Assembly (NCBI GenBank): GCA_902617375.1
Contig: CACMWI010000002.1
Coordinates: 1,566 to 65,565 of the forward strand
Reading direction: 5' to 3'
Source: an uncultured Alphaproteobacteria bacterium
Lineage (GTDB): Bacteria > Pseudomonadota > Alphaproteobacteria > Methylaequorales > Methylaequoraceae
DNA: 64,000 bases
How positions within the stretch are numbered: position 1 is the stretch's first letter; each line of letters begins with the position of its first letter. This document shows positions 1 to 64,000 of this stretch, in pieces. The position numbers and the translations under genes were made by a program. A model generated the notes under the pieces. The model was not told the origin of the DNA and made no database searches. It saw only the letters and a program-made list of their open reading frames with translations.

Positions 1-324
1 AAGACCAACCATAAGAAAAAGCACTGGAGTTTTAGCGTTTAGTTTTAAACTGTCGTTTTCGGAACCCAAAAGTTCAGTAAGTTGGTCATTCACAATTTTT
101 ATAATCATTTGATCTGGAGAAATACTTTTTATTACTTCTTGACCGATTGCCCTGGATTTGACATTTTCTATAAAATCTTTTGCAACAGAAAGAGATACAT
201 CTGATTCAAGTAAGGCAATCCTGATTTCTCTCATCACATTTTGCAGCGATGAGTCGTCAATGACACCACTTCCCTTAATTTTATCAAAAATATTTGATAT
301 TTTATTTGTCAGATTTTCAAACAT
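1..324 (-). CDS. ffh: Signal recognition particle protein Ffh (SRP54), N-terminal part. The gene continues beyond the window start.
   Basis: Minus-strand translation from the ATG (reverse complement of CAT at 322-324) gives MFENLTNKISNIFDKIKGSGVIDDSSLQNVMREIRIALLESDVSLSVAKDFIENVKSRAIGQEV..., collinear with the Ffh N domain (E. coli MFDNLTDRLSRTLRNISGRG...LREVRMALLEADVAL). It is not in the ORF track because it runs off the window. Confidence 0.8.
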   Translation of the reverse strand, partial: MFENLTNKISNIFDKIKGSGVIDDSSLQNVMREIRIALLESDVSLSVAKDFIENVKSRAIGQEVIKSISPDQMIIKIVNDQLTELLGSENDSLKLNAKTPVLFLMVGL

Positions 325-445
325 TTCTCTCTAATAATTTCAAACAAAAAAAGCCAGTGCACGATACTCGTGGACTGACTGAATTTATTAATTGTGTTTA
401 TATCAAAAAACAATTAATCCTTAAAGTAATTTATTTATAATTACA

Positions 446-1279
446 ATGACTGAATTTAAGTTTCTAAAAGCACATGGTCTGGGAAATGATTTTGTAATTT
501 TTACAAAACATTCTAAATTAAATATTTCAAAGAAGTTAGTAAAGTTTTTATCCGATAGAAAAAAAGGAGTGGGCTGTGACTTAACCGTTTTTTTGAATAA
601 ATCAGAAAATGATTATTCCGACCTAGTTGCTAGATTTTTCAATAAGGATGGGTCAGAAGCAGAAGTTTGCGGAAATGCATTGAGATGTATAGGAAATTAC
701 TACTTTAAAAAATTTAATAAAAAAAATGTGACTGTTGAGACAAATTCAGGATTGATCGATGTTGAAAAAAATATCAATGAAAAAATATCAGTTGATCTTG
801 GAAAACCAAATATTTCGTGGGATAAAATTCCAATTAAAATTGATGTGGATACTCAAAATTTAGATTTTGATTTTGATTATCTTAAAGGAGGTTTTGCTGT
901 AAATGTTGGAAATCCACATGTAATTTTTTTTGTTGATAACCTTAATGAAAGCGAATTAAAGAAAGATTCGGAAAAAATCGTTAAAACTAATTTTTTCCCA
1001 AATGGAGTAAACGTTAGTATTGTTAAAGTTTTATCCAGAAGCAAGGTAAATATCATGACATATGAAAGAGGTGTTGGAATTACAGATGCATGTGGTTCGG
1101 GAGCTGGAGCTTCAGTTTTTGCCTCCAATAAATTAAATTTTTGTGATAAAAATGTTGAGGTATCAATGGCTGGAGGCAATCTATTTGTTGAAATAACAAG
1201 AGATGAGCATATTTTAACTATCGGAGATGCAAAAGATGTATTTGTAGGTCAAATTAATTTGAAGGACTATGTACTATGA
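446..1279 (+). CDS. dapF: Diaminopimelate epimerase
   Basis: 277 aa; N-terminal FLKAHGLGNDFVIF motif and two catalytic Cys regions (GNALRC, ACGSGAGA) typical of DapF. Confidence 0.9.
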   Translation: MTEFKFLKAHGLGNDFVIFTKHSKLNISKKLVKFLSDRKKGVGCDLTVFLNKSENDYSDLVARFFNKDGSEAEVCGNALRCIGNYYFKKFNKKNVTVETNSGLIDVEKNINEKISVDLGKPNISWDKIPIKIDVDTQNLDFDFDYLKGGFAVNVGNPHVIFFVDNLNESELKKDSEKIVKTNFFPNGVNVSIVKVLSRSKVNIMTYERGVGITDACGSGAGASVFASNKLNFCDKNVEVSMAGGNLFVEITRDEHILTIGDAKDVFVGQINLKDYVL

Positions 1280-2514
1280 AAAAAGAAGATACTAAAGTTA
1301 TTAATCTAGGTTGTAGACTCAATTTTTTTGAGTCAGAAGTTATTAAGAATATTCTTAATCAGGAAAACTTAGAAAAAAAGATTGTCATAAACACTTGTGC
1401 TGTTACAAATCAAGCTGTTCGAAAATCAATTAATGAAGTCAAAAAGGCATCTAGAAAATTCCCTAACTATCAAATTTATGTAACAGGTTGTGCGAGTCAA
1501 GTTAATGAAAAAGTATTCTCAGATTTAAAAAACGTTCATAAAATTGTTGATAATAAAAGAAAAACTTTACCTGAAAGTTACACTGATCAAGAAATAAAAG
1601 AAGAAAAAGATTTTAATTTTCCTTTCTTAAAATATTTTTCATCGAGCCGCACAAGAGCAATGCTACAAATACAACAGGGATGTGATCACAGATGTACTTT
1701 CTGTATAATTCCTTATGGTAGAGGTGACTCCAAGAGTTTGCCATTTGATCAGATCAATAAACGAGCTGAGAGATTGATCGAAAGTGGTTATGGTGAAATT
1801 GTAATGACAGGAGTTGATCTGACATCCTATGGCATTGATCTTCCAGGAAAGCCTAAACTTGGGAATATTTTGAGGAGATTGTTAAATTTTCAACCTAAAT
1901 TAAGAAGATTGAGATTATCCTCAATCGATCCAGCAGAAATTGATGACGATTTGATGGATCTTCTATTGAAAGAAAAAAGAATACTTCCTCATCTTCACTT
2001 ATCCCTTCAGTCAGGAGACAATTTAATTCTTAAAAGAATGAAAAGAAGGCATAATAGAGAAGAGGTTATAAAACTTTGTCACGATTTACGTCTTGAAAGA
2101 TCTGATTTCACTTTTGGAGCTGATATAATTGTTGGATTCCCTACTGAAACAAATCAAATGTTTAAAAATACATTAGAATTGATAGAAACTTGTGAATTTA
2201 CAAACGTTCATATTTTTCCTTATTCACCTAAAGACGGAACTCCGGCATCAAAAATGCCACAGATAAAGGAAGACGAGAAAAAATTAAGAGTAGAGATTCT
2301 TAGGAATAAATGCAAAGACATTCTCCGTCAAAAATTAAATAAAGAAATTGGAAAGTCCTCAAGCATCCTTTTTGAATCCCACAAAATGAGTTATTCTGAT
2401 GAATACTTTAAGGTTAAAACCAAGGAAAGTAAAAATTCTATTAAGCCGGGCTCAATGGCTAATGTGAAGATTGTCTCGCGACAAGGAGATTCATTAATTG
2501 CTGAATTAAAATAA
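1276..2514 (+). CDS. mtaB: Radical SAM methylthiotransferase of the MiaB/RimO/MtaB family (likely MtaB, tRNA t6A37 methylthiotransferase)
   Basis: 412 aa; N-terminal MTTase domain (INLGCRLN), radical SAM CxxxCxxC motif (CDHRCTFCIIPYGRG) and a C-terminal TRAM-like region. Overlaps dapF by 4 nt. Confidence 0.75.
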   Translation: MKKEDTKVINLGCRLNFFESEVIKNILNQENLEKKIVINTCAVTNQAVRKSINEVKKASRKFPNYQIYVTGCASQVNEKVFSDLKNVHKIVDNKRKTLPESYTDQEIKEEKDFNFPFLKYFSSSRTRAMLQIQQGCDHRCTFCIIPYGRGDSKSLPFDQINKRAERLIESGYGEIVMTGVDLTSYGIDLPGKPKLGNILRRLLNFQPKLRRLRLSSIDPAEIDDDLMDLLLKEKRILPHLHLSLQSGDNLILKRMKRRHNREEVIKLCHDLRLERSDFTFGADIIVGFPTETNQMFKNTLELIETCEFTNVHIFPYSPKDGTPASKMPQIKEDEKKLRVEILRNKCKDILRQKLNKEIGKSSSILFESHKMSYSDEYFKVKTKESKNSIKPGSMANVKIVSRQGDSLIAELK

Positions 2515-2516
2515 AC

Positions 2517-3428
2517 ATGGTTGTTGGTTGGTTTAAAAAGTTAAAGACAAGTTTATCAAAATCATCAGATAAGATATCTGGTGGAATAAAAAAAATCTTA
2601 AAAAGTAAAAAGATTGACGAATCCACCCTGCAAGAGTTAGAGGAACTAATGATTTCTTCTGATCTTGGAGTGGAGTCGTCATCAAAAATTATTCAAGAAT
2701 TGAAAAAATCAAAATTACTCAATCCTAGCTCAGAAAAAGTAAAAGAGATTATAAAAAAAAAACTAAAAGAGACTCTTGCCCCTCTTGAAAAAAAGATTGA
2801 CTTAACAAAAAATTTATTTGTTATTTTAGTCGTAGGGGTTAATGGAGTTGGAAAAACTGCTACTATAGGAAAGCTTGCTGATAAATTTTTAAGAGATGGA
2901 AAAAAAGTAGGAATGGTCGCAGCTGACACTTTTCGTGCAGCAGCAGTGGAGCAGCTAAAAATTTGGGCAGACAGAACGAAATCTGAATTTTTCTCAGCAA
3001 AAGAACTTTCTGACCCTGCAGCTCTAGCATACAAGTCGGTAATGACAGCAAAAGAAAAAAAACTTGATATTCTTCTTATTGATACAGCTGGAAGATTACA
3101 TAATAAAACTGATTTAATGAACGAGTTATCAAAAATAATTAGAGTAATAAAAAAAATTGACGAATCAATTCCAAGTGAAACAATTTTAATTCTCGATGGG
3201 AATATTGGTCAAAACTCGATCAGACAAGCTGAAGTTTTCAAAGAAATTTGCGATATTGACAGTCTGATAGTAACGAAGCTAGATGGATCAGCCAAAGGTG
3301 GTGCTTTAATTCCAATAGCTGAGAAACTTAAGATTCCAATTTCTTTTATTGGAACAGGTGAATCAAAAGAAGATTTAGCGCAATTTGATGCTGATCAATT
3401 TTGCTCTGCTTTGCTTGGCATAGAATAG
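2517..3428 (+). CDS. ftsY: Signal recognition particle receptor FtsY
   Basis: 303 aa; NG domain with GVNGVGKTATIGKLA (G1), DTAGR (G3) and TKLDGSAKGG (G4). Confidence 0.9.
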   Translation: MVVGWFKKLKTSLSKSSDKISGGIKKILKSKKIDESTLQELEELMISSDLGVESSSKIIQELKKSKLLNPSSEKVKEIIKKKLKETLAPLEKKIDLTKNLFVILVVGVNGVGKTATIGKLADKFLRDGKKVGMVAADTFRAAAVEQLKIWADRTKSEFFSAKELSDPAALAYKSVMTAKEKKLDILLIDTAGRLHNKTDLMNELSKIIRVIKKIDESIPSETILILDGNIGQNSIRQAEVFKEICDIDSLIVTKLDGSAKGGALIPIAEKLKIPISFIGTGESKEDLAQFDADQFCSALLGIE

Positions 3429-4582
3429 TCTCTAGAAATTTTCCACAAATATGAGGGACTACTGTCAGATATAACAAGTATATTACCCTCATGATCAATT
3501 TCAAAATCTCTTATTCTTCCAATTCTTTTGTCATCTTTTATAATTATTTCTTGGTCAATTATTTTGTGTCCTTCAAAAATTAATCTAGCTAACAATTTAG
3601 TTTTAGTAGCGCTAACTATTAAATTTTCCTTCCATTCGTAAAAGGTTTTACCTTTATAGAATTGAATATTTCCAACAGCGATTGATGGTACCCATGTAAT
3701 TAAATTTCTGTTGTATATATCTTTAAAGTTTTTTTTCCCAATCTTTCTTCCAGAATATTCCGTTCCTCCCCAAGCTATATCTTTCCATCCATAATTTCCT
3801 GCAAATTTTACAATCCCGATATTATCTCCACCCATTGGACCATGTTGTGAAAAGTATATTTCACCATTTTTTGGGGAAATAGCCATTCCTTGTGGATTTC
3901 TCATACCTATTTGATAGATCTCTGGTAACCAATCTTCAAAACCCAAGTACGCTGGATTATCAGTAGGTATAGTTCCGTCGGTTTTAATTCTAATTATACT
4001 ACCAGGATGTTTTTGTGGGTCTTGAGCAATCATTCCTTTATCTCTCTCACCAAAACCTACAAATAAAAAATCATCCTTAATAACAATCCTTGCTCCCCAG
4101 TGTTTGTCGGTATCGAGTTTAGGTTTTGCTATCAATAACGTTTCTAAGTCTACAATCTCGTTATTTTGAAGTTTACCTCTTGCTACAGCAGTGCTTGAGT
4201 GGTTTGATAATCTTCCAATCTTTGTTTTGTCTTTGAAATCATGACTGTAGGTAAAATATATGTAACCGTCAGAATGTTTATAGACATCTAATAATCCACC
4301 TTGACCATGTCTAAATTCAATGTGTGGAATATTATGCTTTATTTGAAACCGGTCACCATTTGAAGTATTGATCTTGAATATGTTGCCTTTTTTTTCAGTA
4401 ACAAGAATATTATCTCTATCCAAAAATGTAATTGCCCACGGATAGTGAAATTTTTCTTGCGATATTTTTTGAATATTAAGATTTATTTTTGATTTTTTGT
4501 AAGTTTTATAGTCACTAAAATCGTTACAGTTAGAAATTGAAAAAAAAAAAGTATAAATTAATAAAAAAAAGACATGTATCAT
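3395..4582 (-). CDS. PQQ-dependent soluble aldose sugar dehydrogenase / sorbosone dehydrogenase family protein, secreted or lipoprotein
   Basis: 395 aa with an N-terminal hydrophobic signal ending SISNC. The beta-propeller pattern (GQGGLLDV..., HxGARIV, GxRNPQG) is typical of the YliI/sGDH family. The 3' end overlaps ftsY convergently. Confidence 0.7.
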   Translation of the reverse strand: MIHVFFLLIYTFFFSISNCNDFSDYKTYKKSKINLNIQKISQEKFHYPWAITFLDRDNILVTEKKGNIFKINTSNGDRFQIKHNIPHIEFRHGQGGLLDVYKHSDGYIYFTYSHDFKDKTKIGRLSNHSSTAVARGKLQNNEIVDLETLLIAKPKLDTDKHWGARIVIKDDFLFVGFGERDKGMIAQDPQKHPGSIIRIKTDGTIPTDNPAYLGFEDWLPEIYQIGMRNPQGMAISPKNGEIYFSQHGPMGGDNIGIVKFAGNYGWKDIAWGGTEYSGRKIGKKNFKDIYNRNLITWVPSIAVGNIQFYKGKTFYEWKENLIVSATKTKLLARLIFEGHKIIDQEIIIKDDKRIGRIRDFEIDHEGNILVISDSSPSYLWKISRDYSMPSKAEQN

Positions 4583-4635
4583 GTAGAAATATATATTAAT
4601 TAGTAAAATTATATTAAACTAATTTTTTAATAAAA

Positions 4636-5088
4636 ATGGATAAAAGTTACTATCTCAAGAAACATGGATATTTTTTAGAGGACTTAAAAATTAATCAGGA
4701 AGCCCATTACAAAAAAAAAATTTCCGAAAACGATATCAATCTTTTTTCAAAGGTATCTGGTGATAATAATCCAATACACATGGACGACAAATTTGCTCGA
4801 AGCTCAATTTTTAAAAAAAGAATTGCACACGGTTTTTTATCAGGAAGTCTAATTTCAACTGTTATAGCGACACAACTTCCAGGCCCTGGAAGTATTTATT
4901 TGAATCAGACTTTAAAATTTCTAGCTCCTGTTTTTATAGGAGATACAATAACTGCAATAGTTACAATTAAGAAAATCGAAATTGAAAAGAGAAAAGTCAA
5001 TTTATTGACTGAATGTTTCAATTCAAAACAAAAGATTCTTACAGGACAAGCTGATATTTTAGTTTCGAAAAAAAAAGATTTTGTCTAA
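4636..5088 (+). CDS. MaoC-like (R)-specific enoyl-CoA hydratase / hot-dog fold dehydratase
   Basis: 150 aa; the motif DINLFSKVSGDNNPIHMD...AHGF is characteristic of MaoC dehydratases. Confidence 0.8.
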   Translation: MDKSYYLKKHGYFLEDLKINQEAHYKKKISENDINLFSKVSGDNNPIHMDDKFARSSIFKKRIAHGFLSGSLISTVIATQLPGPGSIYLNQTLKFLAPVFIGDTITAIVTIKKIEIEKRKVNLLTECFNSKQKILTGQADILVSKKKDFV

Positions 5089-6045
5089 ATGAGAGTTTTT
5101 AGAACAACAAAAATTCCTCAAGAATACATGAATTCTACAATAGCAATAGGTAACTTTGATGGAGTGCATCAAGGGCATCAGGCCGTAATAAATACAGCGA
5201 AAAAAAATTCAAAAACTAAAAACACTAAATTTGGTGTCTTAACATTTGAGCCACATCCAAAATGTTATTTTAACAAACAATATGATTATTTCAGATTAAC
5301 TCCATTCAGAGAAAAATTTCAAATTTTCAAATTAGCAAAAATAGATTTTTTAATAAACATTAGATTCGACCAAACATTTCTAAATAAAACTGCGATATCT
5401 TTTATTGAAATTGATCTAATTAAAAACCTTCGCGTAAATACTGTTGTAACAGGATTTGATTTCGTTTTTGGAAATAAAAAAATGGGGAATGTAAAATATA
5501 TTAATGATTATGTAAACAAGACAAAAGCTTTTAATTTTATTGTTGTTCCTGAGGTACGAAATTCTGATAATGTTGAAATCTCCTCTTCAAACATAAGAGC
5601 ATTATTGAAAAAAGGGGATTTAGATCAAGCTAATGATTTATTGACGCGAAAGTGGTCTATCACAGGGAACATTCAAAAAGGTGAAAAAAAAGCAAGGCAA
5701 ATTGGGTTTAGAACAGCGAATATTAAGACTAATAAGTTTTGTCAGATTAGAAGAGGTGTTTACTCAGTAATACTAAAGATTCCAAAGAAATTTGGGAAGA
5801 AAAAACTCTTCGGCATTGCGAACTTTGGGATTAAACCTACATTTAACAAAACAAACCCTCTGCTTGAAGTACACATTTTTAACTTCGAGAATGATATTTA
5901 CCATGAAAGAATAAAAGTAACTTTTTACAAGTTTATAAGAGAGGAAAAAAAATTTGAATCAGTTGAGAAATTGAAGGATCAGATTATAAAAGATATTAAT
6001 CAAGTAAAAAATGACAAACTATTCAAAAACAATCAATCTTCCTAA
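5089..6045 (+). CDS. ribF: Bifunctional riboflavin kinase / FMN adenylyltransferase
   Basis: 318 aa; IAIGNFDGVHQGHQ nucleotidyltransferase motif and a C-terminal riboflavin kinase domain. Forms the conserved ribF-ileS-lspA gene order. Confidence 0.9.
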   Translation: MRVFRTTKIPQEYMNSTIAIGNFDGVHQGHQAVINTAKKNSKTKNTKFGVLTFEPHPKCYFNKQYDYFRLTPFREKFQIFKLAKIDFLINIRFDQTFLNKTAISFIEIDLIKNLRVNTVVTGFDFVFGNKKMGNVKYINDYVNKTKAFNFIVVPEVRNSDNVEISSSNIRALLKKGDLDQANDLLTRKWSITGNIQKGEKKARQIGFRTANIKTNKFCQIRRGVYSVILKIPKKFGKKKLFGIANFGIKPTFNKTNPLLEVHIFNFENDIYHERIKVTFYKFIREEKKFESVEKLKDQIIKDINQVKNDKLFKNNQSS

Positions 6046-8800
6046 GACCAACTTTAGCATGAAAGCTAACTTGTCAGAAAAGGAAACCCAATGGCTTGAA
6101 TTTTGGCATGAAAATGAAATTTATGACAAACTAAAAAAAAAAAATAAAAAAAATATTAAGTATGTTTTACATGATGGTCCGCCTTATGCAAATGGTGACC
6201 TTCATCTTGGTCATGCCTTGAATAAAATCTTAAAAGATGTAATTTGCAGATTTAAATTTCAGAGCGCAATGAATGTTGAATATGTTCCTGGTTGGGATTG
6301 TCACGGACTCCCAATCGAATGGAAGGTTGAGGAGCAGTTTAGAAAATCTGGGAAAAAAAAATCGGAAGTTAATTTGCAAATATTCAGAGAAGAATGCAGA
6401 CAGTTTGCAAAGAAATGGGTAAGTATTCAGAGAGATCAATTTAATAGATTTGGCATTCAGACTAATTGGGAAGAAATTTATTTAACAATGAATAAAAACT
6501 CGGAAGTAACGATTGTATCTGAGTTGTTGAAATTTCTAGAATCAGAACAGTTATATCTTGGATTTAAACCAGTAATGTGGTCTGTTGTTGAACAAACCGC
6601 ATTAGCTGAAGCTGAAATAGAGTATTTAGAAAAAAAATCAAAAGCAATTTACGTAAAATTTCCAGTAGAAAACTTCTTGGAAAACGTAAGTATCATTATC
6701 TGGACTACGACACCTTGGACTATTCCATGCAATAAGGCTATTGCCTTTTCTAATGATCTTAAATACTCATTAATTGAAATTGATAAGGATTTAAAAAATC
6801 TCGCATTAAAAAAGAATGATAAGATTATATTAGCCGATAATTTGGTTCAAAATTTTTGTGAAACTCATTCAATTAACAACTTTTCAAAAGTAAGTTCAAT
6901 TGATTCAGAAAAACTTAAGCAACTAAAATGTCAACATCCACTAAGAAATTTAGGATTTGATCATTCAGTCAGTTTATTTGAAGCTGAGCACGTTACCGAT
7001 GAGGCTGGTACAGGGTTAGTTCATATAGCACCAAATCATGGAGTTGAAGACTTTGAGGTTGGTATAAAAAATGACCTGGATAATTTGCCTACAGTAGATA
7101 ATTCTGGAGTGTACACTGACAATGTTCCCTTTTTTTCAGGTACGCACGTTTACAAAGCCGATGAGAGTGTTATTAATGAATTAAAAAATTCAAATACTCT
7201 AATTAGTTCAAATGATTATTTTCACAGCTATCCTCATTCTTGGAGGTCCAAAGCACCATTAATTTATAGAGCAACATCTCAATGGTTCATCTCAATGGAG
7301 AGAAAAGATCTTCGAAGTAAGGCTCTCAATGAAATAGAGAAAGTAAAGTGGATACCTGAAAATAGTAAAAATAGAATTAGATCTATGGTGAAAGATCGAC
7401 CAGATTGGTGTGTATCAAGACAACGTTCTTGGGGCGTTCCAATTACTATTTTCGTCTCCAAGGTAAATGGCGAACCTCTTATTAATAAACATATTAATAT
7501 GAAAATATTATCAACTATTAAAAATGAAGGTATTGATGCTTGGTTTACTAAACCAAAAGATTATTTTTTAAGTGAAATAGCAAATTCAGAAGAATATGAA
7601 AAAGTTAGTTCTATTTTAGATGTTTGGTTTGATTCAGGTTCAAGCCATGTTTATGTTTTAAAAAACAATGGTTTTAATTGCAAAGCTGATCTTTATTTAG
7701 AAGGTTCGGATCAGCATCGTGGTTGGTTTCAATCGTCTTTAATTGAAAGTTGTGCGAACTTCGGCGAAAGTCCATTTAAGTCAGTCTTGACACATGGTTT
7801 TGTAATCGATGAGAAGGGAAAAAAAATGTCAAAATCGTTAGGAAATGTGATTTCACCTTCAGATGTAATTAAAAAGTATGGTGCTGATATTTTAAGAATT
7901 TGGGTTGCTAATTCAAACTTTAATGAAGACATAAAAATAAGTTATCAGAACTTGGAACGGCAAGCTGAGAGTTATCGAAAAATTAGAAACACAATAAGGT
8001 TTATTTTAGGAAATTTAAATAATTTCTCTTTAGATTTAAAATTAGAACATAAAAGCCTTTTACCATTGGAGAAATTTATAAGGCATAAGCTTTATAACTT
8101 GAATAAAGAGATTAACGAGGCTTATGACGCGTTTAATTTTCATAGAGTTTTTCAAACGATACTTAACTTTTGTTCTCAAGAACTTTCTGCTCTATTCTTC
8201 GATATAAGAAAAGATGCATTATATTGTGATAAAAATAATTCTTTGAATGTAAGATCATCTAAAACGGTCATGACTGACGTTTTTGATTGTTTAATTAGAT
8301 GGCTTTCACCTATAATACCGTTCACAACCGAGGAAGCATGGCAGTGTTGGAAAGAAGATATTAACAAAAACAGTGAACAGAGTTGTCATTTGTTAGAAAA
8401 TCTTGAACTCCCTGATGAATGGAATGATATCAATTTAAATAATGAATGGTCAAAAATTTTAGAAATTAAAAATGCTTTTACTTTTGCTGTTGAACAAAAA
8501 AGAAATAAAAAAGAAATCAAATCCAGTTTAGAAGCAAGTGCTTTTGTTTATTTAAAAGATAATGAGTATAAGAAAATTTCAGAGAATCAAAATTTAAGCG
8601 AGATCCTTATTTCAGCGAATATAGAAATTTCAGAAGATTTCGATGATCAATTCCTTTTTAACTCAGATAATAAGGAAATTGGGGTAAAAATATTTAAAGA
8701 AGAAGGAGATAAATGTCCAAGATGCTGGAAACTTTATAAACAACTAGATGAAAAAAATCAGCTTTGTGATAGGTGTATGTCGGTAATTAATGAAAATTAA
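6011..8800 (+). CDS. ileS: Isoleucine--tRNA ligase
   Basis: 929 aa; class I HIGH-type motif (PYANGDLHLGHALN), KMSKS, and a C-terminal Zn ribbon (CPRCW...CDRC). Overlaps ribF by 35 nt. Confidence 0.95.
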   Translation: MTNYSKTINLPKTNFSMKANLSEKETQWLEFWHENEIYDKLKKKNKKNIKYVLHDGPPYANGDLHLGHALNKILKDVICRFKFQSAMNVEYVPGWDCHGLPIEWKVEEQFRKSGKKKSEVNLQIFREECRQFAKKWVSIQRDQFNRFGIQTNWEEIYLTMNKNSEVTIVSELLKFLESEQLYLGFKPVMWSVVEQTALAEAEIEYLEKKSKAIYVKFPVENFLENVSIIIWTTTPWTIPCNKAIAFSNDLKYSLIEIDKDLKNLALKKNDKIILADNLVQNFCETHSINNFSKVSSIDSEKLKQLKCQHPLRNLGFDHSVSLFEAEHVTDEAGTGLVHIAPNHGVEDFEVGIKNDLDNLPTVDNSGVYTDNVPFFSGTHVYKADESVINELKNSNTLISSNDYFHSYPHSWRSKAPLIYRATSQWFISMERKDLRSKALNEIEKVKWIPENSKNRIRSMVKDRPDWCVSRQRSWGVPITIFVSKVNGEPLINKHINMKILSTIKNEGIDAWFTKPKDYFLSEIANSEEYEKVSSILDVWFDSGSSHVYVLKNNGFNCKADLYLEGSDQHRGWFQSSLIESCANFGESPFKSVLTHGFVIDEKGKKMSKSLGNVISPSDVIKKYGADILRIWVANSNFNEDIKISYQNLERQAESYRKIRNTIRFILGNLNNFSLDLKLEHKSLLPLEKFIRHKLYNLNKEINEAYDAFNFHRVFQTILNFCSQELSALFFDIRKDALYCDKNNSLNVRSSKTVMTDVFDCLIRWLSPIIPFTTEEAWQCWKEDINKNSEQSCHLLENLELPDEWNDINLNNEWSKILEIKNAFTFAVEQKRNKKEIKSSLEASAFVYLKDNEYKKISENQNLSEILISANIEISEDFDDQFLFNSDNKEIGVKIFKEEGDKCPRCWKLYKQLDEKNQLCDRCMSVINEN

Positions 8801-9254
8801 CAAAGATTTTATTTTAGCTTTTACAATTTCTTCAATTGCGGTGATTCTTGATCAGATTTCAAAATCATTAATTTTAAACTATAAATTCTTACTTCCAATG
8901 AAAGTGTCGTCTTTTGATATTTTGAATATAGTTTATGTTGAAAATAAAGGTATCAGTTTTGGAATGCTTTCAGAGTATAATATTCCTTTTTGGCTAGGAA
9001 TATTGTCTTTTGCAATTAGTTTATATGTTATCTTTCTGATAACAAAGTCTCAAAGTAAGTTGGAATTAACTGGATTGTCATTAATTTTAGGTGGAGCAAT
9101 TGGCAATGGCATTGATAGATTATTCAGTGGTTATGTAATTGATTTTATTGATCTTTATTATAGAAATTTTCATTGGCCGGCATTTAACTTTGCTGACTCG
9201 TTTATAACCGCGGGAGCTGTTTTATTTTTTTTTAAATTATTTTTTATTAAATAA
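8790..9254 (+). CDS. lspA: Lipoprotein signal peptidase (signal peptidase II)
   Basis: 154 aa polytopic membrane protein with conserved GNGIDR and FNFADSFITAGAVLF motifs. Confidence 0.9.
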   Translation: MKINKDFILAFTISSIAVILDQISKSLILNYKFLLPMKVSSFDILNIVYVENKGISFGMLSEYNIPFWLGILSFAISLYVIFLITKSQSKLELTGLSLILGGAIGNGIDRLFSGYVIDFIDLYYRNFHWPAFNFADSFITAGAVLFFFKLFFIK

Positions 9255-9368
9255 GAAAATAATTGAGAATTATGCTTTTCAAAGTCATAAACTAATGTTA
9301 TTTATATATTTTACAAGCAACAAAATGTTTGTATTAATGTTTAATTAAACACTATATATAGTATAATT

Positions 9369-10025
9369 ATGCAAATTTTACGTACACTTAGAACATTGTC
9401 GATGTCAATGATGCTTATACTTGTGCAATCATGTTCAACTATCGAGTCAACAGTCGATTCAACCTTGGATTCAATAAGTGAAGCTGGCGACTTTATCTAT
9501 GATTCTGTTAATTTCTGGGACGAGGACGAACCAGAGCAAAGCGAAGCTGTAATAATTGAGGAAGCAGTAGAGGTTCCAGAGTATGCTATTCCAGATGAGA
9601 GTTACTTTGAACCTGGGTTAAGTCAGGAACAAAATTTTAGCAATCAACAGAGCTTTCAACCTCAAGTTAATGCTCAACCTTATTATGACCCAATTTACAG
9701 GAGCCAGAGACAATACTATTATGTGGGACCTAATGGAACTCCAATGCTAGCCCCACCTCCGCCACCTTTTCCTCAATATTCAATTGATCAAGTAGCTCCA
9801 CTACCTTATTCATATTCAAATAACCTAGATATGCCTAGGTCATTTAATCCAAATATGAATAGTTTCGCACCTAGGCAGAACTTAGGTGTTACAAACCAAA
9901 ATCAAAATGTTAAACCAACTATTACACTCGAAGAAGAAATGGAATTATTTGGAATACAAAATGATTGTGTTAGGGTAACAGAAGATTTTGTAAACGGCGG
10001 ATTTATGTGTGATGATTATGATTAA
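9369..10025 (+). CDS. Hypothetical low-complexity (Q/P/Y/E-rich) putative lipoprotein
   Basis: 218 aa; N-terminal signal with a lipobox-like LVQSC; acidic stretch, APPPPPFPQY, YYDPIY motif and a C-terminal CVRVTEDFVNGGFMCDDYD. No recognisable catalytic motif. Local GC is visibly higher than the surroundings. Confidence 0.5.
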   Translation: MQILRTLRTLSMSMMLILVQSCSTIESTVDSTLDSISEAGDFIYDSVNFWDEDEPEQSEAVIIEEAVEVPEYAIPDESYFEPGLSQEQNFSNQQSFQPQVNAQPYYDPIYRSQRQYYYVGPNGTPMLAPPPPPFPQYSIDQVAPLPYSYSNNLDMPRSFNPNMNSFAPRQNLGVTNQNQNVKPTITLEEEMELFGIQNDCVRVTEDFVNGGFMCDDYD

Positions 10026-10602
10026 TAATTATTTAAAGTATTTTCTTATCTTTTCTGTATTTGTATTAAACTCTTGTGAAACTCTTCAAGACTTCGCCGG
10101 TTTAAATAAACCTGACCTTGAAACAGATTTATTTGAAGAAACACCCGAATTGGTTCTTCCCCCAGATTTTGGAAAAGTTGCTAAGAGAAACAAATATAGA
10201 AATGAAAAAATCATAAATCAAACACCAGATTTTAGTGATAATTTTCAGCAACCACAATATCAAAGCATCCAACCTCGTGTGACAAATTATATTGCTCCTA
10301 GAATAAATATTGAATCATCACCAACTCCCTCTGATTCACTCGAAAGATTTAAAGAAAATAAAAAATTTACAATTGGACAGTGGGTGTACGGACAATATAT
10401 ACAAGGTTTTAAACAAGGAAATCTTTATTACAGACCAATTTACGATAAGGGTTATAACTTTTCCAGAAGATATTTACCTGATCAAAACATAACTTCCTTT
10501 TTAAGACCACAACAACAATATATTGAGAATGCCAATAGAAGAGAATCCATTCCAATGGACTCAAATTTTCAGAATTTAGAAAACTTACCAATAATTGATT
10601 AA
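10009..10602 (+). CDS. Hypothetical Q/Y/N-rich putative lipoprotein, paralog of the upstream gene
   Basis: 197 aa; signal plus lipobox-like VLNSC. Shares a YYRPIY motif with the upstream protein (YYDPIY). Overlaps the upstream ORF by 17 nt; the start could be any of M1, M2 or M4. Confidence 0.5.
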   Translation: MMIMINNYLKYFLIFSVFVLNSCETLQDFAGLNKPDLETDLFEETPELVLPPDFGKVAKRNKYRNEKIINQTPDFSDNFQQPQYQSIQPRVTNYIAPRINIESSPTPSDSLERFKENKKFTIGQWVYGQYIQGFKQGNLYYRPIYDKGYNFSRRYLPDQNITSFLRPQQQYIENANRRESIPMDSNFQNLENLPIID

Positions 10603-11913
10603 ATGAAGATAGTTGGGATTTTATTTATTCTACTATTTTGCTTTGAATCCAAATCAAACATAAATTTCAATGCTAAATCAACTACTTTGGAAAATGGATT
10701 GAGATTAATTGTTGTTGAAAACCCTAGAGCTCCTGTCGTTGCTCAAATGATGTGGTATAATTTCGGATCGAATATAGAACAAAGAGGTAAAAGTGGTTTG
10801 GCTCATTTTATGGAGCATCTTATGTTTAAAGGAACAAAGAAATTCCCAAATAGTTATTACTCAGATTATCTTTCAAAAATAGGTGGTAGTGAGAATGCAT
10901 TTACAAGTTACGATTATACGGCGTATTACCAAATTTTCCCAAGTCAACATTTGGAAAAAATTATCGAACTCGAAGCTGACAGAATGAACAACCTAACTCT
11001 AACTAAAAAGAATGTGGAAATTGAGAAAAAAGTAATTTTAGAAGAAAGATTTCAAAGAATTGAGAGTGATCCGTCAGCCCAACTTGACGAATCTATGAGA
11101 ACCGTATTATTTCCAAATGATTATTATGGTCGACCTATAATTGGTTGGAAGCACGAAATCGAAAATCTCTCTTATGATGATGTAATCGATTTTTATAAAG
11201 AAAATTATAACCCCAACAACGCTATTTTAATTTTGTCAGGAGATATAAAATTTAAAAATGCAAAAAAATTAGTAAATAAATATTACAAATCTATAAAATC
11301 TTCACAAAAGATTAAACTTAATAAATTAAATAATCCTGATCTAAAAACTTCTACAAATGTCGAGCTAAGCAATGAAAATGTGAAGCAACAAATATGGAAG
11401 AGAATATATAGAACAAAGTCTTATAATGACTCAATGACTCAGTCAATTGCATTAGATTTAGGAATGAAAATTCTTGCTGGAGGGACTTCTAGTTTACTTT
11501 ACGAAGAGTTTGTTAATAAAAAAAAGATTTTTTCAATGGTGGGAGGTTTTTTTCAAGGTTTAACAAAAGGAAACGGATATATTTATTTTTACGCAATACC
11601 CAATAAGAAAATTGAACAGTCTGAAATAAGTGACTTGTTGGATAAATTTATAGTTCAAGCCATAGATGAGGGTATCTCCGAAGAAAAATTAATCTTAGAA
11701 AAGAAGAAATATTACTTTGATAGTATTTACGGCATGGACGGAATTTTAAAACCTGCTGAAATTATAGGAGAAGCATTAACTATTGGTTTAAGTCTGGATG
11801 ATATTGAAAATTGGAATGACAAACTTGATAAGATAAATCTGGAAATGGTAAAAAAAGAATTAAAAGAATTTTCAAAAAATAGAAATTTTGTTACAGGAAA
11901 CTTGAAGAATTGA
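10603..11913 (+). CDS. M16 family zinc metallopeptidase (pitrilysin/insulinase-like), catalytic subunit
   Basis: 436 aa; signal peptide; inverted zinc-binding motif HFMEHLMF (HxxEH) followed by a downstream E. Confidence 0.85.
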   Translation: MKIVGILFILLFCFESKSNINFNAKSTTLENGLRLIVVENPRAPVVAQMMWYNFGSNIEQRGKSGLAHFMEHLMFKGTKKFPNSYYSDYLSKIGGSENAFTSYDYTAYYQIFPSQHLEKIIELEADRMNNLTLTKKNVEIEKKVILEERFQRIESDPSAQLDESMRTVLFPNDYYGRPIIGWKHEIENLSYDDVIDFYKENYNPNNAILILSGDIKFKNAKKLVNKYYKSIKSSQKIKLNKLNNPDLKTSTNVELSNENVKQQIWKRIYRTKSYNDSMTQSIALDLGMKILAGGTSSLLYEEFVNKKKIFSMVGGFFQGLTKGNGYIYFYAIPNKKIEQSEISDLLDKFIVQAIDEGISEEKLILEKKKYYFDSIYGMDGILKPAEIIGEALTIGLSLDDIENWNDKLDKINLEMVKKELKEFSKNRNFVTGNLKN

Positions 11914-13199
11914 GATTTATTTTTTTATTTTTTTTATTAATATTCAAAAGCTTAGATGCTTTTGAATATAAAAATCTTAAAACAAATTCTGGAATTGAAT
12001 TTTGGTTTGTCGAGGATAAATCAATACCAATTGTCAGTGTAAGTTTTAGTTTTAGGGGAGGGAGTTCAATTGATATTAAAGACAAAAATGGTATTTCAAA
12101 TTTGATGACATCTCTTCTGGACGAAGGAACTCGTAATTTAACTTCAAAGCAATTTAAAAACGAAATGAAAATGAATGGAATGAAGTTAAGCTTTAGTACA
12201 CAGAAAGATAAGATTGATGGTATATTTCAAATTATTTCAGCTCAGGCCAAGGATGGTTTTGATTTATTTTACGAAGCTTTAAATCATCCAAGCTTTAATA
12301 AGGTGGATATTAACAGAGTTAAGAGACAAGTTATATCTAGTATAAAAATTGATGAATCTGATTTATCAACTTTAGCTTCAAACAAATTTAATCAACACTT
12401 TTTTAAAGATCATGTTTTCTCAAACAACATAAAAGGATCGGAAGAATCAATTAAAAACGTTACAAGAACTGATTTAGTAAACTTTCATAAAAAATCTTTT
12501 GTAAAGAATAATTTAGTAATTGGTGTTGCCGGCAATATAAATGTTAATAAAATAAAAAAATATATTGAACTTGTTTTTGGGGAATTAAAAGACAATCAAC
12601 AAAATTATTCTATTAAACAATTTAAGGCTCTATCTGTTGGGCAAAAAATGTTTGAAATGAAAACACCACAGTCTAGTGTTTTATTTGGTCACCCTGGATT
12701 AGAAAGAAATAATGAAAATTTTTTTGCACTTAGAATTGCGAACTATATTTTGGGTGGTGGTGGATTTCAATCTCGTCTTTATAAAAATATCAGGGAAAAA
12801 AAAGGTCTTGTTTATTCAATTTATTCATATTTATTGTCTTACGAAAATGATGGTGTAATTGTTGGGGGCTTTCAAACAAGGAACAAATCTGTCTTTCAAA
12901 CTATTGAAAATGTAAAAAATGAATGGAAAAAACTTAATAAACGTGGAATTACAAAAAGCGAGTTAGACAATGCTAAAGCTTATTTTAATGGATCTTTTAC
13001 GAGGAATTTTACAAGCACTCTATCGATAGCAAGATTATTACAAGTTGTTCAATATTATGAGCTTGGAGCCGATTATTTTATTAAAAGAGAGAAAATCATT
13101 AATAGTCTAAATCTAGAAAAAGTAAATGGTATAATTTCAGAATATTTCTCAAACGAAAAATTGTTTTTTATGATTGTCGGAGAGCCAGAAAAGAAATGA
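11910..13199 (+). CDS. M16 family peptidase-like protein, probable non-catalytic partner subunit
   Basis: 429 aa; M16 fold pattern with a signal peptide but no HxxEH. The 4-nt overlap with the upstream M16 gene suggests a heterodimeric pair. Confidence 0.7.
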   Translation: MRFIFLFFLLIFKSLDAFEYKNLKTNSGIEFWFVEDKSIPIVSVSFSFRGGSSIDIKDKNGISNLMTSLLDEGTRNLTSKQFKNEMKMNGMKLSFSTQKDKIDGIFQIISAQAKDGFDLFYEALNHPSFNKVDINRVKRQVISSIKIDESDLSTLASNKFNQHFFKDHVFSNNIKGSEESIKNVTRTDLVNFHKKSFVKNNLVIGVAGNINVNKIKKYIELVFGELKDNQQNYSIKQFKALSVGQKMFEMKTPQSSVLFGHPGLERNNENFFALRIANYILGGGGFQSRLYKNIREKKGLVYSIYSYLLSYENDGVIVGGFQTRNKSVFQTIENVKNEWKKLNKRGITKSELDNAKAYFNGSFTRNFTSTLSIARLLQVVQYYELGADYFIKREKIINSLNLEKVNGIISEYFSNEKLFFMIVGEPEKK

Positions 13200-14443
13200 T
13201 TTTTTTACAAGAGACATTTAATTTAGAAAAAAAAGTAAAAAAAACACAAAAACAGAAATATACAAAGTCAAAAATCAAAATATTAGAATTAATAAAAAAA
13301 AAATCTTTTGGTTTTATTCAAGATTTGCATCAAAAAGATTTCTCAGACATTTATCAATTTTCTGAAAAACTTCAAAAATTCGAAAACGTATTATTTTTAG
13401 GAACAGGTGGTTCTAGCCTAGGTGGCAAAACACTAGTTTCATTGATGGATAATATTTTTATAAATGCGACCAGACCTAGAGTTTTTTTTGTAGAAAATAT
13501 TGATTCATCGTCAATACATGGTTTGCTACAAAATATAGATTTAAAAAATTCAGCTTGTGTTGTTACATCAAAGTCAGGTGAAACAATTGAAACAATTGCG
13601 CAGTTTTTCTTTGTATTAAATGAGTTTAAGAAAAAAAAAATTTCTATAAAAAAAAGATTTTTCATTATCACTGAAGATAAACAAAGCACACTGAAAGAAA
13701 TTCAGGAGAGTGAAAATTTAGATTTTTATCCGCATCCGATTGATATTGGGGGACGATATTCTGTTTTCTCAATTGTTGGTTTAATTCCATCAAAAACTAT
13801 TGGTTTTGACATAAAGCGTTTTTGTAATGGAGGTAAAAGTTTTTTAAAGGAAATAGAAAATGAAAATAATTTTGATTATTACTTTACCCCTATTTCAAAT
13901 TTAATTGATCTAAAAAAAAAAGGTGTGAATATGTCAATAGTAATGCCTTACCATGATTCATTAAACAATTTATCATTTTGGTACAGACAACTATGGGCTG
14001 AAAGTATTGGAAAAAAAGGTAAAGGTATAACTCCAGTAAATGCTTTAGGAACAGTTGATCAGCATAGTCAGCTACAACTTTATTTAGATGGTCCAAAAGA
14101 TAAGTTTTTTACATTTATTGAAAAAGCAAGAGACAAGAGTGTTACAAAATTAGATTGTCATTATTCTAAATCTAAAACATTTCAAGATCTTCATCAGAAA
14201 TCATTAGAAGAATTACTCAATGCAGAGATGAACGCAACCATTAAAACTATCAGTAATAAAAAAATACCTATTAGAAGAATAACTTTGGAGTCCTACAATG
14301 AGAAATACATTGGAAGTCTAATGATGTTTTTTTTTATAGAAACAATCTTTAGTTGTTTCTTGCTAGAGGTAAATCCATTTGACCAGCCTGCGGTGGAAGA
14401 GGGTAAAAAATTAACTAAAAGATTTCTTAAATATAATGAGTGA
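13196..14443 (+). CDS. pgi: Glucose-6-phosphate isomerase (short form)
   Basis: 415 aa; PGI motifs GTGGSSLG, TSKSGETIET, GGRYSVFSIVGL, GTVDQHSQLQ and NPFDQPAVE. Confidence 0.8.
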   Translation: MIFLQETFNLEKKVKKTQKQKYTKSKIKILELIKKKSFGFIQDLHQKDFSDIYQFSEKLQKFENVLFLGTGGSSLGGKTLVSLMDNIFINATRPRVFFVENIDSSSIHGLLQNIDLKNSACVVTSKSGETIETIAQFFFVLNEFKKKKISIKKRFFIITEDKQSTLKEIQESENLDFYPHPIDIGGRYSVFSIVGLIPSKTIGFDIKRFCNGGKSFLKEIENENNFDYYFTPISNLIDLKKKGVNMSIVMPYHDSLNNLSFWYRQLWAESIGKKGKGITPVNALGTVDQHSQLQLYLDGPKDKFFTFIEKARDKSVTKLDCHYSKSKTFQDLHQKSLEELLNAEMNATIKTISNKKIPIRRITLESYNEKYIGSLMMFFFIETIFSCFLLEVNPFDQPAVEEGKKLTKRFLKYNE

Positions 14444-16178
14444 GATCAAATTATTATCAGACAGTTTAATTAATAAGATTGCAGCTGGAGAAGTTTTAGA
14501 AAGACCCGCATCGGCTGTTAAAGAATTGGTAGAAAATAGTATTGATGCTGGGGCTAAGAAAATCGATATTTTTATAGGGAACGGCGGTAAAAGTAACATA
14601 ACAGTTTTAGATGACGGTCGAGGTATAAAAAAAGATGAATTAGAAAAAGCCGTTCTACGTCACACAACTTCGAAACTCAATTCATCAAATTTAAATTGTA
14701 TTAAAACAATGGGCTTTAGGGGTGAAGCATTGTCTTCGATAGCATCTGTTTCAGACTTTTCCATAAGTTCTAATCAGAAAAATAATTCAGAGGGTTACGA
14801 GATTAAAATAGTTTCAGGTAAAGTTAAACATGTAAAACCTATAAATCAGAAAAAGGGAACTTGTGTTAAAGTAAGAAATTTATTCTTTTCAACACCAGCA
14901 AGATTAAAATTTCTTAAATCTGAAAACTACGAATCTATTCTTATTAAAAGACTTATTCAAAATTTTGCTATAATTCATTTTGATAAAGAATTTAATCTTT
15001 ATTTAAATAACAAAATTACAATCAAGACATTTTTATCAAAAGATAGAGAAGTAAAAAACAGATTTTTTAATAGGGTAAATCAGATATTAGGGACAGATTT
15101 TGTTGAAAATTCAATCGATCTCGAAGCACATTCTGAATTTATTTCACTCTCTGGTCTCCTTGGTTATCCAACTTTTAATTATTCAAACTCTAATAATCAA
15201 TTTGTTTTTGTTAACGGAAGAGTAATTAATGACAAGACTTTGAATACAATTTTCAGGGTTGCATACAAAGATGTAATGTTCCATGACAGATTTCCGCAGC
15301 TTATTCTAAATATAAAGTGTCCACACGACTGGGTTGATGTAAATGTGCATCCGATGAAAAATGAGGTGAGATTTAGTGACTTTAATTTACTTAAATCATT
15401 TATTATTAAAACATTTAGAGATTCATTTGAAAAAATAGGTTATGAAAATAATAAATTAAAATCATCAACACCGCTAGTTGAGGAAAACAATGTAAATGGT
15501 TTTCAGGAGAAAATAAAACTAAAAGAAACAAATTATTCTAATTATGAAATAAATAATAATTATGATTCATTGCAGGAGTCAAATAAGCCTGAGCAGTTCT
15601 ATCCCTTAGGACACGCTAAAAGTCAGTTTCATGCTAATTATATTATATCAGAAACTGAAGAGGGAATAATAATAGTAGACCAGCATGCAGCTCATGAAAG
15701 GATTGTATATGAAAGTTTAAAGAAAGATTATTATGAAAATAAAATTAAAACTCAACTTTTATTAATTCCTATTATTTTAAATTTAGACAATCTAGTAATA
15801 AAAGATTATGAAAAAAAATTGGAAAACCTAGGAAAGTTTGGATTAAAAATAGATGTATTTGGATCAAATTCGGTAATTGTGAGAGAAATACCAGCCTTAG
15901 TTTCAGATTGTAACGTCAAAAACCTTGTAGATGCTGTTATTAATGATATGGCAAATGAGAACTCTTTAAATTATTTGGAAACAGAAGTTAATAAAATTTG
16001 CTCAACAATTGCATGTCATGGTTCAATAAGATCCGGAAGAAAGCTTGAAGTTGAAGAAATGAACGACTTATTAAGAAAAATGGAAAATACTAAAAATTCT
16101 GGACAATGTAATCATGGACGACCAACTTTTATAAAATTAAATATCGTAGAGATAGAAAAATTATTCGGAAGAAAATAA
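14436..16178 (+). CDS. mutL: DNA mismatch repair protein MutL
   Basis: 580 aa; GHKL ATPase N-terminus (KIAAGEVLERPASAVKELVENSIDAGA, DDGRGI) and a C-terminal dimerisation/endonuclease region. Confidence 0.9.
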   Translation: MSEIKLLSDSLINKIAAGEVLERPASAVKELVENSIDAGAKKIDIFIGNGGKSNITVLDDGRGIKKDELEKAVLRHTTSKLNSSNLNCIKTMGFRGEALSSIASVSDFSISSNQKNNSEGYEIKIVSGKVKHVKPINQKKGTCVKVRNLFFSTPARLKFLKSENYESILIKRLIQNFAIIHFDKEFNLYLNNKITIKTFLSKDREVKNRFFNRVNQILGTDFVENSIDLEAHSEFISLSGLLGYPTFNYSNSNNQFVFVNGRVINDKTLNTIFRVAYKDVMFHDRFPQLILNIKCPHDWVDVNVHPMKNEVRFSDFNLLKSFIIKTFRDSFEKIGYENNKLKSSTPLVEENNVNGFQEKIKLKETNYSNYEINNNYDSLQESNKPEQFYPLGHAKSQFHANYIISETEEGIIIVDQHAAHERIVYESLKKDYYENKIKTQLLLIPIILNLDNLVIKDYEKKLENLGKFGLKIDVFGSNSVIVREIPALVSDCNVKNLVDAVINDMANENSLNYLETEVNKICSTIACHGSIRSGRKLEVEEMNDLLRKMENTKNSGQCNHGRPTFIKLNIVEIEKLFGRK

Positions 16179-16179
16179 G

Positions 16180-16737
16180 TTATATTTTTTTTACAAAAAG
16201 AAATTTCGATTTTGATATTTTTTTCGTCTTCATAATTTCAAAGGAATCAAAATTTAAATCAGTCATTTTATCTCCGAACTCAAGTACGCCAAAAGAATTT
16301 TTTTTCATTAAAAAATTTATCTTTTCTATAATTAATTCCAGTGAATATTTTTGATAGGGTGGATCGCAAAAAAAAAGATCAAATTTATCTTTAAATTTGG
16401 GCAATTTATCTTTTATAATGTTTAGTTTAATTATTTTTACATTTTGAATTATCTTCAATTCCTGACAGTTTTTTCTACATAAATTTAATGATTCATTTGA
16501 AGAGTCAATAAAGGTTACATGCTCAGCTCCTCTAGAGAGAGCTTCTATCCCTAAGGCACCAGTACCGCAAAAACAATCAATTATCGCTTGTCCAGTAATT
16601 TTTTTTTTATCTTTTATGAGAAGAGAGTTTAGTGTATTAAAAATCATTTCTCTTGCTCTGTCAGATGTTGGACGAATTGAATTATTAGATGGTGTTTTAA
16701 TTAATCGTGTTTTAAATTTGCCTGAAATTATTCTCAT
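16180..16737 (-). CDS. rsmD: 16S rRNA (guanine966-N2)-methyltransferase RsmD
   Basis: 185 aa; DCFCGTGALGIEALSRGA SAM-binding motif and the DPPY motif. Confidence 0.85.
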   Translation of the reverse strand: MRIISGKFKTRLIKTPSNNSIRPTSDRAREMIFNTLNSLLIKDKKKITGQAIIDCFCGTGALGIEALSRGAEHVTFIDSSNESLNLCRKNCQELKIIQNVKIIKLNIIKDKLPKFKDKFDLFFCDPPYQKYSLELIIEKINFLMKKNSFGVLEFGDKMTDLNFDSFEIMKTKKISKSKFLFVKKI

Positions 16738-17461
16738 CAGTAAACCCTATTGAATTGAGTAATTTATCTAAAAATTTGATTTTTATTTCAACTAAATTTC
16801 CAATTCCAATGTCATTTAATTCAAAAGGTCCAAAACTTATCCTTTTCAATTTTTGAACTTTGAGATTAAAGTAATTAAGAACTTTTCTTATTTCTCTATT
16901 TTTACCTTCAGTTAATTTAACTTCCATCATATTTTTTTCTTCACTATTCGATAATTTTATTTTAATTTCATTATACAAAATACCATCAACTAAAAATTGA
17001 CCCTCAACCAATTTATCTAAATTTTCAGGAATTTTTCCCGAAACTTTGACAATATATCTTCTTTCAATTTTATTACTTGGATCTTCAAGATACGAAGAAA
17101 GCTTCGGATTCGTAGTTAATAGTAATAAACCCTCGGATTTTATATCTAACCTTCCAACGGAAACAACTCTTGGAAGATCTTTAGGAACTAATCTAAACAG
17201 GCTTTTTTGCGAAAATTGTTCTTTATTAGACGAAACATAACCTACAGGTTTATTTAAAATCCAAACCCTCGTTTTAATATTAGTTAAAGGTTTGTCTTTT
17301 ACTTTAATGGATTTTATAAGACTTTTCTCAATAAAAAATTCTTTATAGACATTATCGTTAATTTTAACGTCACCATTTTTTATTAAAAATTCTGCATTTT
17401 TCCTTGAACAGATTCCCGCATGTGAAATTAATTTAGACAACCGAATTAATTTATTTGTCAA
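16712..17461 (-). CDS. rluB: Pseudouridine synthase of the RsuA/RluB family, with an S4 domain
   Basis: 249 aa; N-terminal S4 domain (RLSKLISHAGICSRKNAEFLI) and catalytic GRLDIKSEGLLLLT. Confidence 0.8.
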   Translation of the reverse strand: MTNKLIRLSKLISHAGICSRKNAEFLIKNGDVKINDNVYKEFFIEKSLIKSIKVKDKPLTNIKTRVWILNKPVGYVSSNKEQFSQKSLFRLVPKDLPRVVSVGRLDIKSEGLLLLTTNPKLSSYLEDPSNKIERRYIVKVSGKIPENLDKLVEGQFLVDGILYNEIKIKLSNSEEKNMMEVKLTEGKNREIRKVLNYFNLKVQKLKRISFGPFELNDIGIGNLVEIKIKFLDKLLNSIGFTDENNFRQI

Positions 17462-18215
17462 TTTTTTTCTTGGCTGATGTTATTAATGACTTAATGACAT
17501 TAATGTCCTTGTTGTCAATAAGAAATTCTGGATGCCACTGGACGCCCAGACAATAATTGGATCTTGTACTTTCTATTGCTTCAATAACACCATCTTCTGA
17601 AACCGCAGAGACAATAAGGTTTTTCCCCAACTTATCAACGGCTTGGTGGTGTGCTGAATTTACAAACATTTTCGAGCATTTTACAAAATTGAAAAGTATT
17701 GTATTTTTTTTTATATGAACAAAGTGACTAGGTTCATTTCTGGGATTTGGTTGCTCATGGTTTATATCAGAGTCTATTACATCAGGGATATGTTGAAGAA
17801 GAGTTCCTCCTAGAACAACATTTATTAATTGTTGTCCGCCGCAAATTCCGAGCACCGGAATTTTTTTTTGGATGGCTTTTTTAGTTATCTGAAATTCAAA
17901 ATTCGTTCTTCCATTTTTAATTCTCAATGTCGGTTTTCTCTCCTGACCATACATTTGTGGATCAATATCAAAATCTCCCCCAGTTACAAGAAGTCCATCT
18001 ATAAAGTTTAAATATTGATTAATCGCTTTTACATTATTTGGTAAAAAAATAGATATGCCACCTGCAATTTCGATAGATTCAGAATAATTTTTCCTAGCCG
18101 CATACCATGGATATTTTGAATAGGTTTGCTCTTCTTCCTCATCCAACGTTATTCCAATTACAGGCTTATTCATTAATCTTTTAAAAATTAAACTTAATGT
18201 TAGTATATTAAACAT
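17451..18215 (-). CDS. Class I glutamine amidotransferase-like hydrolase (peptidase C26, PuuD/gamma-glutamyl hydrolase-like)
   Basis: 254 aa; GICGGQQL nucleophile elbow and WHPE near the catalytic His. The true start may be the internal Met at 18173 (MNKPVIGITLD). Confidence 0.75.
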   Translation of the reverse strand: MFNILTLSLIFKRLMNKPVIGITLDEEEEQTYSKYPWYAARKNYSESIEIAGGISIFLPNNVKAINQYLNFIDGLLVTGGDFDIDPQMYGQERKPTLRIKNGRTNFEFQITKKAIQKKIPVLGICGGQQLINVVLGGTLLQHIPDVIDSDINHEQPNPRNEPSHFVHIKKNTILFNFVKCSKMFVNSAHHQAVDKLGKNLIVSAVSEDGVIEAIESTRSNYCLGVQWHPEFLIDNKDINVIKSLITSAKKKIDK

Positions 18216-18596
18216 ATGCGAAGATGTTGTAAAATTTTTATAAATAATTACGAGATTATTGCTGATTTAAATAACTCTTTAACCGCATCTCAAATTTGGA
18301 ACTCACTCCCTATTTCTTCTGATATTCAAACATGGGGAAATGAAATATATTTTGATACTTCTGTAAGTGTTGAAATTGAAGAAAATGCTAAAGAAGTTAT
18401 TCAGTTAGGAGAAATAGTTTATTGGCCCACTGGAAAAGTTATTGCAATCGGTTTTGGGAAGACACCAATATCTCTGGGAGATGAAATTAGACTTGCATCC
18501 AAATGTAATGTTTGGGCTAATACTAGTTTTGATTTAAAAAAACTAGTTAATGTTCGTAAAGGTGAAAAAGTATTGGTCGAAAAGAGTAGAATATAA
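18216..18596 (+). CDS. Cyclophilin-like DUF3830-family protein (hypothetical)
   Basis: 126 aa. The pattern KIFINNYEIIADLNNSLTASQIW...WGNEIY...GEIVYWPTGKVIAIGFGKTPIS...NVWAN resembles the TM1367/DUF3830 cyclophilin-like family. The start abuts the divergent gene. Confidence 0.5.
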   Translation: MRRCCKIFINNYEIIADLNNSLTASQIWNSLPISSDIQTWGNEIYFDTSVSVEIEENAKEVIQLGEIVYWPTGKVIAIGFGKTPISLGDEIRLASKCNVWANTSFDLKKLVNVRKGEKVLVEKSRI

Positions 18597-18597
18597 T

Positions 18598-19038
18598 ATG
18601 AATGAATATTTTATGAAACTTGCTTTAGATTTAGCAAAAAAATCGTTTAAACAAAATGAAATACCTGTTGGTTGCGTTTTAGTAAACGATAAAAATGAAA
18701 TAATTAGTTGTGCTTCAAATTCCATGGTACAGAATCATGACCCAACTTCGCATGCTGAAATAGTTGCAATACGAAAAGCATGTAAGAAATTAAAAACAAC
18801 AAAACTTTTAAATTTCTCAATTTATACAACGTTAGAACCATGTTTGATGTGTGAATCGTTAATTATAAGTGTTGGCATAAAAAAAATTTATTTTGGTGCT
18901 TTTTCAGATAATGTAAAAATTCATAAGAGAAAAATAAAAAATTATTTTTCCAGAAATAATAATTATGAATTTTTTGGAGGATTTAAAGAAAAAGAGTGTT
19001 CAGATTTAATAATTAATGCTTTAGAGAAAAAAAGATAA
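18598..19038 (+). CDS. tadA: tRNA-specific adenosine deaminase (CDA-fold deaminase)
   Basis: Zinc-binding HAEIVAIRKA and PCLMCESLII motifs. The start is chosen at MNEYFMKLALDLAKKS; the track ORF begins 48 nt upstream inside the previous gene. Confidence 0.85.
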   Translation: MNEYFMKLALDLAKKSFKQNEIPVGCVLVNDKNEIISCASNSMVQNHDPTSHAEIVAIRKACKKLKTTKLLNFSIYTTLEPCLMCESLIISVGIKKIYFGAFSDNVKIHKRKIKNYFSRNNNYEFFGGFKEKECSDLIINALEKKR

Positions 19039-20304
19039 TCATACATTTTTTTGACCGATATCATTTCTAAAAAAACCTTCCTTCCAACCAATAGCTTCTA
19101 CAGCTTTATAAGCAATTTTCCTTGCATGTGCGATTGAATTACCTTGTGCAGTGACAGCTAGCACTCTTCCACCTGAAGAAATTAGTTTTTCTTTTTTTAA
19201 TGCAGTTCCAGCATGGAATATCTCAACTCCTTTAATAGATTGTGCCTTTGACAGATTACTAATAACTTTATTCTTTTTATAGTTGCCAGGATATCCTTTG
19301 GAAGCAACTACGACGCAGACAACAGATTGTTTTTTATTTCTTATGGTCAAATCAGAAAGCCTATCTTTCAAGTTATAATCAATAATTTTTAAAATATCAG
19401 TTTGTAAGTTTCTTAATAAAGTTTGACACTCTGGATCTCCGAATCTTACATTATATTCAATAACGAAAGGCCCCTGTGAGGTTATCATTAGACCAAAAAA
19501 AAGTATGCCTCTGTATACCAATTTATCTTTTTTAAGTCCTAATGATGTTGGAATTAAAATTTTTTTTTCGATTTGATTTTGGATTTTTTTTGTCATTTTT
19601 CTCGTTGGACTAAAGCAGCCCATTCCCCCGGTATTAGGCCCTTCATCATTGTTAAAAGCTCGTTTGTGATCTAGCGCGTAACCTAGTTTAGCAAAACCAT
19701 TTTTATCAAAGAAAGCGAAATAACTTACCTCAAAACCTGATAAATATTCCTCAATTATTACTTTTTTTCCGGCTGAACCAAATTTTTTTTTTTTCATTAT
19801 TTCATCTAGACCATTGATTGCTTCGCGTTTGTTTCTGCAAATAATTACGCCCTTTCCTGCTGCTAATCCATCTGCTTTAATAACAATTGGGTATTTTGTT
19901 ACAGATACATAATTAACAGCTGAATTAAACGATTTAAATTCTTTGTATTTAGCTGTATTAATTTTGTTTTTTATTAGAAATCTTTTTGCAAAAGACTTCG
20001 ATGATTCGAGCTTAGACGCTTTTTTACTAGGACCAAAAACGGGTATACCTTTTGATCTTATATAATCACTTAGACCGTCCTCTAAAAATTGTTCAGGACC
20101 AATAATTACTAAATCAATTTCTTGTTTTTTACAGAATTTTATTAATTCATTTTTTTCATTTAAATCTAATTTTTTACAAACCGCAATTTCTGATATTCCT
20201 GCATTGCCTGGGATGCAGAATAAAGAACGACATTTTCTGGATTTTCTTACAGCCCAGCATATTGCATGTTCTCTTCCACCACCACCTAAGACTAAAATAT
20301 TCAA
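19039..20304 (-). CDS. purD: Phosphoribosylamine--glycine ligase
   Basis: 421 aa; MNILVLGGGGREHAICWA N-terminus and ATP-grasp motifs. Confidence 0.9.
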   Translation of the reverse strand: MNILVLGGGGREHAICWAVRKSRKCRSLFCIPGNAGISEIAVCKKLDLNEKNELIKFCKKQEIDLVIIGPEQFLEDGLSDYIRSKGIPVFGPSKKASKLESSKSFAKRFLIKNKINTAKYKEFKSFNSAVNYVSVTKYPIVIKADGLAAGKGVIICRNKREAINGLDEIMKKKKFGSAGKKVIIEEYLSGFEVSYFAFFDKNGFAKLGYALDHKRAFNNDEGPNTGGMGCFSPTRKMTKKIQNQIEKKILIPTSLGLKKDKLVYRGILFFGLMITSQGPFVIEYNVRFGDPECQTLLRNLQTDILKIIDYNLKDRLSDLTIRNKKQSVVCVVVASKGYPGNYKKNKVISNLSKAQSIKGVEIFHAGTALKKEKLISSGGRVLAVTAQGNSIAHARKIAYKAVEAIGWKEGFFRNDIGQKNV

Positions 20305-20346
20305 GAAATTATTCCTTTTTTGATTTTTTTAAACTAAATTTGAAAC

Positions 20347-21672
20347 ATGAATATTCTTTCAAATATTGAAAAATTCACAGTCTCTCAATTAAACTATTCT
20401 ATCAAAAATTTGATAGAAAATAAATTTCAAATTGTTTCAGTTATTGGAGAAGTGTCACAAGTGAAGAAACATGGTTCTGGTCATATCTATTTTTCATTGA
20501 AGGATGAAGAAAGTGTTATTTCTGCTATTTGTTGGAGATCAGTTGTCCCCCGTCTCAAAATAAATCTAGAAGATGGTATAAAAGTTGAAATCAAAGGGAA
20601 AGTTACAACATACTCACAACAATCCAAGTATCAATTGATTGTTCAGCAAATAGTTTTTGAGGGCGAAGGCAATTTGTTAAATCTTCTTGAACAAAGAAAA
20701 AGAAGATTAGCTGAACTTGGTTTTTTTGATGAATCAAAAAAGAAAGAAATCTCGAAATTTCCAAATTCAATTGGGGTTATCACATCAGAATCGGGAGCAG
20801 TTATAAAAGATATAATTCACAGAGTATCTGATAGATTTCCAACAAAATTACTAATTTATCCCTCAAATGTTCAGGGAGAAAAATGCTTAGATGACATAAT
20901 TAGAGGGATTGAGTATTTTAATATTAAAAAAGACAATTCAGTTGATGTTATAATAATTGCCAGAGGAGGCGGTAGTTTAGAGGATTTAATGCCATTTAAT
21001 GAAGAATTATTGGTAAAAAAAATCTTTGAGTCAAAAATACCAATTGTTTCTGCTGTTGGACACGAAACAGATTACACTTTGTGTGATCTTGTCTCTGATC
21101 TCAGAGCTCCAACACCTTCAGCTGCAGTTGAAATGATATTACCTAATAGAAAGGAAATTCTTATTAGATTATTGGATTCAGAAAGTAAATTAAAAAAGAT
21201 ATTTGCTCATTTTTTTGATAACCACAAATTAAGTCTTAAATTATTATCGTCTAAAATACCTGAATTATTAGAAACAGTGAATAATCATTTTCAGGAATTA
21301 GATTATCATGAACAAGGTCTAAAAAATTTTTTAAACTCAGTTTTTAAAAATATGAAGATAAATTTATACAGAGTTATCCAAAAGTTTTCACCTAGTAATC
21401 TATCTAATATGGTGAAACTAGAGTTATCTAAAGTTTTAAATAATTTTGAAAAAAGTACTTTTTTTATAAATCAGAATCTTGATACTAAAAAAGAACGATT
21501 TAATTCAAAATCTAAAGAACTTTCAATTTTGTCATATAAACAAACATTGAAGAGGGGTTTTGCTGTTATAAGAAAAGAAGATGTTATTATCAAAAATGAT
21601 TTAGAGATTAAACATAATGATAAAATTGAGATAGAGTTTGCAACAAGTAAAACTAAAGCTAAAAAAATATAA
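20347..21672 (+). CDS. xseA: Exodeoxyribonuclease VII large subunit
   Basis: 441 aa; OB-fold N-terminus (VSQLNYSIKNLIE...GEVSQVKKHGSGHIYFSLKD) and catalytic core (IIARGGGSLEDL, VSAVGHETD). Confidence 0.9.
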   Translation: MNILSNIEKFTVSQLNYSIKNLIENKFQIVSVIGEVSQVKKHGSGHIYFSLKDEESVISAICWRSVVPRLKINLEDGIKVEIKGKVTTYSQQSKYQLIVQQIVFEGEGNLLNLLEQRKRRLAELGFFDESKKKEISKFPNSIGVITSESGAVIKDIIHRVSDRFPTKLLIYPSNVQGEKCLDDIIRGIEYFNIKKDNSVDVIIIARGGGSLEDLMPFNEELLVKKIFESKIPIVSAVGHETDYTLCDLVSDLRAPTPSAAVEMILPNRKEILIRLLDSESKLKKIFAHFFDNHKLSLKLLSSKIPELLETVNNHFQELDYHEQGLKNFLNSVFKNMKINLYRVIQKFSPSNLSNMVKLELSKVLNNFEKSTFFINQNLDTKKERFNSKSKELSILSYKQTLKRGFAVIRKEDVIIKNDLEIKHNDKIEIEFATSKTKAKKI

Positions 21673-22466
21673 TGTTTTTAATTTTTTTTATCATTTTTAT
21701 TTTTCCAGTAAATTTTAAAGCTGAAACATTTCCTAAAATTTTCGGTTGTTTTTGCGAGGGAGGGGTCATAACAGGAAATCTTGAGAATGGAAGTAAATTA
21801 AAAATTGACAATAAACAAGTCGAAGTTTTTGAAAAAGGAAGATTTATCTATGCATTTGGGAGAAAATATAAAGACAATGTAAAAATTGAAATAAATGATA
21901 AAGTAAAAAAATTCACAGTTTCAAAAAAAAAATATAAAATTGAAAATATTAAAGGTCTTCCCAGGAAAAAGGTTGAACCATCGAAAGAGGATTTAAACAA
22001 AATAATATCTGATCAGAACAAAATAAAAAAGGCAAAATTAATTGGTTACAAAACAAGACTTTTTAATGAAAAATTTATATTACCTTCAAAAGGAAGAATG
22101 TCAGGATTTTATGGAAGTCAACGAATCCTTAATTCCAAACCAAGAAGACCTCATGCTGGAATAGATATTGCTGCAAAGGAGGGTACAAGTGTAATTGCCC
22201 CTTCTTCAGGAATTATCAAATTAGTGGAAGAGGATATGTTCTTCACTGGAAATACTGTGATAATGGATCATGGCTTAGGACTAATTTCAATTTTTGCTCA
22301 CTTGAAGGAGGTTTTTGTTGTAGAAGGAGAAAAAGTGTTGCAAGGACAAAAAATTGGATCTATTGGTATGACAGGTAGAGCAACAGGTCCTCATCTTCAT
22401 TGGGGTGTTTATTTGAATAATACATCTGTTGACCCAGAGGTCCTTTTAAAATATGAACTTAATTAG
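21672..22466 (+). CDS. M23 family metallopeptidase (LytM-like), secreted
   Basis: 264 aa; signal peptide; HAGIDIAA and HLHWGVY zinc-binding motifs. Confidence 0.8.
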   Translation: MFLIFFIIFIFPVNFKAETFPKIFGCFCEGGVITGNLENGSKLKIDNKQVEVFEKGRFIYAFGRKYKDNVKIEINDKVKKFTVSKKKYKIENIKGLPRKKVEPSKEDLNKIISDQNKIKKAKLIGYKTRLFNEKFILPSKGRMSGFYGSQRILNSKPRRPHAGIDIAAKEGTSVIAPSSGIIKLVEEDMFFTGNTVIMDHGLGLISIFAHLKEVFVVEGEKVLQGQKIGSIGMTGRATGPHLHWGVYLNNTSVDPEVLLKYELN

Positions 22467-23421
22467 CACGAAGGCATTCCAAAACTCTCTGTTCAAATTT
22501 ATTTTTCTTTTCAATTTTCAAATTTAGATTTACAGGTGTTATTTTATTCTTAAATTCTTCAGGTACTTTTATATAGTCTTTTTTTGTACAGACAACTGTC
22601 AGATTTTCTTTTTTTGCTAAATTTAGTATGCTCAAAATATCATTTTTTTTGAAAATGTAGTGATCGGAGAAACTTTTTGTTCTTTTGATTGTAAAACCGG
22701 AATGTAAAAGTGAATTGTGAAAATTTGTATTGTTACCAAGTGCTGAAAATACAAATAAGTTTTTATTTTTGCATGATTTGATACTTATCTCTTTTTTTGC
22801 CATAAAAACTTTTTGTTTTGGAATCATATTTTTTTTTAAAATATTACTATTGTTGCCAATAATTAGAATTAGATCGCAATTTTTAATACCACTACTTATT
22901 GTTTCTCTTAAAGGACCAGACGGAAAAATGTTTTTATTACCAAAACCATAATCACTATCAATAACTAAAACTTTACAATTCTTTTTTATATCTATACTCT
23001 GCAAACCGTCGTCCATTATTATTAACTCACCACCCTGAGCCTCACAAAACTTGGCTCCAGAAAATTTTTTTTTGGAGACACAGGTCAAGCCAAAGTGTGA
23101 ATGTAAAAGACTTTCCTCTCCAACTTCGTGAAATGAATGATCCTTTGAGACTATCAAAGGACCTTTTGCTGTTCCTTTATAACCTCTTGTTAAAACAAAT
23201 ATTTTTTTAAAATTTTTTGTTAGAATTTGTCTCATTTCTATTACAGTTGGAGTTTTTCCAGCTCCACCAAGTGTAATATTCCCAACACATAAAACTGGAA
23301 TGTTACATTTCTTTTCTTTGTTACTTATTTTGTAAATAATAAAACATAAATAGTATAATATTGAAAAAGGAAAGAGTAATAAGCTTAAAAAATTTTTAGA
23401 TTTCCAAATTTTTTGCATCAT
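22459..23421 (-). CDS. lpxK: Tetraacyldisaccharide 4'-kinase
   Basis: 320 aa; N-terminal TM segment and P-loop VGNITLGGAGKTP. Confidence 0.85.
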   Translation of the reverse strand: MMQKIWKSKNFLSLLLFPFSILYYLCFIIYKISNKEKKCNIPVLCVGNITLGGAGKTPTVIEMRQILTKNFKKIFVLTRGYKGTAKGPLIVSKDHSFHEVGEESLLHSHFGLTCVSKKKFSGAKFCEAQGGELIIMDDGLQSIDIKKNCKVLVIDSDYGFGNKNIFPSGPLRETISSGIKNCDLILIIGNNSNILKKNMIPKQKVFMAKKEISIKSCKNKNLFVFSALGNNTNFHNSLLHSGFTIKRTKSFSDHYIFKKNDILSILNLAKKENLTVVCTKKDYIKVPEEFKNKITPVNLNLKIEKKNKFEQRVLECLRAN

Positions 23422-24665
23422 TTTATAACACTTCTTAGAATAGACTTTGACTTGTAAAACTGACTTTTACAAAGAGTTTTAAACTTTCTATTAGTTTCTC
23501 TATTTAATTTTTTGTCTTTCAAAAGTCTTGAAATCATCCGAATAAGCTGAGATGAATTTTCAACTTCAAACCCCGCTTTATATTTAACAATGTCGGCTTT
23601 TATATCCTCAAAGTTTTCCATGTGGGGACCAAAGATCAATGAACAATTAAAATCTTTTGTTTCTATTGGGTTATGTCCGCCATGGTTGCTAAATGAACCA
23701 CCGACAATTGCAATTTCTGATAATTTAAAAAAAATTCCTAATTCACCAAATGTATCAACTAATAAAATCTCTTCATTAGAAATTTTGAAATTACTTTCAT
23801 TTCTTAAAAGAAATAAAAACTTATCTTTATTAAATTGATCTGTAATTTTTTTTATTCTGCTAGTATGTCTAGGAATAATAATAAAAAACAAATTACTAAA
23901 ATCTTTTGATAAAACTTTAAAAATATTTGCAAACATTTTTTCTTCTTCTGCATGCGAACTAAATAAAGTTACAACTCTTTTTGATTTGAGTTGTTCAAAA
24001 ATTTTTTTATAAGCAACATTATCAACTTCTAAGCCTTGAGAAATATATTTTAAGTTTTGTATTCTTTTAACATTTTTTGTGCCAAGTTCTCTAAACCTTT
24101 TTAATGAGTCATTATTTTGTGTGTAACACTGATCGATTAATGGAAAAACAGATTTAGAAAAAGAATTTATTCTTTTCCAATTAATAAAAGATTTATTTGA
24201 TATTCGAGCATTTAAAATAGATAGTTTGATAGATTTCTCTTTCAAAATATTAAATATATTTGGCCAAATTTCAGACTCAATAAAAATTACTGAACTTGGA
24301 TTCCAATATTTTAAGAATCTTTTTATTAAAAAATTTATGTCTATCGGGAAAAAAATAACAACAAAATTATTCTTCGATTTAGATAATAAATTGTACGCAC
24401 TAAGAGTTGATGTGCTAAATAAAATTGACGAATTGGGTTTTATTTTTTTTATTTCTCTAGCAACTGCGATTCCAGTCTTTGATTCACCAACACTAACACC
24501 ATTAATCCAGATTAAATCTCCCTTAGGTCTTTTTTTTCTTGAAATTGAAAATTTTTCAAGAACACTCGAAATAGTTTCTTTTGAAACTAAAAAACGAAGA
24601 AAAAAAAAGAATAAGATAGGAATAAAAAATAAATTTGATAAATATCTATAAATTAATAACAACAT
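23418..24665 (-). CDS. waaA: 3-deoxy-D-manno-octulosonic acid (KDO) transferase
   Basis: 415 aa; GT30 KDO-transferase pattern (WINGVSVGE N-terminal domain, GGSF...GGHNPIE C-terminal domain). Overlaps lpxK by 4 nt. Confidence 0.85.
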   Translation of the reverse strand: MLLLIYRYLSNLFFIPILFFFFLRFLVSKETISSVLEKFSISRKKRPKGDLIWINGVSVGESKTGIAVAREIKKIKPNSSILFSTSTLSAYNLLSKSKNNFVVIFFPIDINFLIKRFLKYWNPSSVIFIESEIWPNIFNILKEKSIKLSILNARISNKSFINWKRINSFSKSVFPLIDQCYTQNNDSLKRFRELGTKNVKRIQNLKYISQGLEVDNVAYKKIFEQLKSKRVVTLFSSHAEEEKMFANIFKVLSKDFSNLFFIIIPRHTSRIKKITDQFNKDKFLFLLRNESNFKISNEEILLVDTFGELGIFFKLSEIAIVGGSFSNHGGHNPIETKDFNCSLIFGPHMENFEDIKADIVKYKAGFEVENSSQLIRMISRLLKDKKLNRETNRKFKTLCKSQFYKSKSILRSVIK

Positions 24666-24667
24666 AA

Positions 24668-25345
24668 TTAATTCGAGAGATTGTCTGATAACATCGTTAC
24701 TCGTTTTATTTCTTTTTCTAAAATTAATTTATTTTCAGCAAGTGTTTTATTTTTATCAAATTGAAATGGATTTCCCCAAACTGCCACAAATTTATTGAAC
24801 GGCGTTACAAAAATGAATCTATCCCATGTATTTAATGTAAATTTAAATTTAGCTGAATAACTTAATGGTAAAACTGGAACATTTGTTTTTTTTAAAAGTG
24901 ATATAAGACCTTTTTTTACTTCCTCATTAGGACCTTTTGGACCGTCTGGAGTGATCCCTATTATACTATCATTATTTATTTGTTTTAATATCTCTTTTAA
25001 GGAAGATAAATTATGTTTCCTCGAGGAACCGGTTATTGTCTTAATTCCAAAATAAGATATGGCGTTGGAAATTATTTTTCCGTCGGCATGTCCAGAAATA
25101 AGCATTCTAAATTCTTTGGACCATTTCCAGCAAAAGACAGTCATAAGTAATCTATTATGCCAAAAGCAGACTATAAAGCTCTTATTTTTTTTTATATGTT
25201 TTTCAACAATTTCTGAATTCTTTGTAAACCAAATAGAGGTTTGGAAACAAAACTTTAAATAAAATGATACGATCCAACCTAAAAATAATTGAAAATATTT
25301 ATGTTTTAAGATTCTTTTCATTTTTCGTTTTGAATTGTAACTCAT
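24668..25345 (-). CDS. DUF374 (lysophospholipid acyltransferase-like) protein commonly linked to msbA/kdtA
   Basis: 225 aa; N-terminal TM segment; the FWHNRLLM and ISGHADG pattern is typical of the DUF374 family found in lipid A/KDO operons. Confidence 0.6.
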   Translation of the reverse strand: MSYNSKRKMKRILKHKYFQLFLGWIVSFYLKFCFQTSIWFTKNSEIVEKHIKKNKSFIVCFWHNRLLMTVFCWKWSKEFRMLISGHADGKIISNAISYFGIKTITGSSRKHNLSSLKEILKQINNDSIIGITPDGPKGPNEEVKKGLISLLKKTNVPVLPLSYSAKFKFTLNTWDRFIFVTPFNKFVAVWGNPFQFDKNKTLAENKLILEKEIKRVTMLSDNLSN

Positions 25346-27083
25346 GTAGATGTTTGTAAATTTTAGAGGTTTTGATTAAAGTGGAATGCTTTCCAATATC
25401 TACAACCTCACCATTATTGATGATAACTATTCTGTCGGCATCAATCACGGTTGATAATCTATGTGCTATAATTAATGCTGTTTTATTTGAAATTAGTTTA
25501 TCCAATGAATCATGAATTTTTTTCTCTGACCTAGAATCCAATGAGGAAGTCGCTTCATCTAAAAGAAGAAATGGAGAGTTTCTAATAAAAGCACGTGCAA
25601 TTGCAACCCTTTGTTTCTGTCCCCCAGAGAGCTTGGAACCGTTTTCACCAATTATTTCATTAAATCCTTTAGGAAATTTTTTAATAAATTCTGTGCAATG
25701 AGATTTTTTACAAGCGTTTTGGAGGTCTGCTTTTGAATATTTACTTGAGCCGTAACAGATATTATATTTGATCGTTTCATCAAATAAAACAATATCTTGA
25801 CTAACTAAGGAGAAATAGTTTCTTATAAAATTAAAACTTAAATTTTTAACATCAATTCCACCAATTTCAATTTTCCCTTTATATGGATCAAAAAATCTTG
25901 GTAGAAGATTTAAGAGAGTTGTTTTACCAGCACCAGAATACCCAACCAAAGCAACTCTTTCACCATTATAGATTTCTAAATTAATATTTTTTAGAATAAG
26001 TTTTGTTGAATTAGGATATTTAAAAGAAATTTTTGATATGTTGATATTATTCTTTTCCTTTAAATCTATCATGTTATCTTTTGGATGTTTTGTTTCTTTC
26101 ATTAATGGCTTCTTATCCAAAATCTCAAAAACTCTTTCAGCTGAAGCCATCGCTATTTGGAGAGTTGCATTTAAACTTGCCAACGATTTGACGGGTTGAT
26201 ACGCCATAAGTAGAGCTGTCAGAAATGAAAAGAAAGTACCTGGGGTAGTTTGTCCCTGAATAACTTGGCTTCCCCCAATAAATATTATTGCTCCAATAGC
26301 ACATCCACTGATAATTTCCATCAAAGGCCTTGCTATTGAATTAACCTTTGTTGATTTATATGTAAGGTTAAAAATATTTATTATTTCTTTATCGATTCTT
26401 TTTGATTCAAAGTTTTCGGAACCAAATGCCTTTATTGTTTTTATTGCAGAAAAAGATTCTGACAATTTTGATGTAAGCATCCCAAATCCTACTTGAGTGC
26501 TTTTAGAAATTTTTCTTAATCTTTTACCTATTCTTCTAATAGGATAGATGGCTACAGGAAAAACAAAAAGAGCTAAAAAAGCAAGTTTAATGTCATGATA
26601 GAACATAACGCCAATTAAAAAAACAAATGTAAATGAATCTTTAATTATATTTATTATGACATTGTGAACTCCTCTCGATAGAGCCCCTACATCTGCAATG
26701 AACCTTGATACCATTGTTCCGGAATTTATTTCGTTATGGAAGGACAAATCACATCTGATTGCTGCCCTAAACATTTGATTTTGTATATCTGCGACTAATC
26801 TATAACCAATAAAACTCATAAAAATTGATTGGATGTAGGAAGCTATTCCTTTAAAAATTGCAATAGTTATTACAGCAATTGGAATAAAAACAATTAATGT
26901 TTTATTTTTATTAATAAATATTTCATCAAGTACTGGTTGCATCATCCAAGCATTTAATGCAGTTGCACCTGCAACAACAATCATACAAAAAATAGAGATA
27001 ATTAATTTAGAGTGGTGTTTTCTTACATAATTTGCAAAAAGACGCTTCAGTAATCTGATTGTATTTTTATTTTTTACATTCAT
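25299..27083 (-). CDS. msbA: Lipid A export ABC transporter, fused permease/ATPase (MsbA-like)
   Basis: 594 aa; six-TM domain plus NBD with Walker A GYSGAGKTT, signature LSGGQKQR, Walker B LLLDEATSSLD and H-loop IAHRLST. Confidence 0.85.
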   Translation of the reverse strand: MNVKNKNTIRLLKRLFANYVRKHHSKLIISIFCMIVVAGATALNAWMMQPVLDEIFINKNKTLIVFIPIAVITIAIFKGIASYIQSIFMSFIGYRLVADIQNQMFRAAIRCDLSFHNEINSGTMVSRFIADVGALSRGVHNVIINIIKDSFTFVFLIGVMFYHDIKLAFLALFVFPVAIYPIRRIGKRLRKISKSTQVGFGMLTSKLSESFSAIKTIKAFGSENFESKRIDKEIINIFNLTYKSTKVNSIARPLMEIISGCAIGAIIFIGGSQVIQGQTTPGTFFSFLTALLMAYQPVKSLASLNATLQIAMASAERVFEILDKKPLMKETKHPKDNMIDLKEKNNINISKISFKYPNSTKLILKNINLEIYNGERVALVGYSGAGKTTLLNLLPRFFDPYKGKIEIGGIDVKNLSFNFIRNYFSLVSQDIVLFDETIKYNICYGSSKYSKADLQNACKKSHCTEFIKKFPKGFNEIIGENGSKLSGGQKQRVAIARAFIRNSPFLLLDEATSSLDSRSEKKIHDSLDKLISNKTALIIAHRLSTVIDADRIVIINNGEVVDIGKHSTLIKTSKIYKHLHELQFKTKNEKNLKT

Positions 27084-27861
27084 TTAACTCAGTACATAAT
27101 TTTTCAATTAATATACTATTACTTGCTAATACAGAATCTACTTGCATTTGACTGCTGTTATAAATCATTTTATTTCCAGAAATATTTTTTAGATATCCAC
27201 CTGCTTCTTTCAAAATCAAATCAGCTGCAGCAATATCCCAATCATTTTTTTTAGTAAAACTTATCGCTACATCCATTGTACCTTTGGCAACTAAAGCAAT
27301 TTTATACGCTATGGAACCCATTTTAATAGTATTGTCTTGATTAAAACATTCATATTTCTTTAATTTATTCATTTCAGAACTACTTATTCCATATTTTGAA
27401 GAATAAAGATCTATATTTTGATTTACTTTAATTTTTTTTTCATTGCAAAACGCACCTTTATTTTTAACTGCTGAAAAAAGTTCTTTTGTTTCAGGGTTTA
27501 AAACTAAGCCCAAAACAGGTTCATTTTTTTTTATAAGAGCAACAGAGATTGTATATTCTGGTTTTTTGTTAATATAGGATCTTGTTCCATCAATTGGATC
27601 TACACACCAAAAATAATCAGAGCTTAACCTTGAGCCATCGTCAATGGTCTCTTCAGATATCCAACCATAATTAGGTGTAGTTTTTTTAAAAGAAGATTTC
27701 AAAAAATCATCAATTTTTATATCCACGTCAGTGACTGGCTGATTTTCTGATTTGTACTTTACCGTAATATTATTTTTGAGTGACATTGCAATTTTGCCCG
27801 CCTCTAAAATTACCTTTTTTGAGACATCCTCAAGAAAGGAGGGTAAAAATGGTTCAGACAA
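27067..27861 (-). CDS. Inositol monophosphatase family protein (CysQ/SuhB/HisN-like phosphatase)
   Basis: 264 aa; metal-binding motifs WCVDPIDGT and WDIAA. Confidence 0.75.
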   Translation of the reverse strand: MSEPFLPSFLEDVSKKVILEAGKIAMSLKNNITVKYKSENQPVTDVDIKIDDFLKSSFKKTTPNYGWISEETIDDGSRLSSDYFWCVDPIDGTRSYINKKPEYTISVALIKKNEPVLGLVLNPETKELFSAVKNKGAFCNEKKIKVNQNIDLYSSKYGISSSEMNKLKKYECFNQDNTIKMGSIAYKIALVAKGTMDVAISFTKKNDWDIAAADLILKEAGGYLKNISGNKMIYNSSQMQVDSVLASNSILIEKLCTELNECKK

Positions 27862-29202
27862 TTATTTTCCACCAAGAGTTAAGTTTTCTACAAGGCATGA
27901 AGGTGCGTTTATTCCAAAATTAAATTCCAGGTCATTTGCCGGAATTAAAGACATAAATATATCTACAAGATTACCTGCAATAGTTATTTCTGAAACAGGA
28001 TAACAAATTTCACCATTCTCAATCCAAAAACCTGATGCTCCTCTACTGTAGTCGCCATTAGAATAATTTATGGAACTCCCCATAAGTTCTGTTATGAGAA
28101 GACCTTTTTTTAGAGATTTTATCATATCAAGTTTAGATATTTCTCCATTCTCCATATATAGATTAGAATAGGAAACAGAAGGTATTGAGGAAGCAGATCT
28201 TGTGGCGTGACCCGATGGTTCATGTTTTATTTGTTTAGCCGATGCTAGAGAATTGAAGAAAAATTTTAAATATCCCTTTTCAATTAAAAATTTCTTTTTT
28301 GATTGAATTCCTTCACAATCTGAAATTTTCGATCTTAATTTCTTTGGCATTAATGGATCATCAATTATAGAAATTCGATCATTAAAGACTTTGTTGTTCA
28401 TTTTATCTTTCAGGAAGCTAATTCCTTTTACAATTGACTGGGCGTTACTGGCACTAAACAAATTTCTAAGAAGACTCGAAGAAACTTTTGAGTCAAATAT
28501 TACATCTGACTTGCAAGTTTTTAATTTTCTAGAATTTAATTTTTTTATTGCATTTTGTGAAACTTCTTTTCCAATTTTTTCAAAATCACCTAATTCATTA
28601 AAAAACACTTTAGATTTATAATCATATTCTCTTTCCATTGAATCCTTTGAACCTGCAAGGACTGCAATTATAAAATCACTGTGAGTTTTTTCCATCTCAA
28701 TTTCAAGTCCATTTGACCCGAGAAGACAGATTGAATTTTTTGAATAAGCTATTTCAGCTCCTTCAGAATTTGTAATTTCTTTATTATCTAAAGCACTTTC
28801 TTCAAGTTTAATAACTTCTTTTTCAATTAAACTCATTGTCGGTTCATAACTGTCACAAATTTCCAACTTTTGAACCTCTTGCTTACTTACTTGTTTAATT
28901 TTATCTGATTCAGCTAAACCACAATACTGATTTTCAGGGACAACTTTGGCCATTTCAACAACTTTTTCAGTTAGATTATAAACATTCTGTTTTTCGAGAT
29001 TGGTTGTTGACACAATGGACTGCTTCTTATTAATAATTGCTCTGATCCCAATTTCACTAGTGGATGATTCTTCTTTTTTTTCAATTTTTCCAAGTCTAGA
29101 GGAACAACTTGATGTTTTTGACTCTGAAAAAAACACATCAGCTTCATGACATCCCATCTTACTCAGTCTATTGAGAATCGTTTTTAGAAAATTCTTATCC
29201 AT
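27862..29202 (-). CDS. pmbA: Metalloprotease PmbA (TldE), TldD/PmbA family
   Basis: 446 aa; TldD/PmbA family length and C-terminal pattern. Adjacent to the IMPase gene with no gap. Confidence 0.8.
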   Translation of the reverse strand: MDKNFLKTILNRLSKMGCHEADVFFSESKTSSCSSRLGKIEKKEESSTSEIGIRAIINKKQSIVSTTNLEKQNVYNLTEKVVEMAKVVPENQYCGLAESDKIKQVSKQEVQKLEICDSYEPTMSLIEKEVIKLEESALDNKEITNSEGAEIAYSKNSICLLGSNGLEIEMEKTHSDFIIAVLAGSKDSMEREYDYKSKVFFNELGDFEKIGKEVSQNAIKKLNSRKLKTCKSDVIFDSKVSSSLLRNLFSASNAQSIVKGISFLKDKMNNKVFNDRISIIDDPLMPKKLRSKISDCEGIQSKKKFLIEKGYLKFFFNSLASAKQIKHEPSGHATRSASSIPSVSYSNLYMENGEISKLDMIKSLKKGLLITELMGSSINYSNGDYSRGASGFWIENGEICYPVSEITIAGNLVDIFMSLIPANDLEFNFGINAPSCLVENLTLGGK

Positions 29203-29261
29203 AGAATCTTAATTTATATTTTAATTTGCTATAAATACAATATGAGAATAGTATTTTTTTT

Positions 29262-29447
29262 ATGAGTTACTTTGTCGTAGGTGGGCTTTATAAAAATACA
29301 TCTTTCAATGAATTTGTAGATGATTCTAAAAAAGAAAGGTATGGTCCTTTCGAATCTTATGAAGACGCAAAAAAATATTGGGAAAAAATTTCATGGGAAA
29401 ACGTAGATAATTGTAACGTAAGATATATAATTTTACCTCACAGATAA
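29262..29447 (+). CDS. DUF4170 family small protein (hypothetical)
   Basis: 61 aa: MSYFVVGGLYKNTSFNEFVDDSKKERYGPFESYEDAKKYWEKISWENVDNCNVRYIILPHR. Matches the conserved alphaproteobacterial DUF4170 pattern (VVGG...F.D....GPF....A...W...........Y.I..H). Confidence 0.55.
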   Translation: MSYFVVGGLYKNTSFNEFVDDSKKERYGPFESYEDAKKYWEKISWENVDNCNVRYIILPHR

Positions 29448-30334
29448 TTCTGCAGTATTATTAGAAAAGCAATAATCCCGCCAGTTTTAACATTTGATTT
29501 GAATATCTTATCAATTTCTATCCCACTTTCAAAATTTAAAAACTGTTTTACAAGCAACGAAAATACGATTAAACTCGAGAGTGTACTTAAAAAAGTATTA
29601 GCGTAAGTTACAAAAAAAAATATCGAAAAAAAAATTGAACTTAATAGGTATATTATACGTAAAGATTTTCTTTTTTTTTCAAAGAGGATTGCCAAAGACT
29701 TTAGACCTATTTTTTTATCTCCTTTTATATCTTGAAAACCATAAACTGTGTCGTACGCTGTTGTAAGAAAAACGCCAGCAAAATATAAATACAATATTGA
29801 AAAATTAAAATTTTCGGTTTGACTCTGATATCCTACTAAAACACCCCAATTAAAAGCTAATCCTAAAATTATTTGAGGAAAATAGGTAAATCTTTTGAAT
29901 AGAGGGTAGGTTAAAACTAAAGGCATAATCATAAAACTTAAAATTATTACATTTGTCTCAAATTGTAACAGAACAATCAAACCTAAAAGCAGTTGAAATA
30001 CAGTAAATATTATTGATTCAAGGACATTTAATGAACCTGATGCAAGTGGTCTTTTTTTTGTTCTTTTGATTTTTCTATCAAAATCTCTATCAAAAATATC
30101 ATTAATACAGCAACCAGCTCCTCTCATCACAAACGAACCTAAGGTGAAAAGAAATAGGCACTGGAGCAAACTAGCGTTAAGACTAGAATTCGATAAAGCT
30201 CCCCAATAACAAGGCCACATAAGTAGAAAAGCTCCCACGGGGTTATTATATCGTCCGAGAATTAATAAATTCTTGCTTTTTTTTGTAATTTTTTTAAACA
30301 TTATGCTCAAATCTTCATGTAAAGTTATGCCCAA
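29438..30334 (-). CDS. ubiA: 4-hydroxybenzoate polyprenyltransferase
   Basis: 298 aa polytopic; UbiA motifs GAGCCINDIFDRDFD and a second Asp-rich region. Confidence 0.85.
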   Translation of the reverse strand: MGITLHEDLSIMFKKITKKSKNLLILGRYNNPVGAFLLMWPCYWGALSNSSLNASLLQCLFLFTLGSFVMRGAGCCINDIFDRDFDRKIKRTKKRPLASGSLNVLESIIFTVFQLLLGLIVLLQFETNVIILSFMIMPLVLTYPLFKRFTYFPQIILGLAFNWGVLVGYQSQTENFNFSILYLYFAGVFLTTAYDTVYGFQDIKGDKKIGLKSLAILFEKKRKSLRIIYLLSSIFFSIFFFVTYANTFLSTLSSLIVFSLLVKQFLNFESGIEIDKIFKSNVKTGGIIAFLIILQNYL

Positions 30335-31031
30335 AATTAGAATATACTTTGAAAAAAAAATTGTAAAAGATCATAAAATTTTACTTGATTCAAAACAAAT
30401 ACATTATCTCAAAAATGTTATGCGAAAGAGAACTGGGGATTCTATAATTGCATTTAATTCCAATTATGAATGGGAGTGTAAGCTTGATTTAAATGTTGAA
30501 AAGTCGATAATACCTGTAAATTTAGTAAGAAAAAAAATTATTTTACCTGATATTTGGCTTTGTTTTGCTTTGATAAAAATTAAAAATATGAATAATCTTG
30601 TTGAAAAAATTTCTGAAATTGGAGTAAAGAAAATTGTACCACTGTTCAGCGAGTTCTCGTCTAGAATCCAAATAAATATTAACAGATTTAAAAAAATATC
30701 AATTGAAGCAGTTGAGCAAAGTGATTCATTATCTTTACCTGAAATATCTCATCCTGTGTCTTTACCCGAGCTTCTTGAAGACTGGGATAACGAAAGGATT
30801 ATTTTTTTGTGTGATGAAACAGGGGGAAATCAAATATTGAGTGCAAGAAAAATTATTAAAGAATACAAAAAATTCGCAATTTTTATCGGTCCTGTAGGTG
30901 GTTGGTCTTTTGCAGATAGGGGGCATTTTAAGGACAAAAAAACTTTCAAAATAAGTCTAGGAAAAAACATTTTAAAAGCTGACACGGCAGCAATATATTC
31001 TTTATCATGTGTAAGGGCTTTATTAGAGTGA
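30327..31031 (+). CDS. rsmE: 16S rRNA (uracil1498-N3)-methyltransferase RsmE
   Basis: Start chosen at MPKIRIYFE; the track ORF begins 54 nt upstream inside ubiA. PUA-like N-terminus and SPOUT C-terminus (IFIGPVGGWS, ILKADTAA). Confidence 0.8.
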   Translation: MPKIRIYFEKKIVKDHKILLDSKQIHYLKNVMRKRTGDSIIAFNSNYEWECKLDLNVEKSIIPVNLVRKKIILPDIWLCFALIKIKNMNNLVEKISEIGVKKIVPLFSEFSSRIQININRFKKISIEAVEQSDSLSLPEISHPVSLPELLEDWDNERIIFLCDETGGNQILSARKIIKEYKKFAIFIGPVGGWSFADRGHFKDKKTFKISLGKNILKADTAAIYSLSCVRALLE

Positions 31032-32365
31032 CAGATGTTTTAAGTAAAGAAAATTTGATCGCTAAACTGTCAAGCGGATGCAAGGTTAGAGAAGACTGGA
31101 GGATTGGAACCGAACATGAAAAATTTGGTTTTAAAAAAAAAGATCTCAGACCAATTACTTTCGACGACATTCAGAAAATATTCAGTGAATTATGTTCAAA
31201 ATACAAATGGGAAAAAATAATTGAAAACAAGAAAATTATCGGTCTGAAAAAGAATGCGACCTCAATCACTTTGGAGCCAGGTGGACAAATAGAACTATCT
31301 GGAGCACCAGTTAAAAATTTATTTGAAACATGCAAAGAAGTAAATTTACATCAAGATGAGCTTAATGCTGTTTGCAGAAATTATGAAATTGAGTTTATGG
31401 GAATTGGAGTGCTTCCGAAATGGAAATTATCAGATCTTAAATTAATGCCAAAAAAAAGATACGAAATAATGAGTAAATATATGCCACTAGTTGGTGAAAT
31501 GGGTTTAGATATGATGAAAAGGACAACCACCATTCAGGCCAATTTTGATTTTGCATCTGAGTCTGACATGAAAAAAAAGTTTAGAGTTGCTCAATCTATT
31601 CAGCCTGTCATTATTGCTTTATATGCAAATTCGCCATTTATTGAAGGAAAACTTACAGAATTTCTAAGTTACAGATCTCATATATGGACTAAAACAGATA
31701 ATGATAGGTGTGGGCTTCTGCCTTTTATTTATGAGGATGATTTTTCATTTGAGAGATATGTTGACTATCTGCTTGATGTTCCGATGTATTTTATAGTTAG
31801 AAACAACAAGTATATTGATTTTTCAGGAAAAAATTTTAAACAATTTTTAGAAAAAAAAATTAAATTAGATAAATTAATTGAACCAGAAATGAAAGACTGG
31901 GAAATTCATTTAACTACTGTTTTTCCAGAAGTTAGACTGAAATCATTTATAGAACTTAGAGGTGCAGACGGAGGACCGTGGTCTCGAGTTTGTGCACTTC
32001 CTGCATTTTGGACAGGAATCCTATATGATGAAGAGATACTTGATCAAGTATCTAGTATTATTAAATCTTGGAGCTTTGATCAGGTTAAAAACTTCTACAA
32101 AGAAGTAAGAATTAATGGTTTTAATTCTTATACGCCTGACAAAGAAAATTTGAAAAATTTTTCAAAAAAAATTATTGATTTGTCGTCAATCGGACTTAAA
32201 AAAAGAAACATTGAAAATGCTGGCAAAACTGAGGAATCTTTTTTGGAGCCATTGATTGAGATTATAAAATCTGGCGAGTCGCCTGCTTTAAAATGGAAAA
32301 AATTATATTTAAATCAATGGTCTAATAATATTGATATGTTATATACAAATAATTATTTTAAGTAA
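31007..32365 (+). CDS. gshA: Glutamate--cysteine ligase, GCS2 (plant/alphaproteobacterial) type
   Basis: 452 aa; WRIGTEHEKFGF and the overall GCS2 pattern. Start uncertain: ATG 31007 or GTG 31028. Confidence 0.85.
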   Translation: MCKGFIRVTDVLSKENLIAKLSSGCKVREDWRIGTEHEKFGFKKKDLRPITFDDIQKIFSELCSKYKWEKIIENKKIIGLKKNATSITLEPGGQIELSGAPVKNLFETCKEVNLHQDELNAVCRNYEIEFMGIGVLPKWKLSDLKLMPKKRYEIMSKYMPLVGEMGLDMMKRTTTIQANFDFASESDMKKKFRVAQSIQPVIIALYANSPFIEGKLTEFLSYRSHIWTKTDNDRCGLLPFIYEDDFSFERYVDYLLDVPMYFIVRNNKYIDFSGKNFKQFLEKKIKLDKLIEPEMKDWEIHLTTVFPEVRLKSFIELRGADGGPWSRVCALPAFWTGILYDEEILDQVSSIIKSWSFDQVKNFYKEVRINGFNSYTPDKENLKNFSKKIIDLSSIGLKKRNIENAGKTEESFLEPLIEIIKSGESPALKWKKLYLNQWSNNIDMLYTNNYFK

Positions 32366-32368
32366 TTT

Positions 32369-32656
32369 ATGAATAAATCTGAGAAAATAAGAATTATAAG
32401 AACTAAAATAGACGAGATAGACCTTAAAATCCTCAACCTAATTTCTGAAAGAAAAGATCTTGTAACTGAGATTGTAAAATTTAAAAATAGAAATCAAATT
32501 ATTGATCAAGAAAGAATTTCAAAAATACTAGAAAGTTTGGATGCTGAAGCGTCTAAAAGAGGAATACCAAGAGCATTAGTTAGAAAGCTTTGGGAAGGTA
32601 TGATTCAATCATTCATTTCATATGAGGAAGAATTATTTGATAAATCAAATAACTAG
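32369..32656 (+). CDS. Chorismate mutase (AroQ class, monofunctional)
   Basis: 95 aa; LRTKIDEIDLKILNLISERKDLVTEI helical AroQ pattern. Confidence 0.8.
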   Translation: MNKSEKIRIIRTKIDEIDLKILNLISERKDLVTEIVKFKNRNQIIDQERISKILESLDAEASKRGIPRALVRKLWEGMIQSFISYEEELFDKSNN

Positions 32657-34056
32657 ATTGTTCCTCCGACTGTTAAATTCCTAACTTTTAAGCTTGGTTG
32701 ACCTACTCCAACAGGAACACTTTGACCCTCTTTTCCGCAGGTTCCAATACCGTCATCTAATTTTAAATTGTTGGCGACCATTGTAACTTCTTTAAGTATT
32801 TCAGGACCATTACCTATTAAAGTAGCTCCTTTTAATGGGCTACAAATTTTACCGTCTATTATTTCATAAGCCTCTGATGCACTGAAAACAAATTTTCCAG
32901 ACGTGATATCAACTTGTCCACCGCTAAATTGAGATGCGTAAATTCCTTTTTTTGTAGACTTTATAAGTTCATCATGTTCATATTTACCATTTAACATATA
33001 GGTATTTGTCATCCTTGGCATTGGTAAGTGAGAATAACTCTGGCGTCTTCCGTTTCCAGTTGGACTTTGATTCATTAATCCTGCATTTAATCGATCATGC
33101 ATAAAACCTTTTAATATACCATTTTCAATTAACATTGTGTTTTGAGAGGGTGTACCTTCATCATCAATAGTTAGAGACCCTCTTTTTTTGTTAATTGTAC
33201 CATCATCCACTACTGAAACTTGATCAGAAGCAATCTTGCTCCCAACAAGATCGAAAAAAGCAGAGGTTTTTTTTCTATTAAAGTCTCCTTCAAGTCCGTG
33301 ACCAATTGCTTCATGTAAAAGAATACCTGGCCAGCCAGGTCCAAGTATTACAATTTGTTCACCAGCTGGTGTTTCTTTTGCTGATAATTTTACTATTGCT
33401 TGTTCGTAGGCTTTTTTTACTCCGTTTTTCCAATTACTTTCATTTAAAAGTTCATCGTATAAATATCTGCCACCCATTCCAAAAGAGCCTGTTTCTACTT
33501 TATTTTTTTTTTGAATTGTAATGTTAATATTCATTCTTACTAAAGGTCTAGAGTCAAAGAAAATATCTCCATTTTTTGTAATAACTTCTATATTTTGGTG
33601 ATTACCGTTTAAACTTACTGAAACTTCTTTGACTCGTTCGTCAATTTCTCTTGCGAATGTATTAACTTTATTAAGAAAATTAATTTTTTGAGTTAAAGTC
33701 ACTTTATCAATAGGGTTCTCATTTGTGTAAAGAGATAAATTACTGTTTAAATTTTTGAATTTAGGTGGATTGGGGTTTAATTTTTGTTGTTCTTTTACTG
33801 ACTTTATTGCTTTTGAAAAAGCTTCGTCTGATAACTCCGTATTATGTGCGAAATTTACAGAATCATTGTTTACTGTTCTTAGACCGAACCCTTTATCCTG
33901 GTCATAACTTGCGTTTTTAATTTTATTATCGTCAAAAAAAATGTTTTCGGAGTAAACTTCTTCAACAAACAATTCTCCTTCGTCGAAATTATCCAATAAT
34001 TCATTGACTGATGATTTTATTTTTTCTTCATTCCAGTCTTTTTTTATAGTTTTCAT
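32653..34056 (-). CDS. tldD: Metalloprotease TldD
   Basis: 467 aa; HEAIGHGLEGD motif and a Gly-rich C-terminal region typical of TldD. Confidence 0.9.
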   Translation of the reverse strand: MKTIKKDWNEEKIKSSVNELLDNFDEGELFVEEVYSENIFFDDNKIKNASYDQDKGFGLRTVNNDSVNFAHNTELSDEAFSKAIKSVKEQQKLNPNPPKFKNLNSNLSLYTNENPIDKVTLTQKINFLNKVNTFAREIDERVKEVSVSLNGNHQNIEVITKNGDIFFDSRPLVRMNINITIQKKNKVETGSFGMGGRYLYDELLNESNWKNGVKKAYEQAIVKLSAKETPAGEQIVILGPGWPGILLHEAIGHGLEGDFNRKKTSAFFDLVGSKIASDQVSVVDDGTINKKRGSLTIDDEGTPSQNTMLIENGILKGFMHDRLNAGLMNQSPTGNGRRQSYSHLPMPRMTNTYMLNGKYEHDELIKSTKKGIYASQFSGGQVDITSGKFVFSASEAYEIIDGKICSPLKGATLIGNGPEILKEVTMVANNLKLDDGIGTCGKEGQSVPVGVGQPSLKVRNLTVGGTI

Positions 34057-34206
34057 TTTACCTCTATTTATAAGATTAATTGTAAATATATTAATGATTC
34101 AAAAAAAATACTAATATATAATATATGTAAAGAATTTTTATTAATTTTTAATGAATAATTATTTGTTTTTTTCTAAATGATCATTATATTAAGTTATTAT
34201 TGATTT

Positions 34207-35025
34207 ATGTGTGGTAATATGAAATTTTTTACTTTTTTAACAACTCTTTTTACAGCTAACCAGATTTTTGCAAAAGGTCAACCAACCGAATGGCAGTTAA
34301 GTTTTCAAGAAGCAGGTTCACCTTTAATGCAACAATTAATCGATTTCCACGATTTTGTATTCTGGATAATAACAGCAATCACAGTATTTGTATTTCTGCT
34401 TCTAGCATACGTTTGTGTAAGGTTTAGCGCAAAAAATAATAAAAAACCCTCAACAACAACTCATAATGCAACTTTAGAAATAGCATGGACACTCATTCCT
34501 GTACTTCTCCTTGTTGTTATAGCTATTCCATCCTTTAGACTCTTGTATAATCAAAATGATTTCACCAACATCGATATGACTATCAAAGCAACAGGCTACA
34601 CATGGTGGTGGGGATATGAATATCCAGACCACGACGGAATTGCATTTGATTCAGTCATCGTTGAAGATGATGAGCTTGAAGAAGGGCAACCCAGATTATT
34701 AACAACTGACTACCAACTTGTGGTTCCAGTCAATAAAAATATCAAAATGCAGATTACAAGCGACCCCTCAGGAGTCATACATTCTTGGGCCGTTCCTTCA
34801 TTAGGTGTTAAGATGGATGCGATTCCAGGCAGATTAAATGAAACTTACTTTAACATTAAAGAGCCAGGTATGTATTATGGTCAATGCTCTGAATTATGCG
34901 GTGTAGGGCATGGGTTTATGCCAATATCGATCAAAGCAGTCACAGAAGAAGAATTTGCTTCATGGGTTGAGACAGCTAAAGAAGAATTCGCAAGCGATAA
35001 CAATAATAATTATGCAAAAAAATAA
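34207..35025 (+). CDS. ctaC: Cytochrome c oxidase subunit II
   Basis: 272 aa; signal plus 2 TM helices; CuA site SDPSGVIHSWAV...CSELCGVGHGFM. Confidence 0.9.
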   Translation: MCGNMKFFTFLTTLFTANQIFAKGQPTEWQLSFQEAGSPLMQQLIDFHDFVFWIITAITVFVFLLLAYVCVRFSAKNNKKPSTTTHNATLEIAWTLIPVLLLVVIAIPSFRLLYNQNDFTNIDMTIKATGYTWWWGYEYPDHDGIAFDSVIVEDDELEEGQPRLLTTDYQLVVPVNKNIKMQITSDPSGVIHSWAVPSLGVKMDAIPGRLNETYFNIKEPGMYYGQCSELCGVGHGFMPISIKAVTEEEFASWVETAKEEFASDNNNNYAKK

Positions 35026-35036
35026 GAAAGGTCTAA

Positions 35037-36602
<1,566 letters not shown>

Positions 36603-36626
36603 GTTACTGTCAACAAAGAGGAGAAT

Positions 36627-37541
36627 GTGTTGCAGTCCAAATCGCTGAAATATAACGCTCAAATACCGAGTTCAAATGATAGTTCAGTTGGTGATTTCCT
36701 TTCTTTGCTAAAACCCAGAGTAATGACACTTGCTGTATTTACATCAATTTGTGGAGTATTGCTTGCTCCACAAAGCATACATCCTTTCTTTTTTTTCATT
36801 TCAATTCTCTGTATATCAATAGGAGCAGGTGCATCTGGTGCTATAAATATGTGGTATGATAGAGATATAGACTCTTTAATGGAGAGAACAAAAAAAAGAC
36901 CAATTCCAATTGGAAAAGTCGAACCTCTTGACGCTCTGGGTTTCGGAGTTGTGTTGTCAGTTATTTCGACAATTGTATTAGGTCTTGCTGTAAACTACAA
37001 AGCAGCGTTCTTATTAGCTTTTTCGATTTTTTTTTACATATTTGTATACACTGTATGGCTTAAAAGAAGAACTTCTCAAAATATTGTAATTGGAGGTGCA
37101 GCAGGAGCCTTCCCTCCAGTAATTGGTTGGGTTTGCTCAGCCAATGATATTAGTTTCTTTCCTGTCTTGTTATTTTGCATTATATTCTTTTGGACTCCGC
37201 CACATTTTTGGGCACTAGCGCTGTATAAAGATATAGAATATTCTAAAGCTAACGTTCCGATGCTTCCAGTTGTTAAGGGAAAAAGAGTAACTAAAAATCA
37301 GATCATGATCTATGCTATTATTTTGTTTTTGGTTTCACTTTTGCCATACATTTTAAGTTATTCGGGGCTATTTTATCTTAGCTCTGCTCTGATCTTAAAT
37401 ATTTACTTTTGCTATCTATCTTTTAGATTACTAAAGAGTAATGATTCGAAACACTCAGATTTTGCACCAAAATTATTCAAATTTTCAATTTTATATTTAT
37501 ATTTGACGTTTTCTTCGCTTGTTGCCGATTCACTATTTTAA
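36627..37541 (+). CDS. ctaB: Protoheme IX farnesyltransferase (heme O synthase)
   Basis: 304 aa polytopic UbiA-superfamily protein; NMWYDRDID motif. Confidence 0.9.
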   Translation: MLQSKSLKYNAQIPSSNDSSVGDFLSLLKPRVMTLAVFTSICGVLLAPQSIHPFFFFISILCISIGAGASGAINMWYDRDIDSLMERTKKRPIPIGKVEPLDALGFGVVLSVISTIVLGLAVNYKAAFLLAFSIFFYIFVYTVWLKRRTSQNIVIGGAAGAFPPVIGWVCSANDISFFPVLLFCIIFFWTPPHFWALALYKDIEYSKANVPMLPVVKGKRVTKNQIMIYAIILFLVSLLPYILSYSGLFYLSSALILNIYFCYLSFRLLKSNDSKHSDFAPKLFKFSILYLYLTFSSLVADSLF

Positions 37542-37630
37542 TGAAAAAAAATAAAAAAAATATAGCTTTAGGTCTGGCTTTGTTTTTGTTAGCCACCATA
37601 TTTTATTTTATAACAGTTTTTAAATTCTAA
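37541..37630 (+). CDS. Micro-ORF encoding a 29-aa single-TM peptide (CoxF-like position between ctaB and ctaG)
   Basis: An ATG overlapping the ctaB stop (TAATG) opens MKKNKKNIALGLALFLLATIFYFITVFKF*, which ends 1 nt before the ctaG ATG. Basic N-terminus plus one hydrophobic helix. Below the ORF-track size cutoff. Confidence 0.4.
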   Translation: MKKNKKNIALGLALFLLATIFYFITVFKF

Positions 37631-37631
37631 T

Positions 37632-38171
37632 ATGATAGCAAGAAATCAAAATAAAAAAGTTAAACAAGCTTTCTACCTTTTGGCATTTGCCCTTGGAATG
37701 TTGGCAATGAGTTACGCAGCAGTTCCACTCTATAAAATCTTTTGTAAAGTTACAGGGTACGGAGGTACTCCTCAGATTTCGCTTGAGAACGACAGTTATA
37801 AAATTAAAGAAAAAATCGATGTTAGGTTTGATTCTACTATTGATAGAAATTCTGTTATCTCGTTTGAACCAGAGGTTAAAAAAATTGAAGTTCAGATTGG
37901 TGAAAACAGTCTAGCTTTTTTTAAGGCAAAAAATAATTCTGATAATCCCATTACAACTATGTCAGTTTTCAATGTTAGTCCTTTACAGGCCGGACAATAT
38001 TTTAATAAAATTGAGTGTTTTTGCTTTGAAGAACAAGTTTTATCAGCAAATGAAGAGGTCAGCATGCCCGTATCTTTTTTTGTTGACGCTTCAATTAAAG
38101 ATGATAAATTTATCAAAGATTTGCAGGAAATAACCCTCTCATATACAATGTATGTAAGAAAAAATGAGTGA
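37632..38171 (+). CDS. ctaG: Cytochrome c oxidase assembly protein CtaG/Cox11 (CuB insertion)
   Basis: 179 aa; N-terminal TM helix; CFCF copper-binding motif (IECFCFEEQ). Confidence 0.85.
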   Translation: MIARNQNKKVKQAFYLLAFALGMLAMSYAAVPLYKIFCKVTGYGGTPQISLENDSYKIKEKIDVRFDSTIDRNSVISFEPEVKKIEVQIGENSLAFFKAKNNSDNPITTMSVFNVSPLQAGQYFNKIECFCFEEQVLSANEEVSMPVSFFVDASIKDDKFIKDLQEITLSYTMYVRKNE

Positions 38172-38988
38172 TAATAATCAGAAACATCCCTATCATCTAG
38201 TCGACCCTAGTCCTTGGCCACTTGTTACTTCATTTTCAGCTTTAATAATGGCGATAGGGTTTATATTCCTCATGCACGATGGTAAAACTTTGGTATTTAC
38301 CATAGGATCTATAGCAGTTGTTTTATCGAGTATCCTCTGGTGGAGAGATGTTGTTTCCGAGTCAGAAGGTGGTGGATATCACAACAATGTTGTCCAAATT
38401 GGACTTAGATACGGCATGATACTTTTCATAATATCAGAGGTTATGTTTTTCGCCGCTTGGTTTTGGGCGTTTTTTGATGTTGCGTTTTATCCCGGCTCTG
38501 AAAGCCCTGAGCTAATAGGTCGACAAGATACCATAGGCGGTGCATTTCCTCCTGAAGATATAGAATTAATTTCGCCCTTTGGAGTACCTTTGTTAAACAC
38601 TTTTATATTGCTAGCGTCTGGTGGAACCATAACGTGGGCTCATCACGCACTAAGGTCCAATGATAGAAAAAACTTTTTACTATTTTTATTGTTGACCATT
38701 ATTTTAGGTATTATTTTTACTGGATTTCAAGCTTACGAATATAAAGTCGCAACTTTTGGAATTGAGGACGGCATATACCCGTCAACATTTTATATGGCAA
38801 CTGGCTTTCATGGTTTTCATGTTATAGTTGGTTCAATCTTTTTATTAGTATGTTATTTCAGAGGCTTAAAAGGCCATTTTACACCTAAAAAACATTTAGG
38901 CTTCGAATTTGCTGCTTGGTATTGGCATTTTGTAGATGTTGTCTGGTTGTTTCTATTCACATTTGTTTATTGGTGGGCTGCCGCATAA
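38164..38988 (+). CDS. ctaE: Cytochrome c oxidase subunit III
   Basis: 274 aa; 7 TM helices; conserved HPYHLVDPSPWP N-terminus. Confidence 0.9.
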   Translation: MSDNNQKHPYHLVDPSPWPLVTSFSALIMAIGFIFLMHDGKTLVFTIGSIAVVLSSILWWRDVVSESEGGGYHNNVVQIGLRYGMILFIISEVMFFAAWFWAFFDVAFYPGSESPELIGRQDTIGGAFPPEDIELISPFGVPLLNTFILLASGGTITWAHHALRSNDRKNFLLFLLLTIILGIIFTGFQAYEYKVATFGIEDGIYPSTFYMATGFHGFHVIVGSIFLLVCYFRGLKGHFTPKKHLGFEFAAWYWHFVDVVWLFLFTFVYWWAAA

Positions 38989-38994
38989 ACAAGA

Positions 38995-39714
38995 ATGAAA
39001 TTTAATTTTAATTCAAATAGCTACTCTTTCAAACCAAGATCATTTCCCTTATTTGCTTTCATTGTTGCCTTATCAATACTTCTTGGTCTTTCCGGATGGC
39101 AGATAAAAAGGCTTAATTGGAAAACTGATTTAATATCGCAAAGAATTAGCAGCTTTGAGTCTGATCCTATTAGTTTTGTAAATTTGAATCAACCTGAAAA
39201 AAACGAATTTAGAAAAGTTTTTGTTGATGGTCAACTACTGAATGAATTCGAAATGTTTATGCCAGCACTAAGTAAAAGAGGTAATAATGGTTTTCATATT
39301 TTAGTACCATTAAAAACAACTTCAGGAAAGTTCATTATATATGATACTGGATGGGTTCCTCTCAAAATAAAAGAAAAGGAAAAAAGATTGCTTAATATTT
39401 CAAAAAATTCACAAACTTTTGAAGCTGTAATTAGAACATCGGGAAGAAAAGGATATTTTCAACCCGATAATGATACTGACACAAACACTTGGTTCTTCGT
39501 TGAACCAGAATTAATGAGCAAATACCTTAAAATGAATTTCGAAAATGAATATTATCTAGAAGCAGTTAAAAATGGACCTAACGGATTCCCATTAGGTAAT
39601 CAAACACGAATTTATCTACGAAACAATCATTTACAATATGCATTAACTTGGTTTATGATCGCATGCGGTCTTGTTGGTGTGTTCTTTTTTGCAAATATAA
39701 AAAAAATTAAATAG
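38995..39714 (+). CDS. surf1: SURF1 family cytochrome oxidase assembly protein
   Basis: 239 aa; two terminal TM helices flanking a periplasmic domain; SGWQIKRLNWK pattern; conserved position after ctaE. Confidence 0.8.
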   Translation: MKFNFNSNSYSFKPRSFPLFAFIVALSILLGLSGWQIKRLNWKTDLISQRISSFESDPISFVNLNQPEKNEFRKVFVDGQLLNEFEMFMPALSKRGNNGFHILVPLKTTSGKFIIYDTGWVPLKIKEKEKRLLNISKNSQTFEAVIRTSGRKGYFQPDNDTDTNTWFFVEPELMSKYLKMNFENEYYLEAVKNGPNGFPLGNQTRIYLRNNHLQYALTWFMIACGLVGVFFFANIKKIK

Positions 39715-39716
39715 AT

Positions 39717-41099
39717 ATGATTTATTCATCAACTAGAGGAAGTGATATAAACTTAAAGTTTGGTGATGTGCTTATAAACGGATTAGCCAAGGATGGTGGC
39801 TTATACGTCCCAAATAGCATAAAATCGTACTCAGAAGAGGAATTAGATTCTCTAAGAGAACTGGATTATTCAAGTCTGGCTTTTGAATTGACGAAAGATT
39901 TTGTTCTAGGGGAGATTTCAGCAAGTGAATATAAAAAGATTTGTATTAATTCATATAAAAGGTCATTTGGAAAAGAAATAATATCTTTTGAGAAGCTAGA
40001 TCAGCACAAATACATTGCAAATCTTTTTAATGGTCCGACTTATGCATTTAAAGATTTTGCATTGCAATTATTAGGTAACATATATGACTACATATTAAGA
40101 AAAAGAAAAATAAATCTTACTATTCTTGGAGCAACATCGGGAGATACAGGTTCTGCAGCAATTCATGGATGCGCAAAATCTAAAAACGTGAAAATTTTTA
40201 TTTTGTTTCCATTAAACAGAGTTAGTGAAATTCAGAGAAAACAAATGACCACAGTAAAAAAAAAAAACGTTTTTAATATAGCAGTAAAAGGAAATTTTGA
40301 TGATTGTCAAAGGATGGTAAAAAATTACTTTAAATTAAATAACGAAAATAGGAAAATTAATTTAGCCGCGGTTAATTCAATAAATTGGGTAAGAATAATG
40401 GGACAAATTGTTTACTACTTTTGGAGTTATTTCAGAGTAAGTACCAAATTTGATCCTATGAGTTTTGTTGTTCCCTCAGGAAATTTTGGAAATGCTTATG
40501 CTGGATATCTTAGTAAGAAAATGGGCTTACCTATTAAAAAGATTATTATTGGTTCAAACAAAAATGATATTCTCACTCGGTTTTTTAAAACTGGAAAAAT
40601 GGAAATTAAAAAAACATTAACCTCTTTAAGCCCAAGTATGGACATCCAAGTTTCAAGTAATTTTGAAAGGCTCTTATTTGATTTTTATGAAAATGGTAAA
40701 ATGATAGAAAAACTTTTTTATAAGTTAGAAAATGCAAAAGAATTTTCAGTAGCACAAACGCATTTAAGAAATATGAGGAAAACCTTTGGTTATGGAAGGC
40801 TATCAGATAGTGAAACAAAAAAAACAATTAATCAAATCTTTGATAGATATAAAGTGATTGTAGATCCTCACACAGCTGTCGGTCTCTCTGTTGGAGAAAA
40901 ACAACTTGATAAAAAAGAAAGAAGAATATATCTGGCTACAGCTCACTACAGTAAATTTATCAAAACAGTAAAAGAATCAGTAAAAAAAAAGGTTGATTAT
41001 CCTGATAAATTAAAAAAAATTTTAAAAAAAAAAGAAAAGTTTGAAATTATTGAAAATGACATAGATCAATTAGACAAATTAATTGTTAAACAGAACTAG
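39717..41099 (+). CDS. thrC: Threonine synthase
   Basis: 460 aa; PLP-binding FKDFA (Lys) region and GNFGN motif; conserved position downstream of the cta/surf1 cluster. Confidence 0.85.
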   Translation: MIYSSTRGSDINLKFGDVLINGLAKDGGLYVPNSIKSYSEEELDSLRELDYSSLAFELTKDFVLGEISASEYKKICINSYKRSFGKEIISFEKLDQHKYIANLFNGPTYAFKDFALQLLGNIYDYILRKRKINLTILGATSGDTGSAAIHGCAKSKNVKIFILFPLNRVSEIQRKQMTTVKKKNVFNIAVKGNFDDCQRMVKNYFKLNNENRKINLAAVNSINWVRIMGQIVYYFWSYFRVSTKFDPMSFVVPSGNFGNAYAGYLSKKMGLPIKKIIIGSNKNDILTRFFKTGKMEIKKTLTSLSPSMDIQVSSNFERLLFDFYENGKMIEKLFYKLENAKEFSVAQTHLRNMRKTFGYGRLSDSETKKTINQIFDRYKVIVDPHTAVGLSVGEKQLDKKERRIYLATAHYSKFIKTVKESVKKKVDYPDKLKKILKKKEKFEIIENDIDQLDKLIVKQN

Positions 41100-41102
41100 A
41101 AT

Positions 41103-41669
41103 TTATGCATTGCCGAAGAAGTTTGTAAGTTTTGAAAAATCAATTCCAGTTTTTTGAAGTGCGTTTTTCCACTTCTTTTCTGGATCAATTTCAAAAAGAA
41201 GATCCAATTCCTCGTTTAAATTTATCCAGCTATTCTGTTTTATTTCATTTTCTAGTTGACCTGGTCCCCACCCAGAATAACCAAGTGAGATAAAAAATTG
41301 TTTAGGTCCTTTGTTTTTTGCAATATCCGAGATAATTTCAGTTGAACAAGTTAATTTAACTTGTTTAGAAACTTTAATTGTACTTTTACTTTCGTAATCT
41401 TTTGTATGTAATATGAATCCGTTATTCTGATTTAGTGGACCGCCTACATGAAAAAGAAAATCAGTTTCCAGATTTTTTGAAACATTTCCAATGTTTAATT
41501 TTTGAAAAAGTTGTGCAGCTTTGATAGTCATTATTTTGTGGTTAAGTACAATTCCAACTGCTCCATCTTTATTATGATGAGTAAGGTAAATAATACTTTT
41601 AGAAAAAAAAATATCGTTTAATTGCGGCAAAGCGCAAATAATATTTCCCTTTAAATATCTATGTTTCAT
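41103..41669 (-). CDS. YqgE/AlgH family protein (UPF0301)
   Basis: 188 aa; FSKSIIYLTHHNKDGAVGIVLN pattern. Confidence 0.8.
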   Translation of the reverse strand: MKHRYLKGNIICALPQLNDIFFSKSIIYLTHHNKDGAVGIVLNHKIMTIKAAQLFQKLNIGNVSKNLETDFLFHVGGPLNQNNGFILHTKDYESKSTIKVSKQVKLTCSTEIISDIAKNKGPKQFFISLGYSGWGPGQLENEIKQNSWINLNEELDLLFEIDPEKKWKNALQKTGIDFSKLTNFFGNA

Positions 41670-41716
41670 ATATAAATTATTACAGATATTTAATTTAAAT
41701 TCAATTAGTAACGCCT

Positions 41717-43663
41717 ATGTTTATAAATTTTTTTAAAATTATATTTTTATTAGTTGCAAATTTAACTCTTGCTCAAGATTTTAACGCTAGAAACAATCCT
41801 GCTTTAGTTAGTATAATTCCATCCAATGGAATATTTCTAGTCGAAGAAAATTATTATTTTGGTGTAAAGATAGAACTTCAACAGGGATGGAAAACATACT
41901 GGAAAAATCCAGGTGATGCAGGTGCACCGATTACAATTGAATTTAATGATACTTCTATTGGAAATAAATTAAAAATTTTATTCCCTTTTCCTGAAAAATT
42001 TAAGGATCATGATGTTTCAACAATAGGTTATGAAGGCCAAGTAATATTTCCAGTAAGAATTCAGAAAGATGAAATTGATAAAATAAATGAGAAAATTAAT
42101 TTAGATTATCTTGTTTGTAAAGATATCTGTATACCAATTTCAGAAACTAAAAATTTAAATCTTAATCTTCAGAATGTTATTCAGTCCGATGCATTTATGG
42201 AGAGTTACAAAACTGTTCCAAAAAAAAAATTGAATTATTTCAATATTGATGAAAACATTATTTCAAGTGAAAAAATAAGTATTAAACTCATTAATAAAGA
42301 TGAATTTAAAAATACTGAATTATTTGCTTACGCAGAAGACATAAATCTCAAAGTTAAAAAACTAAAATCATCTTTCGAAGTTTTCCTTGACAATGATATA
42401 GAGTCTTTGAATGGTCCAATAGATTTTTCTTTTTCAAATGGGAAAGTTTACGAAGAAATTTCGTTTGATTTCAATAAAAAATCAATACAGACTCCAATCA
42501 TTTATTTTATAATTTTAGCTTTTCTCGGTGGCTTAATATTAAACTTCATGCCATGTGTTCTTCCGGTCCTTTCTTTAAAACTTTACTCGTTTTTGAGTTT
42601 AGCTAAGGATGACGATAATAAAATCAGGTTTGATTGTTCTCTAACTATAGCTGGAATAGTTACTTCATTTCTTGTATTAGCTATCACAGTAATTTTTTTA
42701 AAAACATTTGGTGAGACAGTCGGATGGGGCTTTCATTTTCAAAACCAGTTTTTTTTAATGTTCATCTTAGTTTTAATGTTAATTTTTAGTTTGAATCTAC
42801 TCGGATTCTTTGAAATTATTTTGCCACAAAACGCCTTGTATAAAATTAATAACTTCTTAAACACTAATAGTAAAAGTGGTCACTATTTTTCAGGAGTATT
42901 TGCAACTCTTTTAGCTACACCTTGCAGTGCACCTTTTTTAGGAACAGCAGTTGGTTTTTCAATGGGATCATCAAATCAAAATATTGTAATAATATTTTTG
43001 AGCATTGCGCTTGGTTTTTCATTTCCGTATTTATGTTTTATTATTATACCAAAGATAGTTAAACTACTGCCTAAGCCTGGGGAATGGATGAATAATTTAA
43101 AATATTTCCTAGGACTACTAATGCTATTGTCTTTTGTATGGATTTCTAATCTGTTCAAAATAAACTACTTATTAATATTTTTATTTACTTCATTAATCCT
43201 AATTTCTACTTGTCTAAAAAATAAAAGCAAATTTACTATGATCACGTCTTTACTGTTTGTCATCACAAATATCTTTTTTTTCTCTGAAAAGATGAATCTA
43301 CACAAGAATAAATTGATATGGGAAGATTATAACGACAAATCTTTAGAAAGTTATTTAAATGAAAATAGATTTGTGTTGGTAGACGTTACTGCAGACTGGT
43401 GCGTAACTTGTCAATTTAATAAGATAACAACTTTGAATACAAAACAATTAGTTGATTTTCTTATTCAACATGAAGTTTTAGTTATAAGAGCAGACTGGAC
43501 TAATAAGGACAAAGATATTTTTGATTTTATAAAAAGATATAACAGGTACGGTATACCGGTAAATATTGTTTATGGACCAAAGAACAAAGAAGGAATTTTA
43601 TTGCCAGAGATTCTTTCTAAAGATATTGTAATAAATAAACTAATGGAGGCTGGTATTAAATGA
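41717..43663 (+). CDS. dsbD: Thiol:disulfide interchange protein DsbD
   Basis: 648 aa; N-terminal periplasmic domain, central polytopic domain with two Cys (NFMPCVLP, TPCSAPFLG) and a C-terminal thioredoxin domain (WCVTCQ). Confidence 0.85.
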   Translation: MFINFFKIIFLLVANLTLAQDFNARNNPALVSIIPSNGIFLVEENYYFGVKIELQQGWKTYWKNPGDAGAPITIEFNDTSIGNKLKILFPFPEKFKDHDVSTIGYEGQVIFPVRIQKDEIDKINEKINLDYLVCKDICIPISETKNLNLNLQNVIQSDAFMESYKTVPKKKLNYFNIDENIISSEKISIKLINKDEFKNTELFAYAEDINLKVKKLKSSFEVFLDNDIESLNGPIDFSFSNGKVYEEISFDFNKKSIQTPIIYFIILAFLGGLILNFMPCVLPVLSLKLYSFLSLAKDDDNKIRFDCSLTIAGIVTSFLVLAITVIFLKTFGETVGWGFHFQNQFFLMFILVLMLIFSLNLLGFFEIILPQNALYKINNFLNTNSKSGHYFSGVFATLLATPCSAPFLGTAVGFSMGSSNQNIVIIFLSIALGFSFPYLCFIIIPKIVKLLPKPGEWMNNLKYFLGLLMLLSFVWISNLFKINYLLIFLFTSLILISTCLKNKSKFTMITSLLFVITNIFFFSEKMNLHKNKLIWEDYNDKSLESYLNENRFVLVDVTADWCVTCQFNKITTLNTKQLVDFLIQHEVLVIRADWTNKDKDIFDFIKRYNRYGIPVNIVYGPKNKEGILLPEILSKDIVINKLMEAGIK

Positions 43664-44139
43664 CAATTAATGAAAACGATATTTTTCCTGATATTACTTT
43701 TTATCAGATAACCGAGTCTGGACCTGAAGGAATTAAAGCAAACAAAATTTTTAAAAGTAAAAAAGTTATTTTAGTTGGAGTGCCTGGAGCTTTCACTCCT
43801 ACTTGCAGTGATGAACATCTCCCAGGCTATAAAAAATTAGCGAGTGAATTTTTTTCCAATGGAATAGAAGAAATTTATGTTGTATCTACAAATGACCCAT
43901 TCATAATGAAATCTTGGAGTGATTCATTAAATATTTCAGATTTTAAATTTATATCAGATGGCAACGGTGAGTTAAGAGATAAAACCGGACTTGTAACTGA
44001 TTTATCTATTGTAGGCTTAGGAAAAAGATTATCAAGATTTGCAATGATTATTGATGATGGAAAGATAGTTAAAATATTTAATGAAAATGGTCCAGGACTA
44101 GATTTAAGTAAAGCTGAAAATGTAATAAAATCAATTTAA
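43660..44139 (+). CDS. Peroxiredoxin, Prx5-like subfamily
   Basis: 159 aa; GVPGAFTPTCS peroxidatic Cys motif. Overlaps dsbD by 4 nt. Confidence 0.85.
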   Translation: MTINENDIFPDITFYQITESGPEGIKANKIFKSKKVILVGVPGAFTPTCSDEHLPGYKKLASEFFSNGIEEIYVVSTNDPFIMKSWSDSLNISDFKFISDGNGELRDKTGLVTDLSIVGLGKRLSRFAMIIDDGKIVKIFNENGPGLDLSKAENVIKSI

Positions 44140-44600
44140 TGAGGAAAATTAATTTGGTCCCTAGCAAGCCTGTCAACTTCTTCATTATACTTGTTACCAC
44201 TATGGCCTTTTACCCAAGTCCAAGCTATTTGAAATTGGCTTGAAAGTATATCTAATTTCATCCAAAGATCCTTATTTTTAACACTCTTTTTGTTTGAACC
44301 TATCCAGTTATTTGTTTTCCATTTTTTTATCCACAACTCAATACCATTGATTACATATTTGCTATCAGTAAATATTTGTAGACTGCTTTCTTTTGGAATT
44401 GATTCTAATGCTTGAATAATTGCGATTAGTTCCATTCGATTATTTGTTGTTTCAATTTCACCACCAATTTTTTTAGATTTTTGACCGCTGTTTTTATTAA
44501 AAATAAGTGCTGCCCAGCCCCCAGATCCAGGATTTCCAGAACATGCTCCATCTGTATATATTATGTAATCAAAATCACTCAAAATATTTCTTTGCCACAT
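44136..44600 (-). CDS. rnhA: Ribonuclease HI
   Basis: 154 aa; YTDGACSGNPGSGGWAA and TNNRMEL catalytic motifs. Confidence 0.9.
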   Translation of the reverse strand: MWQRNILSDFDYIIYTDGACSGNPGSGGWAALIFNKNSGQKSKKIGGEIETTNNRMELIAIIQALESIPKESSLQIFTDSKYVINGIELWIKKWKTNNWIGSNKKSVKNKDLWMKLDILSSQFQIAWTWVKGHSGNKYNEEVDRLARDQINFPH

Positions 44601-45531
44601 TAACTTTAATATGAAATTTTAGAATATTAAAAAACTCTAATGGATCTTTCTTTTTAAGAAACTCTCCCTCATTACTATTCAAAGAATCATAGACTCTAGT
44701 GAATAAAAATCTTAAGCTTGCACCTCTTAATAGAATATTAATATTCTTAACTTCGTTCGTTTCTAACTTTCTGACTGACTGGTATCCAGAAATTAAACTT
44801 AAAAAGAAATCCTCCTTGAATTTATACTTATAAAAGCACCAAGCATTAATTGTAATTGCAAGATCATATGACAAAAAGTCACAACAAGAAAAATAAAAGT
44901 CTAAAAAGCCTGAAATTTTTTGTTCCTTAAAAAAAACATTATCTGGAAATAGATCTGCATGAATAATACCTTCAGGTAAGTTCGTGGGCCAGTTAAACGA
45001 TATAAAATCAATTTCATCACTAATTATTTTTAGTGAGTTTGGTATAACGGTATTAAATTTATTTAAACAATTTAAATAAATTTTCTTCCAAAAATTTAAA
45101 CTAAAATTATTTTTGGCCTTTAATTTATTGTCTATATTCGCTAAGTGGAATTGAGCTAATTTCTGACCGACCATAAAACAATCATCTTCGCTCCATTTTT
45201 TCTTTGAATCCCCCTCTAGAAACCCAAATATTGCCATCTTTTTATTTTTTACTTTGTTTATTAACTTACCATTTTTGTCTTTTATTGGAACAGGACAGTG
45301 TATACCTTTATAATGCGAATTAGTCATGACTTCAAAATAAAATGGTATCAGTTTTATATCTACACGTTTTTCAAAAATCGTAATAATATAGTTTTTATCT
45401 TTAGTACGAAGAAGATAATTTGTATTTTCAATACCTTCTTTTATTCCTGTGAATTTCAGTAATTCACCTAGTTGATAATTTTTTAAAATCTTATTTATGT
45501 TGGCTTCAGAAAGTTCAGTATGTACAGCCAT
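44575..45531 (-). CDS. thrB: Homoserine kinase type II (APH-fold ThrB)
   Basis: 318 aa; aminoglycoside-phosphotransferase-like kinase motifs (IIHADLFPDNVFF...DF). Shows the conserved alphaproteobacterial thrB-rnhA adjacency. Confidence 0.75.
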   Translation of the reverse strand: MAVHTELSEANINKILKNYQLGELLKFTGIKEGIENTNYLLRTKDKNYIITIFEKRVDIKLIPFYFEVMTNSHYKGIHCPVPIKDKNGKLINKVKNKKMAIFGFLEGDSKKKWSEDDCFMVGQKLAQFHLANIDNKLKAKNNFSLNFWKKIYLNCLNKFNTVIPNSLKIISDEIDFISFNWPTNLPEGIIHADLFPDNVFFKEQKISGFLDFYFSCCDFLSYDLAITINAWCFYKYKFKEDFFLSLISGYQSVRKLETNEVKNINILLRGASLRFLFTRVYDSLNSNEGEFLKKKDPLEFFNILKFHIKVNVAKKYFE

Positions 45532-45537
45532 CTTGTT

Positions 45538-46032
45538 TTAAAAAAAATTTTTGGGAATATTTATTATTGAGTTTTCAACTAACTTAAGATTTTGTTTGTT
45601 AGATAAATTTTTTTTAATCCGTATTTCTGTATATTTAATAGCTTTTTCCATGATAAGTTTTTTCATATCATTCTTAAGATTATTCTCCATCTGAGATGAT
45701 ATGAGGTTATAATTATTAATTCTTCTAAGCATAGTTTGCTCAACATCTTTCTCTATTTGAGATTTTATTCTTTTAATCTCTTTGTTTGTGTCTTCTTTGA
45801 TTCTTTTAATTAAGTTGCTATTATCTTTTTGTTTTTCTAATTGACCTTCATATAATTTTTCAGCTTCAAGTTTGAGTTGTTTCGATTCTTCGATATTTTT
45901 TTTTAAATCATCGATTTTTTTTTCAAGGCTACCAGAAAGTTGAGTTAACATTGGTTTAAGAGTAATGCATAAAAAAATAATAAAAGAAAGTGATACCCAA
46001 AGTGTTGAATCATCTAAAAACTCAATGCTCAT
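45538..46032 (-). CDS. atpF: ATP synthase F0 subunit b
   Basis: 164 aa; one N-terminal TM helix then a long charged coiled coil; last gene of the F0 operon. Confidence 0.8.
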   Translation of the reverse strand: MSIEFLDDSTLWVSLSFIIFLCITLKPMLTQLSGSLEKKIDDLKKNIEESKQLKLEAEKLYEGQLEKQKDNSNLIKRIKEDTNKEIKRIKSQIEKDVEQTMLRRINNYNLISSQMENNLKNDMKKLIMEKAIKYTEIRIKKNLSNKQNLKLVENSIINIPKNFF

Positions 46033-46589
46033 TATTTGTCATCTCCAATTATTTTTTTAAAATCACTTACACTTCCTTTTATTTTCTCTCCAATAATTTT
46101 TTCGTATAATTTATCAGATAAATCAACACATAATTTAGGAAGTTCGTTGGTGATCATTTTTTTATTTTCATCAATATCAGAATTAAGTTTATTTTTTTTG
46201 TCTTCAAAATCGTTATTTATTTCAAGAATCTTTTTATCAAAAATTTTTTTATTTTCATCGAATGTTTTTTTAATCAAAGCATTTTGTTCATTTTTGACTT
46301 CTTCAAACTCTTTATTCATTTTTTCTACGAGAGAATTAAAAGAATCATTAAGCTTTTTTGCTTCATCTAAATAACTTTGAATTGTTTCGTCCCTTTTTCT
46401 TCTTATATTCTTAATTTTAGGAAGAAAGAAATAATGATTGATGAGAAATAATGTTATAAATAATAAGGTCAACCAAAAAATTTGAGATGAAAATGACTCA
46501 GGGTTTAGTTGGGGCATTCCGCCTTTTTCTTCAGTGGCTGAGATTGTATTGCCGATTAAAAGATAGAAAAGGAATGTGTACCTAAGCAT
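46032..46589 (-). CDS. ATP synthase F0 subunit b'
   Basis: 185 aa; same architecture as subunit b; two b-type genes in tandem, typical of alphaproteobacterial F0. Confidence 0.75.
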   Translation of the reverse strand: MLRYTFLFYLLIGNTISATEEKGGMPQLNPESFSSQIFWLTLLFITLFLINHYFFLPKIKNIRRKRDETIQSYLDEAKKLNDSFNSLVEKMNKEFEEVKNEQNALIKKTFDENKKIFDKKILEINNDFEDKKNKLNSDIDENKKMITNELPKLCVDLSDKLYEKIIGEKIKGSVSDFKKIIGDDK

Positions 46590-46592
46590 TCT

Positions 46593-46820
46593 TTAAAAAA
46601 CAAAAAGTAAAAGAAGTGCAATAATTAGTGCAAATAAAGCAAGTGCTTCAACTAAAGCAAACCCTAACATTGTCATTGTAAATACATGTTCTCTAGCCTC
46701 AGGGTTTCTTCCAACTGCTGAGATAAAAGCTGCGAAGATAGATCCAATTCCAATTCCTGAACCAATTACGCCTAGCACTGCTATTCCAGCACCTAAAAGT
46801 TTTGCAGATTCCATATCCAT
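46593..46820 (-). CDS. atpE: ATP synthase F0 subunit c
   Basis: 75 aa hairpin proteolipid; GAGIAVLGVIGSGIGIG and the conserved acidic residue in helix 2 (ALVEALALF). Confidence 0.9.
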   Translation of the reverse strand: MDMESAKLLGAGIAVLGVIGSGIGIGSIFAAFISAVGRNPEAREHVFTMTMLGFALVEALALFALIIALLLLFVF

Positions 46821-46847
46821 AATTTACTCCTTAATATAAGTTAAAAG

Positions 46848-47588
46848 TTAATGTAAATGTATTGCATCATTAATATATAAACAAGTTAATATTGCAAATA
46901 CATAAGCTTGAAGAAATGCAATTACAATTTCTAGGCCCGTTAAAGCAATAAGAAAAGCAAGAGGAAGAATTCCACCAACTATGAAACTGTTTGCTCCCAA
47001 AACAAAAACAAATCCACCTATTACTTTTAAAAGTGTATGCCCAGCCATCATATTGGCAAATAATCTTACTGAAAGACTGATTGGTCTAGATAAGTAAGAT
47101 ATGATTTCAATAGGGACAAGTAAGATGAGCATTGGCTTGGGAACCCCAGAGGGAGCAAAAAATTTTAAAAATTTTACAATACCGTGTTTATAGATTGCTA
47201 TTAAAGTAACGCCTATAAAAATAAAAAAAGCTATTGAGAAAGTTACTATGATATGGCTTGTCCATGTAAAACTATAGGGTAACATACCTAAAAGATTTCC
47301 AACTAAGATAAAAAGAAAAAGTGTGAAAATAAAAGAAAAGTATTTCATGCCTTCATTCCCAATGTTGTCTCCGATCATCCCAGAAATAAACTCATAGCTA
47401 CTTTCTACAACAGATTGTCTCTTTGATGGTATAATTTCAAGATTTCTTAAACCAAGATACATAAATAGTGATATAAAAACTACTGTCATAATCATGGCTA
47501 ATGAGGAGTTGGTAAATGATATATCATAACCAAAAGCTTCCATCTCTATGATTTTTTTTATTTCAAATTGAGCTAGTGGACTTGCCAA
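46848..47588 (-). CDS. atpB: ATP synthase F0 subunit a
   Basis: 246 aa polytopic; conserved Arg region LSVRLFANMMAGH. Confidence 0.9.
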   Translation of the reverse strand: MASPLAQFEIKKIIEMEAFGYDISFTNSSLAMIMTVVFISLFMYLGLRNLEIIPSKRQSVVESSYEFISGMIGDNIGNEGMKYFSFIFTLFLFILVGNLLGMLPYSFTWTSHIIVTFSIAFFIFIGVTLIAIYKHGIVKFLKFFAPSGVPKPMLILLVPIEIISYLSRPISLSVRLFANMMAGHTLLKVIGGFVFVLGANSFIVGGILPLAFLIALTGLEIVIAFLQAYVFAILTCLYINDAIHLH

Positions 47589-47602
47589 ATCATCTCCTTC
47601 TT

Positions 47603-47857
47603 TTAATTAAGTTTTTTCACTGTTTTGAACAAGCTATAAAAACCTGTAATGATTCCTAATACCAAAAAAATAATAAAAAAGACAGGTTTTGTTGAAAAAA
47701 TTTTATCAAGTCCGAAACCTATAAGTGTCCCAACAACAATAGAAGATATTAAGTCCAAAGAAATTTTCAAACCAATACTATATCCATTGTTTTTATAATG
47801 ATTTGTTTTTTGTTTTTTTAATTTTTGTTCTAGTCTATCAGAAAAATCATTTTTCAT
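47603..47857 (-). CDS. ATP synthase protein I-like small membrane protein (AtpI/AtpZ)
   Basis: 84 aa with two TM helices, immediately upstream of atpB. Confidence 0.55.
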   Translation of the reverse strand: MKNDFSDRLEQKLKKQKTNHYKNNGYSIGLKISLDLISSIVVGTLIGFGLDKIFSTKPVFFIIFLVLGIITGFYSLFKTVKKLN

Positions 47858-50800
47858 TAAACCGCCTCTTTCAAGTTTATTTTTTCAAAATCTACAGAAA
47901 CAATATCAGAAATTCCTTTTTGTGCCATCGTTACCCCATAAACTCTGTCAATTGAATTCATTGTAATTTTATGGTGAGTTATAATAAGAAACTTTGTTTT
48001 TGTATTCTTTTTTAATTCTAAAAGAATATTACAAAACTTTTCAACATTATTTTCATCTAATGCTGCATCAACTTCATCTAAAATACAAATTGGTGAAGGG
48101 TTGATCAAGAAAATTGAAAATATAAGGGAAATTGCTGTGAGTGCTTTTTCTCCCCCAGACAGCAAGCTTATAGATGACAATTTTTTTCCAGGTGGTCTCG
48201 CGTAAATCTCAATGCCAGTTTGGAGTGGATCGTCAGTTTTGACGAGCTCAAGTTTGGCTTCTCCCCCATTAAATAATTTTTTAAAAAGTTCTGAAAAGTT
48301 TTTGTTGACCTCTTCATAGGCTTTAAAAAGTCTATTTTTTCCTTCATTGTTGATTTTATTTATTGCTAACCTAAGTTTCTCAATTGCTTGAGTCAAATCT
48401 AGTTTTTCCATTTCAAGCTCGTCTATTGATTGTGAAATGATTTTTTCTTCAGTTTTTGCTCTTAGATTTACAGGTCCCATTTGTTCCCTTTGACTTATAA
48501 GTCTATCGAGCTTAATTTTTAAATCTTCATAGCTGGTAATTCCAATTCCCTTTTCTTTTAGATTATTTTCAAATTCCTCTGGTTGAATTTTAGATCTTTG
48601 AAATATAGTACTTCTAAGTTCTTTCTCCTTAATTTTTAAGTTTTCTAAATTAATATCAATCTTTGTTATTTCATTAATTTTATTTTCACGTTCTTTATTA
48701 AATTGTTCTATTTTTTTTTCTAAATTGAAAATAAATCCTTTAGTTTCATTCTCTTTGCTAATATTTTGTGTAATTTCTTTTTGGACTTCGTTAAATTGTC
48801 CTTGATAATGATTGATTTTCTCTCTTAAATCAGATGGAAGGTTTTCCAACTTTTTGTTTTCACGGATATAATCTATCTCTCTTTTTTCGAGTATCTCAAT
48901 TTGTTTTAAACATTCAGTTATCCTAACCTCAGTTTTTTGAAGATCATTTTTGTGAAAACTCTCATTCAGTTCTTCCTTCATTATCGATTCTTTTATTAAA
49001 TTAATTTCCTCTCTTTTCTTATCAAGTTGTTGATCAAGATTTTGTATGGTTTTTTGCACTTCTTCTTTTTCATTTTTATTGTTATCAAGTTTTGGAGAAG
49101 AAACTTCCATAGACTTGATTTTTTCTAATTCTTTAGACGACAATCTTTCTTCTTTAATACGTAAGTCTATTTTTTCTTTTATGTCTTTAATATTAAATTC
49201 CAATAGTGATTTTTTTTGAATAAATTTTGAAAATTCAGATTGAGTTGAGTCGTATTCTCTGTAATTATTTTCAAGTTCAATATTTTCTTTTTTTAATGTT
49301 TCATTCAATTCACTCTGAACTTTTAGTTGAGATTCTTTTTTTAATATAAGTGAATTGAGACTTGTACGAAATTTATTTTGCTGATTAATAAGTTCTTTTA
49401 TTTTAAGTTGCGCATCAATCAGATTCTTATTTTGTTGATTTTCTTCTGATATAAATCCATCCCACCTCCACATAGATCCTTTCTTATCAACTATGCTTTG
49501 GCCAACTTTGAGATTTTTTTGTTTTTCAGATGCTTCTTTTGAATCCTCTACCAAACTAATCTGAGAGAGGATTAAATTTAATTCTTTTGGGCTTTCAACA
49601 AAGTTCGATAAATTATTCTCAATAGGATCTATGTTTTTATATGAGGTTTTAATCCATCTTTTTTTGGATTTTTTTAAAGTTGCATCTAATTCATTTGTGA
49701 GAGCAGCATAAACAGCATCTTCGTAACCTTTCTTTATTTTTAGAAGATTTACTATGGAATCATCTGACAACCCCTTACTACTTGTGAGTAGATTAAGTGT
49801 TTTGAGCTCCGTTTCGATTTGAGTGAGTTTTGTAGAAGAAATATCAATTTCAGCCAATATCTCTTTATTATTTTCATAAACCTTTTGGGTGTGTTGATTT
49901 GTTTGACTAATATTTTTTTTTCTTTTGCTAATGAGGTCTTGAATACCATGAATCTTATTTTTTAATTTTTTGATTAGTTGATCTTGAATCTGAAAATCCT
50001 TTTCGTACTTAATGAGATTTTTTTGTAAATCAACAATTGTAACCTGGATAAGATTAATTTTCTTTTTAAGATTTTCTTTATTTTCTTTTATATTATCAAA
50101 TTTAAATTCCTCTCCTAGACTTAGTTGAATTTCGTTAACAAAAATTGTTTCAAGTTGTTTGATTTTATTTTTAAGCCCAATTTCCTGATTAATAAGTAGA
50201 AGCATTTCTTTCTTCTTTTCATTGATTTTTGATGGTTCTAAAATTTTTTGTTGGAGATTTTTTTTATTTTTTTCTAATTCTGAAACTCTATTTTTTTCTA
50301 ATTCCTTGTCATTTTCAATAGTTTTTAAAAATCTATTTATCTCCTCTTTTTTATTATTTATTCCACTCAATTCGTTATTATATTTATTGATTTCAGTCCT
50401 TATTTGAAAGTTTTTTTTATTAAGACTTTCTTTTTCTTGATCAAATTGTGCTTCAATTTTTTTCTTTAAATTTAATTCATTTTGAAATTTAGCAAGTTCG
50501 TTGATGCATTTCTGAGTTTCTTCAGAAATTTTATCTTTGAAAGATTGTGCTTGGTCTATCTCACTTATATTATTCTTCCATTGTGTATATACGATTATTG
50601 ATTGGTTAAATTTAATACTTTCAGAGATTTGCTCATATTTTTCTGCTTGTCTTGACTGCCTTGAAAGATCTTTTTTCTGATTGATTAAATTATTGAGATT
50701 TAGATCAATTTTTTCTAAGTTTGTATCGGTTGCTTGAAGTTTTAATTCTGATTCGTGTCTTCTTGACTGTAAACCAGATGTTCCTGCTGCGTCTTCCAAA

Positions 50801-51291
50801 ATTACTTTCCTATCTATGGGTTTCGAATTAATAATTTGATCTATATTCCCTTGACTAATGATTGAACTAGAACGTGGGCCACTTCCTGAATCATAAAATA
50901 GGGTACTTACATCTTTAGCTCTGACTTCTTTATTGTTAATTTTATAAAATGATCCAACCCCCCTCTCTAATGTTCTTGAAATAACTACCTTTTTGTCATT
51001 TGAAATATTACCTGGAAGTTCTCCATCAAAATTATCTAATTCAATAGATACTTCTGCAAAATTTTTTGCAGGTACTTGCTGAGTACCGTTAAATATGACT
51101 TCATCCATTGAATTGGATCTTAGACTTTTTGAAGAAGATTCACCCATGACCCAGCGAATTGCTTCAAAAACGTTTGATTTTCCACACCCATTTGGACCTA
51201 TTACGCCTGTTACACCGTCTTGAATCAAAAGTTCAGTAGAATGTGCAAATGATTTAAAACCAGAAATTCTTAATTTATTTACTGTAAACAA
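47857..51291 (-). CDS. smc: Chromosome segregation protein SMC
   Basis: 1144 aa; N-terminal Walker A GPNGCGKSN, long coiled coils, hinge, C-terminal signature LSGGEKALTA and Walker B ILDEVDAALD. Confidence 0.9.
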   Translation of the reverse strand: MFTVNKLRISGFKSFAHSTELLIQDGVTGVIGPNGCGKSNVFEAIRWVMGESSSKSLRSNSMDEVIFNGTQQVPAKNFAEVSIELDNFDGELPGNISNDKKVVISRTLERGVGSFYKINNKEVRAKDVSTLFYDSGSGPRSSSIISQGNIDQIINSKPIDRKVILEDAAGTSGLQSRRHESELKLQATDTNLEKIDLNLNNLINQKKDLSRQSRQAEKYEQISESIKFNQSIIVYTQWKNNISEIDQAQSFKDKISEETQKCINELAKFQNELNLKKKIEAQFDQEKESLNKKNFQIRTEINKYNNELSGINNKKEEINRFLKTIENDKELEKNRVSELEKNKKNLQQKILEPSKINEKKKEMLLLINQEIGLKNKIKQLETIFVNEIQLSLGEEFKFDNIKENKENLKKKINLIQVTIVDLQKNLIKYEKDFQIQDQLIKKLKNKIHGIQDLISKRKKNISQTNQHTQKVYENNKEILAEIDISSTKLTQIETELKTLNLLTSSKGLSDDSIVNLLKIKKGYEDAVYAALTNELDATLKKSKKRWIKTSYKNIDPIENNLSNFVESPKELNLILSQISLVEDSKEASEKQKNLKVGQSIVDKKGSMWRWDGFISEENQQNKNLIDAQLKIKELINQQNKFRTSLNSLILKKESQLKVQSELNETLKKENIELENNYREYDSTQSEFSKFIQKKSLLEFNIKDIKEKIDLRIKEERLSSKELEKIKSMEVSSPKLDNNKNEKEEVQKTIQNLDQQLDKKREEINLIKESIMKEELNESFHKNDLQKTEVRITECLKQIEILEKREIDYIRENKKLENLPSDLREKINHYQGQFNEVQKEITQNISKENETKGFIFNLEKKIEQFNKERENKINEITKIDINLENLKIKEKELRSTIFQRSKIQPEEFENNLKEKGIGITSYEDLKIKLDRLISQREQMGPVNLRAKTEEKIISQSIDELEMEKLDLTQAIEKLRLAINKINNEGKNRLFKAYEEVNKNFSELFKKLFNGGEAKLELVKTDDPLQTGIEIYARPPGKKLSSISLLSGGEKALTAISLIFSIFLINPSPICILDEVDAALDENNVEKFCNILLELKKNTKTKFLIITHHKITMNSIDRVYGVTMAQKGISDIVSVDFEKINLKEAV

Positions 51292-51295
51292 TTTG

Positions 51296-51904
51296 CTAAT
51301 TAATTAAAGAGTCAAGTTTTAGTTTAAGTGCTTCGAATGTAAGATCTCCATCATATTTTTTACCATTAATATAAATTGTTGGAGTTGCTTTGATTTCAAA
51401 CTTCTTGGTTGAATTAAGTCTTTTTTTCAAGATACCGTCTTCAATTGATTTGTTACTAACACAGACTTTAATTTCGTCATTCTTCAACCCCCCCAACTTT
51501 GCAATCTTTAATAAAGATTTAAAAGGATCTTGGGATCTGGTCCAATCTTTTTGTTTTTTATATAAAACTTTTAAAAAACTAAAATATTTATCTTTACCTG
51601 AACATCTTGCAATTACGGATGCTTTTAGAGCAAATTTATCGAGAGGAAAATCTTGATAAGTAAAAAAAATTTTACCATTGTCTATATAATTTTTTTTTAT
51701 TCTAGGAAACACTTCATTATGAAATTTCGCACAATGTCCACATGTCAGTGATGCAAACTCTATCATTTTGATTGGAGCAGACTTGTCACCAAGAGATTGA
51801 TTTTCAAGTGCCTCAATTGTATCAACAATTCTAGAATTTAGATCATTGAAAGAAAACAAAAAAACAAAAAAGAAAAGATATTTTATATAAAAAGATGTTT
51901 TCAT
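51296..51904 (-). CDS. DsbA-family thiol:disulfide oxidoreductase, periplasmic
   Basis: 202 aa; signal peptide; CGHC active site (FASLTCGHCAKFH). Confidence 0.75.
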   Translation of the reverse strand: MKTSFYIKYLFFFVFLFSFNDLNSRIVDTIEALENQSLGDKSAPIKMIEFASLTCGHCAKFHNEVFPRIKKNYIDNGKIFFTYQDFPLDKFALKASVIARCSGKDKYFSFLKVLYKKQKDWTRSQDPFKSLLKIAKLGGLKNDEIKVCVSNKSIEDGILKKRLNSTKKFEIKATPTIYINGKKYDGDLTFEALKLKLDSLIN

Positions 51905-51929
51905 TATAAAATATTTTTAACACAAATCT

Positions 51930-52256
51930 TTAAATTTGTAAGGATTTTTTAAACTTAATTTCATTTATAACAGTTGTTTTAAAAAACTCATTAATTTGCA
52001 TTTTTATTTCATCTGAAGAGTAAGATAACTCAAGAATATTCCTTTCGTTTGTGGTAATTGTAAGGATTTTTGAATTATTTATTTTTTTTAATGAAGAAGC
52101 AAAACAACGGGAACTTAACTCTGGCGTAAGAATTATTTCCCAGTTTAGCTTAATCTCTAACAATAACCCATCATTTTTTTTTTTTAAAGGCTTGAAAACT
52201 TTAGGTAAAAGGGTTGAAATTTTTACTGGATTATTAATATAATTTTTACGATTCAT
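51930..52256 (-). CDS. DUF721 family protein (DciA-like)
   Basis: 108 aa. The pattern ISTLLPKVF...LEIKLNWEIILTPELSSRCFASSLKKINNSKILTITTNERNILELSYSSDEIKMQINEFF fits DUF721/COG5389. Divergent to mutY, as in many alphaproteobacteria. Confidence 0.5.
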   Translation of the reverse strand: MNRKNYINNPVKISTLLPKVFKPLKKKNDGLLLEIKLNWEIILTPELSSRCFASSLKKINNSKILTITTNERNILELSYSSDEIKMQINEFFKTTVINEIKFKKSLQI

Positions 52257-52257
52257 A

Positions 52258-53313
52258 ATGAAAGAATATCACATAGATAAAATTTTTAAGAGTAGGTGGG
52301 AAAAAAAAATGCTCGATTGGTATTCAACCAATAAAAGAGATCTTCCTTGGCGAAGAAAAGAAAATAAAAATTTTTATAGAATCTGGATTTCAGAAATAAT
52401 GCTTCAGCAAACTCAAGTTTCTGTGGTTATTCCTTATTATAATAGGTTTATATTAAAATGGCCTACATTAGAAGATTTTTATGATGCAAAATTAGAAGAA
52501 ATTTTATTTTTGTGGCAAGGTATGGGATATTACAAGAGAGCTGAAAATCTTTATAAAGCCAAAGAATTACTTAAAAAAACAAAAATCGACGTGAATTACC
52601 AATCACTTTTAGAAATTCCAGGCATTGGGGATTATACCAGTAGTGCAATATCTGCAATTTTAAATGACGAAAAATGCGCAGTTGTAGATGGAAATATTAA
52701 AAGAATTCTTACACGTGTATTTAAGTTAAATGATAATGATAAATTATATGATAAAAACATAAGATATATATCCACTTACTTAACACCCAATAGAGAAAAT
52801 GGTAGTTATTGTCAATCTTTGATGGACTTAGCGAATTCTGTTTGCAAAGTCAGGAATCCAGATTGCAAAATATGTCCAGTCGAAGATTTTTGTTTATCAA
52901 AGGGTTTGAAACTAATTAAAAAAAAAGGAAAAAGGACTAAGAATAAAATAGCTATTGCTTTCGTTGTAAGTTATAAAAAATATTTTTTGGTTGAAAAGAA
53001 TTCAAAAAAACTTTTAAAAAACCTTTTTTGTTTTCCATTTAGCGATTCGAAAGATATAGATGAAAATTTCAAAGAGAGTGAGTTTTTGAATAAAACTGTG
53101 AATAATTGGCTAAAAAAAAAAAAATTAAAAGTTTCATATAAATTGGTTGGAAAAGTAATCCACAAATTTAGTCATTTTCAATTGAAAGTATTGGTAGTTA
53201 AGTTAAACTTAGGAAGTAAGTTATTGTTAGAAAACTTTTTTTGGTTAAGGATAAAAGATTTAAATAATAAACCTGTTTCCAAACTTATGCTGAAGATTAA
53301 AGAAATGGTGTGA
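52258..53313 (+). CDS. mutY: A/G-specific adenine DNA glycosylase
   Basis: 351 aa; HhH-GPD core (LPWRR...YRIWISEIMLQQTQV), 4Fe-4S Cys cluster (CxxxxxxCxxCPxxxxC) and a C-terminal NUDIX-like domain. Confidence 0.85.
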   Translation: MKEYHIDKIFKSRWEKKMLDWYSTNKRDLPWRRKENKNFYRIWISEIMLQQTQVSVVIPYYNRFILKWPTLEDFYDAKLEEILFLWQGMGYYKRAENLYKAKELLKKTKIDVNYQSLLEIPGIGDYTSSAISAILNDEKCAVVDGNIKRILTRVFKLNDNDKLYDKNIRYISTYLTPNRENGSYCQSLMDLANSVCKVRNPDCKICPVEDFCLSKGLKLIKKKGKRTKNKIAIAFVVSYKKYFLVEKNSKKLLKNLFCFPFSDSKDIDENFKESEFLNKTVNNWLKKKKLKVSYKLVGKVIHKFSHFQLKVLVVKLNLGSKLLLENFFWLRIKDLNNKPVSKLMLKIKEMV

Positions 53314-53639
53314 TGAAACTTATAATTTTTATAGCTTTTTTCCTGAACTTTTCCCCTCCTGAAATTTTTGCACAAGAGATAGAAAGAAATTCAAGAAATG
53401 ATCATGAAAAGGCAATAAAGGCTGTGAATGAGGGCGAAATTTTAACACTAGACCAAATTTTGCAGAAAATAAATAAAAACTTTGACGGTAGGGTTGTATC
53501 TATTAATTTAAAGGATAATGAAAAAGGTTTATTTGGGTGGGTTTATGATATTATGATGATAGATGTTAATAACAAAGTTAAGCAGATTAGAGTTGATGCA
53601 GGTACGTCCACAGTTCTATCTGTAATCTCTGGAGATTAG
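53310..53639 (+). CDS. PepSY domain small secreted protein
   Basis: 109 aa; signal peptide then a single PepSY-like domain (ILTLDQILQKI...GRVVSINL...GLFGWVYDIMMIDVNNKVKQIRVDAGT). Confidence 0.6.
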   Translation: MMKLIIFIAFFLNFSPPEIFAQEIERNSRNDHEKAIKAVNEGEILTLDQILQKINKNFDGRVVSINLKDNEKGLFGWVYDIMMIDVNNKVKQIRVDAGTSTVLSVISGD

Positions 53640-53640
53640 T

Positions 53641-54306
53641 TTGAGAATATTGCTTATTGAAGACGATCCTGATTTGAATAATCAAATAAAAACTTCCCTG
53701 GAAGATGTTGGTTATTCAGTTGATACTGCAGTTGATGGTGAAGAAGGTCATTTTTTAGGAGATACAGAACCATATGATGCGGTTATTCTTGACTTAGGAC
53801 TTCCCAAAATAGACGGGATAACTGTTCTTGAAAAATGGCGAAAAGATAAAAAAAACTTTCCTGTTCTGATTTTAACTGCAAGAGATCAGTGGAGCGACAA
53901 AGTTTCAGGTTTTGACGCTGGTGCAGACGATTATGTTGCAAAACCTTTTCAGATGGAAGAATTGTTGGCGAGACTCCGAGCTCTAATAAGAAGATCAGCT
54001 GGTCATGCTTCTTCAGACATTGAATGTGGTCCTTTAAAAATTGATACTAAATCAAATAAAGTCTTTTTAAACGGAACCAAACTTAAACTTACTTCACATG
54101 AGTATAAAATAATTGAGTATTTTCTTCATCATCAAGATAAAGTTATAACGAGAACGGAGCTTGTTGAGCACATATATGACCAAGATTTTGATAGAGATTC
54201 TAATACAATAGAGGTTTTTATTGGAAGATTAAGAAAAAAAATGGGATTGAATTTAATAAAAACTGAAAGAGGATACGGTTACAGGTTGTCAATTGAAAGA
54301 GAATAG
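53641..54306 (+). CDS. OmpR-family two-component response regulator
   Basis: 221 aa; apparent TTG start (reads MRILLIEDDPDL); receiver domain (D..D...K) plus winged-helix DNA-binding C-terminus (YGYRL). Confidence 0.85.
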   Translation: MRILLIEDDPDLNNQIKTSLEDVGYSVDTAVDGEEGHFLGDTEPYDAVILDLGLPKIDGITVLEKWRKDKKNFPVLILTARDQWSDKVSGFDAGADDYVAKPFQMEELLARLRALIRRSAGHASSDIECGPLKIDTKSNKVFLNGTKLKLTSHEYKIIEYFLHHQDKVITRTELVEHIYDQDFDRDSNTIEVFIGRLRKKMGLNLIKTERGYGYRLSIERE

Positions 54307-55671
54307 ATGAATTCACTGGCAGTAAGACTCTTTTTCAGCGCAACAATTTGGATTATTTTCACATTAGTTTCAGCAGGTCTTCTTTTATCCGATTTGAATG
54401 AGAAGACGAATTTTAAGGCTTTTGACGATAGGCTTAACCTGCTTTTAGAGACACTGATTGGAGCAAGTAGAGTCGACTCTTCAGATGGCATAACCGTAGT
54501 GAGCACAATAGGAGACCCAAGGTTTTTTCAACCATATTCGGGATGGTACTGGCAGGTGAATAAAGGATCAAAAACACTTGTTAGATCTAGGTCGATGTGG
54601 GACCAAGTCTTTACCGAAGACAAAAGATTGATTGGCGGTAGGTCTCAGTTTATTAATAACGTAGGAAAAAACATTGATAATCAAAATTATGTAGAAAAAA
54701 AAAAATTACATATTATTGAAAGAAACATATCTTTTCCTGGCATTAACGCTCCAATAACTTTTATTGTCTCTGGTGACACTGAGGAGTACCAAGCAAATAT
54801 TAAAAAGTTTGATAATACTTTGTCAGTTATATTATTTGCCCTCGGAGCTGGATTGATGATTGCTGTTTTTCTACAGGTAAAGTTTGGACTTCTTCCATTA
54901 AATAAAATTCAGGCTTCATTATTTAAAGTAAGAAACGGTGATGAAAGTAGTCTAAAAGAATCGTATCCACTGGAGGTTCAACCTCTTGCAAGTGAAATAA
55001 ATGAGTTGCTAGCTCATAATTCAAAAATTATTGATAGAGCAAAAACTCACGTAGGAAATTTGGCTCACGTTCTCAAAACACCATTGGCAGTTATATCTAA
55101 CGAAATTAAGAATGACAGCTCGACAATGCATAACCAAATTCAACTAATGAAACGTCATATTGATAGATATTTAAAGAAAGCACATCTTGAATCAGTTGGA
55201 AAATCCTCAAAGGAAAAAATCAACATGATTGATTTAGTTAATAAAATGATTTTTATTTTTAAAAAACTTTACCCAGAGGTAAATATATTTTTAACCCTCA
55301 AAATTAAGGAAGCATTTGTTTTTGGAGGTTTAGACGATCTTGAAGAGGTAGTTGGAAATGTAATTGAGAATGCATGTAAATACGGAAATAAAAAAATAAA
55401 AGTAGAAATTAAAATTGGCAAAGATGATAAATTGTTATTAATTGTATCTGATGACGGTCCTGGATTATCACTACAACAAATGAATAAGGTTTTTGCAAGA
55501 GGTTTTAGATTGGATGAACAAAAACCCGGGACTGGACTCGGGTTGAATATTGTGAAAGATATCATTGAAACTTATATGAAGGGCAACGTTGAACTTAAAA
55601 AATCTGAAAATTTAGGTGGTCTAGAAGTTAATATATCGATTCCCCTTTCAAAATCATATCAAGTTACGTAG
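54307..55671 (+). CDS. Sensor histidine kinase (periplasmic-sensing, HAMP-HisKA-HATPase)
   Basis: 454 aa; two TM helices flank a periplasmic domain (~130 aa, contains GWYWQV); H-box LAHVLKTPLA; G boxes DDGPGL and GTGLGLNIV. Confidence 0.85.
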   Translation: MNSLAVRLFFSATIWIIFTLVSAGLLLSDLNEKTNFKAFDDRLNLLLETLIGASRVDSSDGITVVSTIGDPRFFQPYSGWYWQVNKGSKTLVRSRSMWDQVFTEDKRLIGGRSQFINNVGKNIDNQNYVEKKKLHIIERNISFPGINAPITFIVSGDTEEYQANIKKFDNTLSVILFALGAGLMIAVFLQVKFGLLPLNKIQASLFKVRNGDESSLKESYPLEVQPLASEINELLAHNSKIIDRAKTHVGNLAHVLKTPLAVISNEIKNDSSTMHNQIQLMKRHIDRYLKKAHLESVGKSSKEKINMIDLVNKMIFIFKKLYPEVNIFLTLKIKEAFVFGGLDDLEEVVGNVIENACKYGNKKIKVEIKIGKDDKLLLIVSDDGPGLSLQQMNKVFARGFRLDEQKPGTGLGLNIVKDIIETYMKGNVELKKSENLGGLEVNISIPLSKSYQVT

Positions 55672-56247
55672 AAAACTTTTTCTGTGAATCTTTGTTAGTC
55701 CAAATTTTTTTATAGCACTTCTATGTTCAAGTGTTCCATATCCTTTATTTCTATCCCAACCATACATTGGATAAATTTTTGAATAAAGAGTCATTAATTT
55801 GTCTCTCCAAGTTTTTGCTATTATTGATGCAGCCGCGATGCTAATAGATTTTTGATCACCGTTTTTTATAAAAGTGGTTTTTTCATTTAATGAAAAAGTT
55901 TTTAATCCATCTACCTTGACTAAATTTTCAGTTTTTCTAAATTTATCATAAGATCTTATCATTGAAAGATTTGTAGCTCGAAGAATATTCATTTCATCTA
56001 TTTCGATATTATTAGCAACTCCAATAGAGTAAGAAGAATATTCTTTGATGAACTTTGATAATATTATTCTTTTTTTATTACTCAATTTTTTTGAATCTGT
56101 TATTTGAAAAACCAAATTATTATTTAAAATTTTTTTTTTTAAAAGAACCGAACAAGATACTACTGGTCCACAAAAAGCACCTCGACCTACTTCATCGATC
56201 CCGATCACTTGATTTTTAATATCATCCAATAACAATTTAACTAACAA
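55654..56247 (-). CDS. rnhB: Ribonuclease HII
   Basis: 197 aa; IGIDEVGRGAFCGPVV catalytic N-terminus. Confidence 0.9.
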   Translation of the reverse strand: MLVKLLLDDIKNQVIGIDEVGRGAFCGPVVSCSVLLKKKILNNNLVFQITDSKKLSNKKRIILSKFIKEYSSYSIGVANNIEIDEMNILRATNLSMIRSYDKFRKTENLVKVDGLKTFSLNEKTTFIKNGDQKSISIAAASIIAKTWRDKLMTLYSKIYPMYGWDRNKGYGTLEHRSAIKKFGLTKIHRKSFLRNLI

Positions 56248-56367
56248 TAACCAAATTTTTGATTTATTGATATTTTAGATAAATTAAATTAAATTTAAAT
56301 TACTAATTTAGAAATAATGAAACATTATAAAAATAATATACTTAGAGGATTTGTTAATTTAAAAAAT

Positions 56368-56961
56368 ATGTCTAGGATATTTATATACTTAATCATTTGT
56401 AATTTGCTTTTTTTTTCTAAAATAACCTTGTCTAAGAATGTTTTAGATGTCATTTCCAAAAATAAAGATCTTACTACTTTCAATTCATATTTAGAAAAAA
56501 CAGGTCTGGATAGAGTTTTAGAAAAAAAACTTCCTTGGAACTGGACAATTTTTGCTCCAAGTAATAAGGCTTTTAAGAAAGCACCCAAGCTCCTAAAAAA
56601 TGAAATATTAAATGACGAATTCTTAAGTAAGAACATACTTATGGATCACATCATGACAGGGCATAAAACAAGTCTTGACATTGACGAAAGAGTAACAACC
56701 CAAATAACAGTTAGTAACAAACCACTACAAATATATAAAAGTCGAAATCTATTTGTCAAAGATATGGTTGTTGTTCAAGAAAATCTTATTGGCGACAATG
56801 GGGTTGTCCATATAATTGATTGCATAATGTATGTCCAACCGAGTTCTGACGATGATAGACTAACTCAGGATATTAAAGAGAAATATCCAATAACTTCTTG
56901 CTGCATGCATAATGAAGCAGAAATTAATTCATTTAAAGAAGCCACTAAAAATCGTTTTTAA
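56368..56961 (+). CDS. Fasciclin (FAS1) domain protein, secreted
   Basis: Start at MSRIFIYLIICNLLFF (signal peptide). FAS1 pattern (TIFAPSNKAF...GVVHIIDCIM). Cys-containing C-terminal tail. Confidence 0.7.
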   Translation: MSRIFIYLIICNLLFFSKITLSKNVLDVISKNKDLTTFNSYLEKTGLDRVLEKKLPWNWTIFAPSNKAFKKAPKLLKNEILNDEFLSKNILMDHIMTGHKTSLDIDERVTTQITVSNKPLQIYKSRNLFVKDMVVVQENLIGDNGVVHIIDCIMYVQPSSDDDRLTQDIKEKYPITSCCMHNEAEINSFKEATKNRF

Positions 56962-56989
56962 AAAAAAATAAGATTTCTAAAATTATTTT

Positions 56990-57511
56990 TTATTCATCTA
57001 ACCTTGGCATCAATTCGACTAAGTTACATGGCTTTGTTGTCGAGTCCAACTGAAATTTTATGATTTCATCCCAGGCATCTTTGCATGCACCTGGTGAACC
57101 AGGTAATGCAAATATAAAAGTTTTATTGACTAATCCAGCAATTGCTCGAGATTGAAGAGAGGAAGTGCCAATCTTTTTAAAACTAATGTATCTAAATATT
57201 TCACCAAACCCAGGTATCTCTTTAGTGATAATTTCTTTTAAAACTTCTGGGGTAGAATCTCTTCCAGTCAACCCTGTACCACCTGAAGAAATAATGACAT
57301 GCGTACTTTTTTTTTTTAGAATTTTAGATATTTCCGCTTTAATAAGCCTTGGTTCGTCTTTGACAAATAATTTACTTATTAAAGTATGCCCAGATTGTTT
57401 TATTCTATCTTCAAGAATTTTACCTGATTTGTCTGAGGACATTGTTCGTGTATCCGAAATGATCAATATAGAGATATTTAAACTTTTGAATGGTTGAGAT
57501 TCATTATTCAT
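56990..57511 (-). CDS. moaB: Molybdenum cofactor biosynthesis protein B (MoaB/MogA family)
   Basis: Start at MNNESQPFKSLNISILIISDTR (collinear with the E. coli MoaB N-terminus); GGTGLTGRDSTPE and GTSSLQSRAIAG motifs. Confidence 0.75.
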   Translation of the reverse strand: MNNESQPFKSLNISILIISDTRTMSSDKSGKILEDRIKQSGHTLISKLFVKDEPRLIKAEISKILKKKSTHVIISSGGTGLTGRDSTPEVLKEIITKEIPGFGEIFRYISFKKIGTSSLQSRAIAGLVNKTFIFALPGSPGACKDAWDEIIKFQLDSTTKPCNLVELMPRLDE

Positions 57512-57512
57512 C

Positions 57513-58256
57513 TTACAAAATATTATTTGAATTAATAAATTCGTCAATCTCTAATAAATCATCCCACATTGTTTTTTTCTCAATTGGATTTCTCATTAAA
57601 TAGGCTGGATGAAAAATAGCTCTAGCTTCAATCTTTAAGTCATTTTCTTTGTCTTCATAAATATGTTTTTTGCCTCGAATTTTTGTTATTCCGTCTTTTG
57701 AGTTCAATAAATTTTTTGCAGCAATACTTCCGACAAAAACTAACAGTTTTGGTTTGATTATTTTTATATGTTTTTTAGTATATGGCAGACAAACTGATAT
57801 TTCTTTATCGTTTGGGGTTCTGTTACCAGGAGGACGCCAAAAAACCATATTGGTGATGTAAATGTTATTTCTTGATAAATTGATAAATGAAAGCATTTTA
57901 TCCAATAATTTACCTGCCTCTCCTACGAATGGTTTCCCATTAATGTCCTCATTGGCTCCTGGTGCTTCTCCAATAAACATTATGTTAGCATCATAATTAC
58001 CATCATAAAGAACAAGATTTGTTGCTACATCCTTTAAATTGCAATCAAGATCGAGTATAAGAGATTTTAAATTATTAATAGCTGCTAATTTTGATTCAAT
58101 TGTTTTTTCATTTTTTTTGTTTTTTTTTATTTCTTGAATGTTTGTTTTAGGATCAACCTTTAATTTCATCTTATTTCTTTGAACTTGAGAGATGCAATCG
58201 GTGATTCCTAAAAATTTATAAAATTCAATAAAAGACTTTATGTTTTTAATATTCAT
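57513..58256 (-). CDS. Uracil-DNA glycosylase, family 4
   Basis: 247 aa; GEAPGANEDINGKPFVGEAGKLLD motif and a C-terminal HPAYLMR region. Confidence 0.85.
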   Translation of the reverse strand: MNIKNIKSFIEFYKFLGITDCISQVQRNKMKLKVDPKTNIQEIKKNKKNEKTIESKLAAINNLKSLILDLDCNLKDVATNLVLYDGNYDANIMFIGEAPGANEDINGKPFVGEAGKLLDKMLSFINLSRNNIYITNMVFWRPPGNRTPNDKEISVCLPYTKKHIKIIKPKLLVFVGSIAAKNLLNSKDGITKIRGKKHIYEDKENDLKIEARAIFHPAYLMRNPIEKKTMWDDLLEIDEFINSNNIL

Positions 58257-58311
58257 TAATATATATTTAATAGCAATAATTATAATATAAATTTATAGTG
58301 AAAGAAAATAA

Positions 58312-59958
58312 ATGAATATTACAAGAGAAAAAATGAATTACGATCTTGTGATTGTAGGTGCAGGGCCTTCTGGTTTGTCCGCAGCAATAAATTTTAAAAA
58401 ATTATGTAAAAAGAATGGTAAAGATCTCTCAGTTTGTATTGTAGAAAAAGGCTCTGAAGTTGGTGCACATATTCTGTCTGGAGCAATACTTGAACCCAGA
58501 GCACTTAATGAATTGATTGAAGATTGGAAAACCAACGAAGACTGTCCTGTCAAAGTTCCAGTAAAAAAGGAATCTTTGAAGTTTCTAACTGAAACTAAAT
58601 CTTATGAAATCCCTGGAATTTTTACTCCATCAGTTATGCATAATAAAGGAAACTTCATAATATCCCTTGGAAATTTCTGTAAGTGGTTGGCAAAAAAGGC
58701 TGAAGATCTAGGCGTAGAGATTTATCCAGGCTTCAGCGCATCAGAGTTATTGATTGAAAATGACAAGTTGAATGGAATTATAACTGGTGACCTAGGATTA
58801 GATAAAAATGGTGAAAGAGGACCAAATTTTCAGCCCGGAATTGAAATTCATTCTAAATACACTTTATTTGCTGAAGGTTGCAGAGGACATTTAGGCAAAA
58901 GACTTATAAATCAATTTAAGCTAAGAGAAAATTCTCAGCACCAGACTTACGGAATTGGATTGAAGGAGTTATGGGAGGTTAAACCCGAAAACTCTAATCC
59001 TGGAGAAGTATTTCACTCAATTGGATGGCCTTTGGACAATGAAACATATGGTGGGTCATTTTTATACCATTTAGATAGCAATTTAGTTTCATTTGGTTTT
59101 GTCATTGGATTAGATTATAAAAACCCCCATTTATCTCCATATGAGGAATTTCAGAGGTTTAAGCTACATCCCAAGATAAAACACATTTTCGATGGCGGTA
59201 GAAGAATATCTTATGGTGCAAGAGCATTAAATGAGGGAGGGTTTCAATCATTACCCAAACTTTCTTTTCCAGGAGGAGCTATTTTAGGATGTGATGCTGG
59301 AACACTTAATACACCAAAAATTAAAGGAACACATACTGCAATGAAATCAGGAATGATAGCATCAGATTTAGTTTTTAAAGAATTGGTATCAGACAGTCGG
59401 AATGATGAGATATCAAATCTAAATAAATCATTTATGAATTCATGGGCGGGTCAAGAGCTTAAAAATGCCAGGAATGTAAGGCCATCCTTCAAATACGGTT
59501 TGAAGATTGGTATGATGCTTTCTGGAATAGATCAAATAATTTTTAGAGGCAAAGCTCCTTGGACTTTAAAACATGCGGAAGAGGATCACCTTGCATTGAA
59601 AAAGAAAGATGAAGCCAAAATAATTAAATATCCTAAGCCGGATGGAAAAATTACTTTTGATAGATTAACAAATGTATCTTTTACATCAACTTATCACGAA
59701 GAAAACCAGCCGTGTCATTTAAAACTAAATGATGAAAAACTTGCAATTTCAAACAATCTTTTACTATACGACTCACCAGAACAACGATATTGTCCTGCTG
59801 GAGTTTATGAAATACTTTATGATAGCGGTTCACCAAAATTGAATATTAATTCTCAAAACTGCATTCATTGTAAAACCTGTGATATAAAGGATCCATTACA
59901 AAATATTAATTGGATTACTCCTGAGGGAGGAGGAGGGCCTAATTATACTAATATGTAA
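58312..59958 (+). CDS. Electron transfer flavoprotein-ubiquinone oxidoreductase
   Basis: 548 aa; FAD motif DLVIVGAGPSGLSAA; C-terminal 4Fe-4S CxxCxxCxxxC cluster and the conserved ending PEGGGGPNYTNM. Confidence 0.9.
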   Translation: MNITREKMNYDLVIVGAGPSGLSAAINFKKLCKKNGKDLSVCIVEKGSEVGAHILSGAILEPRALNELIEDWKTNEDCPVKVPVKKESLKFLTETKSYEIPGIFTPSVMHNKGNFIISLGNFCKWLAKKAEDLGVEIYPGFSASELLIENDKLNGIITGDLGLDKNGERGPNFQPGIEIHSKYTLFAEGCRGHLGKRLINQFKLRENSQHQTYGIGLKELWEVKPENSNPGEVFHSIGWPLDNETYGGSFLYHLDSNLVSFGFVIGLDYKNPHLSPYEEFQRFKLHPKIKHIFDGGRRISYGARALNEGGFQSLPKLSFPGGAILGCDAGTLNTPKIKGTHTAMKSGMIASDLVFKELVSDSRNDEISNLNKSFMNSWAGQELKNARNVRPSFKYGLKIGMMLSGIDQIIFRGKAPWTLKHAEEDHLALKKKDEAKIIKYPKPDGKITFDRLTNVSFTSTYHEENQPCHLKLNDEKLAISNNLLLYDSPEQRYCPAGVYEILYDSGSPKLNINSQNCIHCKTCDIKDPLQNINWITPEGGGGPNYTNM

Positions 59959-60301
59959 ACTATTTTTAACTGTTGTTATTACTTTATCAATAACATTTAA
60001 AGGTTACACAAATGATCTTAAATCTAGCAAATACGGAAGCTATTTATCGTGGGATTATGCAAAAGACAACAGAGATTTAAAAAATCTTAAAAACCTTTTA
60101 AAGGAAATAGATTTAAAGAAAATAGGAGATTCTAGTCTTGAAGAAGTTTTTTTTGAATCAGTAATTTTTGATGAATGGACCAAAGCAGAGGAAATAAGTT
60201 CGATTTTATTAGAGAAAGATGCAGATAATTTTTCAGCTAATCTTTTTAAATATTTTCTTAGTTTTTTAAATGGTCAAGATTCGGATCAATATCTTAAAAA
60301 A

Positions 60302-61549
60302 GTGGATTATAAATATGTTGATTCAAATTTCCTAAACTCAATATTAATTTGGAAAAACTATGATACGGAAAATATTGAAATACCAAATGAAAATAATTGT
60401 GTCCCATTGATTTGCCTTCATTCTGCTCTAACTTTAAAATTAAAAGGAGAAAACAATGAAGCTCAAAATTTTTTTAACAAGATAGAAGGTGAGAAATTTG
60501 TTTCCTACAGAATTAAAGAGTTACTTTTACTGAATGCGATTCAAGAGGAAAAAAAAAATGCTAACACAATCTTGAATCAAATTAACTCTTACGATCTTAA
60601 TATCAAAAAATTTGACTTGAATTACTTGCTTAATAACCAAAAACTTCTAAATCCTGTAGAAAACAAACAAGATGGGATGGCAGAAGTTCTGTATAATATT
60701 TCAAGTTGGTTTTTTTCGAAAGATCTTTATAAATACTCGACCTTTTTTGGAAAAATTTCATTAAAGTTGAGACCAGATTTTAATGCAATGAAACTCTTAC
60801 TTTTAGGAAATCTTGACAAACTTGGTTATAAGGATCTCGGGATAAACTACACAAAAAACTTAAATAAAGACAATCTCTATTATTATAAGTTTTTGAGAAT
60901 GAAACTCTCTTTATTTGAAGATTTAAATAAAGACAATGAGTTTATATTAGATTTAAAAAAATTCACCCAAACATATCCTGATAAAATTGAAATGCAAATT
61001 TTATTAGCCAATAAGTACCGAAAATTAGAACAATATAAAAAAGCTATTAAGATTTATTCTGAAATTATAAATAACAAATCATTACCAGCAGATTGGAATA
61101 TTTTCTATTCTAGAGGTATTTCTTATGAAAGAATGAATGACTGGAATAAGGCTGAAAAAGATTTAAAAGAGGCTATGAGACTCAATCCAGATGATCCATA
61201 TATACTAAATTATCTTGCTTACAGTTGGTTAGATAGAAATAAGAATGTAGAAAAAGCTCTTTCATTGTTAAAGAGGGCCGTCGAAATTGAACCCGATGAT
61301 GCCTATATCATAGATTCATTAGGGTGGGCATTCTTCTTATCAGATCAAACCGACAAATCGATATTTTTTCTAGAAAAAGCAGTTTCAATTCTTCCTGATG
61401 ATGCAACTCTAAATGATCATCTGGGAGATGCTTATTGGAAGGCAGGAAGACAGAGCGAAGCAAAATCACAATGGAAAAGAGTATTGATTTTAGATCCCCA
61501 ATTTAAGAAGAAAAATGTAATTAATTCTAAGATTAAAAATGGACTCTAA
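60302..61549 (+). CDS. Tetratricopeptide (TPR) repeat protein. This is a conservative call from the only canonical in-frame start (GTG 60302); coding probably begins upstream (see findings).
   Basis: C-terminal half has clear TPR repeats (AIKIYSEII..., AEKDLKEAMRLNPDDPYILNYLAYSWL, ALSLLKRAVEIEPDDAYIIDSLGWAFF, GDAYWKAGRQSEAKSQWKRVLILDP). The reading frame is stop-free back to 59888. Confidence 0.65.
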   Translation: MDYKYVDSNFLNSILIWKNYDTENIEIPNENNCVPLICLHSALTLKLKGENNEAQNFFNKIEGEKFVSYRIKELLLLNAIQEEKKNANTILNQINSYDLNIKKFDLNYLLNNQKLLNPVENKQDGMAEVLYNISSWFFSKDLYKYSTFFGKISLKLRPDFNAMKLLLLGNLDKLGYKDLGINYTKNLNKDNLYYYKFLRMKLSLFEDLNKDNEFILDLKKFTQTYPDKIEMQILLANKYRKLEQYKKAIKIYSEIINNKSLPADWNIFYSRGISYERMNDWNKAEKDLKEAMRLNPDDPYILNYLAYSWLDRNKNVEKALSLLKRAVEIEPDDAYIIDSLGWAFFLSDQTDKSIFFLEKAVSILPDDATLNDHLGDAYWKAGRQSEAKSQWKRVLILDPQFKKKNVINSKIKNGL

Positions 61550-61552
61550 AAG

Positions 61553-62437
61553 TTGACTATTGCGATAAAAAAATTATCACCAGCTAAGATAAATTTATTC
61601 CTTGAAGTCAAAAATAAAAGAATTGATGGATATCATGATATTCAAAGTCTAATGACTTTTTGTGATTTCGGAGATACGCTTTCTGTTAGTAAATCCAAAG
61701 ATTTTAGAATTAAGCTTGATGGTCCATTCTCAAGTTCTTTAATTAATAAAGAAAATCTAATTCAAAAAACAGTAAAAAAATTGGAAGATTTATTTCAGAG
61801 AAAGTTTAATGTTGAGGTGGTTTTAAAAAAAAATTTACCCATTGCTTCTGGAATGGCAGGCGGATCCTCAAATGCCGCTACATTTATTACATGTGTAAAA
61901 GAAATTTTTAGACTTGAAGAAGTGGATGGTTTTAATGAATTGTTATTGTCTTTAGGAGCCGATGTCCCATTCTGTTATAACGGTAAAACAGCATTAGTTA
62001 CTGGAATTGGAGAAAATATTAAATTTACTAAAAATTTGAAAGAATATTTTGTTCTTTTAGTCAATCCAAAAATTGAAGTATCGACAAAAGAAATCTTTAA
62101 CAATATCAATTTTAAAGATATCGCTTATAAAGAGGATAAAGTAATCTTGTCAAATTTAATTAAACTAGAATTTTTTAAAGATAGATCAAATCACCTGGAA
62201 AATTATGCAATAAAACAATTTAAGATAATTGGAGAAATCTTATCATATTTATCAAAGATTAAAGGTAGTGTTTTGAGTAGAATGACAGGTTCCGGTGCAA
62301 CATGTTTTGCATTATTTGATTGTATTGAAGACTTGGAAGAAGCTGAATATCTTACTACTAAAAGATTCAAGGATTGCTGGATAAAAAGTACGAGATTAAA
62401 AAATAATATTAAGGATAAAACTTGTATAAAATATTAA
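61553..62437 (+). CDS. ispE: 4-diphosphocytidyl-2-C-methyl-D-erythritol kinase
   Basis: 294 aa; N-terminal PAKINLFL motif and GHMP kinase motif PIASGMAGGSSNAAT. Confidence 0.85.
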   Translation: MTIAIKKLSPAKINLFLEVKNKRIDGYHDIQSLMTFCDFGDTLSVSKSKDFRIKLDGPFSSSLINKENLIQKTVKKLEDLFQRKFNVEVVLKKNLPIASGMAGGSSNAATFITCVKEIFRLEEVDGFNELLLSLGADVPFCYNGKTALVTGIGENIKFTKNLKEYFVLLVNPKIEVSTKEIFNNINFKDIAYKEDKVILSNLIKLEFFKDRSNHLENYAIKQFKIIGEILSYLSKIKGSVLSRMTGSGATCFALFDCIEDLEEAEYLTTKRFKDCWIKSTRLKNNIKDKTCIKY

Positions 62438-62462
62438 AAATGATTATGTTTAAAAAACTTAA

Positions 62463-62537
62463 TGGGGTGTGGCCAAGTGGTAAGGCACCGCTTTTTGGTA
62501 GCGGCATTCGTAGGTTCGAATCCTACCACCCCAGCCA
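62463..62537 (+). tRNA. tRNA-Gln (anticodon UUG)
   Basis: 75-nt cloverleaf folded by hand. Acceptor TGGGGTG/CACCCCA (U1:A72). Anticodon stem CCGCT/AGCGG with loop TTTTGGT, anticodon TTG. T arm GTAGG-TTCGAAT-CCTAC. Discriminator G, with CCA encoded. Confidence 0.85.
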
Positions 62538-62545
62538 ATAAAGAA

Positions 62546-64000
62546 ATGAATAAGGAAGTTTTCTTCTCTTTGAATAATGCAAGCTTTTCAATTGGAAAAC
62601 TAAAATTACTAAGAGACATTTCCATATCAGTTCACGAAAAAGATAAGATAGCGCTTGTTGGTAAAAATGGTGTTGGTAAGTCAACTCTTCTTAGTATAAT
62701 AAACGGAACAATATCGTTAGATAGTGGAGATTTTTGGTTAGGTCCCTCAATCAGTGTTGGGACATTAAACCAAAAAAACTACCAAAGAAGTCCATTAAGT
62801 GTTTTAGAATTTCTGAAATCGCAAAATCTAGAAGATAATGAAATTATAGAATCTAGGGTAGAAAAGATCACAAATGAAATAAAACTAAATAAATTTAAAA
62901 TTATAGACGAGTTGTCGGGAGGAGAAAAAAGAAAATTAGCACTCTCTAAACTGCTACTTCTGAAACCCGATTTGCTATTGCTTGATGAGCCAACAAATCA
63001 TTTAGACATTGAGTCAATTAAATGGCTAGAAAATTTTTTGAACAATGAATTTAGAGGTTCATTTCTAGTAATAAGCCATAATAGAGACTTTTTAAAAAAT
63101 GTGACTAATAAAGTCTTTTGGATGGATAGGGGGAAAATAAATACATCCTCAAAGGGTTTTTTTAATTTCGATATATGGCAAGATTCTTTAATTGAGCAGG
63201 AAAAACGCGAATTAAGAAATCGTAAAAAATACTTGGATGATGAAATTGCTTGGTTAAATCGAGGAGTAAAAGCTAGAAGAAAAAGGAACATTAAAAGAAA
63301 AGATAACATTCACAGTATGAAAAGTTCTTATGATGAAGAAAAAAAAGAATTTATGAAATCAATTTCGAAGATTAAAATATCTAATGACGCAACTGAATTA
63401 GAAAATGGACCGAATGTTTTGATCAATTTTGTAAATGTAAATAAAAGTTTTAAAAAAAAAGATGGTTTCATAAATATTTTAAACGATTTCAGTTTTAAAT
63501 TAATGCGAGGCGAAAAAATAGGAATTATTGGACGTAATGGAATTGGAAAATCTACTTTTTTAAATTTAGCCTCACACAAAATACAACCTGACTCAGGAAA
63601 TATAAAAATCAGGAAGAAATTGAACTTTAGTTTTTTTGATCAAACTGGTGAGCAATTTGAGGATAAAAAAACGATAAAAAAGAATTTGATTCCAAGCGGA
63701 GGTGATTACATCGATGTTGGGAATAAGAAGATGCATATTTGTGGATATTTGAAGAATTTTCTTTTTGAACCTAAGGACGTAGACAAAAATTTAGTTAGTT
63801 TGTCTGGTGGAGAGAGGAATCGTCTTCTGCTCGCAAAAATATTAGCTAAACCTAATGAAATTTTAATTTTAGACGAACCAACCAATGATCTTGATATCGA
63901 AACAATTGACTTGCTCATTGACTTTTTAAATACGCACAAAGGTTCATCATTAATAAGTTCTCATGACATTGATTTTTTAGAAAAAACTTGTCATAGATTT
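62546..64000 (+). CDS. ABC-F family ATPase (tandem nucleotide-binding domains, no TM domain), 3' end beyond the window
   Basis: Hand translation from ATG 62546 gives a stop-free ORF to the window end. NBD1: GKNGVGKST, LSGGEKRKL, LLLDEPTNHLD, ISHNRDFL. NBD2: GRNGIGKST, LSGGERNRL, LILDEPTNDLD, SSHDIDFL. Absent from the ORF track because it has no in-window stop. Confidence 0.85.
   Translation, partial: MNKEVFFSLNNASFSIGKLKLLRDISISVHEKDKIALVGKNGVGKSTLLSIINGTISLDSGDFWLGPSISVGTLNQKNYQRSPLSVLEFLKSQNLEDNEIIESRVEKITNEIKLNKFKIIDELSGGEKRKLALSKLLLLKPDLLLLDEPTNHLDIESIKWLENFLNNEFRGSFLVISHNRDFLKNVTNKVFWMDRGKINTSSKGFFNFDIWQDSLIEQEKRELRNRKKYLDDEIAWLNRGVKARRKRNIKRKDNIHSMKSSYDEEKKEFMKSISKIKISNDATELENGPNVLINFVNVNKSFKKKDGFINILNDFSFKLMRGEKIGIIGRNGIGKSTFLNLASHKIQPDSGNIKIRKKLNFSFFDQTGEQFEDKKTIKKNLIPSGGDYIDVGNKKMHICGYLKNFLFEPKDVDKNLVSLSGGERNRLLLAKILAKPNEILILDEPTNDLDIETIDLLIDFLNTHKGSSLISSHDIDFLEKTCHRF

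Follow-up and report, generated by a model that had tools for sequence, protein, structure and literature searches.

BamF, an accessory lipoprotein of the BAM complex, the machinery of outer-membrane protein assembly in Alphaproteobacteria, corresponds to the Pfam family DUF3035 (PF11233) and was described in Caulobacter crescentus as the product of CC0699 by Anwari et al. 2012 (PMC3359395). The protein is an outer-membrane lipoprotein that faces the periplasm; it co-immunoprecipitates with BamA, BamB, BamD and BamE, leaves the BAM complex together with BamD, and is encoded immediately 3' of lspA (PMC3359395). Within its N-terminal ~50 residues, which are disordered, lies a motif related to the part of BamC that binds BamD; cells with a bamF deletion survive and show mild defects in permeability (PMC3359395). 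The same authors report that no N-terminal motif is common to 98 other outer-membrane lipoproteins of Caulobacter (PMC3359395). BamC (NlpB) is an outer-membrane lipoprotein of Beta- and Gammaproteobacteria whose unstructured N-terminus binds BamD. Reviews additionally mention lineages, such as Brucella, in which Pfam detects no BamF.

Here we compare BamF with two adjacent genes, ORF1 and ORF2, found in a 64,000-nucleotide stretch of DNA from an uncultured alphaproteobacterium (contig CACMWI010000002.1; hereafter, the window). BamF and the two products are alike in being lipoproteins of ~170-200 residues encoded just downstream of lspA, with predicted disorder in the region that follows the lipid cysteine. 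Where BamF is the product of one gene, the window has two, each with a single block that resembles BamF and neither with a significant Pfam match. The Tyr/Pro-rich motif and the two-cysteine mini-domain of ORF1, as well as the GEWVY...YDKGYNFSRRY block of ORF2, are absent from DUF3035.

The locus between lspA and the M16 peptidase genes

The forward strand of the window carries lspA, the gene for signal peptidase II (8790..9254; Pfam Peptidase_A8, E 5.7e-36), which overlaps the end of ileS and is followed on the same strand by ORF1 (9369..10025), encoding a 218-residue lipoprotein from an ATG, and by ORF2 (10009..10602), encoding a lipoprotein of 197 residues if read from a GTG. Public gene calls begin ORF2 at the ATG at 10012, which yields 196 residues and is the probable start. 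The overlap between the two genes measures 17 nt with the GTG (the longest ORF), exactly as a sequence-only reading of this DNA had stated, and 14 nt with the ATG. Downstream lies a pair of M16 (insulinase-type) peptidase genes, M16a and M16b (10603-11913 and 11910-13199, + strand), the products of which both match Pfam Peptidase_M16 and M16_C. The stop codon of ORF2 abuts the ATG of M16a, the M16a/M16b and M16b/pgi junctions overlap by 4 nt each, and the whole run from ileS through lspA, ORF1, ORF2 and the two M16 genes to pgi is tightly packed, its sole sizeable gap being the 114-nt spacer between lspA and ORF1. The Pfam matches thus bear out the placement of the pair between lspA and the M16 genes in the sequence-only reading, and this context supports its description of an envelope-biogenesis neighbourhood.

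The spacer itself (9255..9368, + strand) is AT-rich and conserved, with four near-invariant blocks; when 12 loci are aligned it contains 32 invariant columns, while the flanking proteins are merely 50-80% identical. It includes a 12-bp palindrome, ACTATATATAGT, at 9351-9362, which is unique in the window and whose TATAGT half lies 6-7 nt ahead of the ORF1 ATG. The spacer is probably a promoter or operator; a generic scan for promoters and terminators returned no signal above chance. An RNA element in this segment was ruled out, there being no Rfam match and no predicted consensus structure.

Both ORFs are real genes and both are under strong purifying selection. Marine metagenomes contain 558 and 512 clusters at 90% identity for ORF1 and ORF2, respectively, and the dN/dS ratios against close relatives are 0.06-0.08 for ORF1 and 0.02-0.08 for ORF2, compared with 0.11-0.25 for lspA and 0.04-0.10 for M16a. 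A scan anchored on M16a, with one genome per species, recovered 21 related GTDB loci (M16a identity 55-100%), and the order ileS, lspA, ORF1, ORF2, M16, M16, pgi is kept in 21/21 of them. Even the most divergent members of the families, with 35-43% identity to the window proteins, lie on contigs with the same gene order and the same overlap. At every related locus or metagenome contig examined, ORF1 comes first and ORF2 second, directly downstream of lspA, which answers in the affirmative the conservation check that the sequence-only reading had proposed for the pair. Its view of the genes as lineage-specific holds as well: a filter-only HMMER pass, with ORF1 and ORF2 joined as the query, retrieved 95 clusters at 50% identity among 1.84 billion representative proteins, and the families are narrow. 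The apparent ORF1-ORF2 fusions in the databases (P0253, P0287 and P0324) are not genuine; they come from short contigs on which the overlap is read through with a frameshift. The public marine records examined either leave both genes without an annotation or label them 'hypothetical'.

More distant members of the class have a different content at the same position. In seven such Alphaproteobacteria (loci L022-L024, L026-L028 and L037, from a Rhodospirillaceae MAG, Dongia, two Rickettsiales MAGs, Kiloniella and two unclassified MAGs), a single lipoprotein gene separates lspA from M16a, and its product of 166-204 residues matches Pfam DUF3035 with E-values of 1e-19 to 1e-46. Throughout the Alphaproteobacteria of the scan, lspA, the bamF slot and the two M16 genes follow one another in this order.

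Architecture of the two lipoproteins

Each protein has a hydrophobic N-terminus that ends in a cysteine, and this cysteine varies little or not at all within the aligned families (18 ORF1 and 23 ORF2 sequences), features that support the earlier description of both products as lipoprotein-like. The lipobox differs between the two. The N-terminus of ORF1, LILVQSC, fits PROSITE PS00013 (lipobox VQSC, with Cys22 at 9432-9434 and Ser at +2), but that of ORF2 in this genome, LNSC, with Cys23 at 10075-10077 and Glu at +2, has Asn at -2 and fails the strict pattern, making it an atypical lipobox. At the same column its relatives have LSSC, LTSC, ITSC or LFSC, and the relatives mostly match. A signal peptide and a lipobox cysteine are thus what both families have in common with generic LspA-processed lipoproteins (PROSITE PS00013 / PS51257), from whose pattern the ORF2 of this genome departs by its Asn at -2.

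In ORF1, residues 23-58 (STIESTVDSTLDSISEAGDFIYDSVNFWDEDEPEQS; 9435..9542, + strand) form, directly after the lipid cysteine, a block that hhalign relates to the 'FW' block of DUF3035; across the family the N-terminal block reads STIESTxDSTxDSISEAGDYIYDSVNFWEDxEPEQSEAIIIEEAVEVPEYA. An acidic segment follows, and then come a Tyr/Pro-rich motif and a two-cysteine C-terminal domain. In the alignment the Tyr/Pro-rich block (residues 104-141; 9678..9791, + strand) appears as YYDPIYRSxRQYYxVGPNGTPxxAPPPPPFPQYS, with columns Y110 to S138 invariant in 18 sequences, and it has no match in Pfam or the PDB. The C-terminal mini-domain (9924..10022, + strand; EEMELFGIQNDCVRVxEDFVNGGFMCDDYD) is modelled as a helix and a beta-hairpin and contains two cysteines; its family consensus is EEMELFGIQNxCxRVxEDxVNGGYxCDDFD, with C200 and C214 nearly invariant. 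AlphaFold is confident about these last ~35 residues alone (pLDDT 73-86; helix 187-198, strands 203-206 and 211-214), and Foldseek found no counterpart of the ORF1 model in the PDB (E above 8).

The gene for ORF1 is richer in GC than the window (37.5%, against 29.7%), in line with what had been noted from the letters alone. The values by codon position are 0.51 for GC1, 0.36 for GC2 and 0.26 for GC3; since the third position is near background and the excess lies in positions 1 and 2, it is accounted for by the amino-acid composition of the protein (Pro, Glu, Ala, Asp and Gly). A foreign origin was rejected on the same ground, together with the synteny across the whole lineage.

ORF2 has a different set of conserved segments. 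Residues 24-60 (ETLQDFAGLNKPDLETDLFEETPELVLPPDFGK...; 10078..10188, + strand) contain an N-terminal motif of BamF type, recognized by hhalign, by HMM search and by the spacing from the cysteine to PPDF, and residues 105-157 (10321..10479, + strand) form a lineage-specific invariant block for which there is no Pfam or PDB match. The family consensus of this central block is SPSDSLExFKxNKKFTIGEWVYxQYVxGFKxGNLYYRPxYDKGYNFSRRYxP, with columns P107 to P157 invariant among 23 sequences, and the model predicts two short helices within it. Across the family the N-terminal block reads CETxxDxAGLSKPxxDDxxxxETPELVLPPDF, and a further conserved block is the terminal LPI[IL][DE].

Overall, the AlphaFold models of ORF1 and ORF2 are of low confidence (pLDDT 58 and 56), and that of ORF2 is mostly coil. 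The mature sequences contain much P, Q, N, E and Y, in agreement with the Q/P/Y/N-rich bodies seen by the sequence-only reading. Its further proposal of disordered bodies devoid of motifs is half sustained: the low pLDDT values speak for disorder, but both proteins contain long invariant blocks. Scans of the two proteins with Pfam and NCBIfam, extended with Pfam to all family members, returned nothing relevant; PDB sequence searches with ORF1, ORF2 and DUF3035 profiles gave chance matches only; and neither central block has relatives outside its own family among the protein clusters and the PDB.

Comparison of ORF2 and ORF1 with BamF

The Pfam check proposed in the sequence-only reading found no match for either protein, and it is profile comparison that links them to DUF3035 instead. 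The Pfam DUF3035 model itself matches neither ORF1 nor ORF2 (E up to 1), nor any of the 23 ORF2 or 18 ORF1 relatives (E up to 10). Aligned with hhalign against the seven DUF3035 proteins from the syntenic slot, the ORF2 family gives an E-value of 6e-8 over 47 columns with the signal peptides included and of 1.3e-4 for the mature parts. Against 124 DUF3035 proteins the mature ORF2 profile reaches a score of 38.3 (E 2.3e-5, probability 76%), and this alignment pairs ORF2 mature residues 2-38 with the start of DUF3035. When the columns of the ORF2 alignment were shuffled, the scores against DUF3035 had a mean of 12.6 and a standard deviation of 2.8, with a maximum of 21.9.

Searches with short HMMs used a set of 3,663 sequences, made up of the six-frame ORFs of all loci and of the window plus 120 database DUF3035 proteins. 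With an HMM of the first 36 mature residues of ORF2, the top 25 matches outside the family were all DUF3035 proteins, and in total 103 of these were matched, nearly all at relative position 0.2-0.3. Conversely, a DUF3035 HMM placed ORF2 and ORF1 relatives first after the true members, each at a consistent region. The motif also keeps its distance from the membrane anchor: PP[DN][FY] starts 28 residues past the cysteine in 20/23 ORF2 relatives and in 72/123 DUF3035 proteins, and Glu or Asp occupies position +2 in half of the DUF3035 proteins, as in ORF2. ORF2 thus resembles BamF in the N-terminal motif itself, in the distance of 28 residues to PPD[FY] and in an acidic residue at +2. A pattern defined post hoc near the C-terminus, [LVT]P[IV][ILV][DE], occurs in 20/23 ORF2 relatives, 20/124 DUF3035 proteins and 0.7% of decoys.

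The ORF2-DUF3035 match covers just ~37 residues in a region predicted to be disordered, and ORF2 lacks the C-terminal half of BamF, including the D-x-L-x-FWR block. Short linear motifs of this kind can arise convergently. The profile evidence indicates that ORF2 is a probable orthologue of BamF, in which a new conserved central block stands in place of the C-terminal half. Because the Pfam model does not match it, we file ORF2 as a divergent BamF-type lipoprotein and not as a DUF3035 protein.

A second, weaker resemblance involves ORF1, which lacks the BamF N-terminal motif and has a block that may correspond to the D-x-L-x-FW-x-D-x-EP block of BamF. Here hhalign matches ORF1 mature residues 1-35 to DUF3035 positions 105-139 (consensus IRxxVdrEt...f.d.LvFWRd) at a score of 24.8 and an E-value of 0.004 (range 0.002-0.004). 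In 150 trials with the columns of the whole protein shuffled, no score was as good (the highest was 20.5), and a reversed control reached 8.9; shuffling only the N-terminal 45 columns, which keeps the local composition, left scores that averaged 9.3 and never exceeded 18.1, compared with 21.4 observed (0/200). An HMM of the ORF1 N-terminus found 52 DUF3035 matches at relative position 0.74, and 47 of the 52 fall within a single tenth of the protein length. The best of these (E 0.0066) pairs YiYDsvnFWeddePE with YFYDALVFWRDDEPH, and the individual E-values, from 0.007 to over 1, are weak. The full-length ORF1 profile retrieved no DUF3035 proteins in a profile search, and the FW residues themselves are missing from 3/7 of the syntenic true DUF3035 proteins (L024, L026 and L027). 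The likeness of the ORF1 block to the C-terminal 'FW' block of BamF is suggestive, not conclusive, with weaker evidence than that for ORF2; ORF1, the obligate neighbour of ORF2, may be the protein that keeps the other conserved block of BamF.

BamC offers a further comparison. The BamF motif is related to that of BamC (PMC3359395), but neither ORF shows the helix-grip domains of BamC in the models or a BamC-family match in Pfam. The correspondence of the ORFs to BamC would be one of motif and function at most.

Origin and possible role of the pair

We favour, with moderate confidence, the view that ORF1 and ORF2, as co-expressed lipoproteins, replace the single bamF of other Alphaproteobacteria and together make up a divergent, two-gene BamF. 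This refines the sequence-only reading, which had left the function as unknown: the pair occupies the ancestral bamF slot, the N-terminal motif of BamF is present in ORF2, and ORF1 bears a weaker resemblance to the FW block.

That reading had further proposed that the two genes are direct tandem paralogues, recognizable by a common YYxPIY motif and Q-rich stretches. The genes are indeed adjacent and overlapping and encode proteins of the same architecture, YYxPIY is conserved inside each family, and hhalign with the signal peptides included aligns these and the first mature residues (SC[SE]T[IL][EQ]) with an E-value of 2.5e-8. This alignment extends over nothing else, however, and signal-peptide similarity is largely compositional. 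BLASTP between ORF1 and ORF2 gives an E-value of 0.62, and the mature parts compared by hhalign score 18.9 (E 0.04, probability 1.3%), with a 12-column segment around YYxPIY as the best alignment and a reversed control that scores as high (19.8). In 41% of shuffled pairs the ungapped score equals or exceeds that of PYYDPIYRS against LYYRPIYDK. The pairwise alignment that had been suggested as a check therefore finds YYxPIY in both proteins at no better than chance level, and the evidence for duplication drawn from it and from the Q-rich stretches falls away; recognizable direct paralogy of this kind is very improbable, unsupported as it is by BLASTP, hhalign, the reversed control or the shuffles. 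The two genes may still have a common origin by duplication, a view that rests on the resemblances to BamF and not on YYxPIY or the Q-rich stretches.

A different explanation holds that the pair are lineage-specific envelope lipoproteins unrelated to BamF, bamF having been lost or moved, two new genes having taken its place, and the motif matches being convergent features of a tether. It would account for the failure of the Pfam DUF3035 model to match any member, for the shortness of the motif matches and their position in low-confidence, probably disordered regions, and for the lack of relatives of both central blocks. We consider it unlikely, since there is agreement with BamF in the slot, in the 28-residue spacing from cysteine to PPDF and in the acidic residue at +2, the ORF2 N-terminal HMM prefers DUF3035 over about 3,500 decoys, and the column shuffles never came near the observed scores; in Caulobacter, 98 other outer-membrane lipoproteins were reported to have no N-terminal motif in common (PMC3359395). 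The close packing of the locus, with M16a beginning right after the ORF2 stop codon, and the conserved association of the bamF slot with the two M16 genes across Alphaproteobacteria could also be taken to mean that ORF1 and ORF2 are partners, substrates or regulators of the periplasmic M16 pair and not BAM components. The same arrangement is compatible with the BamF reading, though, and Caulobacter BamF was found with BAM proteins (PMC3359395), which leaves a role centred on the peptidases improbable.

If the pair is a two-gene BamF, we infer an outer-membrane location, docking on BamD, a role in beta-barrel assembly and a history of duplication, which could be put together as follows. LspA would process both lipoproteins. 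ORF2 would dock on BamD through its lipid-proximal motif (GLxK ... P-x-L-x-L-PPDF), as proposed for BamF and BamC, while ORF1, separately anchored, would supply the FW block plus new modules, and the 14-17-nt overlap would probably couple the translation of the two. Most economically, bamF would have been duplicated in tandem, after which the copies lost complementary parts and gained new blocks, leaving two subfunctionalised genes. It is possible, though somewhat less likely than not, that a widespread lineage of streamlined marine Alphaproteobacteria (SAR11/HIMB59-like) duplicated bamF in this way, split it into two translationally coupled lipoproteins, of which one retained the BamD-docking motif and the other the FW block and both gained new modules, and so remodelled its BAM complex.

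The identification fills an annotation gap, the pair having been missed by standard annotation, and since lineages such as Brucella are already without a Pfam BamF, cryptic BamF-like proteins may be more numerous than Pfam would lead one to expect. No BAM subunit is less well understood than BamF: like the ORF1 and ORF2 families, it has no solved structure, and its C-terminal half has no known role. If the proposal is correct, the natural split of two BamF blocks onto separate lipoproteins would mean that these blocks are separable functional units and would provide a handle for their dissection, and some of the ocean's most abundant bacteria would have a BAM complex of remodelled subunit composition that had so far gone unrecognised.

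The spacer between lspA and ORF1

The 114-nt spacer that separates lspA from ORF1, the first of the two overlapping lipoprotein genes (window 9255-9368), contains four blocks, CTTTTCAAA, AAGTAATGTTAT, ACAAAATGTT and ACTATATATAGT, which on comparison of the loci are near-invariant, whereas the flanking proteins retain only 50-80% identity. The fourth of these is a perfect 12-bp palindrome (9351-9362), present as a single copy within the window, and its TATAGT half lies 6-7 nt upstream of the ORF1 ATG in all loci. Judged from this geometry, the element is a candidate -10 box that would give rise to a leaderless mRNA or, alternatively, a candidate operator. A search of the spacer for RNA structure found none, and across all 64 kb of the window a tRNA at 62463-62534 was the only match to Rfam at the gathering threshold.

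Constraint at the ORF1-ORF2 overlap and the ends of BamF-like proteins

Close inspection of the junction between the two lipoprotein genes (10005-10025) reveals that the same bases encode, in two reading frames, the conserved start of ORF2 (MIMI or MILI) and the invariant ORF1 tail, CDD[YF][DE]-stop, so the N-terminal residues of ORF2 are constrained by the ORF1 frame. Apparent ORF1-ORF2 fusion proteins (P0253, P0287 and P0324), a split ORF1 in one MAG (L006:4744-5423) and a fragmented ileS on a long-read contig (L081:6001-8788) look like assembly frameshift errors rather than biology.

ORF2 ends in LPI[IL][DE] (10585-10599), which resembles the TPVIE or VPVID motif carried close to the C-terminus by some of the DUF3035 (BamF) proteins P0335-P0454; with a pattern set post hoc, the motif occurs in 16% of DUF3035 proteins vs 0.7% of decoy ORFs. 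In true DUF3035 proteins from two Rickettsiales MAGs and one unclassified alphaproteobacterial MAG (L024:5479-5979, L026:5303-5830 and L027:2231-2815) the C-terminal block is missing its FW residues; this block is therefore dispensable or replaceable in some lineages.

The bamF slot and the M16 peptidase pair

Both M16 proteins of the window carry hydrophobic, signal-like N-termini. In the endosymbiont-type genome of Candidatus Mesenet longicola (L035:5453-7311) the bamF slot, the position between lspA and the first M16 gene, is empty: the latter starts 54 nt after the end of lspA, with no intervening gene. The order lspA, bamF, M16 peptidase, M16 peptidase is kept in distant Alphaproteobacteria (L022-L024, L026-L028 and L037), where the run lies at about position 4.6-8.7 kb of each locus, and this conservation suggests that BamF is functionally linked to the secreted M16 pair.
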